Shown here piece by piece: positions 1 through 64,000 of a DNA stretch of 64,000 nt (position 1 is its first letter; the number at the start of each line of letters is the position of its first letter). Source of the DNA: Candidatus Bathyarchaeia archaeon (GTDB lineage: Archaea; Thermoproteota; Bathyarchaeia; 40CM-2-53-6); contig JBEKVV010000001.1 in the NCBI GenBank assembly GCA_049513715.1, positions 416,001 through 480,000 of the forward strand, read 5' to 3'. Both the position numbers and the translations under genes were made by a program. The notes under the pieces are model-generated. The model saw only the letters and a list, made by a program, of their open reading frames with translations, made no database searches and was not told where the DNA came from.

Positions 1-309
1 CATCTCCGCGCCATAATCAAACCGATGGAAATCGCGCTGACTGCCCTCCCAAAGGTTGTGCTGCGCGATTCAGCTGTCGACGCAGTTTGTCATGGAGCTG
101 AGTTAGCAGTTCCCGGCGTCGTCAAACTCGATTCCTCAATAGAGAAAAGCAAACCAGTTGCAATGTTCACCCTCAAAGGCGAAGCGGTCGCAATAGGAAA
201 GGCACTCATGACCACGAGGGAGATCTTGGATCAAGAGAAAGGCGCAGCGGTAAGGACCGAGCGAGTCCTGATGGAAAGGAGTACTTACCCCGCTTTGTGG
301 AAACACTGA
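1..309 (+). CDS. cbf5: H/ACA pseudouridine synthase Cbf5/TruB, C-terminal PUA domain (5'-truncated by window)
   Basis: Frame open from base 1. VVLRDSAVDAVCHGAELAVPGV...TLKGEAVAIG...RVLMERSTYPALWK is the characteristic Cbf5 PUA and C-terminus. Confidence 0.92.
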   Translation, partial: HLRAIIKPMEIALTALPKVVLRDSAVDAVCHGAELAVPGVVKLDSSIEKSKPVAMFTLKGEAVAIGKALMTTREILDQEKGAAVRTERVLMERSTYPALWKH

Positions 310-327
310 CACGACCTGCGAACAGGC

Positions 328-333
328 TTTAAG
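328..333 (+). promoter_or_regulatory. Probable TATA box of the tRNA-Ser gene
   Basis: TTTAAG about 30 nt upstream of tRNA position 1. Confidence 0.5.
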
Positions 334-361
334 TGCGGTTAGGAATTCTGGACAAATCGGT

Positions 362-479
362 GCCGGGGTTCCCTAGCCTGGTAAGGGGCAGATTCAATGA
401 AGCCCAAGCCTGGAATTAGGAAACCGTTAGCCTGTGGTCCTTTGGGGCCACGAGGGTTCAAATCCCTCTCCCGGCGCCA
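362..479 (+). tRNA. tRNA-Ser(GGA) with two introns (29/30 at 392-407; 37/38 at 416-428) and encoded CCA
   Basis: Acceptor GCCGGGG/TCCCGGC plus G-CCA; D-stem CCCT/AGGG; anticodon stem CAGGC/GCCTG and loop CT-GGA-AA after removing both inserts; long variable arm TGGTCC-TTTG-GGGCCA; T-arm GAGGG-TTCAAAT-CCCTC. Confidence 0.85.
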
Positions 480-702
480 TTCCCGAACTCTTATGTCGAA
501 ACAGTCTTGCAATGCCAAGAATCGGGCTCACAATCCAAACCAATCAAAGTCCGGCTGTCGTTAAGCATCCAGACTAGACGCTGATCAGAAGTGAAATGGA
601 GCCATTTCGAAACCTGAAAAGGCATCATTTCGCTCGCGAATAGGCACCATTTCAACCCACACGGGCCAGGTGCATCGTCTGTGGCCCGTTTTCCCTACTT
701 TT

Positions 703-3069
703 TCATGCCGTTTTTCTGACGAATCGGTCGTATGCTCGTAATCTTTCAAGGCCAGCTTTGATTCCCATTTCTGCTTCAGGCATCTTGTGCTCGTCAAAGA
801 AATCCTCAACCTCCTGAACTTTGCCGATTCCCAAGATGGGAATTAGGGATAGGAATACACCTGAGAGGGTTCCAGTACTTCGATAGAGCTCCTGAAGCTT
901 CACTATGTTGGACTGCAGCCAGGTCCAGGCTACGTCCTTAGCTTGGGGCTTCTCGGTGGCCGCATAAATCGCCGAGATAACGTCTTGCCTTTTGACCTCG
1001 CCACTCAAAGCAAAGTCTAGCGTTCTTTGTACCAGTCCGATGTTGGCAAAGGCTGTCATCGCGGTAAGAAACCTGACTTTGTCTTCGTCTGAGCTGCTTC
1101 CTCGGTACGCTGCCGCGAGTTTGTCGAAGTCGTTCGCCGATCTAGCGTAAGCCAAGGTTACGGCTTGTTTCATATCCGGCGGCACTTTCGCGTAGTTCTT
1201 GAATTCACCGCCCAACTTGGACGCGTAGCCTTCGTCGATTAATGCCAGTCTTCCGGCTGCTTTGCCTTGGAGTATCAAGCTGTTCTGGTCAGTTTTCTTC
1301 TCTAGTGATTCCAGCAGCGACCGATGGAACTCTTTTGAAATTTCGATGATCTTGGAAGGAATCATAGCATATAATGATGCCAGCTGGTCCGAAACTTCTC
1401 CGGCGGGGAGAGGCTCGTCTTCTTTACCGAACTTCTTGATCAGTGTGAGGTACTCTTTGAACGCCATTTTTCCAGAAAGGAGAAACAAGAATGCGTCGAA
1501 TGCTATCCCCCACCTGTCGAAGGGTGAGAGCTTGCTCTGCCAGAGAAACTCGTCGAGGCCAACATAGCGAACTGGGTAGAAACCGGTGCGGTCAGGGTTT
1601 ATTCTCAAAGACTTTAGGCCTCTTGTTTCAATGGTCTGCTCCGCCGTTTCCATGAGGATGGTCTTTCTTTCGCCGTTCACCTCGATTATGATTGGAATCG
1701 GCCACGGGTTGCCTTCGGAATCGCCGGACATGAGAAATCTTTCTTGTCGGAGGATCAGCTTTCCCTCACGCAATGAAGCGGTCACAGCGGGGTATCCGGG
1801 TTGCTGTATCCAACTTGACATTATTTTCTTCACTTGCTTGCCAGATGCATCTTCGAGCGCGGACCAGAGGTCATTTCCAGTGGCGTTGGAGTAGGCGTGC
1901 GCGGAGAGGTAGCGTCGGACGCCTTCTCGAAATGCTTCCTCTCCAATGTACGCCTCGATCATTTGGAGTACGTGAGCACCTTTGCCGTAGCTGATAGCGT
2001 CGAAGATTTGCTCGATCTCGTCCGGCGAGCTTACTTTGACCTCGATGGGGTGCGTGTTCTTCAGACAGTCCCTACCCAGGGCGCCGGCGAGGGTTTCAAC
2101 TCTTGGTTCTCCGTTGAAGAAGTTATTCCAAATTTCCCAGTTCGGGTGGATCGAGTGGACCGCTTTGTACGCCATCAATGTTGCAAAGCTCTCGTTCAGC
2201 CAGATGTCGTTCCACCACTTCATGGTGACCAGGTCTCCGAACCACTGGTGAGCTATCTCGTGAGCGATGGCGAGCGAGATTTGCATTCTAGTCTTCGTGC
2301 TAGTGTTGGAATCGACAAGTAATCGCACTTCGCGGAAAGTGATCGCCCCCCAGTTTTCCATCGCTCCCATCGCAAACTCGGGGACGGCGATCAGGTGGAG
2401 CTTTGGAAGCATGTACGGTAGGCTGTAGTACGAATTGAAGAACTGGATTGCTTTCTTGGCCTCATCTTGGGCGAATTTGCCCAGTCTGGCCTTCCCAGGA
2501 GTCGTTGCCAAAACAATTTCGGTTTGCCCGAGTTTTTCTGTTAGCGCTTCAAATTTGCCGACCCCAAGGTACAGGAGATAGGTCGACATTTGCGGAGTCT
2601 TCTGAAATGTAACCACCTTCCTTTCCCCGTCGGCGCGCACAGACTCGATGGGCATGTTCGAAATCGCTTCTAGATCCTTGTCTATTCTCACTGCCACTTT
2701 GAACTCGGCTTTGAGGTCGGGCCGGTCGATGCAAGGTAGCATTCGTCTTGCCTGAGCTGCCTCGAAATGCGTGGTCACAATGTGGGTGTGGTCGTAAGGC
2801 GCCTTGTATATCCCTGCTAAGGAATCGGGGATCGTTCCTGCATAATCCACTTCTAATGTGCCGTCAAACGGCCCTGTTTCGGTGATTAGTTCTTCCCCGT
2901 TCTGCCTGAACCGAAAATCACTCTTACCTGAATTCACACGAAGAATTTCCAGCCCAACAGAATTCAGAACCACATCTTGTTCTGTTTTCAGTTTGATTAG
3001 CAGTCTTCCTTTGAATTTCAACTCATCAAAATCTAGGTCGATAAACAAATCGTAGCTTATGACTTGCAC
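703..3069 (-). CDS. M1-family zinc aminopeptidase (tricorn-interacting factor F2/F3-like)
   Basis: GAMENWG exopeptidase motif, HEIAH(x18)E zinc motif, YGKG; 788 aa. Confidence 0.95.
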   Translation of the reverse strand: MQVISYDLFIDLDFDELKFKGRLLIKLKTEQDVVLNSVGLEILRVNSGKSDFRFRQNGEELITETGPFDGTLEVDYAGTIPDSLAGIYKAPYDHTHIVTTHFEAAQARRMLPCIDRPDLKAEFKVAVRIDKDLEAISNMPIESVRADGERKVVTFQKTPQMSTYLLYLGVGKFEALTEKLGQTEIVLATTPGKARLGKFAQDEAKKAIQFFNSYYSLPYMLPKLHLIAVPEFAMGAMENWGAITFREVRLLVDSNTSTKTRMQISLAIAHEIAHQWFGDLVTMKWWNDIWLNESFATLMAYKAVHSIHPNWEIWNNFFNGEPRVETLAGALGRDCLKNTHPIEVKVSSPDEIEQIFDAISYGKGAHVLQMIEAYIGEEAFREGVRRYLSAHAYSNATGNDLWSALEDASGKQVKKIMSSWIQQPGYPAVTASLREGKLILRQERFLMSGDSEGNPWPIPIIIEVNGERKTILMETAEQTIETRGLKSLRINPDRTGFYPVRYVGLDEFLWQSKLSPFDRWGIAFDAFLFLLSGKMAFKEYLTLIKKFGKEDEPLPAGEVSDQLASLYAMIPSKIIEISKEFHRSLLESLEKKTDQNSLILQGKAAGRLALIDEGYASKLGGEFKNYAKVPPDMKQAVTLAYARSANDFDKLAAAYRGSSSDEDKVRFLTAMTAFANIGLVQRTLDFALSGEVKRQDVISAIYAATEKPQAKDVAWTWLQSNIVKLQELYRSTGTLSGVFLSLIPILGIGKVQEVEDFFDEHKMPEAEMGIKAGLERLRAYDRFVRKTA

Positions 3070-3298
3070 AGTGTAACTCCCAGGCGCCAGTAAGAGCGCG
3101 CCAGACCTAGGTAATGTTTTCCGAATACGACTGAGCTCTGGCTGGGGCTTGTCTTTCGTCTTTTCATGTGTACGTCTGACAGCGCCTTATCGACTCATAT
3201 GAGTCTGTGCTGGTGCTATTGAAGTGCCGAGTAAGTTCGGCAAGCCTTTTAATACGGACCTGTCTTTTCGGCTACTTCGCATTCGGAGTAAAGCCCAC

Positions 3299-3796
3299 AT
3301 GTCAAGGGAGTTTAGGCAAATCCTTCGTGTCGCGGGAACGAGCATAGATGGCACGAAGAAGCTCATCTATGGTCTGGGGAAGATTCGAGGCGTGGGCCCC
3401 AGCTATGCCGCTGCAGTTGTCAGAGCGTCCGAGTTGAAACCGGAATTGAGAATGGGCGACCTCTCGGAGGGAGAGGTTCAAAAGTTAGAAGATGTGATGA
3501 AGGATCCCGCGAAATATGGTTTGCCGGCACGTTTGTTCAATAGAAAGAAGGGGATTGAGAGTGGCCGTGATGTTCACTTGATCGGTCCCGACTTGGCTTT
3601 GAGTCAGAAGTCCGATATCGATTTCATGACAGACATCAGAACGTGGAAGGGTATTCGGCATTCGCTTGGCTTGAAGGTTCGTGGGCAAAGAACGCGCACC
3701 ACAGGCCGGAAAGGACGCGCAGTGGGTGTCGCCAAGAAGGTCATCATGGAAGCGGCTAGGGCTGCTGCAGCCTCCGCGGAGAAGGAGAAGAAGTAG
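3299..3796 (+). CDS. rps13: 30S ribosomal protein S13
   Basis: WKGIRHSLGLKVRGQRTRTTGRKG. Start moved to ATG 3299 (MSREFRQILRVAGT). Confidence 0.97.
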   Translation: MSREFRQILRVAGTSIDGTKKLIYGLGKIRGVGPSYAAAVVRASELKPELRMGDLSEGEVQKLEDVMKDPAKYGLPARLFNRKKGIESGRDVHLIGPDLALSQKSDIDFMTDIRTWKGIRHSLGLKVRGQRTRTTGRKGRAVGVAKKVIMEAARAAAASAEKEKK

Positions 3797-3807
3797 AGGC
3801 CTGAGCG

Positions 3808-4359
3808 TTGGGCGATCCGAAGAAGCAAAGGAAAACCTACGAAACGCCGAGGCATCCATGGCGCCGAGACCAACTGGAGGTTGAACTCCATCTGCTCGGT
3901 GAGTATGGCTTGCGAAACAAACGGGAGCTATGGCGGTACAAAACAATGCTCTCAAAAGTCAGAGGCATTGCCAGGTCTCTGCTTGGAACCGGAGAAGAGG
4001 AGCGAAGTCGCATTGAACGGGAGTACTTGTCTAAGCTAGGCAGAATCGGTGTTCTTTCCGGATCCGCTTCAATCGACGAAGTTCTAGACTTGCAAATTCG
4101 AGACCTTCTTGAGCGCAGGCTTCAAACCATGGTATTCAGGCGGGGGCTCGCAAAGAGTCTACACCAAGCCCGTCAATTGGTTTCGCACGGCCACATCGAG
4201 GTTGCAGGACGTGTTATTTCGGTTCCAGGGTATATGGTGACTCGGGACGAAGAGGAGAAGTTGAAGTACTTCGAACACAGCCCAATCGCCAAGAGCGACC
4301 ATCCTGTAAGAAAGATTGCGGCCGCAACTGCCGCAGGGCAACAAGTCCAACAAACCTGA
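3808..4359 (+). CDS. rps4: 30S ribosomal protein S4
   Basis: MGDPKKQRKTYETPRHPW; YGLRNKRELW; LERRLQT...ARQLVSHGHI. Confidence 0.97.
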   Translation: MGDPKKQRKTYETPRHPWRRDQLEVELHLLGEYGLRNKRELWRYKTMLSKVRGIARSLLGTGEEERSRIEREYLSKLGRIGVLSGSASIDEVLDLQIRDLLERRLQTMVFRRGLAKSLHQARQLVSHGHIEVAGRVISVPGYMVTRDEEEKLKYFEHSPIAKSDHPVRKIAAATAAGQQVQQT

Positions 4360-4473
4360 ATCTAGGAATCCATCGCATCCGACCGTTGAAATGGTGTTAC
4401 TTTCTACACGAAATGGGATTTCTTTCTACACTAAGAGGGCTCACTTAACATAACCGCCGTGGCAGGCCCAAGC

Positions 4474-4887
4474 CTATCTTGGCCTACTGCGCATCACTAG
4501 GAAAAGGACTACTGCAAGGACTGTAAGCCCAGCTGCCACCGCAATCAGGGGTAACGAGTAACTGCCACTCGCAAGGATAATCGGAATTGGGCCAACCAAA
4601 ATTATCACCCCGCTACTTACGCCATTCATGTTCGTGAGCGAACCAAACGACATCAGCAGAATACCGACGAAGATTGATGCGAAAGCGATGAAGAAGAGCA
4701 ATGACACCCATGAAAACTGTAAAGGCATAGACTCGGTCTGCGGCGCCGGAGGCCTCGTCTTTCCGAGGCAGTTGGTACATGACCATTCAGGGCTGCTAAA
4801 GCAATTGCCGCATACAGCTCGTCCGCAACTTTGACAAACGTATGAGGCTGCTCTCTGGCCGCACATTGCGCAGGCTGGTGCAGACAA
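4474..4887 (-). CDS. DUF131-like membrane protein with N-terminal Cys-rich zinc finger
   Basis: Four CxxC pairs at the N-terminus, then a TM helix, GVIILVGPIPII and a second TM helix. Confidence 0.7.
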   Translation of the reverse strand: MSAPACAMCGQRAASYVCQSCGRAVCGNCFSSPEWSCTNCLGKTRPPAPQTESMPLQFSWVSLLFFIAFASIFVGILLMSFGSLTNMNGVSSGVIILVGPIPIILASGSYSLPLIAVAAGLTVLAVVLFLVMRSRPR

Positions 4888-4893
4888 GTTTCC

Positions 4894-5181
4894 TCACCGG
4901 TTCATTAGCAAGTTGGGGAGGAGAATAAAAGCGAGCATGAGCGCCATCAAAACGATTGCAAGAACCAACAAAGCCTTCGTCGACCCGCGGTCTGAGCCGA
5001 AAACTATCGGAATGGGGCCGATTAATAACACGCCGCCTCCACGTGTCTCACTCATACCATGTCGGCCTCTGATCGCCAAGATGAACACGGCCGCAATTGC
5101 GAGTATGACCCCAAAGATTACGAGTATGACCCCGATCTCCGCGAGAGAAATCTCGTTCAAGGTTTTTTCACCCAGTTCCAA
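4894..5181 (-). CDS. DUF131 / TIGR00304-family small membrane protein
   Basis: GGGVLLIGPIPIVFGSD signature between two TM helices. Confidence 0.8.
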   Translation of the reverse strand: MELGEKTLNEISLAEIGVILVIFGVILAIAAVFILAIRGRHGMSETRGGGVLLIGPIPIVFGSDRGSTKALLVLAIVLMALMLAFILLPNLLMNR

Positions 5182-5376
5182 TTTCAGTTCGCGGGTTTTA
5201 ACTCTTCGACGTGATTTTGTTCGGACAGACTCGTAATGGTTTATAAGGCTCGCAGAGCGTTCTTCGGAAAGCTCTTTGACGAGAAGTGAAAATGTCGTGA
5301 ACCACGGACCCGATCGAGATGTAATTCAGATTGGAGTATATTGGTCACGAAAGGCACTGTGAGGGGTCCGTAGGTT

Positions 5377-6204
5377 TTGGACGTTAGAATTATCGATGAG
5401 AAAGATAACGCCCTCCGGTTCCTGCTGCAAGGAACCAACCACACTTACGCCAATGCCTTAAGGCGTGCGATGATCGCTGAAGTTCCAGCCATGGCGATTG
5501 AAGACGTAATCATAATTGAGAACAACTCAGTCCTCTACGATGAGGTAATCGCACACCGACTAGGCCTCATACCTCTCAAAACAGATCTCGACGCGTATGT
5601 TCTCCCAGAAGAATGCGACTGCAAGAGCGAGCTGGGATGCAGCAAATGCAGGGCCTCCTTCACGCTCGAAGCGGAAGCAGTAGATGAGCCTGTCATGGTT
5701 TACTCGTCTGACCTTAAGGGTGAAAGCGGTGTGACCCCAGTCAGCGGCAATATCCCCATCGTTAAGCTGGGGCCCTCACAGAAGTTGCGCTTAGAAGTTT
5801 ATGCGAGACTCGGGAAAGGAATTGAACACGCGAAGTGGCAGCCGGTCTCGGCGTGTGCGTACAAGTACCTCCCGAAGGTCCTGTTAAACCCCGACAACCT
5901 TTCCAACCCTGATGACGTGATTCACGTCTGCCCGGCTAACGTTTACGCCCGCGACCCTGAAAGCAAAATCGTTGTTCGTGATGAGATGGCGTGCACACTG
6001 TGCATGGACTGCGTAAAGAAAGCAGTTCCATTGGATCCGAAGAAGGCGTCTCCAGTCAAGGTAACCGGGGACGACACTTCATTCGTCTTTTACGTGGAGT
6101 CAACTGGTGCCATGCCACCTCGGAGAATTGCGATCGAAGCAGCCAAATTAATCGACAAGAAAGCGATGTCGCTAAACGACCTAGTGAGAAAAGGCCTCGA
6201 ATAG
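5377..6204 (+). CDS. rpoD: RNA polymerase subunit D (Rpo3)
   Basis: ANALRRAMIAEVP, NNSVLYDEVIAHRLGLIPL, HAKWQPVS, Fe-S domain CP...CxxCxxC. Confidence 0.97.
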   Translation: MDVRIIDEKDNALRFLLQGTNHTYANALRRAMIAEVPAMAIEDVIIIENNSVLYDEVIAHRLGLIPLKTDLDAYVLPEECDCKSELGCSKCRASFTLEAEAVDEPVMVYSSDLKGESGVTPVSGNIPIVKLGPSQKLRLEVYARLGKGIEHAKWQPVSACAYKYLPKVLLNPDNLSNPDDVIHVCPANVYARDPESKIVVRDEMACTLCMDCVKKAVPLDPKKASPVKVTGDDTSFVFYVESTGAMPPRRIAIEAAKLIDKKAMSLNDLVRKGLE

Positions 6205-6216
6205 GAGAACTCGCAG

Positions 6217-6576
6217 ATGCTGAGAGTAAAAACTAACACCGAGCTTCTGGACACGATTCGTTTCCTGAAAGTGAAAGCACGCGAGAACAAGTCAAGGGTT
6301 TGGATAGTTGCCGCTGAATACTTGTCGAAGCCACGACGAGGTAGAACGACGCTGAACCTGAACCACATATCCCGCTCGTCCACTACTGATTCAGCCGTCC
6401 TCGTTCCGGGCAAGGTTCTAGGCGCCGGATTAATCAAGCACCCTGTAACTATTGGTGCCCTCGAGTTTTCCCAAGGAGCAAAGGTGAAAATTGAGCGGGC
6501 TGGGGGAAAATGCGTTTCAATCAAGGATTTCGTTTCAAAGTATCCGAAAGGATCTAAGGTTCTGATCTTGAGGTAG
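6217..6576 (+). CDS. rpl18e: 50S ribosomal protein L18e
   Basis: VLVPGKVLGAG, FSQGAKVKIERAGG; operon position. Confidence 0.93.
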   Translation: MLRVKTNTELLDTIRFLKVKARENKSRVWIVAAEYLSKPRRGRTTLNLNHISRSSTTDSAVLVPGKVLGAGLIKHPVTIGALEFSQGAKVKIERAGGKCVSIKDFVSKYPKGSKVLILR

Positions 6577-6581
6577 CACCA

Positions 6582-7028
6582 ATGTCCAAAGAGCCTATGT
6601 TTCTCGATGCCTCAAACCAAATTCTCGGCCGAATGGCAAGCTATGTAGCGAAGCGAGCCCTGAATGGGGAGACTGTTATCGTAGTTAATGCCGAGAAAGC
6701 AGTCATCTCAGGTAGACGGCACAGCATTGTAGATAGGGCGAAGTTGATGCTGGAGACAAGAACCCTGCAAAACCAGACAAGAGCCCCAGTGCACCAGCGT
6801 CGCCCCGACGTTTATGTGCGGCGAGTTATTCGCGGCATGTTACCTTGGAAGAAAGCCAAAGGTCGAGCTGCCTTCCACAGGGTACTGGTCTTTATTGGGG
6901 TTCCAGAAGAATACCAAAAGAAGATGCTTGCCAAGGTTCCAGGGGCAGACGCTTCAAGGCTCTCATCGCCCTACATGACTATAGCAGATTTAGCCACAGA
7001 GATTTGGAGGCCGAACCCAAGTGACTGA
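6582..7028 (+). CDS. rpl13: 50S ribosomal protein L13
   Basis: DASNQILGRMASYVAK, VNAEKAVISG, RRVIRGMLPWK. Confidence 0.95.
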   Translation: MSKEPMFLDASNQILGRMASYVAKRALNGETVIVVNAEKAVISGRRHSIVDRAKLMLETRTLQNQTRAPVHQRRPDVYVRRVIRGMLPWKKAKGRAAFHRVLVFIGVPEEYQKKMLAKVPGADASRLSSPYMTIADLATEIWRPNPSD

Positions 7029-7479
7029 GACAATGGAAAAACCGGCAGAGAAACCGGAGAAGCCTGAAAAGGCAGAAAAGAAGCGGATCGTGCTCGTAAC
7101 AGGAAAGAGGAAGACCGCCATTGCCCGCGCTATAGTCAAACAAGGCGCGGGTAAAGTGTTCGTGAACGGGATTCCACTCGCAACATTCAGCCCGGAAGTC
7201 GCGAGAATGAAGATTAGCGAGGCGCTGGTTCTTTCTGGCGAGCGGTGGAAGGCACTTGACTTCAATGTCAAAGTCAGCGGGGGAGGGTTCATGGGTCAGG
7301 CCGAAGCCGCCCGAATGGCCGTGGCGAAAGGCTTAGTCACGTGGACTCGAAGCTCAGAACTCAGAAAGACTATGACTAACTACGATAGAACAATGCTCGC
7401 CGGTGACCCTCGAAGAAAGGAACCAAAGAAATTTGGTGGACCGGGCGCTAGAAGACGCGAGCAGAAATCATACAGGTAG
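7021..7479 (+). CDS. rps9: 30S ribosomal protein S9
   Basis: GKRKTAIARA, GGGFMGQAEA, EPKKFGGPGARRREQKSYR. Confidence 0.97.
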   Translation: MTETMEKPAEKPEKPEKAEKKRIVLVTGKRKTAIARAIVKQGAGKVFVNGIPLATFSPEVARMKISEALVLSGERWKALDFNVKVSGGGFMGQAEAARMAVAKGLVTWTRSSELRKTMTNYDRTMLAGDPRRKEPKKFGGPGARRREQKSYR

Positions 7480-7491
7480 GACTGCGCGGCC

Positions 7492-7716
7492 TTGATAATT
7501 CCGATACGATGTTTCACATGCGGGAAGCTCGTCGCCGATCGCTGGGAGGAATTCGCGCGTCGAATCAAAGCGGGTGAGCGTCCGAAGAAAGTACTAGATG
7601 ATATTGGAATGACACGGTACTGCTGTCGTCGTATGTTCATATCACACGTCGACATTTTGGATGACCTGCTAAGATACTCGCAAGTTACCGCGAAGAAACG
7701 CGCACAATTCGAGTAA
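7492..7716 (+). CDS. rpoN: RNA polymerase subunit N (Rpo10)
   Basis: PIRCFTCGK...RYCCRRM. Confidence 0.97.
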
Positions 7717-7733
7717 GATGGAAGAGAACAAGA

Positions 7734-8399
7734 ATGTCTGAAGTTGAAGAAAAAGAGGGAATGCCAAAGTCAGAGGACTTACTCCTACCACTTGAGGAAC
7801 TACTGGCAGCAGGCCTCCACATAGGCACAAGAATCAAGACCGGAGACATGGAGCCATACATTTACCGCGTCCGACCGGACGGGCTCTTCATCCTCAACAT
7901 CGGCAAAACCGATGAGAAGATTCGGCTGGCGTCTCGTTTCATAGCACGCTTTGAACAGGAACGAGTTTTGATAGTGTCATCTAGACTTTACGGGAAGACT
8001 CCTGTAGAGAAATTCTGCGAGACAACGAAGACAATACCCATCATCGGCCGTTTCATGCCTGGACTCATTTCAAATCCCTTACAACCTAACCATGCCGATC
8101 CGCAAGTTATCATGGTAACCGATCCAAGGGCAGACTGGCAAGCAATCAAAGAATCATCAAGCGCAGGTGTGCCAGTAATCGCATTATGCGACACAGACAA
8201 CGTCTTTAGCGGCGTTGACTTGGCGATTCCAGTCAACAACAAAGGCAGACGAGCATTAGCCATGGTCTACTGGCTCCTCGCACGCCAAGTTCTCAGAGAA
8301 CGAGGAGAACTCGCGCAGGACGCCACAATTACCACAACAGTAGACGACTTCGAAACCAAACTCGCAGCTATCGCCCCCAGAGCGGGCGGTGAGCTTTGA
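7734..8399 (+). CDS. rps2: 30S ribosomal protein S2
   Basis: LAAGLHIGT, GRFMPG, VIALCDTDN, IPVNNKGRRALA. Confidence 0.96.
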   Translation: MSEVEEKEGMPKSEDLLLPLEELLAAGLHIGTRIKTGDMEPYIYRVRPDGLFILNIGKTDEKIRLASRFIARFEQERVLIVSSRLYGKTPVEKFCETTKTIPIIGRFMPGLISNPLQPNHADPQVIMVTDPRADWQAIKESSSAGVPVIALCDTDNVFSGVDLAIPVNNKGRRALAMVYWLLARQVLRERGELAQDATITTTVDDFETKLAAIAPRAGGEL

Positions 8400-9277
8400 A
8401 AACTAGAAAACCACATGTCGCTGGACAGTTCTACGCAGGAACCAAAACTGAACTCGAAGAACAAATAACCGAATGCTTCTCACATCGCTACGGACCAGGA
8501 GCAGTACCCAAGACAGTCAGTCACGGTTCTAGAAAGATCGTGGGAATTGTTTCACCCCACGCTGGGTATGGCTACTCTGGGCCGGTAGCCGCCAATGGCT
8601 ACAGTAGAGTAGCACAGGATGGTCTACCCGAAGTGTTCATCGTCTTGGGCCCCAATCACTATGGGCATGGTAGTGGAGTCTCCATTCAGACAGAGGGAGC
8701 CTGGGAGACACCGCTCGGCCTAACGCCAATCGATACACCATTGGCCAAGAACATTCAGAAAGCGAGCGAGATCATCGACATCGATGAATCAGCTCACTCT
8801 GCGGAGCACTCGATTGAGGTTCAAGTACCTTTCATCCAGTTCATCTCCACAGGAACGGCGAAGTTCATTCCCATATGCAGCTGGATGCAAGACCTCAAAA
8901 CCAGTCGAGAAATCGCGAATAGCATTGTTCAACAAGTTAAGGGAAGAGACTTCGTGATTGTTGCCTCGAGTGATTTCACACATCACGAGCGGGGCTACGG
9001 AGACAAAAACGAAGCAGAAATGCTCGCGAGCATAAACAAACGAGATCAGTCAGCAATAGAAGCCATAACTAACCTCGATGACGCCGCACTGAATGAGCTG
9101 GGTGAGACTCAGAAGGTAACGATGTGCGGCTACGGACCGATTACAACACTCATAGCTACAGCGAAACTTCTGGGTTCCACGAAAGCTGAATTTCTCGCCC
9201 ACAAAACTAGCTATGACATAACCGGCGATTCAGGCTACGTGGTTGGATACTCGTCCATCGTGTTCTTACGCGACTAA
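8396..9277 (+). CDS. amrB: MEMO1-family protein (AmmeMemoRadiSam protein B)
   Basis: RKPHVAGQFY, PHAGYGYSG, LGPNH, EHSIEVQVPF, ASSDFTH, MCGYGP. Confidence 0.92.
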   Translation: MKTRKPHVAGQFYAGTKTELEEQITECFSHRYGPGAVPKTVSHGSRKIVGIVSPHAGYGYSGPVAANGYSRVAQDGLPEVFIVLGPNHYGHGSGVSIQTEGAWETPLGLTPIDTPLAKNIQKASEIIDIDESAHSAEHSIEVQVPFIQFISTGTAKFIPICSWMQDLKTSREIANSIVQQVKGRDFVIVASSDFTHHERGYGDKNEAEMLASINKRDQSAIEAITNLDDAALNELGETQKVTMCGYGPITTLIATAKLLGSTKAEFLAHKTSYDITGDSGYVVGYSSIVFLRD

Positions 9278-9374
9278 TCAAAGAAATTTGGGTTGACTCG
9301 GCGAAGGCTTAGGTCTTAAATTCGATATAGATTTGGATACTGAAAACCTTCACTGGTTAGTCATAGGAGAAACT

Positions 9375-10349
9375 GTGTTGAGCAAGGCAACAGCGTGTGC
9401 GCATGCGATACAAGGGCTCGTGAAGTACCACGGCCTCAAGAACAAGAAACTGAGATTACCCTACCACAACAGCATTTCCGTCTGTGCGGAGAAACTCACA
9501 ACCAAGGCCACGATTGAGTTCGGGTCTCAATATACTGAAGACGTCAGCGAAATCAACGGTGCAGTTGCGAAAGATGCTGAAGCACTTCGAGTCATGGAAG
9601 TTGTCAACGCACTGCGGAAACTCGCGAAGAAAGATGACCATTTCCACCTAGTGAGCGCAAACAGTCTAGTCAAGGTAAAGGGTCTGGGTTTTTCGGCCTC
9701 GGCGTTCGCGTCCATAGCCCTCGCTGCAAGCACCGCGCTGGGATTGAACATGGATCATGATCATCTGAGTGAGATTGCGCGACTGGGCGCGGGGTCAGCG
9801 AGTAGGAGTGTTGCAGGGGGGTTCGCGATTTGGTATGCAAACAAGGAAGGTAGGTCTTACGCCCGCCAACTCGCTGACGGTAAACGACTACCGCTAGCAA
9901 TGGGCATCGTCCCAATGGCTGCTGACATCAAGACGGACAAGGCCCACGAAGAGTTCGTTAGTTCGCCATTCTTCACCGGACGACTAAGGGAAGTAAATGT
10001 CAGCTTACGGAAAATGGTTCGAGCCATAAGCAAAGGCGACTTGAACGAGGTGTGCCGCCTTGCAGAAGTGGATTCCCGAAGTCTGCACGCGATCACCATG
10101 ACCGGGAAGAGCGGGCTTGTCTTAATGGCTCCTGACACGATAAACGTGATTCGAAGGGTAACGGCGATGCGGGAGGAACGAGGAATTCCTGTGTGGTACT
10201 CACTCGATACTGGCCCATCCGTCTTCCTAAACACTCATCCCGAAAACTTGGACGAGGTATGTGATGACATCGCGAAGAACACGGGTCTCAAAGTCATAAA
10301 AAGTGGAGTGGGCGGGTCCGCATACACGCTTGATCAACACCTCTTCTAG
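9375..10349 (+). CDS. mvaD: GHMP-family mevalonate-phosphate decarboxylase, haloarchaeal/Chloroflexi-type (phosphomevalonate decarboxylase-like)
   Basis: AHAIQGLVKYHG, LPYHNSISV, GLGFSASAFA, ARLGAGSASRS, YSLDTGPSV. Start set at GTG 9375 after AGGAGA. Confidence 0.85.
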   Translation: MLSKATACAHAIQGLVKYHGLKNKKLRLPYHNSISVCAEKLTTKATIEFGSQYTEDVSEINGAVAKDAEALRVMEVVNALRKLAKKDDHFHLVSANSLVKVKGLGFSASAFASIALAASTALGLNMDHDHLSEIARLGAGSASRSVAGGFAIWYANKEGRSYARQLADGKRLPLAMGIVPMAADIKTDKAHEEFVSSPFFTGRLREVNVSLRKMVRAISKGDLNEVCRLAEVDSRSLHAITMTGKSGLVLMAPDTINVIRRVTAMREERGIPVWYSLDTGPSVFLNTHPENLDEVCDDIAKNTGLKVIKSGVGGSAYTLDQHLF

Positions 10350-10485
10350 CAAGCCTCCAGAACAACACAAACCAAAGCCTTCCAGCCGAATCCAGAAATC
10401 AATCGAACTAACACACCCTTGTATCTTGTGGGAGCTCCGTTCGGCTTTTCTACTACCTCCACCGAGACAAGTCGAGGAGAGATTC

Positions 10486-11412
10486 TTGGGAGTGGGTGCC
10501 GGTTTCGGAAAGGCAATCTTGTTCAATGAGCACTTTGTCGTGTATGGCCTTCCCGCTATAGCTTCAGCGATTAACGCAAAGACAACTGCGCTGGTTGAGA
10601 GACGCTCATGGTCGGGTGTCGAGTTAATCGATAACCGGCCTGAAACGAAAGGGTACAAGTCCGGGAAAGCCGACCAGCAGAAAGAGTCTCTGGACATAAT
10701 GCTCAGGTTCATGAACGTCGACACGAAGCATCACGCCTTTCGGATAACTCTTGGCGGCGACCTTCTCGCAGCGAGCGGAGTAGGTGCAAGCGCCGCCTCA
10801 TGCGCAGCGATCGCACGAGCCTTTTCAGAAGAGTTGCATCTTGGCTACTCGGATGATAAGATAAACGAGGTCGCGTATGAGGGTGAGAAAGGATATCATG
10901 GTAATCCGTCAGGGGTCGACAATACTGCCGCAACGTTCGGCGGCCTGATCTGGTACCGACGAGAAGGCACGTCTCAACTGATGGAACGTCTCAAGCTCAG
11001 AAAGCCTGTAGAGATTGTCATGGGAAACACCGGGATAGTGGCCGACACAAAAGTAGTAGTGGGCGGCGTGAGGGAGCGAAAGGACAAGGATCCCGGGAAA
11101 TATGAGCGGATCTTTAAAGACGCACAGCGGCTGGTGGAGGACGCAAGGAAACAGCTTGAGGAGTATGATCTCAAGAAGGTAGGAGCTCTGATGAATGAGA
11201 ACCATAGACTTCTGCAGGAAATAGGCGTCTCATGCAGTGAGCTTGATATGCTCGTGGATTTATCGCGTGATACCGGAGCGTGGGGGGCGAAGATGACCGG
11301 GACAGGGAAGGGTGGTTACATGATCGCTCTTACTCCAGGGAAGGAACTTCAGGAAAACGTTGCGATGGAAATAGGGAGGAAGGGCTTTCAGGCGCTACGA
11401 ACAACCATTTGA
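10486..11412 (+). CDS. mvk: Mevalonate kinase
   Basis: GKAILFNEHFVVYG, SGVGASAA, HGNPSGVDNT, AKMTGTGKGG. Start set at TTG 10486 after GAGGAG. Confidence 0.92.
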   Translation: MGVGAGFGKAILFNEHFVVYGLPAIASAINAKTTALVERRSWSGVELIDNRPETKGYKSGKADQQKESLDIMLRFMNVDTKHHAFRITLGGDLLAASGVGASAASCAAIARAFSEELHLGYSDDKINEVAYEGEKGYHGNPSGVDNTAATFGGLIWYRREGTSQLMERLKLRKPVEIVMGNTGIVADTKVVVGGVRERKDKDPGKYERIFKDAQRLVEDARKQLEEYDLKKVGALMNENHRLLQEIGVSCSELDMLVDLSRDTGAWGAKMTGTGKGGYMIALTPGKELQENVAMEIGRKGFQALRTTI

Positions 11413-11452
11413 GCATAGGAGCCGCTCAACGCATCTTGCATGGTGAGCATGA

Positions 11453-12727
11453 ATGGAGTTAGCAGAGCTTGTCAAGAAACTAGATGAAAAAGCGCTGTTG
11501 ACCAGAATCAGCAAGCCCGCGGATCCCAAGTATGAGATTTCAACTTTGATGAAAATGCTGGATGGCCAGGTCCTACTTTTCGACCATGTTAAGGGTTCCA
11601 GCATGCCAATAGTCGCGAACGTGTGTTCGACGCGAGACCTAGTCGCAATAGGACTTGGGACGACCAGGAAGGAGCTTATCGCGAAACTGGCGGATGCAAT
11701 AGACCACCCGAAGAAAGTTAAGACATTCGAAGCGGAAGGTTACGAGAACATAGGCTCCGATCTCGGAAAACTGCCTATTCTGACATATTACCCGAAGGAC
11801 GGGGGGCCGTACATTGCGTCCGGGGTAGTTGCCGCCAGCGACAAGGAGCACGGCCTCAACCTCTCCTACCATCGATCACAAGTCTTAGGAAAGGACACTC
11901 TGGTACTGCGAATCCTGGAGAGGCATTTTGACGCCTACATTAAACGTGGATTGAAAGAATTCGCAATCTGCATCTCCTGCCCGGTACAGGTTTTAGTGAG
12001 CGCAGCGATATCCGTGGATATGGGCATCAGCGAGATCGAGATAGCCAACGCTTTGGAAGAAACATCGCAACTACGTCTCGACGGGCAACTGGTTCCCCCT
12101 TCAGACATTGTGATAATCGCCGAGTTGACTGGCGAGCTGCATGATGAGGGGCCGTTCCTTGACTTGACGGAGACCTTCGACATAATTCGGAAACAGAGAG
12201 TAGCGAGGGTGAAGAAGATCTACGTGAAGAAGGGGGCGATGTACCACGCCCTTCTACCCGGCGGGCTTGAGCACAAGGTTCTGATGGGTATGCCGAGGGA
12301 ACCAACAATTTTCAGAGAAGTAGCGAAAGTCTGCGACGTCAAAGACGTACTCGTCACCCCAGGCGGGTGCTCCTGGCTTCATGGAGCGGTGAGCATAAGC
12401 AAGAAGCACCCAGACGATGGTAGGAAAGCTATCGAAGCCGCCTTCAAAGGGCACAAGTCAATGAAACATGTCTTCGTAGTAGACGACGACATAAACATCC
12501 ATGACCCGAACGAAATCGAATGGGCAATGGCTACTCGTTTCCAAGCCGACAAGAACATGGTCACCAAGAGGGAAAAAGGGTCATCACTTGACCCATCCTC
12601 AGACATGGATACACAAATGACGTGCAAAGTTGGATTCGACCTAACTGTCCCCGAAGGCGGAAAGAAAGAGTTCAAACGACCAACCTTGCCAATGAAACTG
12701 AACGTCGAGGATTATCTCAAACGATGA
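11453..12727 (+). CDS. UbiD-family decarboxylase, probable trans-anhydromevalonate-5-phosphate decarboxylase
   Basis: DGGPYIASG, EGPFLDLTETFD, VVDDDINIHD, WAMATRFQAD, SSLDPS. Lies between mvk and the AcnX genes. Confidence 0.85.
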   Translation: MELAELVKKLDEKALLTRISKPADPKYEISTLMKMLDGQVLLFDHVKGSSMPIVANVCSTRDLVAIGLGTTRKELIAKLADAIDHPKKVKTFEAEGYENIGSDLGKLPILTYYPKDGGPYIASGVVAASDKEHGLNLSYHRSQVLGKDTLVLRILERHFDAYIKRGLKEFAICISCPVQVLVSAAISVDMGISEIEIANALEETSQLRLDGQLVPPSDIVIIAELTGELHDEGPFLDLTETFDIIRKQRVARVKKIYVKKGAMYHALLPGGLEHKVLMGMPREPTIFREVAKVCDVKDVLVTPGGCSWLHGAVSISKKHPDDGRKAIEAAFKGHKSMKHVFVVDDDINIHDPNEIEWAMATRFQADKNMVTKREKGSSLDPSSDMDTQMTCKVGFDLTVPEGGKKEFKRPTLPMKLNVEDYLKR

Positions 12728-12744
12728 AGGAGTGAAACTGAACA

Positions 12745-13932
12745 ATGTTCCTATCCAACGATGAGGAACGAACCCTGTCAGGTGAGAACGGAGAAGTCAT
12801 GGAACGCCTGTTTCGACTCCTCGTGCGCTTGGGCGAGATCTATGACGCAGACAAAATGATACCCATAGGCTCAGCGCAAGTAGCAGGAGTCTCATACAAA
12901 TCGATAGGCGACCCTGGAGTCGAGTTCCTAGAAGATTATGCAGGGAAAGGCGCTTGTGTGAAAGTTGTCACCTACCTCAACCCGGCGGGCATGGACCTTG
13001 AAGACTGGCAGGAACTTCGTATCCCTCCCAGTTTCGCTGAGAAGCAACTTCGGATTATCAATGCTTTCAAGAAAATGGGAATAGTCGTCAGTGCTACGTG
13101 CACACCATATCTGGCAGGGAATCTCCCGAGATTCAGGGAGCACATTGCTTGGTCTGAATCCTCAGCCATCTCCTTCTCAAACTCCGTCATAGGAGCACGA
13201 ACCAACAGGGAGGGAGGGCCATCAGCCCTCGCGGCTGCACTATGCGGCGTCACACCGAATTACGGTCTCCACCTCGACCAGAACAGGAAACCACAAGTGC
13301 TCGTGGAAATCAACGCCAAGCTTGAGGAGAACGCGGACTACGGCGCGCTCGGCTACGTCGTCGGCCAACAAGTCAAGAACAGGATACCCTACTTCAAAGG
13401 AATCAAGGACGCCGATACCGATCAACTAAAAGCACTGGGCGCTGGGATGGCGGCATCTGGTGCCGTCGCACTCTACCACATCGAGGACCAAACTCCAGAG
13501 GCTCACCTCATGGAAACTGGAGGGCTGGAGAAGATTTCAGTGAGTGACAAGGATTTGGATGAAACATTTTCGAAGCTCACAACAGGAAAGGAACCAGACA
13601 TTGTGATCTTAGGTTGCCCGCACTCCTCCTTGAAGGAGGTAATGACGATCGCAAGGAAGTTGGAGGGAAAGAAGTTGAAAAAACCTCTATGGGTCTGCAC
13701 ATCGAGAATGGTAAAAGAGGCCGCGAACCGCATGGGCTTCACTCAAACAATAGAAGGTGCCGGTGGCAAGGTTTTGGCTGACACGTGCATGGTCGTTGCG
13801 CCGATCGAGGACATGGGATACAAGACGACAGGTGTGAACTCGGGAAAGGCAGCAAACTACCTGCCGAGCTTCTGCAGACAAGAGGTTGTCTTCTCCAGGC
13901 TTGACACGCTGATTGAGACGGTGACTGCCTGA
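12745..13932 (+). CDS. Aconitase X catalytic subunit, probable phosphomevalonate dehydratase large subunit
   Basis: GVSYKSIGD, TCTPY, AWSESSA, NSVIGARTNREGGP, LGCPH, DTCMVVAP, NSGKAANY. Confidence 0.9.
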   Translation: MFLSNDEERTLSGENGEVMERLFRLLVRLGEIYDADKMIPIGSAQVAGVSYKSIGDPGVEFLEDYAGKGACVKVVTYLNPAGMDLEDWQELRIPPSFAEKQLRIINAFKKMGIVVSATCTPYLAGNLPRFREHIAWSESSAISFSNSVIGARTNREGGPSALAAALCGVTPNYGLHLDQNRKPQVLVEINAKLEENADYGALGYVVGQQVKNRIPYFKGIKDADTDQLKALGAGMAASGAVALYHIEDQTPEAHLMETGGLEKISVSDKDLDETFSKLTTGKEPDIVILGCPHSSLKEVMTIARKLEGKKLKKPLWVCTSRMVKEAANRMGFTQTIEGAGGKVLADTCMVVAPIEDMGYKTTGVNSGKAANYLPSFCRQEVVFSRLDTLIETVTA

Positions 13933-13950
13933 GAGGGTTGGTGACGAGCA

Positions 13951-14355
13951 GTGGAGACTCTTAAGGGAAGGTCGATAAGCCCAGGCAGAGTAGAAGGCGA
14001 GTGCCTCGTATCGAGAGAGCCTATTGGATTCTACGGGGGAATCGACGCCAAGACCGGCATTTTCATTGAGAAAGGCCACGAACTAGAGGGCAAGTCCGTC
14101 AGGGGCAAAATCCTAGTGTTTCCTTGCGGGAAAGGTTCTACGGTTGGATCCTACGTGATCTATGGGCTCGCCAGGAACCATCAAGCACCTTTGGCAATTG
14201 TGAACAAGGAAACTGAAACAATAGTCGCCACAGGTGCAATCCTGGGCGGCGTTCCTTGCGTCGACCGGATTGCCGTAGAGAAAATCTCCACTGGAGACAG
14301 TCTCATAGTTGACGCGACAGTTGGAACAGTTTCAATCGTTAAGAGGCATGAGTAG
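13951..14355 (+). CDS. Aconitase X swiveling subunit (DUF126), phosphomevalonate dehydratase small subunit
   Basis: FYGGIDAKTG, GKILVFPCGKGSTVGSY. Confidence 0.9.
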   Translation: METLKGRSISPGRVEGECLVSREPIGFYGGIDAKTGIFIEKGHELEGKSVRGKILVFPCGKGSTVGSYVIYGLARNHQAPLAIVNKETETIVATGAILGGVPCVDRIAVEKISTGDSLIVDATVGTVSIVKRHE

Positions 14356-14389
14356 CCCATAACGAAATTGAGGCCATCCGAGAAGGGAA

Positions 14390-15505
14390 TTGAATACACA
14401 TATGCCTGATACTCAAACGGCTGGGCGAAAGCTAAGCCACATTCAGACAACACTGCATCAGCAAGTTCAATCTCACGTCCCTACTGGCTTCGATGATGTG
14501 CGGCTGCTTCACAAAGCCCTCCCCGAAGTCGATCGAGCAGAAGTGGATCTGACAACCGAGATTTTCGGCCACAAACTCAATGCGCCCCTCATGATCGAAT
14601 CGATGACGGGCGGCACTCCGTTGGCCGCGAAGATCAACAAAACCTTAGCAAAGGTTGCAGAGCGACTGGGCATCGCAATGGGTGTTGGAAGCCAACGCGC
14701 AGGCATTGAGGACGAAAGCTTGGCGTACACATTTCGAGTGGCCAGAGACGCTGCACCTTCAATCCCACTTTTCGCTAACTTAGGGTGCCCACAGATTGCA
14801 CGCGAGGATGCCGTGGATAGGGCCAGGAAAGCTGTGGACATGATCGATGCCACGGGACTTTTCATACACCTGAATGCACTGCAGGAGTCGGTCCAGTTTG
14901 AAGGAGAAACGAATTTTCGGAATATCCTTCAAAAGATTAAGGAATTGGCAGGCAAATTGCCTGTTCCGGTCATGGTTAAGGAAACGGGCGCTGGTATTTC
15001 AAAGGAAACAGCGCAAGCTTGCGAAAAAGCAGGTGTGAAGGGAATTAACGTTTCAGGGCTTGGTGGAACGAGTTGGGCCGGCGTCGAGTATTACCGCGCG
15101 AGGGCCAAACGCCTGAAAGTTCAGATGGAGCTTGGAACTACATTCTGGGATTGGGGAACCCCAACGGTTCCAAGCATCGTGGAAGTAGCCAACTCAACCA
15201 GCCTCAAAGTTTTCGCCTCAGGCGGAGTCAGGAATGGCCTTCACATAGCGAAAGCAATCGCCCTGGGCTCCCACTACGGAGGCCTAGCCCTACCGATGCT
15301 CAAATCTGCCTCGGCAGGAGAAGGGGCAGCAATTGGCCGGCTACAGGCCGTAATTGAGGAGTTGCGGAATGCATTGTTCCTGACAGGTTCACGGAATCTG
15401 CAAGAACTTAGACAAGCCCCACTAATAATAACAGGCGCGACGTACGAGTGGCTTACACAGCGGGGTTTCGACCCGGCCAAGTACGCCATGAGACCTGGCC
15501 GCTAA
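14390..15505 (+). CDS. fni: Type 2 isopentenyl-diphosphate isomerase
   Basis: RKLSHI, SMTGG, GVGSQR, IHLNALQE, VKETGAG, GGTSW, ASGGVRNG. Start may be ATG 14402. Confidence 0.95.
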   Translation: MNTHMPDTQTAGRKLSHIQTTLHQQVQSHVPTGFDDVRLLHKALPEVDRAEVDLTTEIFGHKLNAPLMIESMTGGTPLAAKINKTLAKVAERLGIAMGVGSQRAGIEDESLAYTFRVARDAAPSIPLFANLGCPQIAREDAVDRARKAVDMIDATGLFIHLNALQESVQFEGETNFRNILQKIKELAGKLPVPVMVKETGAGISKETAQACEKAGVKGINVSGLGGTSWAGVEYYRARAKRLKVQMELGTTFWDWGTPTVPSIVEVANSTSLKVFASGGVRNGLHIAKAIALGSHYGGLALPMLKSASAGEGAAIGRLQAVIEELRNALFLTGSRNLQELRQAPLIITGATYEWLTQRGFDPAKYAMRPGR

Positions 15506-15532
15506 ATCCGAAATATCGCGATGCAATAGTGG

Positions 15533-16813
15533 TTGCTTATGGGAAAGAGTTCCGAATATTCTGGGTTCTATAAACTACCTATCCCTGAGAGAATCAGAAT
15601 AATCAAAGAATTCGCAGGCCTAACTGAAGACGAGGCAGGCCTTCTTCAAAAGCCCGGCGCCCTTGGGTTTGATGTTGCGAACCGGATGGTGGAAAACCTT
15701 GTTGGCGTTTTTCCTGTTCCGTTGGGCGTCGCTGTTAACTTCCTCATAAACGGCTATGATGTAGTTGTTCCCATGGCCATCGAAGAGCCATCAGTCATAG
15801 CGGCTGCAAGTCATGCAGCTAAGATGGCGAGGCCAACAGGCGGGTTCCACGCTACCACTACTGACCCGGTAATGATTGGTCAGGTGCAGATCGTTGGAGT
15901 GAGCGACGTCAATCGGGCTAGGTTCGAGATTCTAGCCCGCAAGGAAGAGATTGTGAAACTCGCCAACGACCAAGACCCAGTACTGATCTCTATGGGTGGT
16001 GGAGCACGCGACTTGGAGGTTCGAATAATTGAAACCTTCCAAGGAAAGATGGTGATTGCAGAGCTGCTCGTGGATTGCAGAGATGCGATGGGTGCCAACG
16101 CTGTGAACACCATGGTTGAGGCTGCTGCTCCATTGATGGAAAAAATTTCAGGAGGGCGGGTCTACCTTCGAATCATCTCGAACTTGGCCGTTAAGCGCTT
16201 GGCACGGGTCATAGCGGTATTCCCAAAAGAAGCCTTAGGGGGAGAGGATGTTGTGGACGGGATAGTGAATGCCTATGCATTCGCTGCAGCGGATCCATTC
16301 AGGTGTGCAACGCATAACAAGGGAATAATGAACGGCGTCTCCGCCGTCGTTCTGGCCACAGGTAACGATACCCGGGCAATAGAGGCTGGGGCTCACGCCT
16401 ACGCCGCGCGGTCCGGGCACTACACGTCCCTGACAACGTGGGAGAAGACCGTGCAAGGGAACCTTGTGGGGACCCTCGAAATGCCGATGGCCGTCGGCAT
16501 CGTTGGAGGAGCCACAGCATCCAACCCTGTAGCGAAATTGGCGGTCAAGATTCTCGGCGTGAAGACCGCACGGGCACTAGCCGAGATAATAGTCTCAGTT
16601 GGATTGGCGCAAAACCTGGCAGCATTGAGAGCTTTGGCTGCGGAGGGCATACAGCGTGGACACATGAGCCTTCACGCGCGGAACATCGCGATCAACGCTG
16701 GCGCAACAGGTGAGCTAATCGACAAGGTTGCGTCGCAGATGGTAGCAGAAAGAAAAGTACGGGTAGACCGCGCTAAAGAAATACTGGAGAAGGTTGGGAA
16801 AAGTCAGGATTAG
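15533..16813 (+). CDS. mvaA: HMG-CoA reductase, class II (bacterial/degradative type)
   Basis: MVENLVG, EEPSVIAAAS, DAMGANAVN, THNKGIMNG, GIQRGHMSLH. Confidence 0.93.
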   Translation: MLMGKSSEYSGFYKLPIPERIRIIKEFAGLTEDEAGLLQKPGALGFDVANRMVENLVGVFPVPLGVAVNFLINGYDVVVPMAIEEPSVIAAASHAAKMARPTGGFHATTTDPVMIGQVQIVGVSDVNRARFEILARKEEIVKLANDQDPVLISMGGGARDLEVRIIETFQGKMVIAELLVDCRDAMGANAVNTMVEAAAPLMEKISGGRVYLRIISNLAVKRLARVIAVFPKEALGGEDVVDGIVNAYAFAAADPFRCATHNKGIMNGVSAVVLATGNDTRAIEAGAHAYAARSGHYTSLTTWEKTVQGNLVGTLEMPMAVGIVGGATASNPVAKLAVKILGVKTARALAEIIVSVGLAQNLAALRALAAEGIQRGHMSLHARNIAINAGATGELIDKVASQMVAERKVRVDRAKEILEKVGKSQD

Positions 16814-17157
16814 GCGGTGCTGTCGACTTCAAAGAGCGATTCCATTCGTCTTATCCTTGGAATCGCATCTTTCTCCATCCAGTCAGAGATTGTATCGTAG
16901 ACTTTGCGATAGTACTTCTTGGTGGCGTGTTTGACGATTCCCAGCCGCTCCATCCTCCGGATGTATCGCCACTTCATGCTCCGTGAGATCTGATCGCCCA
17001 TTAGGCGGTCAACGTCAAGTTTCTTGAATACTCTAGGTAGGTGGGCGAATGTTGCAATGATTTCTTTGGGGAAGGCGGTCAAGTGTTCCTTTGAGAGCTT
17101 TCTTTTGCCACGAGTTTCAATACCGCGCAACCTCGTGCTGTTTACTTTCAAAACCAC
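16810..17157 (-). CDS. Hypothetical basic protein, possible winged helix
   Basis: 115-aa ORF with a TATA-like TTTTAT upstream; WRYIRRMERLGIVK resembles a wHTH recognition helix and wing. Confidence 0.5.
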   Translation of the reverse strand: MVLKVNSTRLRGIETRGKRKLSKEHLTAFPKEIIATFAHLPRVFKKLDVDRLMGDQISRSMKWRYIRRMERLGIVKHATKKYYRKVYDTISDWMEKDAIPRIRRMESLFEVDSTA

Positions 17158-17255
17158 GCCTTCTAATTGGCTGGTTACAGTTTTGATGGCATAAAAGCGT
17201 TATGAGCGTGTTCACTTTCTGCGAAAGCGGAACTGGCAATGAAACGCTTTCGAAT

Positions 17256-18119
17256 TCAAATAGCCCCAAACACGAAGGCGAGTAGGCCGAAGGTCATCCA
17301 TACCAACACGAAATTCTTGCTTCGCTTGGCATTGCGCGGGCTTGGGTCAGTCTTGATTGAGTAGGCGGTTAAGAGGAATCCCACGTCACAAATCACCACC
17401 ACGGGGATGTAGTAAAGGGGTTTTGAGACCAACCCAAGGGCCAGGGGCAGAACACTGAGGACCACGGCGCCAAGGAAGAGGGCAGCGCCCTGCTTTGCGG
17501 CACTCATGTTTCCTTTTGTCGCGGCAACCGTTTTCACCCCTCTGGCACTATCACCTGCAACGTCAACAATGCCTTTCAAGATTTCGCGCCCGAGGCTGGA
17601 AAGAAAAGCAAGCAGGGTGAAAATGCCTAGGGACCATGTGGGGCTGCCCACCGCGAAGCCCCCGAAGATGAAAGGGATCGCCACATTGATGCTGACCAAA
17701 GCGTTTCCGGCCAGACCTAGCTTCTTAACTCGAGCATTGTAGAGGATCATGATGACGATGCTTGCGACAGCAATCAGCAGTGCCCACGCGCCGAGGTTTG
17801 CGGCAAAAAACATCCCCATCGAGACCACGATGATCGCGAACGAAATTGCTTCAGCCGGTTTCACTATGCCCGCCGGCAAAGGGCGCTTCGGTTCATTGAT
17901 TTTGTCGATTTCGCGATCGAAATAGTCGTTCAAAATCATAGAAGCCGCTAGGAGAAGAAAGCCTGTCATGAACCCGTAGAACGCGGCTCGGGCCGTCACC
18001 GCTTGCGAAGCCAAGGCCTCTCCGACAATAACCGCGAAACCTATCATGACGCAGTTTGGTAAGCGCATCATGCGGAGTAAGCCGAGTGTTTTCTTGAGTG
18101 GAGAATTGTAAGGTTGCAC
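17256..18119 (-). CDS. UbiA-family prenyltransferase, probable digeranylgeranylglyceryl phosphate synthase
   Basis: NDYFDREIDKINEPKRPLP, REILKGIVDVAGD; divergent from the GGGP synthase gene. Confidence 0.9.
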   Translation of the reverse strand: MQPYNSPLKKTLGLLRMMRLPNCVMIGFAVIVGEALASQAVTARAAFYGFMTGFLLLAASMILNDYFDREIDKINEPKRPLPAGIVKPAEAISFAIIVVSMGMFFAANLGAWALLIAVASIVIMILYNARVKKLGLAGNALVSINVAIPFIFGGFAVGSPTWSLGIFTLLAFLSSLGREILKGIVDVAGDSARGVKTVAATKGNMSAAKQGAALFLGAVVLSVLPLALGLVSKPLYYIPVVVICDVGFLLTAYSIKTDPSPRNAKRSKNFVLVWMTFGLLAFVFGAI

Positions 18120-18227
18120 TGCCCACGCCTCCGCATTTGTGAAGTCTGTACCTCACACACAAGCAGTTTTAATAGTATCGCGGGGTGTGTGAGAATATTT
18201 CCCGCAGTCTCCAACATGTAAACGTGA

Positions 18228-18989
18228 GTGGCCAAATCTTTGGGCGACATCAGAGTAGGGACCGTTGAAAATCACCTACAACAAGTAATCAACGAGAAAG
18301 GAGTCGCCCACCTAACCCTTTTCGACCCCGAAAGGCTCACACCCGCTGCTGCCAGGCAGCTTGCAATTGAGGTCAAGAAGGCCGGTACGGCCGCTGCCAT
18401 GGTTGGGGGGTCTACAGCTACTTCCATTTATGAACTCGACGCCGTAGTCAGGGCGATCAAAACCTCAGGCCTCCCAGTAATCCTGTTTCCTAATGATGTG
18501 GCGGGGCTAAGCCAGTATGCGGACGCTGTCTTCTTCATGTCCTTGTTGAACTCAACGAACCCGTACTACATCTCGGGGGCCCAGGCGCTTGGTGCGCCAC
18601 TGGTGAAGAAATTCGGGCTTGAACCGATTCCCCTAGCGTACCTGATTGTAGGGAATAACCCCGGTGCAGCAGGTTTCGTGGGAAACGCTAATCCCATCCC
18701 AAATGACAAACCGGAGTTGGCGGCGATATACGCCCTCGCAGCGGAATACTTGGGAATGCGCTTCGTCTACCTAGAAGCAGGTTCAGGGGCGAGGGATATG
18801 GTTTCACCGAAGATGGTTAGCACCGTCAGCAAAACTTGTCGAGCAAGAATAATCGTAGGCGGGGGCATCCGATCAGCCGCCCAAGCTAAAACGTTGGTTC
18901 AAGCCGGGGCACAGTTGATTGTTACAGGAACCGTTGCTGAAAAGGCGGGAATCCGGAAGTTGCGTGAAATTATTCGAGCCATCGAATAG
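18228..18989 (+). CDS. pcrB: Geranylgeranylglyceryl phosphate synthase
   Basis: HLTLFDP, MVGGST, PVILFP, YLEAGSGA, IVGGGIR, IVTGT. Confidence 0.93.
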   Translation: MAKSLGDIRVGTVENHLQQVINEKGVAHLTLFDPERLTPAAARQLAIEVKKAGTAAAMVGGSTATSIYELDAVVRAIKTSGLPVILFPNDVAGLSQYADAVFFMSLLNSTNPYYISGAQALGAPLVKKFGLEPIPLAYLIVGNNPGAAGFVGNANPIPNDKPELAAIYALAAEYLGMRFVYLEAGSGARDMVSPKMVSTVSKTCRARIIVGGGIRSAAQAKTLVQAGAQLIVTGTVAEKAGIRKLREIIRAIE

Positions 18990-19010
18990 GGTCCCGTTGA
19001 GGAAAGCTGC

Positions 19011-20825
19011 TTGGCTCATTCTTTCTCGAAACGTATCAGCGGGACGACTCCTTACTACAATTTGGTTAGGCGTGTGGCCTTTCCCTCAACGAGAGCCATA
19101 ATCGAATCAACAGTTCTATTCACTACAATCGGGATTGGGCTTTCATTTCTGATCGCTCAACGGTCGGCACAAGCTTTCGTTCTTGGGGCTGCGTGGGGTG
19201 TCCTGATCCTTGCCGTCCCATCGTTCATCTCGGATATCGTTCTGTATTTCTCTATGATGAAGGAGGACCCCTTGTTCTATTTCCGAAGGTGTCTCGCCCT
19301 CTCATTGTTCACAATAACCACATGGGTTATCGTGTTCATCGTGGCCTCAATGATTGCTCTCGCAGATCCTCGATTTCTCTTCCCCGACTTCGCTGTCATC
19401 GTCGGCCTTTTCGCAGTAATTCCATTCCGCGCTCTCGCCGTCTTCTCCATGTCAAGGACAAGTTTCGCTAAGAGAACTCTGTTCACATTCATGGAGCCGA
19501 TGCTGACTGCTTTAATGGTCGTTCCAGTGTTCGGTGTGTCGGTGCTCAGAGTTGCGACGGGCCTCGTTATCGCATCCATTGCTGGTTTGACGTTCGCTTT
19601 CGCGCTGATAACTATCGTCGAAACCTACGGCCGTGAGTCAATCGGCTTCTCACCCATCCGAATGTTCAGAGCGTTCTTGACGGATTGGCTCGAAGGCGAG
19701 AACGAAGAACTTGAAACCTACCTCACCGAATTGGGGGTCGAAACAGAGTTAGATGTTGCAGCGTTCGCCTTCCGCCGCAAAACGACATCAAAGATCAAGG
19801 GCGTCATGCTTGTATCGAATTTTCATCCGGGGCCATTCTTGAACATTGGGAGCAGTGTCCTGCCCTTTCTATTTCAATCCGTGATGAAGAAGAGACTAAA
19901 CGCTATTGGATTAGTTCCTCACGGAGTGTCAGGGCATGAACTTAACCTGGTCTCGCAAGAGCAAAATGCTCGCATTATAAGCTGGGTTCTTAGTAATCTG
20001 GAACAGGCGTCATACAACGGCGAAGCGACCCCTGTGACTCGGTCCAAGAACGAAATTGCGACAGCAACGTCTCAAGTTTTCGACGGATGCGCCCTAGTGA
20101 CTATGACTGCTGCACCGTACGATATGGAAGATGTGCCCTCACAGGTCGCGAATAGAATCTCCGGCCTAACCAAAGGGCGATTTCGTCATGTTGCTCTGAT
20201 TGACGCCCACAACTGCCTAACGGGACCAACGGTAATGGACTCAGCGACCATTGGAGCATTACAAGAGGCCGCGCTGGCCTCTCTTCAAGTGTCCGCCGAG
20301 CAGGAAGCAAACGCGTTCAAAGTCGGTGTGGCAAGGAAAGTTCCCGACGGTTTCAAGTTGAAGGATGGTTTTGGCCCAGGCGGAATATCGGTGGTAGGGA
20401 TCGAAGCAAACGGGCAGCGTTTCGCGTACGTGAGCATAGACGGGAACAATATGGTTAAGGGATTGCGAGAGGAAATTCTTGAAAGGGTCAGGGGTGTCGG
20501 GTTCGACGACGGAGAAGTCATGACTACTGATACCCACATGGTAAATGGCATAGTTCACGCACGGCTCGGCTATCATTTAGTTGGTGAAGTAGTTCCCAGG
20601 CAGCAATTGCTTGATGAAATCACGGCAACCTGCCGCGAAGCCATGAGTGACCTGGAAGCATGTGAGGTCGGAGTCGTTTCCGGACAGGTTCCCGTGACCA
20701 CGCTCGGAACCAAATCCCTAAGACGAGTAATGAGCTTGGTATACCGAATTTCGAAGTTCACTGCACTTACGTTATTCCCAATGGTTGTGGCAATCACGAT
20801 CATATCGTTGCTCTTTTTGGTGTAA
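19011..20825 (+). CDS. DUF2070-family membrane protein
   Basis: N-terminal multi-TM region, then HPGPF, PHGVSGHELN, IDAHN, DGNN, TTDTH and a C-terminal TM helix. Confidence 0.8.
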   Translation: MAHSFSKRISGTTPYYNLVRRVAFPSTRAIIESTVLFTTIGIGLSFLIAQRSAQAFVLGAAWGVLILAVPSFISDIVLYFSMMKEDPLFYFRRCLALSLFTITTWVIVFIVASMIALADPRFLFPDFAVIVGLFAVIPFRALAVFSMSRTSFAKRTLFTFMEPMLTALMVVPVFGVSVLRVATGLVIASIAGLTFAFALITIVETYGRESIGFSPIRMFRAFLTDWLEGENEELETYLTELGVETELDVAAFAFRRKTTSKIKGVMLVSNFHPGPFLNIGSSVLPFLFQSVMKKRLNAIGLVPHGVSGHELNLVSQEQNARIISWVLSNLEQASYNGEATPVTRSKNEIATATSQVFDGCALVTMTAAPYDMEDVPSQVANRISGLTKGRFRHVALIDAHNCLTGPTVMDSATIGALQEAALASLQVSAEQEANAFKVGVARKVPDGFKLKDGFGPGGISVVGIEANGQRFAYVSIDGNNMVKGLREEILERVRGVGFDDGEVMTTDTHMVNGIVHARLGYHLVGEVVPRQQLLDEITATCREAMSDLEACEVGVVSGQVPVTTLGTKSLRRVMSLVYRISKFTALTLFPMVVAITIISLLFLV

Positions 20826-20828
20826 TAC

Positions 20829-21899
20829 ATGATTCCCGTGATTCCTCGCAATTCGCATTACATGCAGCTGCCTCGCGAGGTCTTGATTGGCGACAACGTC
20901 GCTCCCTTGGTCGGTATGGCCCTCACACGGCTTGGCTTTCACGGACCTGCGCTGGTCGTAACAGGACATAAGGTCATTTCGATCGCAGGAGACATTGTCT
21001 TAGACTCGCTCAAACGTGCAGGATTCAAGTCATCAACTATCGTTGCAGAAAACGCTACTACCTCTCAGGTCACTCGAGTTCAACGTGAAATTCGCCGTCT
21101 CAAACCAGACATCGTAGTAGGCGTTGGGGGTGGCAAGGACATCGATGTCGCAAAACTGAGCAGCATGAAGGCCGGAAGAAGGTTTGTGAGCGTCCCCACA
21201 GCCGCCTCACATGACGGCATCGCCAGCCCGCTCGTTTCAATGAAAGGACTAAACCGACCCTACTCATACGCAGCACACGCCCCAATAGCGATCGTCGCCG
21301 ACACGTCAATTATTGCCAAGTCACCGTACCGGCTAATCGCCAGCGGCTGTGGAGACGTAGTCGCAAAATACACTGCGGTGAGGGACTGGAAGCTTGCGCA
21401 CCGAATCAAAAACGAGTACTACGGCGACTACGCAGCTGAACTTGCACTGATGAGTTCGCGTCTAGTTATGCGGAACGCGAGTAGCATTCGGGCGATTTCA
21501 GATTCAGGGATAAGAACCCTGGTTGAGGCTCTGATTAGCTGTGGAGTTGCAATGAGCATTGCCGGAACGAGTCGCCCGTGCAGTGGAGCCGAGCACCTCT
21601 TCAGTCACGCCCTCGCGATGATTGCGCCCAAGCCTGCTCTGCATGGAGAACAGGTCGGGGTCGGTACGATTATGTGCGCTTACTTACATGGTGGAAACTG
21701 GCAACTGATCAAGGAAGTCATGCACACAATCGGCGGGCCAACTACCGCTAAAGAGCTTGGTATTGCCCCAGAATACATTCTAGAAGCGTTAACAAAAGCT
21801 CACTCGATCAGGCCCGAGCGGTACACGATACTTGGTGAGAGTGGACTCACGAAGGATGCTGCACGCAGAGTAGCTACCATCACGGGCGTCATTGACTGA
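20829..21899 (+). CDS. egsA: sn-glycerol-1-phosphate dehydrogenase
   Basis: GVGGGKDIDVAK, VPTAASHDGIAS, SRPCSGAEHLFSH, LHGEQVG, RPERYTILG. Confidence 0.96.
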   Translation: MIPVIPRNSHYMQLPREVLIGDNVAPLVGMALTRLGFHGPALVVTGHKVISIAGDIVLDSLKRAGFKSSTIVAENATTSQVTRVQREIRRLKPDIVVGVGGGKDIDVAKLSSMKAGRRFVSVPTAASHDGIASPLVSMKGLNRPYSYAAHAPIAIVADTSIIAKSPYRLIASGCGDVVAKYTAVRDWKLAHRIKNEYYGDYAAELALMSSRLVMRNASSIRAISDSGIRTLVEALISCGVAMSIAGTSRPCSGAEHLFSHALAMIAPKPALHGEQVGVGTIMCAYLHGGNWQLIKEVMHTIGGPTTAKELGIAPEYILEALTKAHSIRPERYTILGESGLTKDAARRVATITGVID

Positions 21900-21984
21900 C
21901 ACAAGTGACACCGACGATCCAGCGCATGCGATTGACGAGCATTTCTTTTAGGACACTGTGATAACGTAATCAAGAGCAACTCGT

Positions 21985-23715
21985 ATGTCGGCTGAGATTG
22001 AGGTCAAAGTTCGGAAGGCAGCTATGCTAAACGCTGCCAAGCATGAAGGGAAGGCTGACCCAAACGCTGTACTCGGAAGCCTTCTTGGAGATAACGCTGA
22101 ACTTCGCAAACAAGCCAAGGACTTGATTCCCCTAATTCAGCGTGTTGTTCAAGAAATCAACTCCAAATCCTTTGAGGAACTCACTGCAACTGCGAGGCAG
22201 AGTTGGCCTGAAGAATTTGACAAGGAACGGGTTGAAGAGAAGAGGCAGCTTCCACCGCTGCCAAACGCCGAGAAATATTCGATGATTGTGACCAGACTTG
22301 CGCCAAATCCCGACTTCGTTCTTCATGTTGGCAACGCTAGGGCTGCAATTTTGAGCCATGACTACGCGAGAATGTACAGGGGCAAGTTCATTGTTCGATT
22401 CGAGGATACGGACCCGAGGCTGAAGAAAGCCCAACTTCAGTACTACGACATGATCAGAGAGGACTTGAAGTGGCTCGGCTGCGAGTGGGATGAGGAATAC
22501 ATTCAGAGCGACCGGTTGCCGACGTACTATGAGGTCGGCCAGACTCTTCTGACGAAAGGGGCCGCTTACATTTGCGAGTGTCAACCGGAAAAGTTCCGAG
22601 AGCTGGTCAACACGAACAGGGCTTGCCCCGACCGCGACCTGACAACCGCTGAGCAACAGCGACGCTGGGAGAAGATGCTCAAGGGCGGTTACGGAGAAGG
22701 TGGAGCGGTGTACCGCGTGAAAACGGATTTGACCCACCCCAACCCTGCAGTGAGGGATTGGCCAGCTTTCAGGGTGATAGACACCATCAAGTACTCGCAC
22801 CCCCGCGTGGGTTCGAAGTATGGCGTTTGGCCTCTCTACAACCTCGCTTCGGGGGTTGATGACCATGCGCTTGGGATTACCCACGTGATAAGGGGGAAGG
22901 AGCATCTGACCAACATGGCCCGGCAGTTGTTCCTTTACGACCATCTGAGCTGGAAATATCCTGAGGCAGTCCATTATGGTAGGCTTAAGGTTGAAGGCGT
23001 GACGCTGAGCAAGTCGAAACTCATGAAGGGTCTCGAAACAGGCGAATATTCAGGGGTGGACGACCCAAGACTAGGTACACTCGCGGCATTGCGAAGGCGA
23101 GGCTACCTAGCTGAGACAATTCGTAAGCTCATCTGGGACATTGGCCCGAAACCTGTCGACGTGACCATAAGCTGGGATAACATCAACTCACAAAACCGCA
23201 AACTCATCGACCCCACCTCACATAGATACTTCTTCGCCCCAAACCCAATCAAAACCAAGGTCATAGGGGTACCGAAAACGTACGACATTCACCAGCCCCT
23301 GCACCCTCAACACCCTGAAAGCGGAACGCGTAAGCTGACAGTGCAAGAGAGCAACGGCGAAGCCACATTGTACCTAGCAGGCTCTGATAGGTCGCTGCTT
23401 TCATCGGAGAGGACGATACGCCTAATGGGCCTCTTCAACATCAAAGCCAAACTCTTGAACAGTGAGGCTGTAGGACAGTTTCTCGGTGAAGGCGCCGCAG
23501 AGGCTCGAGAAGCCCCGATAGTGCAATGGGTCCCATCAGGCGAAAACGCGTCTGTTGATGTGGTTCTGCCCGACGCCACGACCCAAGCCGGCCTAGCCGA
23601 GGCTGGATTTAGAGCCGAACCTGAGGGGTCAATTGTGCAATTTGTTAGGTTCGGTTTTGGCCGGGTAGACAAGGTTTCATCTGAGAAGATCACTGTGTAC
23701 TTTGCACATCAATAA
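21985..23715 (+). CDS. gltX: Glutamate--tRNA ligase (archaeal; non-discriminating inferred from gatDE)
   Basis: RLAPNPDFVLHVGN, RFEDTDP, THVIRGKEH, LSKS, VQFVRFGF. Confidence 0.96.
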   Translation: MSAEIEVKVRKAAMLNAAKHEGKADPNAVLGSLLGDNAELRKQAKDLIPLIQRVVQEINSKSFEELTATARQSWPEEFDKERVEEKRQLPPLPNAEKYSMIVTRLAPNPDFVLHVGNARAAILSHDYARMYRGKFIVRFEDTDPRLKKAQLQYYDMIREDLKWLGCEWDEEYIQSDRLPTYYEVGQTLLTKGAAYICECQPEKFRELVNTNRACPDRDLTTAEQQRRWEKMLKGGYGEGGAVYRVKTDLTHPNPAVRDWPAFRVIDTIKYSHPRVGSKYGVWPLYNLASGVDDHALGITHVIRGKEHLTNMARQLFLYDHLSWKYPEAVHYGRLKVEGVTLSKSKLMKGLETGEYSGVDDPRLGTLAALRRRGYLAETIRKLIWDIGPKPVDVTISWDNINSQNRKLIDPTSHRYFFAPNPIKTKVIGVPKTYDIHQPLHPQHPESGTRKLTVQESNGEATLYLAGSDRSLLSSERTIRLMGLFNIKAKLLNSEAVGQFLGEGAAEAREAPIVQWVPSGENASVDVVLPDATTQAGLAEAGFRAEPEGSIVQFVRFGFGRVDKVSSEKITVYFAHQ

Positions 23716-23730
23716 CCGCCTGGGTCAGCA

Positions 23731-24021
23731 ATGTCACAATCCCCATCAGCCATGACCAAAGAGGAACTCTGGAAAGTGCTAGTGGACACTGCACACGCGC
23801 TGACTATGTACAAGAACCACAAACGGTATGTCGAAGACGTCATGCTCAAGGAGAAACCTGACATATCTCCGCAGGAGCTCGCCATTCAAATCAACGTCAC
23901 ATTAGGAGAGTCAATTGTTATTTTGGATGAGCTCCGTGGCGGAGAAATCCCCCCAAAGCCTGCGGAGCCGACAAACGCGCAGAAAACATCGGACCGAACG
24001 CTGTTCGAGTTCAGTCGCTAG
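23731..24021 (+). CDS. Hypothetical protein
   Basis: 96-aa ORF filling the gap between gltX and the next gene, co-oriented. Confidence 0.65.
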   Translation: MSQSPSAMTKEELWKVLVDTAHALTMYKNHKRYVEDVMLKEKPDISPQELAIQINVTLGESIVILDELRGGEIPPKPAEPTNAQKTSDRTLFEFSR

Positions 24022-24030
24022 ATTAATCCA

Positions 24031-24705
24031 ATGCATTTGCATTTCGGCGTGATTGGTTTGAGGGTCGAAGTCGAGCCTTCTCTCATGGCAAAACATGCAG
24101 GGCTGGTGGCACTGGTGACTTCTTTCCAAAATCTTGTGATTAGGCAGACTTCTCCTGATTTGGAGAAGCTGAAGCAAGAAGTAACAGCAGACGTAAAGGC
24201 CAAGTATACACTTGACAGACTGAAGGATGTACCTATAATCCATGCGTACAGGGACTTCTTTTGGAGAGTGGGAATCGACCCGACCAAGATTCGACCAGCC
24301 GCCGAGGCGTTGATTCGCCGTATTCTTGCTGGAAAAACGCTCCCCACAATTAACACGCTGGTGGATGCTTACAATCTGGCTTCAATCACAACCTGTATCG
24401 CCCTAGCGGCGTTCGACGAATCGAAACTTCAAGGCTCACTGCTAATGCGCTCGGCCAACGCTGGCGAAGATTTTCTCGGAATCGGCATGAACAGGCCGAT
24501 GCTGCTGAATGGTGGAGAGATAGTTGTTTCGGACAGCCACAAGCTGATTGCCGTTTACCCCTATCGCGACGCTGACCAAAGCAAAGTTACGGGCGCAACG
24601 AGAAGCATGACGCTGATGGTATGTGGTTGCCCCGGGATCAGCGAGGAAACACTTCTTCAGGCTGAGAGAACTGCAAAGGACTTCATAACGAGATTTTGCG
24701 CTTGA
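24031..24705 (+). CDS. Stand-alone B3/B4 tRNA-binding/editing domain protein
   Basis: AYRDFFWRVGIDPTKIRPAAEALIRR, INTLVDAYNLAS. Confidence 0.85.
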   Translation: MHLHFGVIGLRVEVEPSLMAKHAGLVALVTSFQNLVIRQTSPDLEKLKQEVTADVKAKYTLDRLKDVPIIHAYRDFFWRVGIDPTKIRPAAEALIRRILAGKTLPTINTLVDAYNLASITTCIALAAFDESKLQGSLLMRSANAGEDFLGIGMNRPMLLNGGEIVVSDSHKLIAVYPYRDADQSKVTGATRSMTLMVCGCPGISEETLLQAERTAKDFITRFCA

Positions 24706-24846
24706 GGATAGCGAATCACCCGATTAAGCAGTCGTCCAATGTCATCTGGGCGGTCTTCCGAATGGTCAGAGCGGCCAGTCGGCCGTTACCGACAGTAAAT
24801 TTATATTCAGGATATTTTACCCCAAGTAACAATTCGGTGAATAATA

Positions 24847-26490
24847 ATGTCCCAGCAAAATATCCCCGTATTAATTCTCAAGGAAGGAACTCAACGTACG
24901 CAAGGCAGAGATGCACAACGCAATAACATTCTCGCAGCCAAAGTCGTTTCTGAAACCGTCCGAACCACACTCGGCCCACGAGGCATGGACAAGATGCTCG
25001 TGAGCGGCATCGGTGATGTGGTCATCACAAACGACGGCGCTACCATCATGAAAGAACTTGACGTCCAGCATCCCGCAGCGAAAATGCTCGTTGAAGTTGC
25101 CAAGACCCAAGATAATGAGGTCGGCGATGGAACGACAACCGCGGTTGTCTTAACAGGTGAGCTTTTGGAGAAGGCTGAAGCGCTGCTGGACAAGGATGTC
25201 CACCCCACCGTTATCGTCGAGGGGTACAAGAAAGCAGCCGATAAGGCCAGGGAAATTCTAGACACCCTCAGTGAAACGATCGACATCAACAACGCGGAAA
25301 CTCTAACAAGAATCGCCATGACCGCCATGAGCACGAAGGGGGTCACAGGTGCCAAAGACCACCTGGCCAAGATCGCCGTCGACGGAGCCCTCCAAGTCAA
25401 AGAGGTTAAGGATGGTAAGACAAAGGTCGACGTGGACTTGGTTAAGGTTCTGAAGAAGCATGGAAAGAGTTTGGAGGAAACCGAACTTGTCCGAGGAATC
25501 GTAATTGACAAGGAAATAGCTCACTCACAAATGCCGAAACGAACCCAAAACGCCAAAATCGCTCTTCTCAACGCCAAACTGGAGATCGAGAAGACCGAGT
25601 TCGATGCGAAAATTAACATCAACAGCCCCGACCAGATGAAACTCTTTCTAGACGAAGAGGAGCGCATGCTCAAGGAAATGACCGACGGGGTGGTTGAAAG
25701 CGGAGCAAACTTCGTTTTCTGCGAGAAATCCATCGACGACGTAGCACTACACTTCCTCTCCAAGAAGGGCGTCGCCGCAGTCAAGAACGTCAGCAGCGGA
25801 GACATGGAAAAACTGGCCAAAGCAACTGGCGCCAAGATCGTCGCCAGCATCAAAGACCTATCCTCAGCATCACTTGGAGAAGCCAAGATTATTGAGGAAA
25901 GTAAGATCGGAGACGACAAACTCATCTACGTTAGAGACGCCAAGAACCCCATGGCTGTCACCGTTGTGGTTCGTGGCGGAACAGAACACGTAGTCGACGA
26001 GGCCGAAAGGTCGTTGCATGATGCACTCTGCGTGGTACGAGACGCAATCGAAGACGGGAAGATCCTTGCAGGCGGAGGAGCGCCAGAGGCTGAAACAGCC
26101 AAACAACTCCGCGACTATGCCGTCAAAGTAGGTGGACGTGAGCAATTGGCCGTTGAGGCATTCGCTGACGCCATTGAAAGCGTCCCACTCGCACTAGCCG
26201 AGAACGCAGGACTCGACCCCATCGATGTAATGGTCGACCTCCGAGCCAAACACGAAGACCCTAACAACAAATGGTACGGCGTTGACGTGTTCGCTGGCGG
26301 AGTCAAAAACATGCATGACCTAAACGTCCTAGAACCACTCCGTGTCAAGCTCCAAGTCGTGAAATCTGCGACCGAAGCAGCCTCAATGATACTGAGAATC
26401 GATGACGTAGTTGCATCGAAGGGCGGTAAGGGAGGCAGGCCACCTATGCCACCTGGCGGACCAGGCGGAATGGGCGGCGGTGACTTCTAA
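24847..26490 (+). CDS. Thermosome (group II chaperonin) subunit
   Basis: TLGPRGMDKML, ITNDGATI, GDGTTT, GGGAPE, GGM-rich tail. Confidence 0.97.
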   Translation: MSQQNIPVLILKEGTQRTQGRDAQRNNILAAKVVSETVRTTLGPRGMDKMLVSGIGDVVITNDGATIMKELDVQHPAAKMLVEVAKTQDNEVGDGTTTAVVLTGELLEKAEALLDKDVHPTVIVEGYKKAADKAREILDTLSETIDINNAETLTRIAMTAMSTKGVTGAKDHLAKIAVDGALQVKEVKDGKTKVDVDLVKVLKKHGKSLEETELVRGIVIDKEIAHSQMPKRTQNAKIALLNAKLEIEKTEFDAKININSPDQMKLFLDEEERMLKEMTDGVVESGANFVFCEKSIDDVALHFLSKKGVAAVKNVSSGDMEKLAKATGAKIVASIKDLSSASLGEAKIIEESKIGDDKLIYVRDAKNPMAVTVVVRGGTEHVVDEAERSLHDALCVVRDAIEDGKILAGGGAPEAETAKQLRDYAVKVGGREQLAVEAFADAIESVPLALAENAGLDPIDVMVDLRAKHEDPNNKWYGVDVFAGGVKNMHDLNVLEPLRVKLQVVKSATEAASMILRIDDVVASKGGKGGRPPMPPGGPGGMGGGDF

Positions 26491-26504
26491 GCCGATCCTC
26501 CTAT

Positions 26505-26520
26505 CCTTTTTCTTTCTTTT
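26505..26520 (+). terminator. T-rich archaeal terminator after the thermosome gene
   Basis: TCCTTTTTTTCTTTCTTTT-like pyrimidine tract immediately after the stop codon. Confidence 0.5.
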
Positions 26521-26591
26521 CGAGCCTCTTCCTCATTCTCATTGAAGCTAAGTAGCACAGCTAATACTCAGCCTACGTAGGTTCGGAAGGG

Positions 26592-27707
26592 TTGGCTGTT
26601 TCAGCAGAACCAGTAGTGATTGTTGCGTCAGCGGAGTTTGCGTTGAAGAGCTCGCCCGTTCGACGAACCTTGGAGGATCGGCTTGTGGATGACCTAAGGA
26701 GCATGCTTGCTAAAGCAGGTTTTGCAGGTTTTTCCATTGAGAAACACGCTGCCAGAGTCGTGATAAGAGGCATCGGGGATGCAACCTTTGCCGCTCGATG
26801 CTGCGCAAAGGTCTTTGGCGTCGCGTATGCTGCGCCAGCAACGCTCCTTCCAGCCTCAATGGATGATGTTAATGTGGCAATCACCAAGGCCGCGGAGGAA
26901 AGTCTTGTGAAAGGACAGTCCTTCGCGATAAGAGCCCACCGTTCCTCGCCCAGCCCTCTCTCAAGGCGAGACATTGAGGTTCAGGGGGGTTCAGAGGTCC
27001 TCCGTGCCTTGAATGATAGAAACCCGAAGGTCGACCTTAGGCATCCAGACGTGACCATACTGGTTGACCTCGCGGGCGACCGTGCCTACGTCTACCGAAG
27101 CAAACTCCAGGGGCCAGGAGGGCTACCGCTTTCCTCGCAGTGGAAGATGTTGGCGATACTGGACTCGGGGCCACTGTCGATTCTCGCCGCATATGCGATG
27201 ATGCGACGAGGATGCCTGGTAGAGCTCCTGGTTCCCATATCTCAGAAGAGGGCGCTTTTTGAGAAGGAACGACAACTCCGGTGTGCGCGGATTCTAGGAG
27301 CATTCGTCGCCCGACCGAACTACAAAGCTTTCTTGCTGGATTTCGACGGACAACTCGCAGGTAAAGTCGAAGAGAATCCAAGCTATGCGGAATGCCGGCA
27401 TCTGGCACGGAGGATGGGTGTGCAGTTCGCAGGGCAGAAGAAGTTCAGAGGTATAGTCTTCTCCGATGTGGTGGGTGAGATCCTGCCTGAATCACAGATG
27501 CAGGACGCTACCAAGGCCGTGCCAGTTTTCACGCCTCTAATTGGAATGGATAAGGGAGACCTAGAGGACCTCTGTGCGTTGACGGGCATCGCGCGAGAGG
27601 ATCTGTCTTTGCAACTCGAACTCGAAAAAGACCCTTCAGAAGCAATCGGTCGAATGCCTGAGTTGGGGATCTTGACTGATGATGCGGTTCAAGAGCTCTT
27701 GTTCTAG
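26592..27707 (+). CDS. THUMP-domain ThiI-like protein with a degenerate PP-loop
   Basis: EFALKSSPVRRTLE, KVFGV, SFAIRAHR, KVDLRHPD, GPGGLP. PP-loop reads LDSGPLS instead of LSGGxDS. Confidence 0.8.
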   Translation: MAVSAEPVVIVASAEFALKSSPVRRTLEDRLVDDLRSMLAKAGFAGFSIEKHAARVVIRGIGDATFAARCCAKVFGVAYAAPATLLPASMDDVNVAITKAAEESLVKGQSFAIRAHRSSPSPLSRRDIEVQGGSEVLRALNDRNPKVDLRHPDVTILVDLAGDRAYVYRSKLQGPGGLPLSSQWKMLAILDSGPLSILAAYAMMRRGCLVELLVPISQKRALFEKERQLRCARILGAFVARPNYKAFLLDFDGQLAGKVEENPSYAECRHLARRMGVQFAGQKKFRGIVFSDVVGEILPESQMQDATKAVPVFTPLIGMDKGDLEDLCALTGIAREDLSLQLELEKDPSEAIGRMPELGILTDDAVQELLF

Positions 27708-28915
27708 GCTTCGGTTGCCAAGCCCATCACCAAATCACATGCTGTGGCGACGGCATGGATAGAGGCTGCAGCCTCCATAACACGTTGAGAGTTGGTCCGA
27801 TACTCATCGCTTCCCAGTATTCCTTCAACCGCCATACGCAAGGTTTCAATGTTCAACTTGTCCTGGTCTATCATCACGGCCACATGCAGGCTGACAGCTC
27901 TCCGAGCATTACTATACTGCTCCGTGTGGTCGGGGATAGGAACGAGGATCATTGGCTTTCCATATGAGAGTGATTTCATTATGGTTCCATGGCCTGCTCT
28001 GCTCACTACTATGTCACTCGCTTTGATGAAGTCGTCTTGGTTCTCAATCCAGTCGTAAACCCTCACACCGTTTCGCGAATACAGGCGTGCTCTACCACTC
28101 GGCTCGCCACGAGACATTACGACCGTGAATTTGCGTGAGATTTCGGGTAGCGCCTCAAGAAGAATGCGCGCTAGGATTTCGCGTTCGACCTTGGGGCCGC
28201 TTACCGCGGCGTATATGAGTGGCATTTTGTTGTCAAACCCCAGCCGACGCTTTGTCTGCTCTTGTTCATGTTTTGATGTCCGGTGTGTTTCCACGATTGG
28301 GCCTATGAGTTTCACTTTGCCGTTGTAGCTTCTTGGAATTGCGAGATTGTCTAGGGATATTGTGTATGGAGAGGGGAGGTCTGGGATGAGAATGAGTTGG
28401 CTTCGGCCCCAGACAAGTCCTATGGCTGTTCTGACGAAGCGCCAGCCGATATTTGCTATGACGAAAAACAGCCGGTCTAGGGGAGACAGACTGCGGCTGG
28501 ACGGGCGCCTGATGATTTCAACACTGAACTGATTCAGCATTAATGCAACCGGGATTCGCATCATCCTGGCCGCGATCAATGAAGATGCCCGGGAGTCCGA
28601 GAAGACTACGTCGGGTCTGAAATTCTTGAGAAATTGTATTTCACGCACGACTTGACGAAGAAGCATCCTAATGCCTAAGGAGAACCCGCTGGTCGCCGCC
28701 GTCATTTTGAAGTCTATTGTACCATCACTGGTGACTTTGAAATTGATCGGAACCGCCTCGTAAGTCGGTAGCTTGTTGTGCCGCGCATAGTCTAGTCCAT
28801 CGAGGTAGGTGGAGAAGACGGTTTCAATCCCGCGCCTGTTCAGTTCCGCGGCTATTGGGGCGGAGCGAGTCATGTGGCCTAGGCCGATTCCGCAAGGGGC
28901 CAGGTATACGCGCAA
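27704..28915 (-). CDS. GT-B glycosyltransferase (GT28/MurG-like)
   Basis: GIGLGHMTRS, VSRAGHGT, GKPMILVP, HTEQYSNA. Confidence 0.85.
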   Translation of the reverse strand: MRVYLAPCGIGLGHMTRSAPIAAELNRRGIETVFSTYLDGLDYARHNKLPTYEAVPINFKVTSDGTIDFKMTAATSGFSLGIRMLLRQVVREIQFLKNFRPDVVFSDSRASSLIAARMMRIPVALMLNQFSVEIIRRPSSRSLSPLDRLFFVIANIGWRFVRTAIGLVWGRSQLILIPDLPSPYTISLDNLAIPRSYNGKVKLIGPIVETHRTSKHEQEQTKRRLGFDNKMPLIYAAVSGPKVEREILARILLEALPEISRKFTVVMSRGEPSGRARLYSRNGVRVYDWIENQDDFIKASDIVVSRAGHGTIMKSLSYGKPMILVPIPDHTEQYSNARRAVSLHVAVMIDQDKLNIETLRMAVEGILGSDEYRTNSQRVMEAAASIHAVATACDLVMGLATEA

Positions 28916-28917
28916 GC

Positions 28918-29589
28918 TTAGACTGCCCCGGTTGGTTTCCTTCTTACTTCGCCCGCTGGCTCGACCTCTTCGAAAATTTCACCTTCGAAGACCTTCACGG
29001 TTGTCCCTTCAAGAAGCCACGAGTCGGGGGGAAGCCCTGCCTTTAGGCAACAGTTAGTCAAGAACTCTGAGGCGTCCCAGTTCCATTCAGTCGCCACTTG
29101 GGGTAGCAGGAGCCCGGATTGGCCATGTGCCTCTACAATCAGGCCATGATGTCCCACTTTGATTTGACTAGGGAGTGCCTTTCGGTTGTTTGTATGTAAA
29201 GGCTGAGGTGGGGTAAGTACGGTTACTTCCACTATGATAGACTTCAGCTCTTCTAGCGAGACGGGGTTGAAGCGGGGGTCTTCTGTCGCGGCGTATATGG
29301 CCGCCTTAATTGTGCCATCCGCTAGGGGTTGGTCTGGGTAAGGGAAACCTATGCACCCACGCAGCTTATGGGTGGGTTTCACAGTGTTCAGAGTGACAAA
29401 TACGCCTGCGCTCCTGCTGAGTGCGTCAGAGGGGCCTTGGGGCTTGATTATTTCATGTCGCTCAAGATAGTCAGTGACCGCTTGGCGTGCTAGGTGGACG
29501 AGGCTTCTTCCCTCTTCTAAGGTTAGATAATGGTCTGTCTTTCTCTCGAGAGTTTTTCTCGTTATCAAGCATATTCCTCGCGTCTGCAA
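28918..29589 (-). CDS. amrA: AMMECR1-family protein (AmmeMemoRadiSam protein A)
   Basis: GVFVTL, LRGCIGFP, AATEDPRF, GLLLPQVA, CLKAGL. Start uncertain (TTG 29589 or 29568). Confidence 0.9.
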   Translation of the reverse strand: MQTRGICLITRKTLERKTDHYLTLEEGRSLVHLARQAVTDYLERHEIIKPQGPSDALSRSAGVFVTLNTVKPTHKLRGCIGFPYPDQPLADGTIKAAIYAATEDPRFNPVSLEELKSIIVEVTVLTPPQPLHTNNRKALPSQIKVGHHGLIVEAHGQSGLLLPQVATEWNWDASEFLTNCCLKAGLPPDSWLLEGTTVKVFEGEIFEEVEPAGEVRRKPTGAV

Positions 29590-30016
29590 GAGTCTGTTCT
29601 ATCTTTTTCCAGTGGCTTCCCTGCCAGTACACCTTGGCGCACTCTGGATTAGTGCAAACCCAGAAACTTTGATAGACTTTAAAAGTTGCTGGCGGAACTA
29701 AGCCCTCAACTTGATCCTTTGGCGTCTCTATTATCGCCCAACCGCAGATAGGACACCTAGAATTTGTTGTGTCAATTTGAAGGTTAAGCTTGTAACGTGC
29801 GGCCACTTCCGCGAGCCGCTCACTCTCACTTTTCCCCTGCACCAAGAACGATTCGATGCTACGCGAGGTCGCGGTGCGGTAGAGTTCTTCGTCAGAAGTC
29901 AGAAGAATCAATGAATCATGCTTCGCCAACGCAAGCAAGTCATGGTCCTCAGTATCGTTCAAGTATGTGGCTTCGTACCCAATCATCCGAAGCCATCTCG
30001 TGAGTTTTCCCAGCAT
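29471..30016 (-). CDS. Mut7-C RNase (PIN domain + zinc ribbon) protein
   Basis: MLGKLTRWLRMIGYE, LLTSDEEL, SRCPICG, CTNPECAKVYWQGSHW. Homology extends upstream of the ATG (see findings). Confidence 0.88.
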   Translation of the reverse strand: MLGKLTRWLRMIGYEATYLNDTEDHDLLALAKHDSLILLTSDEELYRTATSRSIESFLVQGKSESERLAEVAARYKLNLQIDTTNSRCPICGWAIIETPKDQVEGLVPPATFKVYQSFWVCTNPECAKVYWQGSHWKKIEQTLADARNMLDNEKNSREKDRPLSNLRRGKKPRPPSTPSGH

Positions 30017-30021
30017 ACCAT

Positions 30022-31362
30022 CTAACAGGAAATGGAAAACCCATCACCCCTAATAACCGACCCGGCTGCAGGGCCGACTATCCTCCCCCTTTCGGCGACA
30101 AGTGTTCCGCCTACAATGGTGAAGGCGGCCCTACCGACGCACTCCACTCCCTTGAAGGGAGAGAATTTTGCCTTGCTCAGGAAATTCTCAGGCTTCACCC
30201 GAAACCTATCCTTCGGATCAACAAGAACTATGTCAGCATCGAAGCCTTCCGTCAAAGCGCCTTTTCCTTTCAAGCGAAAGATTTTCGAGGGGAGTGCCGC
30301 TGTTGCCTCAACGAGACGTTTCAAGGAAAGTCTTCTTTTCGTAACCTGAGTGAAGAGTACCGGGAGTGAAGTTTCCAGCCCAGGAACGCCCGTAGCTGCA
30401 TCCCAAGCGTTCGCTTTCGTTTTTTCGTCGAGTGTATGGGGCGCATGGTCGCTTGCTAGGATATTCACCTGGCCACCGGCAAATAGCCGCCATAGTTCGC
30501 GCCTGTTTTTTTCGCTTCTAATCGGTGGAACGCACATCGGAAGCGTTTTGAGTTTTCTAAAAACTGATTGGTTCAACAAGAGATGGTGCGCAGCAGCCTC
30601 GCATGTTGCGTTGGGGGTTCGAAGGATCCTCTTGACCGCATTCCGCACCGTAATGTGACAGAAATGGACACGTGGCAACTCACCCCTTCTCAGGCCAACA
30701 ATTCTCCGAACCGCTGCCAATTCAAACCTGGGATCATGAGCCTTCAGGAAATCTCGCACCGTTGTTCTACCTTCAGAAACTAATTCCTGCTGAACTCTAC
30801 GAATGCTGTCACACTCCTCCGCATGAACTGTGACCAAGACGTTGGATCGCCTCGCGCTTTGTAGGGCCTCCTGCAGGCTAGCCTGATTGCCTGAGTCGAA
30901 GGTTTCCAAAGCTTTGTTCATGTATAGTTTGAACGCGATTGCACCGGCCCTTTTCATTCGTTCGATTTCCACGAGGTCCGCTACTAAAGCGCATTGAAAG
31001 GCAACATTCGCGAACAGCCGACCTTCTGCCACGGATATTTTCTCTGTAAGTCTTTGGCTAGTAACTGTGGGAGGGCGTGTGTTCGGCATGTCGATTACAG
31101 TGGTGAATCCGCCAGCAGCAGCTGCCTGAGTCCCCGTTTCGAATGTTTCTTTGTAGGATAATTCCAAGTCGCGGAGGTGTACGTGGGCGTCAATCATGCC
31201 CGGAAGGGCGATTAACTTGCGGCCGTCAATCGTGAGGTCGGCTCTTTGTGTCGGGCGAAGTTTGGAGATCCGTTTTATCACGCCATCCTCTGTGAGAATG
31301 TGCGCGGTGGTCATTTCGTCGTTGATTTGAATTTTCGGGGATTCGATTAGGATTGATGGCAA
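30022..31362 (-). CDS. pyrC: Dihydroorotase
   Basis: PGMIDAHVHLRD, AAAGGFTTVIDMPNT, HAE, CHIT, ASDHAPH, GFDADIV. Confidence 0.9.
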   Translation of the reverse strand: MPSILIESPKIQINDEMTTAHILTEDGVIKRISKLRPTQRADLTIDGRKLIALPGMIDAHVHLRDLELSYKETFETGTQAAAAGGFTTVIDMPNTRPPTVTSQRLTEKISVAEGRLFANVAFQCALVADLVEIERMKRAGAIAFKLYMNKALETFDSGNQASLQEALQSARRSNVLVTVHAEECDSIRRVQQELVSEGRTTVRDFLKAHDPRFELAAVRRIVGLRRGELPRVHFCHITVRNAVKRILRTPNATCEAAAHHLLLNQSVFRKLKTLPMCVPPIRSEKNRRELWRLFAGGQVNILASDHAPHTLDEKTKANAWDAATGVPGLETSLPVLFTQVTKRRLSLKRLVEATAALPSKIFRLKGKGALTEGFDADIVLVDPKDRFRVKPENFLSKAKFSPFKGVECVGRAAFTIVGGTLVAERGRIVGPAAGSVIRGDGFSISC

Positions 31363-31420
31363 GTAATTGCTGGCACCGACTGCGGGCGAATTATAGTCGC
31401 CAGCAGTTTAAGGCAGCTGT

Positions 31421-31999
31421 TTACTCTTCTTCGTCGGGTTCCGGCAAGTCGGCTAGGCAATCTTCGCAGAGGAACTGCCCGTCTTGGGATTTGAGTTCGT
31501 CTGCCCACGAGCCGCAACGGTCACAATAGCCCGAGAGCGGAGCGCCCTCCTTGACTCGAGTAACGGGTTCAATTTGCGATTTCTCGGTGATGACATCGAT
31601 CAGAGCGGGCGTAATGTCTACGATGTCATTGCTTGTGATGATGCCCATCAGTTTGTTGCCTTGCAAGACAATTAGGCGTCTGATCTTGAGCTCTCGCATC
31701 TTCTTCGCTGCGTCGGTCACACTTGCCGATGATTCAACTGTGGCCGGCGGTTTTGTCATTGACTTCCCAGCTTGAACTTTGCTGGGCAACATGTCGAGTG
31801 CGGAAACCCTTCGCACAATATCCCTTTCGGTGATAATCCCACGAGGGTTGCCGGTCTTATCGACTACAACTACGCAGCCGATTTCATTCTTCTTCATCAG
31901 CTTGGCGGCCGCAAGCACCGTATCCGTATCTTTGATTGTGACGACGGGGCTTGACATCACGTCATCTACTTTAACGTCGGGCGTGCTCGTCTTCGGCAA
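31421..31999 (-). CDS. CBS-pair protein with C-terminal zinc ribbon
   Basis: Two CBS repeats (GIITERDI, GIITSNDI) plus CDRCG...LCEDC. Confidence 0.88.
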   Translation of the reverse strand: MPKTSTPDVKVDDVMSSPVVTIKDTDTVLAAAKLMKKNEIGCVVVVDKTGNPRGIITERDIVRRVSALDMLPSKVQAGKSMTKPPATVESSASVTDAAKKMRELKIRRLIVLQGNKLMGIITSNDIVDITPALIDVITEKSQIEPVTRVKEGAPLSGYCDRCGSWADELKSQDGQFLCEDCLADLPEPDEEE

Positions 32000-32114
32000 A
32001 TATCATCCCGATTGGTCTTCCATTTTGGCCTTAAGGGCTTTGCGGGGTGATACCTCAGAGGGTGAGATCATAGTGGGGTGGTGGTAGGCAAGGTATTATT
32101 TAGCAACATGCGGT

Positions 32115-32486
32115 ATGGTGCGCCGAAACACAAACCGAGTAACGTGGAACCACATGAGTAGTTCACAACAGCAAAATCAAAGTCAACCGAGAATTAAGCC
32201 CAGCTCAAAAGTTTATTGGCTCAGATTCTTCCTTGCATTGGTGGCTGGGTTCACTACCCATTATCTCCACATAGGCGCAGCGACTTTAGGCGAATTCGCA
32301 ATCTTCGTAGCTATTGGGCTTGGGCTGGTCTTTTACTTGTTTTCGGTCCTCATAGTGAAGGACATCCTCCATTATGGGGAGGCTGAGCTGAAAGGCAAGA
32401 ACAGGTACCTAACACTAGGCGGAGGCACTTATGTCGTCTTATGGATCATGCTGATTGTGCTTCTGAACACCCTATATCCTAGCTAG
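32115..32486 (+). CDS. Three-TM membrane protein, EMC6/Rab5ip-like
   Basis: YWLRFFLALVAG...GLVFYL...TYVVLWIMLIVLLNTL pattern. Start may be ATG 32154. Confidence 0.55.
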   Translation: MVRRNTNRVTWNHMSSSQQQNQSQPRIKPSSKVYWLRFFLALVAGFTTHYLHIGAATLGEFAIFVAIGLGLVFYLFSVLIVKDILHYGEAELKGKNRYLTLGGGTYVVLWIMLIVLLNTLYPS

Positions 32487-32821
32487 CGCTCGCGTTTCAC
32501 TGCGACGTCCACTTTCTGCTGGGGAAGATTCGAGCGTTCGAGCTTCCGCATGTAGGTCTCCAGCGCCAGGAAAAATCCACGGTCATAATCAGCGTGCAAT
32601 ACGTTCGTTCCTTGCTCTGCAAACTCCCTGCGTAGCGTTCTTAGTTTCGTTGGCGTTTTGTCGATCTTGGACAGGTAGAGGTATCTATCATCCGTTGACT
32701 TCGCAGTCAGGATTAGGCCCTCCAACGCCTTCAGGTAACCTTTTGCAGTTTCAGTAGCTGGAATCGTAGTCCTGATAGCGTCCAGCTCTTTTTCCGCGTC
32801 AGAGATTCGTCTTTCAATCAC
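32483..32821 (-). CDS. Hypothetical protein
   Basis: 112-aa helical ORF downstream of and co-oriented with radA. Confidence 0.6.
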   Translation of the reverse strand: MIERRISDAEKELDAIRTTIPATETAKGYLKALEGLILTAKSTDDRYLYLSKIDKTPTKLRTLRREFAEQGTNVLHADYDRGFFLALETYMRKLERSNLPQQKVDVAVKRER

Positions 32822-32888
32822 GGCCTGGTAGAACTTTTCCGCGTCGATTTGTGGGTCAGGTTGTTTGACCGTGCCGGGGTTGTGGGTC

Positions 32889-34040
32889 TTAGCGGCGGCG
32901 CTTGACTTCGTCTTCTTCTGTGATATCTTTGATACCTTCCTCAGTTATTTTGAAGATTCGTTCGCCCTCGGGCAAGTAGGGGCTTGAAATGAGTCTGCAG
33001 ATCCTAACGGGGCCGCTCGCCGTGCGTCTCAGGAAAATCCGTGTGTGGCTGGTGTGGGATACTATGTGTCCTCCGACGGGTTCCACAGCCATCGCGAAGA
33101 ATTGGTCTGGTCTCGACATGACTTGGTTTGTGACGACTGCACACGCATTGAACGCGCGTGAAAGCCTAACTAGGCGGTGAAGGTGGCTGTTGAGTTTCTG
33201 CTGTCTTTCAGCCAACATTTCTCGGCCCAAGTATTCGCTCCTGAAGTGTGCGGTCAAGGAGTCAACTATTATGAGTTTCACTTTGTTCTCCTGGATGATC
33301 TTATCTGCTTTTTCGAGCAGGAGAATTTGGTGGTCGGAGGTGAACGCCTCGGAATAAATGATCTTCTTCGCTATCTCAGCCGGGTCCAAGCCCATCGCAT
33401 TGGACATTCTCACGATCCATTCGGGCCGGAACGTGTTCTCGGTATCGATGTAGAGCGCGGCGCCGTTTAGGCCTCCTTTATCCTCGGGCAGTTGAACATT
33501 GACCGCGAGCTGGTGGCAGAGAATACTCTTGCCAACCCCGTACTCCCCATAGAATTCCGTTATCGTCTGAGTTTCGAGGCCCCCGCCCAACAATTCGTCA
33601 AGTTGCTTGCTCGCTGTGGAGAGGCGTTTGACATTCTGCCGCATCTTGATGAGTTCGTCAGCGGTGATGAAGGTGAGGGCTAAACCGTTTCTTGCTGCAG
33701 CAATTACCTTGGCAGCCTGTTTCTCACCCACACCGGCTGTTGTCAGTTCCTTAATGGTCGCTGTGGCTAACGATTCGACGGTGTGAAACCCCATCTCTTG
33801 GAGTTTCTCAGCGGTAGCTGGACCTACGCCAGGTATATCCTCAATGAACTCGTACCTTTTCTGTTCCTCTTCAGGGGCTGCTTCATCTTCCTCTTTGCTC
33901 TCCGTGGTCTCCTCTGTTGCCTTAGCTTTCCGTTTCTTTTCTTCCTTTGCTGGTTTCGTTTCCTTCGCTGGTTCTGTAGAGGGTTCTTCTTCTGCTGTTG
34001 TTTCTTCTTCCAAGATTTGTGTCGCTGCCAAGGTTAACAC
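32889..34040 (-). CDS. radA: DNA repair and recombination protein RadA
   Basis: HhH IEDIPGVGPATAEKL, Walker A GEYGVGKS, YIDTENTFRPE, LIIVDSLTAHFRSEY, VVTNQV. Confidence 0.96.
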   Translation of the reverse strand: MLTLAATQILEEETTAEEEPSTEPAKETKPAKEEKKRKAKATEETTESKEEDEAAPEEEQKRYEFIEDIPGVGPATAEKLQEMGFHTVESLATATIKELTTAGVGEKQAAKVIAAARNGLALTFITADELIKMRQNVKRLSTASKQLDELLGGGLETQTITEFYGEYGVGKSILCHQLAVNVQLPEDKGGLNGAALYIDTENTFRPEWIVRMSNAMGLDPAEIAKKIIYSEAFTSDHQILLLEKADKIIQENKVKLIIVDSLTAHFRSEYLGREMLAERQQKLNSHLHRLVRLSRAFNACAVVTNQVMSRPDQFFAMAVEPVGGHIVSHTSHTRIFLRRTASGPVRICRLISSPYLPEGERIFKITEEGIKDITEEDEVKRRR

Positions 34041-34159
34041 TCTGCTTATTTCAATATTAGCTACATTTGTTACTGGTGCTGCGCGATATAACGGAGAGAG
34101 CTGGATGAAAGTACGACCAATGCAAGTTAGATTCCTGTTGCATTCTAAGGAGAAGGGCC

Positions 34160-34933
34160 ATGACTCTTTCGGTGAAGGTTAGTCCGTCGGTCCCCGAGGC
34201 TGCTGAACTCCTCGAGAAAGCCTTCAGGGCAAGGAACTTCGTGTTGGTTGCAGGAGACTGTAGGGTCGACTATGAGGGTAGAGCGTCATCAGTTCTTGAG
34301 TGGGGAGAGCGAATTACCATAGTGAAGCAAGATGGATCGGTACTGGTTCATAGGCCGGTTGGTTACGAGCCTGTGAACTGGCAGCCTACAGGATGCTTGG
34401 TCAAGGCCTGGGTTGACGATTCAGGTTGCCTTGTTGTCAGCGCGTCCAGGTCGCAACCAAGGGAGAACGTTTCGATAGAATTTCGCGAGGTCTCTCTTAC
34501 GATAACCGGGACAATGAAGGATTCCGGAGAGTTCGCACTTCATGTTACCGAGGAGCAGATGAAGCAGGCAATCTTGACGGCTCCCAACCTCGTGGAGGAA
34601 GGTCTGAAACCACTCCAAGAAGAGAAGAGCCTAGGGGAAGCTGGCTTCACAGACATATTCGCGGAGGACAATCACGGTCATCTCGTTGTCATAGAAATCA
34701 AGCGCCATGCAGCGACCAAAGACGCGGTAAAGCAGCTGCAGCGGTACTTGGACACTTTGAGGAAACGCGTCCCCAGAAACATTCGGGGGATCATAGTTGC
34801 ACCCGAGCTGAGCAAGAGCGCGCAGCCATTGTTGGAGAGCTTAGAGCTGGAATTCGTCAGGCTTGCCCCCGAAAAGTGCTTTAGTGTTCTGAAGAGCCGA
34901 AAAGACATGAAACTCAGCCATTTTCTTGCATGA
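34160..34933 (+). CDS. nucS: Endonuclease NucS/EndoMS
   Basis: CRVDYEGRASS, VKQDGSVLVH, PVNWQP, DIFAED, VIEIKR, AVKQLQRY. Confidence 0.93.
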   Translation: MTLSVKVSPSVPEAAELLEKAFRARNFVLVAGDCRVDYEGRASSVLEWGERITIVKQDGSVLVHRPVGYEPVNWQPTGCLVKAWVDDSGCLVVSASRSQPRENVSIEFREVSLTITGTMKDSGEFALHVTEEQMKQAILTAPNLVEEGLKPLQEEKSLGEAGFTDIFAEDNHGHLVVIEIKRHAATKDAVKQLQRYLDTLRKRVPRNIRGIIVAPELSKSAQPLLESLELEFVRLAPEKCFSVLKSRKDMKLSHFLA

Positions 34934-34997
34934 AAGCCGCCGAATGGCAAGGGCGCAAGTTTATTTACCGTAAAGAGGAACGTTCCGCAATAATCCA

Positions 34998-35252
34998 GTG
35001 ATTTGCTTGGAGCCTTCCAGAAAGCCACTCAACCTGCTGGTCAAGAAACTGAATGCCGAAGTCGTCATCCGCCTCAAGAACGACGTCGAGTACCGCGGAC
35101 ACATGATCGACGCCGACAGCCACATGAACATCATCCTTGAGGGGGCCACAGAATACAGAGGTAACTCTCCAACGGCGAACTATGGCAACGTAATTCTTCG
35201 TGGCAGCAATATTCTGTACATTTCTGTTGAATCGGGCAAGCAACAAGCATAA
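34998..35252 (+). CDS. Sm-like (Lsm/SmAP) protein
   Basis: VVIRLKNDVEYRG, DSHMNIILE, YGNVILRGSNILYI. Confidence 0.92.
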   Translation: MICLEPSRKPLNLLVKKLNAEVVIRLKNDVEYRGHMIDADSHMNIILEGATEYRGNSPTANYGNVILRGSNILYISVESGKQQA

Positions 35253-35316
35253 GACACGCCAGCGCCCTTTTTCCTCACTCAGAGTACGGCTACTAGTACC
35301 GCTGAAGTGAGCAATA

Positions 35317-36915
35317 TTGGGTGCGCAACTTGAGGCTGAGCTAGATACGTCGTTGCTCTCTGAGCTCGCTTCTCGAATTATCGAGACTAAGCCAGTAGAT
35401 GCCGACAGCCTCAATCGCATGAAACTTGAATTCTGCAAAGAGCACCACCTACGCTGGATGCCTCGCAACTCGGATATCCTGAATGTCCTCGCTCCCGAAG
35501 TGAGGGAGAAGCTGGCACCTAGACTTCGAATCAAGAAAGTGCGAAGCATCTCAGGAGTGAACGTGATTGGGGTCATGAGTTCTCCCCGCGGGTGCCCACA
35601 TGGCCGCTGCGTCTTTTGCCCCGTGGAGAAAGGGTTCCCGATGAGCTACACCTCAGGGGAGCCCGCCGCGATGAGGGGCCTGCAGTCTGGATATGACCCG
35701 TTCAAACAAATCACCAGCAGAATCCACCAGCTGAAAGCGATCGGACACGAGCCATCAAAACTCGAGCTCGTAATTCAAGGAGGAACATTTCTGGCAGCCC
35801 CTCTGGAGTATCAGGAGCATTTCGTGAAACGGTGCTTGGACGCGATCAATGCTGTTGATGCACCGACACTGGACGCTGCGAAAGTCATGGCGGAGTCAAG
35901 CGAAATGCGAAATGTGGGGTTGACCATCGAGACAAAGCCAGATTGGTGCAAACAGCCGCATGTAGACCAAATGCTGCGACTTGGGGCAACACGAGTTGAG
36001 ATCGGCGTTCAGATAATCGACGACGCGATCTACGCTCTTACAAACCGGGGGCACACAGTTCAGGATGTTGTTGAGGCCTTTCAAATTAGTCGAGACGCAG
36101 GATTCAAGATCGTTGCACACATGATGCCCGGCCTTCCGGGTTCAAGCTTCGAAAAGGATCTCGAATCCTTCAGAATTCTCTTCCAAGATCCTCGGTTCTG
36201 CCCTGATATGCTGAAGATTTACCCCTGCCTCGTCATGGAGGGCACCGAGCTGTATCAATCGTGGAAAAACGGCCAGTACCAGGCATTCGAGACTGAACAG
36301 GCAGTGGAGCTGGTTGCCCAAGTTAAAGAAACGATTCCGCCTTGGGTCAGAATAATGCGGGTCCACCGAGAATTTCCAGTCAAACTCATCATTGCAGGCG
36401 TCAAGAGCGGGAACCTGAGAGAACTTGCCCTACGGAGACTCGTGGAAAGTGGGAAAAAATGCAGATGCATTCGATGCCGTGAGGTCGGCCACCGTACGCT
36501 AAAAGAAGAGACTCCAGTAGACCCCGACAAGGTTAGGATGGGTCGCCAAGAGTACGACTCGGGTGAAGGAAGGGAGATTTTCATGTCGCTCGAGGAACCT
36601 GAAGCGGACGCTTTGATAGCGTATCTGAGGTTGAGGATGCCTTCGTCAAAGGCCCACAGGCCTGAGGTCGATCGCTCTACGGCTATGATTAGGGAATTGC
36701 ATGTTTACGGTACCGAGGTTCCTGTCGGGCAAAGGTATGAAGGTGCATGGCAGCACGCGGGCTACGGAAGGCAGCTACTTCGGGAGGCTGAGATGATCGC
36801 GCGGCAGAAGGGCGCAGGTAGGATCTTGGTGATTAGTGCGCTTGGAACGAAAGAATACTACAAGCGGGTTGGGTACGACCACGTCGGCCCATACATGGGA
36901 AAGACGCTAAACTAA
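35317..36915 (+). CDS. elp3: Elp3 tRNA U34 modification enzyme (radical SAM + acetyltransferase)
   Basis: CPHGRCVFCP, SYTSGEPA, ETKPDW, HMMPGLPG, LKIYP, RELHVYG, WQHAGYG. Confidence 0.95.
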   Translation: MGAQLEAELDTSLLSELASRIIETKPVDADSLNRMKLEFCKEHHLRWMPRNSDILNVLAPEVREKLAPRLRIKKVRSISGVNVIGVMSSPRGCPHGRCVFCPVEKGFPMSYTSGEPAAMRGLQSGYDPFKQITSRIHQLKAIGHEPSKLELVIQGGTFLAAPLEYQEHFVKRCLDAINAVDAPTLDAAKVMAESSEMRNVGLTIETKPDWCKQPHVDQMLRLGATRVEIGVQIIDDAIYALTNRGHTVQDVVEAFQISRDAGFKIVAHMMPGLPGSSFEKDLESFRILFQDPRFCPDMLKIYPCLVMEGTELYQSWKNGQYQAFETEQAVELVAQVKETIPPWVRIMRVHREFPVKLIIAGVKSGNLRELALRRLVESGKKCRCIRCREVGHRTLKEETPVDPDKVRMGRQEYDSGEGREIFMSLEEPEADALIAYLRLRMPSSKAHRPEVDRSTAMIRELHVYGTEVPVGQRYEGAWQHAGYGRQLLREAEMIARQKGAGRILVISALGTKEYYKRVGYDHVGPYMGKTLN

Positions 36916-36974
36916 CCCTCAGCCGCAAACACAACTAACATCTTAAGGCTCAAGGCAAGTCTCTTCGCAAACCC

Positions 36975-38345
36975 GTGGAGGAGATACTGTTGACGGAAGA
37001 ACCATTATCAGGATATTTCGGGCTCTCCCGCGACATGTTAGCCAAGGCAGGGGCGCAAATCGGAGATCGAATTCTCCTGGACCTAAGGCATGGAACGAGC
37101 GTCGAGACCGTAGAAGGCTTGTTGATGCCACGCATTCAAGCAGAACGCGACGATGACTACGTTGTGGTCAAACTGAAAACTGGGTACAATGTTGGCGTAA
37201 GAATTGACCAATCAGCCAAGATTAGCGTGCTGGGAAAGGGGGCACAACCGCATTTCGCAAGACCGCCTCCCCCTCAACGTACGGCAGGTCTTCCGAAGGT
37301 TTCAATCATAAGCACCGGCGGAACAATCGCAAGTAAGGTAGACTACAGAACTGGGGCCGTGAAGCCAGCCCTCGATGCTGAAGACCTGTACAGCGTTGTC
37401 CCCGAGCTCGCAGAACTCGCCGAAATTGATGCCAAGGTTTTGTTAAGTGTCTTCAGTGAGAACATAGGCCCTCCGCACTGGTCGCAGATCGCGGAATCCG
37501 TGGCGGAACAGATTCGTCATGGTGCAGACGGAGTCATAATTGCCCATGGAACTGATACGATGGGTTATACGGCTGCGGCTTTGAGCTTCGCGCTCAGAGA
37601 GCTACCTGTCCCAGTAGTATTAGTTGGTTCGCAGCGGTCTTCAGACAGGCCCAGCTCAGACGCGGCCACCAACCTGCTCGCCGCAACAGCAGTTGCGGGG
37701 AAAGCACCCTTCGGTGAGGTTGTCGTAGCGATGCACGACTGGATATCTGACGAGATGATATCCATTCACAGGGGAACAAGAGTGCGCAAATGTCACACAA
37801 GCAGGCGCGATGCTTTCAAGAGCGTTAACTCGCAGCCGATGGGGTATTACGATGTTGTGCACCGATCACTCGAGCTAGGTCAAGGCCCTGTTGAACCTCG
37901 CCGCGACAAAGCAAGTTTGAAAGTTCAAGCGCAATTCGACCCGAACGTTGCCCTCATGAAATTCACGCCTGGCATGTCAGTGGGAATGATTGACTGGGCA
38001 ACTGCGACCGGCTACAAGGGGATAGTTCTCGAAGGGTCAGGACTTGGACATGTGGGGAGCGCGCTCTACCCCGCACTGGAGAGAGCGATAAGCGAGGGCG
38101 TTGTGGTCGCCATGTGCTCCCAATGTGTCTGGGGACGCGTTCACATGACCGTGTACTCCACAGGCAGAGACCTCCTCAGGATGGGTGTTATCCCGCTCGG
38201 CGACATGCTCGCGGAAACCGCGCTCGTGAAGATGATGTGGGCTTTCGGGCAGGAAAAGGACCCCGCAAAGGTGAAAGAAACCATGAGCCGCAACATCGCC
38301 AACGAATCATCCGACAGGCGACTCGTCGAGGCGACAGAGGAATGA
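36975..38345 (+). CDS. gatD: Glu-tRNA(Gln) amidotransferase subunit D
   Basis: VKLKTGYNVG, STGGTIASKVDYRTG, HGTDT, GSQRSSDRPSSDA. Confidence 0.96.
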   Translation: MEEILLTEEPLSGYFGLSRDMLAKAGAQIGDRILLDLRHGTSVETVEGLLMPRIQAERDDDYVVVKLKTGYNVGVRIDQSAKISVLGKGAQPHFARPPPPQRTAGLPKVSIISTGGTIASKVDYRTGAVKPALDAEDLYSVVPELAELAEIDAKVLLSVFSENIGPPHWSQIAESVAEQIRHGADGVIIAHGTDTMGYTAAALSFALRELPVPVVLVGSQRSSDRPSSDAATNLLAATAVAGKAPFGEVVVAMHDWISDEMISIHRGTRVRKCHTSRRDAFKSVNSQPMGYYDVVHRSLELGQGPVEPRRDKASLKVQAQFDPNVALMKFTPGMSVGMIDWATATGYKGIVLEGSGLGHVGSALYPALERAISEGVVVAMCSQCVWGRVHMTVYSTGRDLLRMGVIPLGDMLAETALVKMMWAFGQEKDPAKVKETMSRNIANESSDRRLVEATEE

Positions 38346-40246
38346 GCAAGCAGCCAGAGTCACTCAAGGTTAAGGTAGGCCTCGAAATCCATCGCCAACT
38401 CGATACTAAGCACAAACTCTTCTGCGCCTGCCCCACCGACTTGGCGGAAACGGATCCCGAGGAGAAGTTCCTTCGAAGGCTAAGACCAACGCAAAGTGAG
38501 CTTGGGCAGGTGGACCAAGCCGCGTTGTTCGAGTTTCACCGTGGAAGAAGCGTGATGTATGAATCAGACCGCCAAACTGCCTGCTTGGTTGAGATGGATG
38601 AGGAACCACCTGCAAGGCTGAACTCTGAGGCGGTTGAAATTTGCTTGTCCGCCGCACTGCTCATGAAGGCCGACCCAGTTGATGAAATTCACGCAATGCG
38701 CAAAATCGTCATCGACGGCTCCAACACAACAGGCTTCCAGCGTACTTGTGTCGTCGCCCTTGACGGTATGTTGAAGGTAGACGGGAAGGATATCCCGATC
38801 CAGCAGATTTCATTGGAAGAAGACGCGGCGCGGAAGACGAGCCAAAACCGCGATCTCATAAGCTACAGAATTGACCGATTAGGCGTCCCATTGATCGAGG
38901 TTACTACTGCCCCTGTTTTGGAGTCGCCTGACGAGGTGGAAAAGGTTGCGCTGGCGATCGGGACGATTCTGAGAGCGACTCGAAAGGTGAAACGGGGTAT
39001 CGGAAGCGTCAGGCAGGACCTTAACGTCTCGATTCCGGAGGGTGCGCTCATAGAGCTCAAGGGAGTCCAGGAGCTTGAGATTCTCAACAAGGCTGTGGAG
39101 TTCGAAATGAGCCGGCAGCAAAAGCTGCTCGAGATAAGAGACGAACTCAAACGAAGAGGAGTGCAGCCCGATGCGATTGAGAGAAAATACGTTGATTTGA
39201 CCGAAGTGTTCAGCAAATCGGAGGCACGGGTTGTACAGGGAGCAGTTACAAAGGGTGGAATTGTGCTCGGCGTGAAACTTCCGAAATTCGGGGGACTGGT
39301 GGGAAAAGAGCTGGCGCCGGGTTTGCGACTGGGAACTGAGATGTCGAGCCACGCCATATTTTGGGCCGGCGTTGGAGGAATTTTCCACTCCGACGAACTA
39401 CCTAGCTACGGGATTACTGAGGAGGAAGTTCAGCGCACCAAGGAACGTTTAGGTATGGGATCACAGGACGCTTTTGTCTTAGTTGCGGACGAGAAAGCCC
39501 GAACCATCGACGCATTGGACGCGGTTGTAGACCGAGCATTAGAGGCGTTGAAGGGTGTCCCTGAGGAGACGAGGACAGCGATGCCAGATGGTACCAGCCG
39601 GTACATGCGGCCAAGGCCGGGTGCCGCTAGGATGTATCCGGAGACTGATGTTCCGCCTGCCCCAGTCAAGGAGGCATTGATTCAGAACCTGAAGGCCAAC
39701 CTCCCCGAAACATCCGAGGCTGCAGCGAAGCGATTGATGGAAAAGTACGCGTTGAACCAGAAACTTGCCAAGCAGTTAATTGATTCTGATTACCTCGAAC
39801 TGTTCGAGCAAATCGCCGCAACCAGCAAGGTGCAGACATCGTTCGTTGCCACAATACTAACGGAGACGTGTAAGAGCCTTCACCGCGAAGGAGTACCCAT
39901 CGGCTCGGTTCCAGATAACAAAGTGCAGGCAATCTTCCGACTGGTGGATGAGGGAGCTGTGACGAAGGAAGCTGTCGCAGAGTTGCTCAAATGGCAAGCA
40001 AAGAACCTGAACGCAGAGTCTAGGCAGGGAGTCAAGGAACTTGGCATGAAAATGCTCAGCGACGAAGAGTTGGAACGAGTTATCGAACGCCACATTGAAA
40101 ACAACATGAAACTGATTCAGGAGAGGGGGCAGGGCGCATTCTCGTCCTTGATGGGATCAGTTATGTCTGAGGTACGCGGCTCCACTGACGCACAGAAGGT
40201 GAACGAGAAGTTGAAACAAAAGCTCGCCCAGGCAGCGAAGAAATAG
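38342..40246 (+). CDS. gatE: Glu-tRNA(Gln) amidotransferase subunit E
   Basis: VGLEIHRQL, LRPTQSELG, IDGSNTTGFQRT, RPRPGAARMYPETD. Start set at ATG 38342, overlapping the gatD stop. Confidence 0.96.
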   Translation: MSKQPESLKVKVGLEIHRQLDTKHKLFCACPTDLAETDPEEKFLRRLRPTQSELGQVDQAALFEFHRGRSVMYESDRQTACLVEMDEEPPARLNSEAVEICLSAALLMKADPVDEIHAMRKIVIDGSNTTGFQRTCVVALDGMLKVDGKDIPIQQISLEEDAARKTSQNRDLISYRIDRLGVPLIEVTTAPVLESPDEVEKVALAIGTILRATRKVKRGIGSVRQDLNVSIPEGALIELKGVQELEILNKAVEFEMSRQQKLLEIRDELKRRGVQPDAIERKYVDLTEVFSKSEARVVQGAVTKGGIVLGVKLPKFGGLVGKELAPGLRLGTEMSSHAIFWAGVGGIFHSDELPSYGITEEEVQRTKERLGMGSQDAFVLVADEKARTIDALDAVVDRALEALKGVPEETRTAMPDGTSRYMRPRPGAARMYPETDVPPAPVKEALIQNLKANLPETSEAAAKRLMEKYALNQKLAKQLIDSDYLELFEQIAATSKVQTSFVATILTETCKSLHREGVPIGSVPDNKVQAIFRLVDEGAVTKEAVAELLKWQAKNLNAESRQGVKELGMKMLSDEELERVIERHIENNMKLIQERGQGAFSSLMGSVMSEVRGSTDAQKVNEKLKQKLAQAAKK

Positions 40247-40256
40247 GTTCTATCGC

Positions 40257-41201
40257 TTATTCTAGGAATTCCACGTCATCAACCAGCCCGTCACTATTGA
40301 CATCCAACCCTGAGACTACCCGGGCTGTGACGTCTTTGTTCATTCCGTTGCCTTCCGCGATTTTGTCGGTGTATTTGATGAAAGCGAGGACTGCGGCTCT
40401 GGTGCCTTGATAGCTGTTGCCCGCGATAATGATTGCGCGGGATTCTTGATTCATAGGGTTGACGATCATTTGGATTGCTCCTTCGTCATCTCCTGAGTAT
40501 GTCTTGCCGGAGACTCTGGACATCATCATGTTGTGGCCAGTTAGCTCGTAGGTGATCGGAAGCCATTCGTTAACCATCATAGTGACTGTGTTCACTCTTG
40601 GGCCACCAACAAGGAGGAGGTTGCGCAGCAGTTCCTGTTGCGAGATCTCGGTGTCCAAACGTACCACGCTCTCCCGTGTTAGCGGGAGAAGCGAGCCGAG
40701 GAAGAGGGCAAGGTCGGTGGCTCTGTCCCCACACCTAGCTCTACTTCGAAAGATGCCATGCGTGTCGGGGCTGCCAAGAACGATGTGCCCGTTTAGGTGG
40801 CCTTGGGAGATGAATGGGTCGAGCAGCTTCGAGGCTGACTCGGTCAATGCTTCTTGCGGTTGATTCTGCACAGCCTTGCTTGGATTACCTGTTCGCGGAA
40901 CTACGGCGACTGCCTTCCGCTCGGCTGTGTAGTATTTCGCCGTGGCGCCTCTTTTCTTCTCTGTCCGTTCGAGCCTAATGAAACCAAACTTCTCCAATTC
41001 CCTTAGGTGGTAGCAGATTACTTGCTCACTGGCATTGAATGCTTCGCACAGATCTTTCGCGCATTTCTCACCCGCGGTAAGTTCGCTGAAAATTCTCCAG
41101 CGCATTGGCTGCAGGACGGACTGCGCGATTTTGGGGTCGTAGAAGATGCGGGCCGGCATTAGCTGGCTGTTGTGTCGTTCCTTCATTACTAGGTATGACA
41201 T
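40257..41201 (-). CDS. ArsR-like HTH transcriptional regulator with C-terminal S-layer-like domain
   Basis: PMRWRIFSEL...EQVICYHLRELEKFGFI...RGATAKYY; C-terminal NLLLVGGPRVN and IIAGNSYQGTRAA. Confidence 0.75.
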   Translation of the reverse strand: MSYLVMKERHNSQLMPARIFYDPKIAQSVLQPMRWRIFSELTAGEKCAKDLCEAFNASEQVICYHLRELEKFGFIRLERTEKKRGATAKYYTAERKAVAVVPRTGNPSKAVQNQPQEALTESASKLLDPFISQGHLNGHIVLGSPDTHGIFRSRARCGDRATDLALFLGSLLPLTRESVVRLDTEISQQELLRNLLLVGGPRVNTVTMMVNEWLPITYELTGHNMMMSRVSGKTYSGDDEGAIQMIVNPMNQESRAIIIAGNSYQGTRAAVLAFIKYTDKIAEGNGMNKDVTARVVSGLDVNSDGLVDDVEFLE

Positions 41202-41572
41202 GGGCTTCTTCGGTTTCTCTATGATTCACGATTAATAAAGCCACTTTTTGACTGGTCGCGCAGTTTAGATCAGTGTATCTCCTTCAACCATTCTTGCGGT
41301 CGTCGAGTTCATGAAGCGAACTTCATTTATGCCGAAGTTAGGTTCGAAATTTGGTGTGATTTTTCTGGGACCTGACAGGTGGGCCGGCTTGCTCGGGATT
41401 GCGGGTTATGATAGCGCTGTTTTTTTACCATTAAACCTGATTTTGCCCATTTTGAGCTCGTTTCCTGGGTAATATCCGATAATCTGGGTCGATTCATCAA
41501 ACGAATCCCGCAGGAATACTTATCACCGGAATTCGAGATGGTCGGCGAATTCTCTCTGGTTGGGTACTTGCT

Positions 41573-43396
41573 GTGTGTGGAATTTCAGCTGCCGTTTTGA
41601 AAACTGGCAACGTTGGTCCAGTGCTCTACGATTCCCTGAAGCGGCTGGAATACCGAGGATACGATTCAGTGGGCGAAGCCACAGTCATAGACGGAAAGAT
41701 TGTTGTCAGGAAGGACAAGGGCAAGATCGATGAGGTTGAAAGAGCGCTCCACATCAGCGGCTTGACAGGCCGAGTTGGGATTGGGCATACACGTTGGGCC
41801 ACACACGGCGCACCGTCACAGGAAAACGCCCACCCACACACAGACTGCAAGGATACTATCGCCGTCGTCCACAACGGGATAATTGAGAATTTCATGCAAC
41901 TCAAGCAAGAGCTGGAGTCGGCTGGCCACCAGTTCAAGTCCAGAACAGACACTGAAGTCGTGGCCCACCTGGTGGAAGAGAATCTGAAACAGGGCAAAGG
42001 ATTCGTTGAGGCGGTTCGGCTTGCGGTTCGGAGATTGAAGGGCGCATATGCCTTGGCGTTCATATGTGCCACGGAACCCGACAAGGTGGTGGGCGTTCGA
42101 AAGGAAAGCCCACTGGTTCTGGGAACAAGCGCGAACGGTAACTTCTGCGCTTCAGACATTCCAGCATTCCTCTCCCGCACCAACCAGGCCATCCTCCTCG
42201 AAGAGGGCGAGATGGCGGTACTGACAGCTGGTAGCGTAAGGATTCTGGAGGTTGAGAGCGGGGAGGAAATATCCCGCAAACCATTCACGGTAGAATGGAG
42301 CGTGGAAACCGCCCTCAAAACGGGCTTTCCACACTTCATGTTGAAAGAGATTACCGAACAACCCCTGAGTGTCCGGAACGCGCTAAGGACGCATCCGATT
42401 TACTTGGATTTGATGGCCTCCGCCCTCAACCGTGCCAAGAAAGTCTTCCTACTAGGCTGCGGCACCTCATACCACGCCTGCCTAGCAGCCGAGTATGTTT
42501 TCTCAAACCTTGCGAAATTTCATGTGACGGCTGTTGTAGCCTCGGAGTTCATGGATGGTTACAGCGCGCTTGTGGATGCGGAAACGGTGGTGCTCGTTGT
42601 GAGTCAATCCGGTGAAACCGCAGATACGCTAAGTGCTGTTCGCGGCGCGAAGGATAGAGGCGCAATGGTTCTTGGGATTAGCAACACTATGGGCTCAACG
42701 CTCACCAGGCTTTCTGATGTATACATTGGCCAAAATTCTGGCCCGGAAATGGGGGTTGCGGCAACCAAGACATTCACCGCTCAGCTGTCTGTCCTCATCA
42801 AAATCGCAGTCGCACTGGCGCACAAGAGAGGCGTTTTGCGAAAAACGGAGCTTGACGAGATCGAAGCCGGATTCCGGCAGCTTCCCAGTTGGATCTCCGC
42901 AGTTCTCTCCACTCAGGAAGGAACGGTCAAGCGAGTTGTTGAGAAATATTCGGACAGGGGGAGTTTCTGTTATCTCGGAAGGGGAATAAGCGTTCCCACC
43001 GCCCTGGAAGGCAGGTTGAAACTCCTGGAGTTGTCGTACTTGCCAGCGATTGCGTATGCGGCCGGCGAATCTAAGCATGGCTTCATCTCCGTGGTAGAGG
43101 AGGGCTATCCCGTAATCTTCGTTGCACCCAAAGACGAATCCTATTCGAAGGTGATTGGTAACGTGATGGAGATGAAGGCCCGAGGAGCTCAAATCATCAG
43201 CATAGTCTCGGAGCAAGACGGTGAGATCTCCGGATTATCAGATGAAACAATCAAAATGCCAACAGGTATTCCATCAATCCTCACGCCGATCGTATACGTT
43301 CTGCCGCTCCAGCTTTTCGCCTACTACATGGCGGTCAGGAAAGGATATGACCCTGACTTCCCACGCAACCTGGCCAAATCAGTGACCGTGCTGTGA
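41573..43396 (+). CDS. glmS: Glutamine--fructose-6-phosphate transaminase
   Basis: (M)CGI, LEYRGYDS, GHTRWATHG, SQSGETADT, VAATKTF, PRNLAKSVTV. Confidence 0.97.
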   Translation: MCGISAAVLKTGNVGPVLYDSLKRLEYRGYDSVGEATVIDGKIVVRKDKGKIDEVERALHISGLTGRVGIGHTRWATHGAPSQENAHPHTDCKDTIAVVHNGIIENFMQLKQELESAGHQFKSRTDTEVVAHLVEENLKQGKGFVEAVRLAVRRLKGAYALAFICATEPDKVVGVRKESPLVLGTSANGNFCASDIPAFLSRTNQAILLEEGEMAVLTAGSVRILEVESGEEISRKPFTVEWSVETALKTGFPHFMLKEITEQPLSVRNALRTHPIYLDLMASALNRAKKVFLLGCGTSYHACLAAEYVFSNLAKFHVTAVVASEFMDGYSALVDAETVVLVVSQSGETADTLSAVRGAKDRGAMVLGISNTMGSTLTRLSDVYIGQNSGPEMGVAATKTFTAQLSVLIKIAVALAHKRGVLRKTELDEIEAGFRQLPSWISAVLSTQEGTVKRVVEKYSDRGSFCYLGRGISVPTALEGRLKLLELSYLPAIAYAAGESKHGFISVVEEGYPVIFVAPKDESYSKVIGNVMEMKARGAQIISIVSEQDGEISGLSDETIKMPTGIPSILTPIVYVLPLQLFAYYMAVRKGYDPDFPRNLAKSVTVL

Positions 43397-43540
43397 TGAT
43401 AGTCTGGGTGCAGGGAACGATGGATACTGCACAGAAATCCTCAACGAGAAAAGAAGCCTACGAAAACTGCGCCAATTCAGCCACCCATGATTGAGTAGGA
43501 ACGCTATTATGGGTAGATGGCTTTGACTCCATGATGACAC

Positions 43541-44227
43541 TTGACGGAATACTCACCATCTCAACGGGCAACCGTCACTTTGACTGGGGCAGCTGTATTT
43601 GCGGCTCTGGCCGCATTACTCACGCTGGCGAAGGCCTCTGTTCCATTCCCGCTGATACCGTACCTTCAGATTGATTTCTCGGAGATTCCGATTCTGATGG
43701 CCTTCTTCCTCTTCGGCCCCGTCGCAGCCACGATTTCAACAGTAATCCAATGGATTTTCCTCAACTTCCAAGGAAGCGATGCTCCACTCGGTCCAGCAAT
43801 CAAGTTCGTTGCGATCATGTCGACACTCGGTGGGTTCTGGTTCGGGAATGTGCTGTATCAACGGTTCAAAGGCAAAACGGCCCGTCCGACTTTGGCCTTG
43901 TCGATGATTCTCAGCAATGCAATAGTGTGGCGAATAGTTGCGATGACTGTCGTAAACTACGTGGTCCTACTCTACATTGCTCCTGTATTCTTCGGGGCTG
44001 ATTACTTGGGGTTTGCCAAGGTTACGCTGGAGAATCTTCCCCTCGGCTTGCACTTGACGAGCATGGCTGACGTGCTTACTTACACGTTGTTGTTCACGGC
44101 GCTTTACAACTTGGTGAACCTACTAATCGCCGCCGTGCCTGCAGAGTTGATTGTGTCACCCATCACAACATCGTTCAAGCACATAACCTCGGTTGAGGCC
44201 TGGCTTGCGAGAAGTCTGAAGTCTTAA
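43541..44227 (+). CDS. ECF transporter S component (RibU/PanT-like)
   Basis: PFPLIPYLQIDFSEIP...FLFGP, about 6 TM helices. Confidence 0.75.
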   Translation: MTEYSPSQRATVTLTGAAVFAALAALLTLAKASVPFPLIPYLQIDFSEIPILMAFFLFGPVAATISTVIQWIFLNFQGSDAPLGPAIKFVAIMSTLGGFWFGNVLYQRFKGKTARPTLALSMILSNAIVWRIVAMTVVNYVVLLYIAPVFFGADYLGFAKVTLENLPLGLHLTSMADVLTYTLLFTALYNLVNLLIAAVPAELIVSPITTSFKHITSVEAWLARSLKS

Positions 44228-44236
44228 ACGGTTCGT

Positions 44237-45493
44237 TTAGACGATGATCATGTTTTCTCGTCTCGGGCCCACGGATACGTAGCGGATTGGAACGTTCACT
44301 AGTTCCTCCACACGTTTCAGGAATGCTTGAGCTTCTCTGGGCAAGTCTTTCCATTTTCGAGCCTCGCTAGTTGACTTCTTCCATCCCTTCCATTCTTCGT
44401 ATACAGGTTTGACTTGACCTAGCTCAACCGTGTCAGGCATGTCTGTGACAGTTTTGCCGCCGATTTGGTAGGCTGTGCAGATCCCTATTCTTTCAAATGA
44501 GTCGAGGACATCGAGTTTAGTGATCGCAATCCCCGTAAATCCATTCAATGAGGCCGCGTATCGAACCACAACTGCATCCAACCAGCCGCAGCGGCGAGGC
44601 CGTTTTGTGGTTGCGCCGTATTCGTCCCCGACTTTTCGGAGTCGTTCTCCGTCCGCGTCAGAGAGTTCGGTTGGGAAGGGGCCACCTCCTACGGATGTGG
44701 TGTAGGCTTTCACGACCCCGGTCACGTCTTTGATCCATTTTGGTGAGATACCTGCTCCATCACACGCACCACCGGCAGTCGGTGAAGAGGCAGTGCTGTA
44801 CGGGTATATACCCCAGTCTAAGTCACGCATCACCCCCAGCTGTCCTTCCAGAAGAATATTCTTGCCTGCTGTGATCGCGTTCTGTATGATTGGGACAGAA
44901 TCAATGATTGATTTGCCAAGCTTTTCTTTCCACACCGCCGCCTCGCGTAGCAGTTCCTCGAGGCTAAGTGGTTTCAAGCCGTAGAATGCCATCTCATGGT
45001 TCTTGAGTGGGAGAACCTTTTCCAGTCTCTGTCGTAGGAATTCCGGATGTAGCAGGTCGCCCATTCTGATGCCTCTGTATGCGGCCTTGTCGCCATAAGC
45101 TGGGCCAATTCCCCGGCGTGTCGTGCCCAAACCGCCTTTTTGTTCACCTGCTCCATCTAGAAGGCGGTGGTATGGCCAAACAATATGTGCCCTCCTGTCG
45201 ATGCGCATATTGTCAGTGTTTACTCGGGCTTCCTGTAACCCCGCTACTTCTTCCAGTAGCGATGAAGGGTCGATTGCCATGCCCGCACCTAGTAGGCACA
45301 TCACATTGGGATAGAAGATTCCTGAAGGAACGAGGTGCAGCTTGAAAGTTCCCAGTTCGTTTACGACAGTGTGTCCAGCGTTGTTTCCGCCCTGGAACCT
45401 GACGACGATGTCGGCTTTGGCCGCGAGATAATCGATAATGCGTCCTTTGCCCTCGTCGCCGAATTGACCGCCGACGACTACAGTGCACGCCAC
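44237..45493 (-). CDS. purA: Adenylosuccinate synthetase
   Basis: GGQFGDEGKG, GGNNAGHT, GTTRRGIGPAY, EYGATTKRPRRCGWLD, TKLDVL. Start set at GTG 45493. Confidence 0.96.
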   Translation of the reverse strand: MACTVVVGGQFGDEGKGRIIDYLAAKADIVVRFQGGNNAGHTVVNELGTFKLHLVPSGIFYPNVMCLLGAGMAIDPSSLLEEVAGLQEARVNTDNMRIDRRAHIVWPYHRLLDGAGEQKGGLGTTRRGIGPAYGDKAAYRGIRMGDLLHPEFLRQRLEKVLPLKNHEMAFYGLKPLSLEELLREAAVWKEKLGKSIIDSVPIIQNAITAGKNILLEGQLGVMRDLDWGIYPYSTASSPTAGGACDGAGISPKWIKDVTGVVKAYTTSVGGGPFPTELSDADGERLRKVGDEYGATTKRPRRCGWLDAVVVRYAASLNGFTGIAITKLDVLDSFERIGICTAYQIGGKTVTDMPDTVELGQVKPVYEEWKGWKKSTSEARKWKDLPREAQAFLKRVEELVNVPIRYVSVGPRRENMIIV

Positions 45494-45627
45494 TAAGGTT
45501 TCCCCCCCGTTGGGGCTGGGTTTGAAATTTAAGCTTTCAGCGCCGGTCGTGAAGTTGGATTTTACGATATCCACATTCGCGGCGGTGGAATCGCACAATT
45601 CAAGCGGGTTCTAAGATTGTTCGTTGG

Positions 45628-45715
45628 TTCGACGGGTGAGAATAGGTTTCAGACTGCCCGTCGAATGCCATCACTGCGCTGGCTGAGAGCGCTCTGAACT
45701 TAAAGGACGCATTAT
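45628..45715. repeat. Copy 1 of a ~85 bp structured non-coding repeat (candidate small RNA gene on the minus strand)
   Basis: TCGACGGG-N20-CCCGTCGA, then TCACTGCGCT-GGCTGAG-AGCGCTCTG-A-ACTTAA-A-GGAC; matches 47009-47091. Confidence 0.8.
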
Positions 45716-45754
45716 CTTCCATGACCACTTTTGCTCAGTTAAGGGACGCAGCTT

Positions 45755-46444
45755 TCACATGAATTCGAGCATGCACGAGCCTCTGTAGATGCTATTGATT
45801 GAGGATGCTAGAACGCTCTTGATCTTGGACACCTCATAACTGGAGAATTTCTGTGATTGCTGCGGGAGAGGAGGAGCTTGCTGCAGCACCGAGAGTACTT
45901 GGCTGTAGATTGCAGCAAGGTCGCTGAAGCTGGCCTTCATTATCATATCAGTCTGTTTCGCTTCAGCTAGCGCTCCCCACTCGGTTAGGAGATGAGCACA
46001 AACAGCAGCATGAATTGCCAGCTGTCCATCTCCTGGCCGTAACTGGTGGTCTCCTCGAATGGGGACAGGGGCGATTGAATCATTCCACCTGCCTCGCAAT
46101 TCCTCTAGCCGGTCGGTCTTAGAATGGAATCTCTTCTCCAGTTCGAGTCTCAGCGCATAGTATTCTGCGAGAAAATCTACTGGGTTTCCGGTCAGTTCGG
46201 GGACTGCTCCGTTGATTCGTGTTTTTGAGGGTGGATACCCTAAGTGAAAGAGAAAAACATGAGCCCCCTCATGAAACAAAATGACCATGTCCAAAGATGG
46301 GTCACCTCTCACCTCAATGTGGACCTGACCATCCACAGGGCGAGGAATCGTGTGGGGAATCTCAGTGGCTTCAACAAACGTTAGGCTAAATTCAGCCTGA
46401 TCTATCTGCCAAATTCGCTTGATTTCCTCGGCAAAGTCTGGCAT
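45755..46444 (-). CDS. Hypothetical protein with HExxH (zincin-like) motif
   Basis: 229-aa ORF with ATG start; ILFHEGAHVFL and downstream FLAEYYAL. Confidence 0.65.
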   Translation of the reverse strand: MPDFAEEIKRIWQIDQAEFSLTFVEATEIPHTIPRPVDGQVHIEVRGDPSLDMVILFHEGAHVFLFHLGYPPSKTRINGAVPELTGNPVDFLAEYYALRLELEKRFHSKTDRLEELRGRWNDSIAPVPIRGDHQLRPGDGQLAIHAAVCAHLLTEWGALAEAKQTDMIMKASFSDLAAIYSQVLSVLQQAPPLPQQSQKFSSYEVSKIKSVLASSINSIYRGSCMLEFM

Positions 46445-47008
46445 GCCACTCGTTTCCTAGCTTGCGACAAATTCCTTCCATTCAGATAAAGGATGGTCAC
46501 ATTCCAACCAACATTGGGACATTATGGGCCTTCCATGTGGAGCACTTCATCAGGCCAATTTCTGAGGCCGTGTGCTCTCAACATCATGAGTTCCCACTCC
46601 GCCCATCGAAGTGACAGTTGATGCAATATTCGAACCACCTGAGAGAGCGTGGCGTCATCTATGTAACCAAACCAACGACGCAAACGCGAATAATGTGAAG
46701 GAACGTACACAAGGACCACCTGAATCTTATGATTCTTGCCATCCGTGAACAAATCGCCAGCGAAATCAGAACGACGTTGGAAAGCCAATCGTACTGATGA
46801 TGAAAGTAAGGCGGGAGATTTCATCTCGACAAGCAGAAGCTCGAGAGACTTTGCAAAGAATTCGCTTCGTTCTTGGTGATTGGCAACATATGAAGAGATA
46901 CTGCTGAACCGTACAGCGTAATCGCGACCAATTCGCATGGCATGCTGTTGAACAAGAAGTTCGATTTAACATAAGGAGGCTGGGAACGAGACGGGCCGCG
47001 GGAGATTG

Positions 47009-47091
47009 TCGACGGGGGATAATGAATCAGTCTGCCCGTCGAAACGTCACTGCGCCGGCTGAGGGCGCTCTGCACTTAATGGACACATCAT
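47009..47091. repeat. Copy 2 of the ~85 bp structured non-coding repeat
   Basis: TCGACGGG-N18-CCCGTCGA, then TCACTGCGCC-GGCTGAG-GGCGCTCTG-C-ACTTAA-T-GGAC. Confidence 0.8.
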
Positions 47092-47229
47092 TTTCGCGTA
47101 CGCAGTCCACTTCCAGACCGTTTGGAGATCTCTATCCATTAAATCTTCGGTAGCGCCTTGTGCCTTGGCATTTGGGTTTTGCTGCTTTGTTTTTCTGGGT
47201 CGTGAACTCTTGCAGTCGAGAGAGAGACT

Positions 47230-47252
47230 TGGTGGGGCCGGTGGGATTTGAA
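47230..47252 (-). mobile_element. att-like site: duplicated tRNA 3' end (T-loop to CCA)
   Basis: Minus strand reads TTCAAAT-CCCAC-CGGCCCC-A-CCA (T-loop, 3' T-stem, 3' acceptor strand, discriminator, CCA) with no tRNA 5' portion. Confidence 0.75.
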
Positions 47253-47301
47253 AGATTCCTCGACTAAGTTGCGTAGAGTAGTTGATGAAGGCGTGACATT
47301 A

Positions 47302-47673
47302 GCGCAATAACGACGATTCGTTGGAGTCAAGAAAAATGAACTCTGTAAGGCTACGAGTACTAATAGTACAAGTAAAAAGTTCGAGTTTGCGCGTAAAAAG
47401 TTCGTCGGCGAACATTGTCATCCTAGGGGAGTCCTACATTCCTTGACGATGCGAGAATGGTGAAACCCACCATTTCTAGGAACTACGGCCGTTTGAAGGC
47501 ATCTTTCACGTCTTTTCGTGTCAGTAGGCAGATTCTCGTGTGTCCTACGTCAAAACGTCAAGAAATCTGGTCGCGTCTCAGTGATGGCATGGACAAAACG
47601 GGCTTCAGCGCACCATTTTGGGCCTGCGTAAAAAGTTCGACTGATGGATAGTGAATTGGGCAGATTTGCGCGC
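47302..47673 (+). repeat. Copy A of a ~370 bp non-coding direct repeat
   Basis: Colinear with 51658-52027. Shared blocks include GCGCAATAACG, AGTCAAGAAAAATGAACT, GTTCGAGTTTGCGCGTAAAA, ATGCGAGAATGGTGAAACCCA, TCTTTTCGTGTCAGTAGGC, GCACCATTTTGGGCCTGCGTAAA and ATTTGCGCGC. Confidence 0.92.
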
Positions 47674-47787
47674 CTTCCACCGAACGGAAAATTTGGAAGG
47701 GTGATCAAGGTCGCTTTCCTCAAGAAGACGGACGGCTCGAAACGATGTCGCTCTCGGCGTCTTGTTTTTGTCTCTTCGCGTTTGGTC

Positions 47788-48594
47788 TTACCATGGTGGG
47801 ATGTGGTCGTACACTCGACCGTTGAGTACGCGGCAGCCGTACGCCGGCTCATGAGAAGGTGTGCTAGGTGCTGTGGGATTCTTCGGCCTGTGACACGTAC
47901 ACTTTCTGTCCCCTCCGAGCTGCTTCAGCATGAAGGGAACTTTCGCTGCTTGGCACTGCTGGACCAGGTCTAGAAACCACTTCTCTTCTGGGCGGCGTGG
48001 AGGATGCTTCGAGTCCCCTGACTCTCCGCCCGTAATTACCCACCCCAAATCTTTGAGGTAGGGCCTGAGGTCTATTGGTCCGAGCAGTGGTTCTGCTGAA
48101 ACCCATTTCAGTTTTGCTGGGACCGCTTGCAGGAACTTGATGCGTGGCGCAAATTTATCTTTTTCAACGCTGACTCCTAACCAAACATTGTCGTAGCCGT
48201 TTGGACCCCAATCTGGGGGAAGGGAACTTTGAATGTGTCCTGGGAATTTTGTAGATATTCGATACGTGTGCCACCAGGTCTGCCGCATGAACTTCCAGGT
48301 CAATGGCCGCCACTTGTCTGCGACTGGGTCGTCCACGAAAAAATCGCTCCAAGGACAGATGAATACCATTTTCGGGTCTTGCTGCTTCCAGTAGAGGGGC
48401 TTCTTGAAGGAGTGTGGCGTGCCTAGAGTCACTTCGTGTTCGTGACCCCTGTACCGTTTGTAGCGGGGCATCTGGCGCACGACCGCATAGCAGTTCTCGC
48501 AACCATCGCTGATAGGGCCGGGGCATCCGTGCCAAGGCCCCCAGCTTTCGCCCATTTTCGTCGCTATCTGGATCGTCGTCGTCTTAACGCTCAT
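47788..48594 (-). CDS. DUF5131 / phage Gp37Gp68-family three-Cys protein
   Basis: WGPWHGCPGPISDGCENCYA, VFICPWSDFF, NVWLGVSVE, WVSAEPLLG, WVITGGESG, VPFMLKQLGG. Start set at ATG 48594 after a GGAGGTGA RBS. Confidence 0.9.
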   Translation of the reverse strand: MSVKTTTIQIATKMGESWGPWHGCPGPISDGCENCYAVVRQMPRYKRYRGHEHEVTLGTPHSFKKPLYWKQQDPKMVFICPWSDFFVDDPVADKWRPLTWKFMRQTWWHTYRISTKFPGHIQSSLPPDWGPNGYDNVWLGVSVEKDKFAPRIKFLQAVPAKLKWVSAEPLLGPIDLRPYLKDLGWVITGGESGDSKHPPRRPEEKWFLDLVQQCQAAKVPFMLKQLGGDRKCTCHRPKNPTAPSTPSHEPAYGCRVLNGRVYDHIPPW

Positions 48595-48728
48595 AGATTC
48601 ACCTCCTTCGTTTCTTGTTCCCGCATAATATTCTTGTTCCAATCAGAATCAGAGAAGCAACTGTTTCTGAACCTGAGCATGTCAGTGTTGGCCAGGCCAA
48701 ACACCCGACTATTCGCCCCTCTCCTCAA
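48591..48728 (-). CDS. Possible 45-aa linker ORF
   Basis: TTG start overlaps the upstream TGA, and its TGA overlaps the DUF5131 ATG (ATGA), suggesting translational coupling. Below the ORF-track length cutoff. Confidence 0.35.
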   Translation of the reverse strand: MRRGANSRVFGLANTDMLRFRNSCFSDSDWNKNIMREQETKEVNL

Positions 48729-49249
48729 CTCCAATTCATTGGGACGACTATCATGGTACTTTTCGAAATAGGAACGAACTCCGAACGCCGTTTCCTCGAA
48801 AATGGCATCTTATAACGGCTGCAGAGTTTCTCTATTATGCTCTCTGCTTCCTTGACGGCAGCTACTGGATCCGGCTGGTCATCGTCAACAATCAATTCGA
48901 TGTGGCATTGGAAATCCTGGCGGTCTTGGACGAGCCACGCGCTGCAACCCTTGTTTTCAAACAGCTCATTGAACTCCTCAAGCTTTTGATGGATCTCCAT
49001 CTCGTCGTAGACAGTTAGATTATCATCCAAGAAGCCCTCATCACCAAACGTCACTCCACATTCGAAGTAGCCTAGACGGAGCATCTCGTCGCGGCATTGC
49101 TTGCACGCCCAGCCCAGAAATTCAAAATCATGGGCTTGGTCAGAGTCTCTAGTATGAACACTCGACACCGCTCGTGTTGACCCGCACTTGAAGCACAGAT
49201 TCTCCATCGCTGCCTCCAGGGCACGCCCATCGATTGAAAGCGTTAGCAT
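48725..49249 (-). CDS. Hypothetical protein with zinc-finger-like CxxC...CxxC and acidic domain
   Basis: CFKC...CKQC; overlaps the upstream gene stop by 7 nt. Confidence 0.7.
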   Translation of the reverse strand: MLTLSIDGRALEAAMENLCFKCGSTRAVSSVHTRDSDQAHDFEFLGWACKQCRDEMLRLGYFECGVTFGDEGFLDDNLTVYDEMEIHQKLEEFNELFENKGCSAWLVQDRQDFQCHIELIVDDDQPDPVAAVKEAESIIEKLCSRYKMPFSRKRRSEFVPISKSTMIVVPMNWS

Positions 49250-50655
49250 CGTTCAATCTCCTGCAATTCAATGATCCGAGTCCTCTGTGCGTGCGCGGCG
49301 TCGCTGAGAAAGACGGCTGGAAAGTCTTGACGAAGCAGTTTCACAGGGCGACCAGCGGTCGCAGGAGAAAAGACCTTCTGGAAAATGCAGCAAGCCCGTA
49401 GCCTGTGCCAAACCCTCGTGGCCAGAAGAATCCGTTTGCTGTACACTGTTCCGTCGGGTCGTGGTGTGACCGTCACGTGGTAGGACGCGATGTGTCCGCC
49501 CGGCCTGCAGACTCTGACGGCCTCGCGTATGTATTGGCTGTAGGTCAGCTTTCCGGTGCCGTAGCGGGCCGTCGCGTCCTCCTTGCTGTATGGAGGATCC
49601 GAGATGACTAGGGCGAACACGTTGTCTCGGAACGGAAGGTTGTGCGCGTCGGCCCGGACGTCTGGCGGCCTCCAATTCACTCCGGAGCCAAACCTCTCAG
49701 CCAGTGGATGGGTTGTTCTCAGGTCTATTCGCAGTCCGTACTCTCCCATTCCTCCGAACTGGTGCAGCACCGGCGTAGGATTGTCCAGCAAAGTGAGGAG
49801 TTTCTTCTCGAAATATCTCGGGAATCCGCCGGGGTACTTGTCGGGCTTTGGACGCGGAAGAACCCAGGCGAGTGTGGGGACGGGTGAATGTCTTGTCGGG
49901 CCGGTTGCGCCTCCGACTTCGAGTGCTTGCAGCCGCTTGGCGGCCAATGGTGTCGGACCGTTCCAGCCTTCTTTTCGCATCACGAAGGCGACCCTGACCT
50001 GGTGGCCGTTCTTTCCGTTTGGCGGCAAGCAGTAATCGCACTTGTTGCCGCACCATGTGTCCTCCTTTCGCCCGGTCAGCTTCACTCCGGGAAGGTCGGC
50101 GGGGCACACGTATTCGCCCGCCTTCGCCTGACTCGGCTCGTCTACGACCACGGCGTAATTGTCCGTCGCCTTGTCGATCTTGTCGTCGTCCAAGCCGCCC
50201 TCAGATTTTGTGACTGTGAAGTTCGGCAGAGCGGTCAGCGGTGAGAGGTCAAGGGCGGCGTGGCTCTTCGTGTAGTACCAGAAGCGGACGGCGGGCAGGC
50301 GGCGGGCTATCTCCGCCCAAGCTAGGACATAAGACTTCGTGTGGAAGTCTCCGCTCTCATGAACCCTTACGCCGATCAGCCCCACATCCAGTATCCTTGC
50401 GACCATCAGGTCTGTGAAGTCTCTCCTCAACGACGCACGAAGGTTCTCCCTCCATGCGGCCTTGACTTTTCCTCGGAGGCCCTTCAGAACCTTGAAAGTG
50501 TAGCAGAAGCCCAGGCACTGCCAGGCCCTCAGGCACGTTTCGGGTGCGGGCAGGCTCCAGTTTCCAAAAGCCGGGTGGATCTTTCTGTTTCCTTTGACAA
50601 GGTTGATCTTTTGGGCCGCCTGGCCCCACACGTTCGGACTATTCTTGCTTCCCAA
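49243..50655 (-). CDS. Fusion of a GP88-like three-Cys domain and a SAM-dependent amino-methyltransferase domain
   Basis: N-half: GNRKI, WSLPAPETCx5Cx3CY, VRVHESGDF, WAEIA, FWYYTKS, CP...Cx3Cx2C. C-half: YPGGFP, VLHQFGG, DAHNLPFRD, ISDPPY, EAVRVCRPGG. Confidence 0.8.
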   Translation of the reverse strand: MGSKNSPNVWGQAAQKINLVKGNRKIHPAFGNWSLPAPETCLRAWQCLGFCYTFKVLKGLRGKVKAAWRENLRASLRRDFTDLMVARILDVGLIGVRVHESGDFHTKSYVLAWAEIARRLPAVRFWYYTKSHAALDLSPLTALPNFTVTKSEGGLDDDKIDKATDNYAVVVDEPSQAKAGEYVCPADLPGVKLTGRKEDTWCGNKCDYCLPPNGKNGHQVRVAFVMRKEGWNGPTPLAAKRLQALEVGGATGPTRHSPVPTLAWVLPRPKPDKYPGGFPRYFEKKLLTLLDNPTPVLHQFGGMGEYGLRIDLRTTHPLAERFGSGVNWRPPDVRADAHNLPFRDNVFALVISDPPYSKEDATARYGTGKLTYSQYIREAVRVCRPGGHIASYHVTVTPRPDGTVYSKRILLATRVWHRLRACCIFQKVFSPATAGRPVKLLRQDFPAVFLSDAAHAQRTRIIELQEIERC

Positions 50656-50788
50656 TATTTTTCACTGGGAAGCACCTTGAATTTCGCGGGCAGTATCCCG
50701 CGCATTCACCGCGCACTAGTCCGGAGGGGGTGCGCGACATCAAGAATAATACGGCGGGGAGCCACGGCTACTGTGTGGTGTCCGCCAG

Positions 50789-51385
50789 ATGGTTCGCCGA
50801 TTGAGGACTACTATTCTCTATTTTCTCGTCGAGGAGCGTCCTTCACCGAAGAGGAGCAAGCGTGGGCCAGCGTGGCGCGACGAGTGCTGGAATGCGACCT
50901 CTCTGTCCAACCAGAAGAAATTGAATCCGACTTCGGTGCTTAAGGTTGTCAGCAAGTTCCGCGCCTGCGGCCTTCTGGAGCCCGAGCCCTCGTCCGCGAA
51001 GCTGGTTGAAGAACGGCTTGTTCCGACGAGGACAGAGACGAGGTCGAGGCGCACAGTCTCGACTTTTCGGGGAGCCGTTCCATGCCGCCCGACCGAGAAG
51101 GGGCGCAGGCTCGCCAAGATGATGAGGGCCATCGAAGAGAACAAGATGATGCCGGAGGAGTTCTCCGAGGACGAGGACAGAGCGGCCGAGAACGAGAAGA
51201 TCGTTTCCCGCCTCGCAGCAGCAGGCTTCACGCGGGAGGACTACGAGGCCGCCATTGAGTGCGGATTGATCGCTGAGGAGTCGAGGATGTTCAGTCGTCC
51301 GACAGTCGGATTCAGGCAGCCCGGCCTGAGCGCGGCCGACCTCGTGAGCGTCGAAGTCGCCAAGTACCGTCATCGAGTAACGTAG
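50789..51385 (+). CDS. Probable winged-helix DNA-binding protein
   Basis: LNPTSVLKVVSKFRACGLL...PTEKGRRLAKMM (MarR/PadR-like wing and TxxG helix); divergent from the GP88-MTase operon. Confidence 0.55.
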   Translation: MVRRLRTTILYFLVEERPSPKRSKRGPAWRDECWNATSLSNQKKLNPTSVLKVVSKFRACGLLEPEPSSAKLVEERLVPTRTETRSRRTVSTFRGAVPCRPTEKGRRLAKMMRAIEENKMMPEEFSEDEDRAAENEKIVSRLAAAGFTREDYEAAIECGLIAEESRMFSRPTVGFRQPGLSAADLVSVEVAKYRHRVT

Positions 51386-51463
51386 GGTTCGGCCGCCGGT
51401 CCGCCGCCGTCGACCACTGACGTCCGATTCCGCGAGATAATCTGAAAGATCTGAAAGCTAGGC

Positions 51464-51595
51464 GTGAAGTTCCTCGCACCCGGAGAGCTCAGCCGGATCA
51501 TGTCCGTCATCGACAAGGGACGAAACTCCTACAACCAGCGAACTATCCGGACCAAGGTTCGGCGGTTCAAGCGGAAAAAGAAGCAACCGAAGTAA
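51464..51595 (+). other. 43-aa ORF, possible tyrosine-recombinase fragment
   Basis: KFLAPGELSRIMSVID resembles the xLxxxE(L/V)xxL start of integrase catalytic domains; no catalytic residues follow. Confidence 0.2.
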
Positions 51596-51657
51596 TCATC
51601 GCATTTCCCATCACAGCGGCTCGCGCTTTCTATCTCGGCCGACATTTTTTACCTGAC

Positions 51658-52027
51658 GCGCAATAACGCCGATTCGTTCTAGTCAAGAAAAATGAACTTC
51701 GTGAGCCTGAGAGAAAGTGAAAGTAATGAAAATGTTCGAGTTTGCGCGTAAAATGTTCGAGTTCGAACTTTTTATTCATAGGGGAGCCCTACGTTCCTTG
51801 GCCATGCGAGAATGGTGAAACCCATCATTTCTCGGAACTACGGCTGTTTGAAGGCGTCTTTCACCTCTTTTCGTGTCAGTAGGCGGATTCTGGTGTGTTG
51901 GACGGCAAAATGCCAAGAAATTTGGTGCGTCTGAGCGGTGCCATGGACAAAAAGGGTTCCACAGCACCATTTTGGGCCTGCGTAAAGAGTTCGACTGAGG
52001 GTCAGTGAATTGCGCGTATTTGCGCGC
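51658..52027 (+). repeat. Copy B of the ~370 bp non-coding direct repeat
   Basis: Colinear with 47302-47673. Ends in three TTGCGCG units spaced 10-11 nt apart, extending to 52038. Confidence 0.92.
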
Positions 52028-52271
52028 TCATTGCGCGTTTGAAACGAACAATGCGTTATCTTGATCCTCTACGTTATTTGAGTGCAGAAGAACCCGCGTA
52101 CAAAATTCTCGTCTGCCAGTTCGGATTGCGCCAGACTGCACTTTCGGCATCCTATTGGAATTGAAGGTGCGAAGCTCGATGACAACGAGTACACAACGAG
52201 AGTCTCTCTACCGTAAGAGGGGAACACACCGGAGGAAGGCACGCATTCAGAAGCGTGGACGGACCCAGTGT

Positions 52272-52454
52272 TCATACCCTTTTGGCGATCCAGAGCCTAA
52301 GCGCCTCCTCTACGGCTCTTTGAATGTCGCCCTTGTGTAATCCAAACTTCTTGAAAACTGTTTCGCGAAACTCATGTTCGAGTGACTCTGATACTGTCAA
52401 GTTGAGTCGCACAGTTCTTTCCTCCCCACCTTTCTTCGCTTTGCCTTTGGCCAT
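52272..52454 (-). CDS. Ribbon-helix-helix (CopG-like) DNA-binding protein
   Basis: TVRLNLTVSESLEHEFRETVFKKFGLHKGDIQRAVEEALRLWI. Start set at ATG 52454. Confidence 0.8.
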   Translation of the reverse strand: MAKGKAKKGGEERTVRLNLTVSESLEHEFRETVFKKFGLHKGDIQRAVEEALRLWIAKRV

Positions 52455-52462
52455 GTGAGAAA

Positions 52463-52497
52463 CGTATGCACGTATATGGGTATAAGCGTTTGCACGT
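52463..52497. promoter_or_regulatory. Direct-repeat operator flanking the RHH gene TATA box
   Basis: CGTATGCACGT (52463-52473) and CGTTTGCACGT (52487-52497) flank a minus-strand CTTATA. Confidence 0.5.
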
Positions 52498-52624
52498 TCC
52501 AATTCTGTGCTCTTTCCGCGTTGTCGGCCTGTTTTGGAACGGAACTTTGTCCACAATTCTACGCTTGATCATGCTATTTTTGTCTGCTTTAATACTATAC
52601 AAACAGAGCTTTCGGCAATCTCTG

Positions 52625-52813
52625 TTGAGAGAAGAAAGGCAACTCGTCGACTGCGATGGTCGACCTCATGAACGCAAAAGGGGCCGAGAGAAGGAACTTT
52701 TTCAGTGCGAGTGCGGCTGGATGCTCATTCTTGTGCCGCCTCCGCCTCACTGTCTGAACAGGCGTTGCCGAAACTATCGGCCGCCTCAACTTTCCATCTG
52801 GCGAGGCGACTAA
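52625..52813 (+). CDS. Small zinc-finger protein (start uncertain)
   Basis: FQCECGW...HCLNRRC; TTTAATA promoter-like sequence at about 52588. Confidence 0.4.
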   Translation: MREERQLVDCDGRPHERKRGREKELFQCECGWMLILVPPPPHCLNRRCRNYRPPQLSIWRGD

Positions 52814-53154
52814 CTTTAGCACAGCTCTACGTTCGAGCAAAGGAGCCTGAAGGTCGATGGCCTCAGAGCTTCAATCGGACAGTCCGGATCGAGGACTCGG
52901 CCGGCCTGGTATTCCAGTCTCGTAGGGTCATCCGAGACCGTGTTCTATTGGCCTCCAGCACCGTTGGGAGGAAGCAGAACGTTGGAGGACGAAAAGGCTA
53001 CGCGGCGAAGTTCGCCGACCGGTTGACAGGCGAGGTCTACGAGGAGGTGTTCTTCGACTCGGGAGACGCGTGTCGGTGGTGCGATGCCTGCGAGCTGGCC
53101 GCCTTGAAGCGGGCCGAGAAGGCCGCCGCAGGGCCAGTCAACTTGAGCGGCTGA
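52705..53154 (+). CDS. Hypothetical protein (start uncertain)
   Basis: 149-aa ORF in a co-oriented small-gene run; 3' half looks coding (GYAAKFADRLTGEVYEEVFFD). Confidence 0.35.
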   Translation: MRVRLDAHSCAASASLSEQALPKLSAASTFHLARRLTLAQLYVRAKEPEGRWPQSFNRTVRIEDSAGLVFQSRRVIRDRVLLASSTVGRKQNVGGRKGYAAKFADRLTGEVYEEVFFDSGDACRWCDACELAALKRAEKAAAGPVNLSG

Positions 53155-53259
53155 AGCAACGCTTTGCCTTCGACATCAGTCGTCATTTTCGTTCGACTCT
53201 GACACCTGCGAAGCTTCTCCGCGCCCCGGTTATCATTGAAACGCATCCTGCGAGGGCAC

Positions 53260-53421
53260 ATGCGATGTTCGACGTGCGGCCGCGAAGCGTTTTTGCTGAG
53301 CACCGCACAGCAGTGGAGGCGTGACGACTGGGTCTACACGGAAAAGTTCTACTGCTCTTCGTGCGGAACAATGTATGTTGCAGAGGGCGGCAAGACTTGG
53401 AAACTGCAGGTGGGACAGTGA
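53260..53421 (+). CDS. Small zinc-ribbon protein
   Basis: MRCSTCG...FYCSSCG. Confidence 0.6.
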   Translation: MRCSTCGREAFLLSTAQQWRRDDWVYTEKFYCSSCGTMYVAEGGKTWKLQVGQ

Positions 53422-53467
53422 ATCGGCCACCTGTTCGCGGAAGCCGTGAGAGCCGGTTGCCTCTTCG

Positions 53468-54403
53468 TCACAAGCTCACATCGTCTCTCGTCAAGATACT
53501 TCCGCGTTCCACGGAACGCTTCGCCCGAAGAGTGAGTATGCCCTCCTGCAGGGCAAGAGCGGAGAGCGACGCACGCCGCGGGCCGTTTTGCTTTCTCAAG
53601 AACTCCATGATGACTGAGCGCACGATCTTCTCGAACCACGCGGTGCCTGGCGTCACTGTCTCGCGGCCGTCCTCGTAGTGCGTGACGAACCTTTCTGAGG
53701 CCTGGTCTGCCACTGTTGACGCCAATGAAAGGGGCTTGCCTCCGTGGGTGAATCCTGACCTGGACTCGTAGCATTGTCGCAGAAGTTCCGGGAACTTTGG
53801 GTCGTCCCTTTCGGATGCGAGTTCTTGGGGGAGGTGGGAGGAGATGAAGTGGGAGAGCTTCAGGAAGTGTCCTTCGCCCGTCTCAAAGGTGTTTGACAGG
53901 CACTCGACCGCCGTGACCAGCATGAACATGGCGAGCGTGGGGTTGTCTTCGGTCAGCGAGACCGCGACCCGGTACGCTTCGCAAGCGCGAAGGCACTGCT
54001 GCGCGTCCTTGTCGTTCAAGGAGCAGAGGCCGTTGAAAAGCGGGTTCAGTTCCGAGTCGGACTCAATCGGGCTTTTCCTTTGCCTGTGCTGTCTTCGTTG
54101 CAGAGTGATGTTGACGGTGTTGATCTTGGCCGAGTCGAACTCGATTTTCGCTCCGAATGCTAAGGAAAGCCACGCTAGGATGTACTGGGCTTCCCTTTCA
54201 GGGTTTGATGCGATCTGATCCTTCTCCCAAACGTCGGGGAATTCGAGCAGCATGTCTTCGCCGCTAGGGCTGAACGGGTCCCTCTTGGAGGGCAGAGTTG
54301 TGATCCGGTACTTGTCAAACTTGATCTCGGCTAGGTTGGGAGAGACCTCCCTTCCGCAGCTGAAGCGAACCGCAACGCGGTGGACTTCGCGCTCTTCTTT
54401 CAT
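53468..54403 (-). CDS. ApeA-like HEPN-domain protein
   Basis: FMLVTAVECLS helix and YESRSGFTHGG (Rx4H HEPN motif). Start set at ATG 54403. Confidence 0.7.
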   Translation of the reverse strand: MKEEREVHRVAVRFSCGREVSPNLAEIKFDKYRITTLPSKRDPFSPSGEDMLLEFPDVWEKDQIASNPEREAQYILAWLSLAFGAKIEFDSAKINTVNITLQRRQHRQRKSPIESDSELNPLFNGLCSLNDKDAQQCLRACEAYRVAVSLTEDNPTLAMFMLVTAVECLSNTFETGEGHFLKLSHFISSHLPQELASERDDPKFPELLRQCYESRSGFTHGGKPLSLASTVADQASERFVTHYEDGRETVTPGTAWFEKIVRSVIMEFLRKQNGPRRASLSALALQEGILTLRAKRSVERGSILTRDDVSL

Positions 54404-54508
54404 GCGTGGAGAAGTGTGGGCACGGCTCTTATCTGAACTTCGCAAATGGGGCACACGGACATTGGGATGCGTTTTCCCGGGAAAACGCGGTAGACGGAAA
54501 GCCCTGGT

Positions 54509-54871
54509 CTATGGTTCGATACTCTTTCTCGCAATTTCGCCAATGGCGGGGACGATTGCCCAAATCAACCACACAAAGACGGCGATTCCCGACCCCAAGG
54601 TGAGTGTCGACAAGCTGAGCCAGACATTTCCCGTTAGAACTAACAGTACGGCGGCCGCCAGAATCGTCCCCAGTAAGAGCGGAGTGAAAACGTACCATGT
54701 CCAAAGCATGAGTACCTTCTTGCCCATTAAACCGAAGGCGGGTTCTCGGATCTTACGCCCGACTCTTCTCACAAATCTGACCGCAAACAGAACTACATTG
54801 ATTGCCCAGAAGAGAAGTGACAGCGCTCCCAACGTGGAAACGATTTCATCCAATTGTGAACTCGCGACCAA
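54509..54871 (-). CDS. Hypothetical membrane protein
   Basis: Three hydrophobic segments; co-oriented upstream of the HEPN gene. Confidence 0.5.
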   Translation of the reverse strand: MVASSQLDEIVSTLGALSLLFWAINVVLFAVRFVRRVGRKIREPAFGLMGKKVLMLWTWYVFTPLLLGTILAAAVLLVLTGNVWLSLSTLTLGSGIAVFVWLIWAIVPAIGEIARKSIEP

Positions 54872-55032
54872 GAGCCGGTAATCCTGCCTATAGACATTTT
54901 GAGTTTTCCGGCGGGAAAGGCGTTTTCTCAGGAAAACGCGCTCCGCAGAAAGGCTTGGCAGGGCATCCGGGTGCCTTGCGTTATTATCGGTTCACTAGGC
55001 GAACTAACCCGTTCCTTAAATTCGCAGCGAAA

Positions 55033-55474
55033 GGTGAGGGTGAGAGCCTTGACAGGCGAACCGACCAGGGCATTCAGCCAAAAGGCCGACCTACTTGAGG
55101 TCTTCCGCTGGGAGCCGTCTACATATTTCACCAATCTGCAGGCAGAGGTAGCCGAGGAGATAGTCCTCTTCCTTCGCAACAACGGAAAGGACACAGGGCA
55201 GGAAACATACACGCACTGGAGGAGCGGCGATGTGTGGAGACTCGTCAGGGTTTCCCGCGCAGCGTTCCACAAGTTTGCTGAGTCGCAGAAGCTGTGCAGC
55301 TCACGGTACGTCTGGAAGGTCATGAGAAAGCTGGTGGCCCTCGGCTACGTTCGAGTGTTCACTCTGAAAGGGCAGAAGGGCTACGGCCTCGTTGTCAACG
55401 CCATGAAGCGGCACAAGGTGTCCGCGAGCCGCTACGAAAAGTTCATGGCACCATTGAGAAAAACGGCGAGTTGA
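55033..55474 (+). CDS. Probable winged-helix DNA-binding protein
   Basis: SSRYVWKVMRKLVALGYVRVF...KGYGL. Start probably GTG 55033-55040 region rather than 54899. Confidence 0.55.
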
Positions 55475-55928
55475 ACACAGCGGACTCACGCAAGTCCCCA
55501 AGTTTGGTCTGATAATCGCTGAAATCGCATTCCATGAAGACTTTGGTCACTCCTTCAACCGGCTGGAATCTGATGAATGCTGTCCCTGTCAGAGGGATGC
55601 TTGACATTTTATTTGGAGCCGGGAGAGAGCGCTGTACTCAAGGTTCAAAGCTTTTAGCAACTCTCTTTCAGCTGCCTTACGATGCCTTCCTAACGAGATT
55701 CGAACAGTGGTAGCCCGGTGGGAAAACCGACTGTGGTGTTCGAATCTCACAGGTTCAGATCTAAACGCCATGACTAACTAACAACCACAGCCTATACTGT
55801 TGCACTTGCTGATTTTTGTTTTGTGTTTCGAAAGTGGCTATGGCTCGCTTATTACATCGGGGAGATGGCGAATAGTTCTCATTGCCCACTGCTGAACTGA
55901 CAATGCATCGTTTCCCAGACCTTAGTAC

Positions 55929-56105
55929 TGTGTGGATTTCAATCAGTCTCTTGCACAGTTCCACTGGAAACATTGCTGGATGGTGAAACCGGTTCTCTTT
56001 AGTGGTTTTGGCAATATCCCAAATGCTGATCGAGTACCTGCTCTATGCTCGACCATCCAACTCGTTGAGCCGTCCCTTCCTCTCTTTCGGTGGTGCGTCT
56101 GGCAA
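55929..56105 (-). pseudogene. N4C/N6A DNA methyltransferase fragment with an in-frame stop
   Basis: Reads MPDAPPKERKGRLNELDGRA*SRYSISIWDIAKTTKENRFHHPAMFPVELCKRLIEIHT. TAG at 56045-56043 sits where Trp (TGG) is expected, and similarity ends before the DPFxGxG motif. Confidence 0.7.
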
Positions 56106-56399
56106 GTTACTAATTAGCCCTTCGTTCTGAATTATTGCGATGAGCGCAATCCTCTATGAAGATCGAGATTTCCAGCTTTCCGGCAGGGCCATCGTATTTT
56201 TAGGCTATTTAGAGCGGCTGTGCTTCTGTTCGTTACTTTCAGACAGTGCGGAACCCATTGGAGTATTTTTCGAAATCTGGGGTAGCGTTGATTAGTCTGG
56301 CATTGATGAGAGATAGTAACGTGACTTACTGGGCAAAAAAAGGCTTTCTTCTCAACGCAATTTATGAAGGCGATCTAGGTCAACTCAGGCGAATCGGCT

Positions 56400-56978
56400 T
56401 TGCCTAGCTGGTGGGATTTTGCCTACCGTTTCGGAGCTCCCTGGGATTCCGGAAGACCACCAGATGAGCTGAAAGGGCTTGTTGAAGGAGGCCGTTTGAA
56501 GGATGGCAAAGTCCTTGACATTGGCTGCGGGACTGGAACCAGCGTCCTCTACCTTGCCAAGAGAGGCTTTCAAGCCTTCGGCGTGGATGCCTCAAGAGTA
56601 GCGATTAGGAAGGCAGTCGCGAAAGCAGAGCGGCAGAGCGTGAAGTGTTCCTTCTACTTGCTGGATTTTACAGACACCGAAGCCGTATCAAAAGCGCTTT
56701 CCGCTTTCGACATTTTGTTAGATGTTGGATGCTTCCATAGCCTATCAACGCAAAATAGGGAAAGATATGTTGACTCGCTTATGGTCGTCTCGCGTCCTAA
56801 CAGCATCTACCTACTATGGTTCTTTATTCCCGGTTCGGGCTGGAGCTACGGCCCACCGGGCGTTAGCGAAGAGGAAGTTGAGGGAGCATTTTCCAAGCAG
56901 TTCAACGTAGTTGAGAAGCACCCGGTCGACACAGCATTCAGGCCCATGCACTTCTACATGATGCTGAGACGCCCCTAG
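56400..56978 (+). CDS. Class I SAM-dependent methyltransferase (small-molecule, TPMT-like)
   Basis: APWDSGRPP, VLDIGCGTG, FDILLDVGCFHSL, GPPGVSEEEV. Confidence 0.88.
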   Translation: MPSWWDFAYRFGAPWDSGRPPDELKGLVEGGRLKDGKVLDIGCGTGTSVLYLAKRGFQAFGVDASRVAIRKAVAKAERQSVKCSFYLLDFTDTEAVSKALSAFDILLDVGCFHSLSTQNRERYVDSLMVVSRPNSIYLLWFFIPGSGWSYGPPGVSEEEVEGAFSKQFNVVEKHPVDTAFRPMHFYMMLRRP

Positions 56979-57372
56979 GACCAAAGCGTAAAGGAGAGGA
57001 TTCGAATCTGCCGGAGGAGGATATGGATCACGAGGAGATGTTCGGTGATCCCATTGCCTACGTGATGCTGAACAGGCTGGCGTCGAGGTCTGCGCGACGA
57101 ATCGTTTTGTCTATGTCCGCGCGCCATGGGAGTTGGGGTACCGTGTGTCTTCAGGTCTGATGATTCTGGTCTGTTTACCATCGTACTCATAGGGATCCAT
57201 CCTCAAAAGGCCATGGAGTAGTGCGTAATCGTCCTTCAGCACTAATCCCATTTGTTCTCTGAACCGATCGGCAAGTGCAAAGATGAACTCTCTGGCTAAG
57301 GCATCGCTCCCTTTAAGAGTTAACAATCTACGTTTGAATAGCTGAGTCATCAAGTAGGGTTGACGAAGAACG

Positions 57373-58464
57373 ATGTTTACGCTCGAAACGACAAAGGATG
57401 TAGAGGATCTGATTGTGGGAACGACGATCTTTGGCACTGGCGGAGGAGGAAGTCCACAGACAGGAAAAGCCACTCTCGAATCGGATCTGAAGGCCGGAAG
57501 AAAGCTTCGCGTCGCGAGTCTAGACGAGATCTCTGACGAAGCTCTCGTCGTCAGCCCCTACTATGTGGGATCCGTTGCTCCAGACGTGAAGCCAAGCAAG
57601 AGAATAACAATCTCGGAACCTTTCAGTGTTGGCCTTGCGTCAATTGAGCGGCATTTCAAACGTAAGGTAGCAGCAACAGTTGCCACTGAGCTCGGTGGAA
57701 GCAATACTGCCGCAGCATTACACGTGGCGGCTCAATTGGATATCCCAATCATAGACGGTGATCTGATGGGCAGAGCGGGACCCGAACTTCACCAGAGCAC
57801 AGCACACGTCTTCAATGTACCTATGGCTCCGGCGGTCGTTGTGAGCGAGACCGGCGATGTTGTCTTCATCGAACGCTATGCCGACATCGACGATTACGAA
57901 GCTTTGGCACGCTATGTTTCCGTGCTGGCTGGTGGAATCGCCGCAGTGGTCGATACGCCTCTAACAAAAACCACGGCCGAGAAAATTGTTATCCCAGGCA
58001 CAATTTCCAAATCGCTGACGGTTGGGGGGGCGGTGGGGAAAGCGAACCGAACAGGTAAGGATCCGATAGAAGAGGTAAGAAACATTGTTGGCGGGTGGTT
58101 GCTGTTCCGAGGCGTTGTTCAGAGATATGAGTGGCGAAACGAGAAAGGCTTCTTGTTTGGCGATGTCACTTTAAGCGGAACAGGCGAATCCCGAGGTCAT
58201 GATTTTCGGTCATGGATCAAAAACGAACATATTTTCGCTTGGCGAGACGCGAAGCCTATAGTAATGCCGCCAGATCTCATAATGTTCCTGGACAGTCGAG
58301 GTTTTGGAGTGACAAACGATGCTCTCAAAGTTGGAATGGAAGTGTCTGTTCTAGCAGCAAAGGCACCTGAGGTGTGGCGGTTGGAGAGAGGGATTGAGTT
58401 CTTTGGTCCTAGACACTTCGGGCTTGACTACGATTATGTTCCAGTAGAGATTTTGGTAAAGTAA
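57373..58464 (+). CDS. DUF917-family protein
   Basis: GTTIFGTGGGG, TELGGSN, IDGDLMGRAGPE, KNEHI, PDLI, FGPRHFG. Confidence 0.88.
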   Translation: MFTLETTKDVEDLIVGTTIFGTGGGGSPQTGKATLESDLKAGRKLRVASLDEISDEALVVSPYYVGSVAPDVKPSKRITISEPFSVGLASIERHFKRKVAATVATELGGSNTAAALHVAAQLDIPIIDGDLMGRAGPELHQSTAHVFNVPMAPAVVVSETGDVVFIERYADIDDYEALARYVSVLAGGIAAVVDTPLTKTTAEKIVIPGTISKSLTVGGAVGKANRTGKDPIEEVRNIVGGWLLFRGVVQRYEWRNEKGFLFGDVTLSGTGESRGHDFRSWIKNEHIFAWRDAKPIVMPPDLIMFLDSRGFGVTNDALKVGMEVSVLAAKAPEVWRLERGIEFFGPRHFGLDYDYVPVEILVK

Positions 58465-58759
58465 AAAACTCGCGAACCTACTGAGACATCGAAAGTCTTA
58501 TAGTTTCACCGCGAGAGCGCAGCCTCGGAACCTTTAGCGCTAAGGGTATTCCTAATCGTAATGATATGATCCGTCCGGAGAAAGAATCCGCAGTCATGAA
58601 CGTCTGGGATAACCAAATCCACCTTTCGGACATGAAGCTTCATTGCAGCCACCTGGGAATCACTCCAACCTGGCACTTGGTGGAAATTCGCTTAGACTTA
58701 CTCTTTGTAGACTAAAACTCATACGTGTTTGCGTCCTTTCCACGTGCTTAGTGGATCGC

Positions 58760-59491
58760 ATGAAGAATCCTGTGACTTCCAAAGTCTTCTTGATTGGTCT
58801 TTTGTTGCTTTCAATCACCGCCACTAGAAGTCAAATTGGCGCAGCAAATCCTACCGCAACTCAAATCGGAGCAGCTTCCAAGTCCCATACGACTGGTGGG
58901 CCACATGTACCCCAGAGCGCAACTTTGACCACCGCAACGCAGAGTTCTCAGTCCTCCGACACACATAGCAACCATGGCAGGCAGAGTGGGGTTCCACCTG
59001 GTCTCGTCAACGCGTGGGCGCATTCAAACATGAGCGTGGTCGCAAGAGCGGTAACCCATGCAATCTTCCTGAATGGAACGCACGGCGTAGAGTTAGCTGA
59101 AATCGCAATCAACGCCAGCTCGAACGGACAAATGATCCGGGACGTAGCATTCAACGAAAGCGTCGTTCAAGTTGACCTCGACCACGATGGGAGAGTCGAG
59201 CTCAGTGTCAACTCGTCTGCGAAACCAACCGCCGTCTTTGCGGATGACAATGAACTCTCAGAATCCCAATCCGATGCGGGCTTGACAGTCAACAGCAATA
59301 CGTGGGTATATGACCAAAACAGTCACACGTTGACCGTGTTCGCTGACCCTTCATCTATCACAATATTCTATGGCTCAGCGCCAACACCGGTTCCGGAATC
59401 CCCCTTCGCGTCCATAGCTTTCCTGTTGATCGCTGCCATAGCAGGAGCAGCCCTCGTCGCTCGGAAGAAAGTCAGAAAGTTCGTCAAGTAA
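58760..59491 (+). CDS. Secreted surface protein with a PEF-CTERM-like sorting signal
   Basis: N-terminal signal peptide from ATG 58760; Ser/Thr-rich region; several N-x-S/T sequons; C-terminal PTPVPESP + TM helix + RKKVRK. Confidence 0.75.
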   Translation: MKNPVTSKVFLIGLLLLSITATRSQIGAANPTATQIGAASKSHTTGGPHVPQSATLTTATQSSQSSDTHSNHGRQSGVPPGLVNAWAHSNMSVVARAVTHAIFLNGTHGVELAEIAINASSNGQMIRDVAFNESVVQVDLDHDGRVELSVNSSAKPTAVFADDNELSESQSDAGLTVNSNTWVYDQNSHTLTVFADPSSITIFYGSAPTPVPESPFASIAFLLIAAIAGAALVARKKVRKFVK

Positions 59492-59867
59492 ACTAAGAGT
59501 AGAAGGCGAAACGGATCTTTTTCTTAGCTTCCCGTTTTTTCCGTTCGATACTCATTCAAAGTTGGGTGTGACGAAGAATTATGGTGATGAAAGTCTCTAC
59601 CACCACGGTGATTGGAACGTTTCCTAGGAAATTACCAAGGAAACATTTCCCTCGAATTAGCATAATTATTGAGTAATGTATTGACAAATGGCGGTATATG
59701 CAACTAACTAATGTGCTCGACCTGTTGTCTAGGTGGCAACCTTCTTTTGCCCTCGAGTTCAGCTGCTAGCATATGCCGATCGGCCAGGGAAACGTGGACA
59801 TTCCTTCCGTGATAAGATGTCTTAGAGAAATCGGCTATGACGACAGAGGATTACCGGGATGGTGCAC

Positions 59868-61226
59868 TTATTTGTAGGAAACGGCAACCGGCTTCACCTC
59901 TCCCGTAGATTCAAAGTTCCACAAAGAATCATGCTTTCTGTCCTCTCTTCGATGATATACGTCCAAACATCCTTCATCTGCAAGCCAGGACACGACGCCA
60001 GCGCAAAAAGCAGGCGCCCCGGTTGCTGCAGCTCCTCCATAGAGAATACTTAACGAAGAAGAACCTTTCAATAGCATTGAATTTACAAATTTATGTCTGT
60101 CATCTATAAGCTCCCATTGAATTCCTGAGCATCCTTTCCCTTCTACCATTCTTTCGTCCAGATTGGGTATACAATTTTTTAGATATCGGACCATACTTTC
60201 TTTTGAGTTTGCTCTTCTCCATTCACTCCAAGCAAAGTAGACGAACTGCCTCTTTGTGAACAACTTGAGCCGTTGTGTAAATGGATTTCGGAAAATTGTG
60301 TCCATTGCGGTTCCCAAATCCTCTGAAAAGCCCTTGTATGCATAGGGACCCAGGACTGGGACAGCCGTAGGTCCTAACTCCTTTCTCCAACCACTTATGC
60401 AGTTGTATCGCGTTACAAGATGTGGACCCATATAGGCTATGTCTATTCCTTCAACCCCATGTCTGGTGACGGGGTAGATATTTCTGGTGATTTTAGACAC
60501 GACCGGTCCATCTACTGTCCAATATGTGCCTTTGAGATGCAACTCAGCGTACTGTTTTCCCAAACCGAGCATGCGCGCCAACTTCAGAGCCGCTGCTCCG
60601 GCGGCGTTGATGAGTAAAGAACAAGTTACAAAGGATATCGAACCACTGGCAACATCATGTAGCTCTATCTCAACTCCTTCCGGCATCTCGCGGATTCTAT
60701 GAACTTCTACTCCTCCACCGAATTTGATGCCATTCTGCCTGGCCAGAGCAAAGACTTGGTCACATAGGTCACCGTAAGATGTCATCGATTCTCTTTTGGA
60801 TACCAGTCCCAACACGCATTGAACTTCTGGTTCCAGTTTCTTGATGCCAGCACCGTCCAATAGTTCCATCTCCTCTTCCGTCATGCCGTTCAATCGTCCC
60901 CATTTCTCATATTGCCGGATAAGAAATGCGTCCTCTTCCTCGAATGCGAGCGTGATTCGACCAAGCTCTTTCCACGGTAAGACGTACTCCTGCGCTAGAC
61001 GCTGCCAAAGATGGTAAGACTTTTCCCACCATTTGCCCTGATTACCCTCCGGGTCTAAAAATACGGGCCTGTGGACTCCGCCCGTGTTTCGTGAAGTTTG
61101 ATGGAACCCCACACCCGCCTCCTTGTCTACAAGCATGATTGAACAGTCATATAACTCAGATAACCAGAACGCCAAATTCACCCCAATCACACCAGCACCG
61201 ATTATTATGATGTCGTATCTAGCCAC
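59868..61226 (-). CDS. FAD-dependent oxidoreductase (L-2-hydroxyglutarate oxidase/DAO family)
   Basis: YDIIIIGAGVIG, HQTSRNTGGVH, LINAAG, LKGTYW, GPTA. Confidence 0.85.
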   Translation of the reverse strand: MARYDIIIIGAGVIGVNLAFWLSELYDCSIMLVDKEAGVGFHQTSRNTGGVHRPVFLDPEGNQGKWWEKSYHLWQRLAQEYVLPWKELGRITLAFEEEDAFLIRQYEKWGRLNGMTEEEMELLDGAGIKKLEPEVQCVLGLVSKRESMTSYGDLCDQVFALARQNGIKFGGGVEVHRIREMPEGVEIELHDVASGSISFVTCSLLINAAGAAALKLARMLGLGKQYAELHLKGTYWTVDGPVVSKITRNIYPVTRHGVEGIDIAYMGPHLVTRYNCISGWRKELGPTAVPVLGPYAYKGFSEDLGTAMDTIFRNPFTQRLKLFTKRQFVYFAWSEWRRANSKESMVRYLKNCIPNLDERMVEGKGCSGIQWELIDDRHKFVNSMLLKGSSSLSILYGGAAATGAPAFCAGVVSWLADEGCLDVYHRREDRKHDSLWNFESTGEVKPVAVSYK

Positions 61227-61442
61227 GGCGAAAGGTCACCTTTAGGCGATATAAAGCTCCATTCGAGAGGAACATTCAGCAATATGCGGCATTCTTAGTC
61301 CCTTGCACGTCTGATGTCCAGGCTATCTGATGAACCTAGTTGTTGAAAACCAATGCTGTAAAAAGCAAAAGCATCCAAGGGCCAGTGGAATGAGGGCTAA
61401 GATCATTGAACTTGGTTTTGAAAAAAAATCGTAGGAAGGCTA

Positions 61443-61655
61443 CTAGTCGAATGTGACTTTGAAGTATTCTGCGATCTTGAGCGGGTGCCATTGCGAATCA
61501 AAGGCTACGTCTCGCATGTTTCTTATCCGCATGACCGTTCTCGTTCCTTTCCCCATGTCTTCAAGCTTGAAATCCACAATACCATCATATGCCGCTTCCA
61601 GTTGCTTGTATAACGAATCGCTTATCGCTTTTCGCTTATCCGACGAAAGTCCCAA
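61443..61655 (-). CDS. Small hypothetical protein
   Basis: 70-aa ORF directly downstream of and co-oriented with AOR. Confidence 0.5.
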   Translation of the reverse strand: MGLSSDKRKAISDSLYKQLEAAYDGIVDFKLEDMGKGTRTVMRIRNMRDVAFDSQWHPLKIAEYFKVTFD

Positions 61656-61686
61656 TTACAACACAGGCGCTCCAGGAGCAACTCGA

Positions 61687-63606
61687 TCAGGCGGGCAACT
61701 TGCCTTTCTGCTCGAGCTCGGCTGCTACTTCGCCTAGTCCTAGTCTCTCCAAAGTGATCCTGTAGGGCCAGCTGGTCTTTGAATCCCATTCGTGGAGTTG
61801 GTAGTATTGGTCGAGCATCATGTCGAGCTCTTGTTTAGAGTTCATCACTTTTCCCCATGCTGATGTGCCAGGCTCGTTCATCAGTCGCCAAGGGAGATCG
61901 TCGATTTCACGGGTAGCACCCTCTCTCACGTTGAAGCACTTCTCCAGCGTGACAATTCTCCTACCTGCCAACATCATGAGCGCCTCATCGGACTCAATAC
62001 CTGTCGCAGCAGTGAAGAAATCCGCCATGGCCTTCGGGCTTACCGAGTAGGCATCGGTCGTGGTGAAGGAACAGAACCCAAGCGCATCGGTCACAGCATA
62101 GCAGTCCTCATGCCATCTAATTATCTCTGGCCTAAATTCGGTGAGGATGGGGGATGCCCACTTCTTGTCACCTGTGATCCGCTCTATCAAAGCTAAAGCT
62201 TCGGGGCTCGCGCCGAACTCGGCGAAGACCTGAGTATGTAGATGATCGGGCCCCCTCGGGTTCACAGCAAAAGCGAGTGCGTATCCCTTGGCTGAACGCG
62301 TTTCTACGCTAGACTGCTCTAACCCTTTAGAGTTGCACATGGCCCATTTCCAAGATTCGTGACCCACCCTTTCAGAGGCTCGCTTGACTCCCTCAGCCAA
62401 AAGATTCCCAATCCTACCCTCTCTGTACCCTATCCTTTGGATTATCTCCACTAGGACTTCGGCGTTGCCGAATGCAACATCAAGGCCATCCATGTCTTCT
62501 TTCCCGAGAAGACCTCGTTCATAGGTTTCCATCGCCCAAGCGATTACGACACCAGTCGATATGGTATCGAGGCCGAGGAGGTTACAATATTCGTTGGCCT
62601 TGATGACAGCCTCGGTATCAATAACGTGACTCTGGCCACCTAAAGATACGAATGATTCATACTCAGGGCCACCTGTATAGGTGCCTTTGAACTTCCCCGT
62701 TCTTATCTCAACATAGCGGTGGCAACTGACGATACAGTCATGGCACCCAATTCTCTTCTTCAGGTAGCCTTTATCCACCAAGTTTTGGCCGGTGAGAGGA
62801 CCAACATTCTCTATCTGACCGTGTTGGAAATTGCGGTTCGGAAGAGCACCAAGGGCATTTACTGCCTCCACTGAGCCAGACGTTCCATACTTGTGTAGAA
62901 GCTGGATCTCGCCTTCCTTGCCTAGCGCCTCTCTGATCTTTATCGACAACTCATAGAACTTCGCTGGGTCATGGAGATTCAGTCTCTTTGTTCCTCTAAC
63001 TACCACCGCCTTGAGCTTCTTGGACCCCATGACAGCCCCGGTGCCTCCTCTGGCAGCTGCATTATACACGGAACTCATGATTGCGGAAAACCGGACCAGC
63101 TTTTCGCCTGCAGGGCCAATGCAGGCCACTTCAGCCTCCTTTTCACCTACGTCCTCCTTTAGTTCTTGATTCGCTCGACGTGCATCCATTCCCCAGAAGC
63201 GCGTTGCATCCCTGATCTCTACAGCGTCGTCATGGATCCATAGATAGACTGGTGTGTTAGAAGAGCCGTGGAGCAGGAGGTGATCGAAGCCTGTAAACCT
63301 GAACTCAGCACCCCAGTGTCCGCCCATACTCGATTTCAAGTAGAGATTAGTTATTGGACCTTTGCAAGTTACTGTAGTTCTCCCGCTTGATGGCGCTCCG
63401 CTTCCAGCGAGCAAACCCGGGCCAAAGATCAGTACGTTCGCTGGCGAGAGGGGGTCAACAGTTTCGTTCACGTGCTTCCATAAAAGCAGAGCGTTTATGC
63501 CTCGCCCGCCAAGGAGGCTGATTAAAGTCTGTTGAGAGAGGTCTTCAACCCACACCCTTCTGTCGTTCAAGTCTACGTGCAGAATTTTGCTGTGATATTC
63601 ATTCAT
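61687..63606 (-). CDS. Aldehyde:ferredoxin oxidoreductase family (tungsten/molybdopterin) enzyme
   Basis: LGGRG, CIGPAGE, AARGGTGAVMGSKKLKAV, CHDCIVSC, GPEYE, GLDTIS, RGPDHL, DALGFC. Confidence 0.93.
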   Translation of the reverse strand: MNEYHSKILHVDLNDRRVWVEDLSQQTLISLLGGRGINALLLWKHVNETVDPLSPANVLIFGPGLLAGSGAPSSGRTTVTCKGPITNLYLKSSMGGHWGAEFRFTGFDHLLLHGSSNTPVYLWIHDDAVEIRDATRFWGMDARRANQELKEDVGEKEAEVACIGPAGEKLVRFSAIMSSVYNAAARGGTGAVMGSKKLKAVVVRGTKRLNLHDPAKFYELSIKIREALGKEGEIQLLHKYGTSGSVEAVNALGALPNRNFQHGQIENVGPLTGQNLVDKGYLKKRIGCHDCIVSCHRYVEIRTGKFKGTYTGGPEYESFVSLGGQSHVIDTEAVIKANEYCNLLGLDTISTGVVIAWAMETYERGLLGKEDMDGLDVAFGNAEVLVEIIQRIGYREGRIGNLLAEGVKRASERVGHESWKWAMCNSKGLEQSSVETRSAKGYALAFAVNPRGPDHLHTQVFAEFGASPEALALIERITGDKKWASPILTEFRPEIIRWHEDCYAVTDALGFCSFTTTDAYSVSPKAMADFFTAATGIESDEALMMLAGRRIVTLEKCFNVREGATREIDDLPWRLMNEPGTSAWGKVMNSKQELDMMLDQYYQLHEWDSKTSWPYRITLERLGLGEVAAELEQKGKLPA

Positions 63607-64000
63607 GGCCCACTTTCCTCCAATAAAACACGAGCCCTCTCTTCGGCGCGGGACCTCCTATCGGCGAAGTCCCAGTGGATGATGTTTTCAGGGTCGTCTA
63701 TGTCTCCCCATTTCAATGCTCCCGGAGCGCACACTATCGCGCAGGCCGGAACGCCGCCACAGTATTCGCACTTAGCGCACTTCCCCTCGTCGTCGATTCT
63801 AATGACGCTGAAGGGGCAAGCCCAAACACACATCTTGCACCCATTACACAGTTCCCGGTCGACCACATACGCCTGTGTTTCAGGGTGTCTAGTGATGGCG
63901 CCCACAGGACACGCTCTCTCACATGGCGCTGATTCGCACTGCTGACAGATGAAAGGAACGAAGACCGCTTTTGCTTCATCTTTAGAGATCCAGAGCCTTG
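63603..64000 (-). CDS. 4Fe-4S dicluster electron-transfer subunit (5'-truncated by window)
   Basis: Frame open to the window end: ICQQCESAPCERACPVGAI, CNGCKMCVWACPF, KCEYCGGVPACAIVCAPGAL. Confidence 0.9.
   Translation of the reverse strand, partial: RLWISKDEAKAVFVPFICQQCESAPCERACPVGAITRHPETQAYVVDRELCNGCKMCVWACPFSVIRIDDEGKCAKCEYCGGVPACAIVCAPGALKWGDIDDPENIIHWDFADRRSRAEERARVLLEESGP

Follow-up and report, generated by a model that had tools for sequence, protein, structure and literature searches.

A GP88::methyltransferase fusion in the cargo of a decayed archaeal integrative element, and a GP88 clade encoded beside DNA methyltransferases

GP88 is a widespread, mostly viral protein family, for which literature searches returned no characterisation. 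What might such a protein do when it is joined in frame to a methyltransferase (MTase), in an archaeal operon bracketed by two direct repeats? The locus that raises this question lies in a 64,000-nucleotide stretch of DNA from a Candidatus Bathyarchaeia archaeon (the window). A GP88 clade coupled or fused to MTases offers a concrete lead to the GP88 substrate, and a 470-aa fusion places both putative activities in one testable protein. Passages of a 2021 paper name just spore photoproduct lyase (SPL) and that paper's own gp53 as DNA-associated radical-SAM enzymes (PMC8989533), and a further DNA radical-SAM enzyme would therefore matter. If GP88 is merely co-expressed with its neighbour, the locus is ordinary mobile-element cargo.

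The features of the locus are collected in Table 1. The minus-strand operon runs from the GP88::MTase fusion through a 174-aa and a 47-aa open reading frame (ORF) to a DUF5131 gene, with overlaps at all three junctions, and a winged-helix (wHTH)-like regulator gene diverges from it. A preliminary description of this DNA had proposed such an arrangement, and it holds, including a possible 45-aa ORF, present as the 47-aa ORF. A proposed zinc-finger protein stands in part: the Cys-rich ORF with its CxxC pairs is there, but no family match backs the name 'zinc finger'. Homologues of this 174-aa ORF were not found outside the strain, and an ESM Atlas search gave no usable lead; homologue searches with the 47-aa ORF were empty. 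Relatives of the regulator match MarR_2/HTH_23, and by alignment regulator homologues are divergent from GP88 in about six of 12 related loci. A promoter and terminator scan, of bacterial type, gave results at chance level.

Table 1. Features of the repeat-bracketed unit and its surroundings (window coordinates).
Feature	Position	Strand	Remarks
tRNA 3′-end fragment (att-like)	47230-47252	-	50 nt left of R1; left island edge
Repeat R1	47302-47673	.	non-coding; 14-nt iterated motif x3; short GC-rich inverted ends
DUF5131 (Gp37/Gp68), radical-SAM superfamily	47788-48594	-	CX7CX2C; about 268 aa; without TcmP partner
47-aa ORF	48591-48734	-	coupled to both neighbours
174-aa acidic Cys-rich ORF	48725-49249	-	two CxxC pairs
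GP88::MTase fusion, 470 aa	49243-50655	-	GP88 domain aa ~14-250, MTase aa 258-428
Minimal amino-MTase part of fusion	49372-49884	-	FGG motif then DPPY; without target-recognition domain
Divergent winged-helix-like regulator, 198 aa	50789-51385	+	tblastn to L177/L180, E 2e-14
43-aa basic ORF	51464-51595	+	weak DUF7626 match, below cut-off
Repeat R2	51658-52027	.	
Rest of decayed element	52272-55474	.	RHH gene 52272-52556, then L003-like genes

The fusion of a GP88-like domain to a DPPY MTase, as originally read from the sequence, was confirmed by two profile matches on the 470-aa ORF, PF17338 (GP88) at aa 29-180 (E 6e-27, 95.3 bits against a gathering cut-off of 24.4) and phrog_3816 at aa 272-428 (E 5e-11). 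An assembly artefact was considered and rejected, because the 470 aa recur without a difference in five other assemblies (L167-L171), and homologues also back the reading frame of the window. A 2-nt deletion is carried by L172 alone, the single assembly behind P0001 (310 aa, frameshifted after aa 215). No other fusion of GP88 to a minimal MTase was found among the best 150 of 2201 matches in a representative protein library.

For the GP88 half, membership of PF17338/PHROG 1392 is borne out by conserved N-x-K, CX5CX3C, RxHxxGD and TK motifs, and by the first ESM Atlas matches, which are GP88 clusters at 0.97. The non-canonical three-Cys motif CX5CX3C (here C41/47/51, with the additional C184/202/206/209 in the fusion) is kept in 74-76 of 76 GP88 sequences. 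In the structural model (pLDDT 91.6), all of the top 14 matches are radical-SAM enzymes, headed by QueE (rmsd 4.0, 149 aligned) at Z 7.0, under the bar of Z 8 set for the comparison, and including SuiB (Z 6.6), viperin (6.5), PFL-AE (6.5) and SPL (6.4); Foldseek gave no match to the model at E<=0.001. A profile alignment (hhalign) relates GP88 to DUF5131 (P 80%, E 1.4e-5), and passages of a published analysis group DUF5131 beside SPL (PMC9477430). The proposed resemblance of both families to radical-SAM enzymes is upheld by these comparisons, and the model lends modest support to a small radical-SAM fold for GP88, in which CX5CX3C would hold a [4Fe-4S] cluster. Although the fold is QueE-like, we did not favour a deazaguanine pathway, because no QueC-, QueD- or DpdA-type gene was found in the unit by Pfam.

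Judged from its sequence, the DPPY domain is an amino-methyltransferase akin to the N6/N4 MTases of DNA, in line with the original assignment of the motif to N6A/N4C enzymes. Its profile matches M.RsrI best (E 1.6e-6) and also M.PvuII; D99-P-P is invariant in 35 sequences; and modelling and fold searches give a class I SAM fold that has motif I and, as motif IV, DPPY. Viral relatives of this minimal MTase share 28-71% identity with it. The domain thus resembles the orphan beta-class (M.RsrI/M.PvuII fold) DNA amino-MTases of mobile elements in its SAM-binding motif, DPPY motif and profile matches, but it differs from them in its permuted order (motif I before IV), its size of ~170 aa, its lack of a target-recognition domain and its fusion to a radical-SAM-like domain. 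Moreover, the cues to its substrate are split, with sequence pointing to DNA MTases and structure to the tRNA m2G enzymes TrmN/Trm11, whose catalytic domains are the best matches to the model (Z 13.1); an RNA target is therefore possible.

Is the pairing of GP88 with an MTase peculiar to this locus? Of 15 close loci, 14 have an MTase no more than 1.5 kb from GP88, and the remaining one, L182, ends at GP88; with duplicates merged (L174 = L175, L177 = L180), 12 distinct loci can be evaluated. In this archaeal clade GP88 adjoins, or is fused to, a DNA amino-MTase in all 12, and the coupling thus reaches beyond the present locus, although the 12 loci are kin, several of one element type, and therefore do not represent 12 independent events. 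The MTase HMMs derive from these very neighbours of GP88, and Pfam or PHROG independently confirmed the MTase in nine of the 11 loci other than that of the window. Another modelled MTase lies within 1.5 kb in 22 of 524 background windows (4%) of the same loci, a figure that is understated, since the type I HsdM of L003 falls outside the models and host flanks are included. The slot beside GP88 is filled by four types of MTase, namely full beta-class N6/N4 enzymes, the small phrog_24333, a ParB-MT-A70 fusion and the minimal DPPY fusion, and within two supported subclades of the GP88 tree (98/88 and 100/100) these types are intermingled. In L016, L174, L179 and L181 a stop/start overlap couples the GP88 and MTase genes, and in L022 the MTase is divergent from GP88 and not co-transcribed. 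A second in-frame fusion, GP88-ParB-MT-A70, is found in L021 and P0002. That GP88 stands beside DNA MTases of four families hints that it works on DNA.

The sampled viral members of the family differ in this respect. With the HMMs, no MTase was found near GP88 in 80 viral, 59 distant metagenomic or 23 other archaeal loci (162 in total), nor by Pfam among 142 neighbours from 28 distant GP88 loci, and hence an MTase is not a general requirement of GP88.

The reading that we prefer, at a probability of roughly 0.55, is that of a wHTH-regulated DNA-protection operon with GP88 as a DNA-directed accessory enzyme, the whole unit being cargo of a decayed element. Its conserved core would consist of the divergent wHTH gene, as the presumed regulator, and an operon starting with GP88 followed by a DNA N6-adenine/N4-cytosine MTase, here fused. 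By homology, and from what orphan MTases are known to do on mobile DNA, the MTase would most likely methylate the DNA of the element and so shield it from host restriction. GP88 may have been kept with the MTase because, while the element becomes established, it acts on that DNA too or on its nucleotides. The DUF5131, 174-aa and 47-aa genes could be swappable cargo out of the same gene pool.

The pairing might instead reflect co-expression only, GP88 and the MTase both being made on entry from an early wHTH-controlled operon while GP88 does an unrelated job, such as viperin- or QueE-like synthesis of a small molecule or modified nucleotide, or redox sensing. That GP88 stands alone in the distant loci and in varied phage contexts fits this account, as does the free exchange of MTase families, which is hard to square with a specific interface between the proteins; according to passages of one source, establishment genes on mobile DNA commonly include orphan MTases (PMC11541004). 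Against it, there are two independent in-frame fusions, the stop/start overlaps persist through MTase swaps, and the adjacent slot holds amino-MTases only, never the C5 MTase of L174. We regard it as possible, on the unlikely side.

The same pairing evidence would also suit a more ambitious scheme, to which we assign a low probability, in which m6A or m4C is written by the MTase and GP88, here possibly together with DUF5131, then turns the methylated base into a new one, or reverses it, by a 5′-deoxyadenosyl radical. Radical-SAM enzymes acting on DNA bases have precedents in the glycinyl-thymine isomerase gp53 of phage M6 and in SPL, as presented in passages of PMC8989533; SPL is among the GP88 matches, and the grouping of DUF5131 beside it points the same way. 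In one viral GP88 lineage (L109/L111/L123), ADDT and TET/JBP DNA-modification genes are found a short way upstream of GP88, but this case amounts to one lineage, its three contigs are near-identical, and a terminase-like gene separates these genes from GP88. Furthermore, the four MTase families would be expected to differ in the sequences they target, and perhaps in the base as well, and most GP88 genes have no MTase nearby. Compared with the M6 system as described there, this locus has no 5-hmdU, amino-acid transferase, kinase or PLP genes, and the partner is a methyltransferase. In its specific form, GP88 would be a radical-SAM 'second writer' that turns the m6A or m4C of an interchangeable neighbouring MTase into a new DNA base, which we likewise hold to be doubtful; if true, it would mean two-step DNA hypermodification on archaeal mobile DNA, in which the fusion would unite both steps in one polypeptide and DUF5131 could optionally add a third.

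The role of DUF5131 bears on the earlier proposal of a self-contained, repeat-mobilised three-enzyme cassette for defence or modification, whose repeats would serve for its excision or as the source of an RNA. The DUF5131 assignment itself is secure (PF07505, E 2.5e-50, 171.7 bits against a cut-off of 28.9), the CX7CX2C and downstream motifs are kept in the alignment, and the likely start, ATG 48594, lies behind GGAGG and overlaps the preceding stop. The coupling of the genes in one operon favours the cassette, and so do matches of DUF5131 to the PADLOC candidates PDC-M41B and PDC-M30B (E 7e-44 and 5e-42), a 70%-identical DUF5131 situated 5.8 kb from GP88 in L174, and the DUF5131 of L008, immediately followed by a gene distantly related to the minimal MTase. 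The main text of the PADLOC preprint does not name PDC-M30 or PDC-M41. However, the trio of GP88, DUF5131 and MTase forms one operon here only and did not prove to be a conserved set, DUF5131 being present in two of eight long related loci, none of 80 viral GP88 loci and none of 21 viral MTase loci. The copy is of a divergent, phage-like subtype, with 35-44% identity to most copies of the order. In contrast to the known TcmP/DUF5131 pair (TIGR04474 + PF07505; PDC-M30, PDC-M41), whose DUF5131 component it matches, it has no TcmP beside it; TIGR04474 is absent from the local ORFs and from the genome, and the suggestion that the MTase is a TcmP-like partner is not borne out.

The repeats also tell against the cassette, which we consider very improbable. 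Two non-coding direct repeats of ~370 bp do enclose the unit, as first described, with 82.8% identity over 373 nt, a spacing of 4355 nt and E 1.7e-104, and they are the sole two copies in the 2.79-Mb genome. A search for the flanking repeat in other neighbourhoods came back empty: no homologue was found in 60 relatives, by nhmmer over the genome and the loci up to L246, in viral contigs (18-mer) or in plasmids, and local alignments to the iterated-motif regions of L016, L022 and L174 and to L003 stayed at shuffle level. Nor is there a sign of mobilisation by the repeats. Depth is flat, one contig spans both repeats, the R1-R2 joint of an excised 4.36-kb circle was not found in four runs (as contigs, which drop rare variants), and no recombinase gene occurs in the unit or the window. 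An RNA component fares no better, with no Rfam match in either copy and RNA fold z-scores of -1.04 (+) and -0.43 (-) for R1 and -2.36 (+) and -1.52 (-) for R2 (DNA fold of R2(+), z -2.9). R2(+) alone folds better than shuffles, and no fold is common to both copies, which speaks against a structured ncRNA or a single-stranded DNA promoter (Frpo/ssi-like); both repeats lie downstream of minus-strand genes, unlike such promoters. A decayed gene was rejected, as no frame is open in both copies and there is no tblastx match under E 0.1; the repeats are non-coding as far as tested. Substitutions by codon position (14/20/31) show a weak third-position bias, mostly within a stop-rich stretch. R1 probably serves the element as a cis region bound by protein, and both copies may be such cis-acting regions, now inert, the duplication having perhaps arisen when two related elements or fragments were joined in tandem.

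The integrative element that carries the repeat-bracketed unit as cargo is tRNA-associated and decayed, and its host is a peat archaeon. Similarity to the relative G014 ends at window position 47197, close to the att-like tRNA fragment, which recurs exactly at tRNA-type 3′ ends (C2:373529, C3:166082 and C3:181371) and as an orphan copy (C5:203113), and within 2 mismatches at 14 places in the genome. No co-oriented partner of the fragment lies downstream on C1, and an intact target tRNA was found upstream of purA in none of 16 relatives. With one tRNA fragment, and no integrase (PF00589) match in the window, the locus is not an intact tyrosine-integrase element. It resembles the cryptic integrated elements of archaea, as outlined in parts of Krupovic et al. 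(2019, PMC6563490), in being small integrated DNA with RHH and wHTH genes, MTases and a tRNA fragment at its edge, and its sister element L003 has the primase-type replication genes. This copy differs from them in having no integrase, primase or second att site, and its 372-nt repeats are not att cores. Beyond the RHH gene, its genes are 70-90% identical to those of L003, an integrase/primase-polymerase element (C1:94.8-103.3 kb) whose ~3.2-kb primase block is missing here between 52603 and 52625. Integrases or primase-like genes lie beside the relatives in L178, L180 and L003.

The two direct repeats, R1 and R2, bracket a minus-strand operon and a divergent wHTH-like gene, an arrangement that had been reported in the preliminary description of this DNA and is confirmed by the coordinates and repeat identity (see table) and by the overlap at every gene junction of the operon; the interpretation then placed on it is partly supported. 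The stretch (G000:C1:416001-480000) lies in a genome of 2.79 Mb in 11 contigs, where R1 and R2 are the sole copies of the repeat, and is also contained in peat and wetland metagenome runs. Each repeat has short GC-rich inverted ends, and a 14-nt motif is iterated three times in R1 and twice in R2. The fusion of GP88 (PF17338) with a DPPY methyltransferase (MTase) recurs identically over 470 aa in five further assemblies (L167-L171), which excludes an assembly error; these may share samples with the source and are uninformative on its spread. A 2-nt deletion in the fusion gene of one other assembly (L172) accounts for a frameshifted database protein (P0001). Homologues of the 174-aa and 47-aa ORFs were not found in related loci.

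Features of the repeat-bracketed unit and its left flank (window coordinates)
Feature	Position	Strand or direction	Remarks
purA-upstream motif, copy 1	45626-45720	-	~95 nt, non-coding; copies 80% identical
Uncharacterised ORF pair, 229 and 138 aa	45755-46938	-	between motif copies
purA-upstream motif, copy 2	47005-47097	-
tRNA 3' fragment, 23 nt	47230		50 nt left of R1
Repeat R1	47302-47673		probably non-coding; 82.8% identity to R2 over 373 nt
DUF5131	likely start 48594	-	last gene of operon
47-aa ORF		-	between 174-aa ORF and DUF5131
Cys-rich ORF, 174 aa		-	after GP88::MTase
GP88::MTase fusion, 470 aa	49243-50655	-	first gene of operon
wHTH-like gene	50789-51385	opposite to operon
43-aa ORF		opposite to operon	same direction as wHTH-like gene
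Repeat R2	51658-52027		82.8% identity to R1 over 373 nt

The bracketed 4.4 kb is a piece of a larger, decayed integrative element, because the island starts left of R1 and homology to another element of the genome (C1:94.8-103.3 kb) lies right of R2. The left boundary follows from the tRNA fragment and from the end of similarity to the related genome G014 at 47197. Such tRNA tails match at 14 places in the genome within 2 mismatches, and the fragment may belong to this set instead of being a classical attR. Right of R2, up to 55474, an RHH gene and further ORFs are 70-90% identical to the second element, which carries an integrase, a primase-polymerase and type I RM cargo; the window copy has no primase block, and no integrase was found within the 64-kb window. 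By comparison with the classes of archaeal integrated elements set out in the accessible part of PMC6563490, the unit is orphan-MTase cargo of such an element, linked to an uncharacterised radical-SAM family. A separate 15-kb element with an integrase (C3:166082-181371) has the tRNA 3' core seen at 47230 on either side.

The resemblance of GP88 and DUF5131 (PF07505, Gp37/Gp68) to radical-SAM enzymes, proposed earlier, is supported by a conserved Cys triad in GP88 and by mutual profile alignment, and model-based fold matches of GP88 are consistent with it. The GP88 domain model (pLDDT 91.6) had zero Foldseek matches at E<=0.001; against 48,161 chains, its best 14 matches were all radical-SAM enzymes, with QueE first (Z 7.0, rmsd 4.0, 149 aligned) and SuiB (Z 6.6), viperin (6.5), PFL-AE (6.5) and SPL (6.4) also matching, so the modelled fold is consistent with the radical-SAM type at scores below the tool's bar of Z 8. 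Of 76 sequences, 74-76 retain C41, C47 and C51, and 46-52 retain four additional Cys. The GP88 and DUF5131 profiles align (P 80%, E 1.4e-5), and the accessible part of PMC9477430 places DUF5131 in radical-SAM Megacluster 5-2, beside spore photoproduct lyase. The DUF5131 of the unit matches PADLOC PDC-M41B/M30B; the partner with which this family was said often to pair, TcmP (TIGR04474), is absent from the whole genome.

The C-terminal domain of the fusion is a class I MTase (model pLDDT 91.9) of permuted order, without a target-recognition domain. Its profile matches M.RsrI (E 1.6e-6) and M.PvuII, the closest fold to its model is TrmN/Trm11 (Z 13.1), and its target is likely DNA. Other members of this minimal DPPY family are joined to Trm112 (P0006) or a C5 DNA MTase (P0050), and one (P0042) has a long insert, intein-like by eye. 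A ParB-Trm11-like fusion is known from an Asgard element, with no radical-SAM gene there in the accessible part of PMC11529989.

Among close GP88 relatives (41-57% identity), a DNA amino-MTase adjoins GP88 in 14 of 15 loci, or 12/12 once two duplicates and L182, a locus ending at GP88, are dropped. The partner is a full beta-class N6/N4 MTase in L016, L178, L179, L181 and, divergently, L022; a small ~220-aa DPPY MTase (phrog_24333) in L173, L174, L176, L180 and L183; part of a GP88-ParB-MT-A70 fusion in L021 (9344-11209, minus strand, with a further N6/N4 MTase behind it) and in protein P0002; and the fused minimal MTase in the window. Pfam or PHROG confirmed the MTase assignments apart from those of L176 and L183, made with our own profile. 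The MTase types interleave on a 43-row GP88 tree, inside two supported subclades whose joint monophyly is unsupported (54/52). As kin loci are not independent, the argument for pairing rests on these family swaps and not on the count; a rough, understated background from 11 element loci has an MTase near 22 of 524 windows. A divergent wHTH homologue occurs in about six GP88-MTase loci.

Farther afield, profiles made from close-clade MTases, and less sensitive for others, detected no MTase up to 1.5 kb from GP88 in any of 23 other archaeal loci (omitting L057 and L247, which do not match the GP88 profile, and L250-L252, below the cut-off), 80 viral loci or 59 distant metagenomic loci; both flanks were complete in 48 of the viral and 25 of the metagenomic loci. 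A Pfam scan of 142 neighbours of 28 distant loci gave zero DNA MTases. Of the neighbourhood first proposed, GP88 with an amino-MTase stands for the close loci and was detected in none of these 162, and DUF5131 is rarely present. The same Pfam scan placed one GP88 lineage beside ADDT and TET/JBP genes; in viral L111 (1373-5794; also L109, L123), ADDT and TET/JBP are followed by a small terminase-like ORF, then by GP88 and then by the terminase large subunit. The second GP88 of the source genome (C8:76279-80500; L016 10279-14500) is followed by its full N6/N4 MTase, an uncharacterised 520-aa ORF and an iterated CG-rich motif array, which resembles arrays in L022 and L174. In protein P0010, the N-terminal region before GP88 looks ParB-like by eye. 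GP88 also occurs in 12 of 23 genomes of another family of the phylum (L253-L268, L187-L190), possibly as a domesticated clade; in L187 and L190 it sits amid housekeeping genes and lacks a neighbouring MTase. No account of GP88 paired with an MTase emerged from a literature search outside subscription journals and preprint supplements, sources that may bear on this point.

We favour, at a probability of roughly 55%, a protection operon of a mobile element: the wHTH regulator would control the operon, the MTase would protect the element's DNA, and GP88 would serve as a radical-SAM accessory on DNA or nucleotides. The accessible parts of PMC11541004 and PMC8989533 provide, respectively, an orphan-MTase role on mobile DNA and a precedent for a radical-SAM enzyme working on DNA. 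GP88 and the MTase might instead be co-expressed without a common pathway, which we hold to be unlikely though credible; true hypermodification, in which the methylated base is further altered, appears less likely still.

The original reading, a three-enzyme cassette mobilised by its repeats, is now highly improbable. Among 105 genomes of the order, DUF5131 is above cut-off in 15 and GP88 in 4, and the two adjoin solely in the window, lying 22 kb apart in G016. Eight of the distinct close loci span 9 kb or more (window, L016, L021, L022, L173, L174, L180, L181); among them only the window and L174 have DUF5131, the L174 copy being 70% identical, 5.8 kb from GP88 and on the other strand. In bacterial L008, DUF5131 immediately precedes a distant minimal MTase. 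A further member of the trio was found in 0/80 viral GP88 loci and 0/21 viral minimal-MTase loci, in flanks of at most 6 kb, many of them truncated.

Mobilisation by the repeats is likewise unsupported: in four runs read depth is flat over the unit (for example 240.7 against flanks of 245.5 and 239.7), a single contig spans both repeats, and no R1-R2 joint was found in the contigs searched. Since contigs drop rare variants, excision may still occur rarely. Homologues of R1/R2 were not found in 60 relatives, the compared loci, viral contigs or plasmids. The suggestion that the repeats supply an RNA component is not supported, with no Rfam match and only R2(+) folding better than shuffles (z -2.4 as RNA, -2.9 as DNA), which R1 does not. 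Differing iterated-motif arrays lie near the GP88-MTase genes of L016, L022 and L174, with no sequence similarity to the repeats found; by analogy, a role as a protein-binding cis region is probable for the repeat, which would have been duplicated through tandem capture of related element pieces.

The motif upstream of purA is present in 16/16 same-genus genomes with a purA match (one only partial) and is tandem in L273, L282 and L285. It shows two hairpins with two-sided changes at 3 of 13 pairs, has no Rfam match, and is a candidate for an archaeal riboswitch or leader, or for a small RNA of C/D type; no riboswitch at purA of Bathyarchaeia was found in the literature. In G014 (L273) the copies are adjacent, without the intervening ORFs, which in the window are a separate 1.26-kb insertion.
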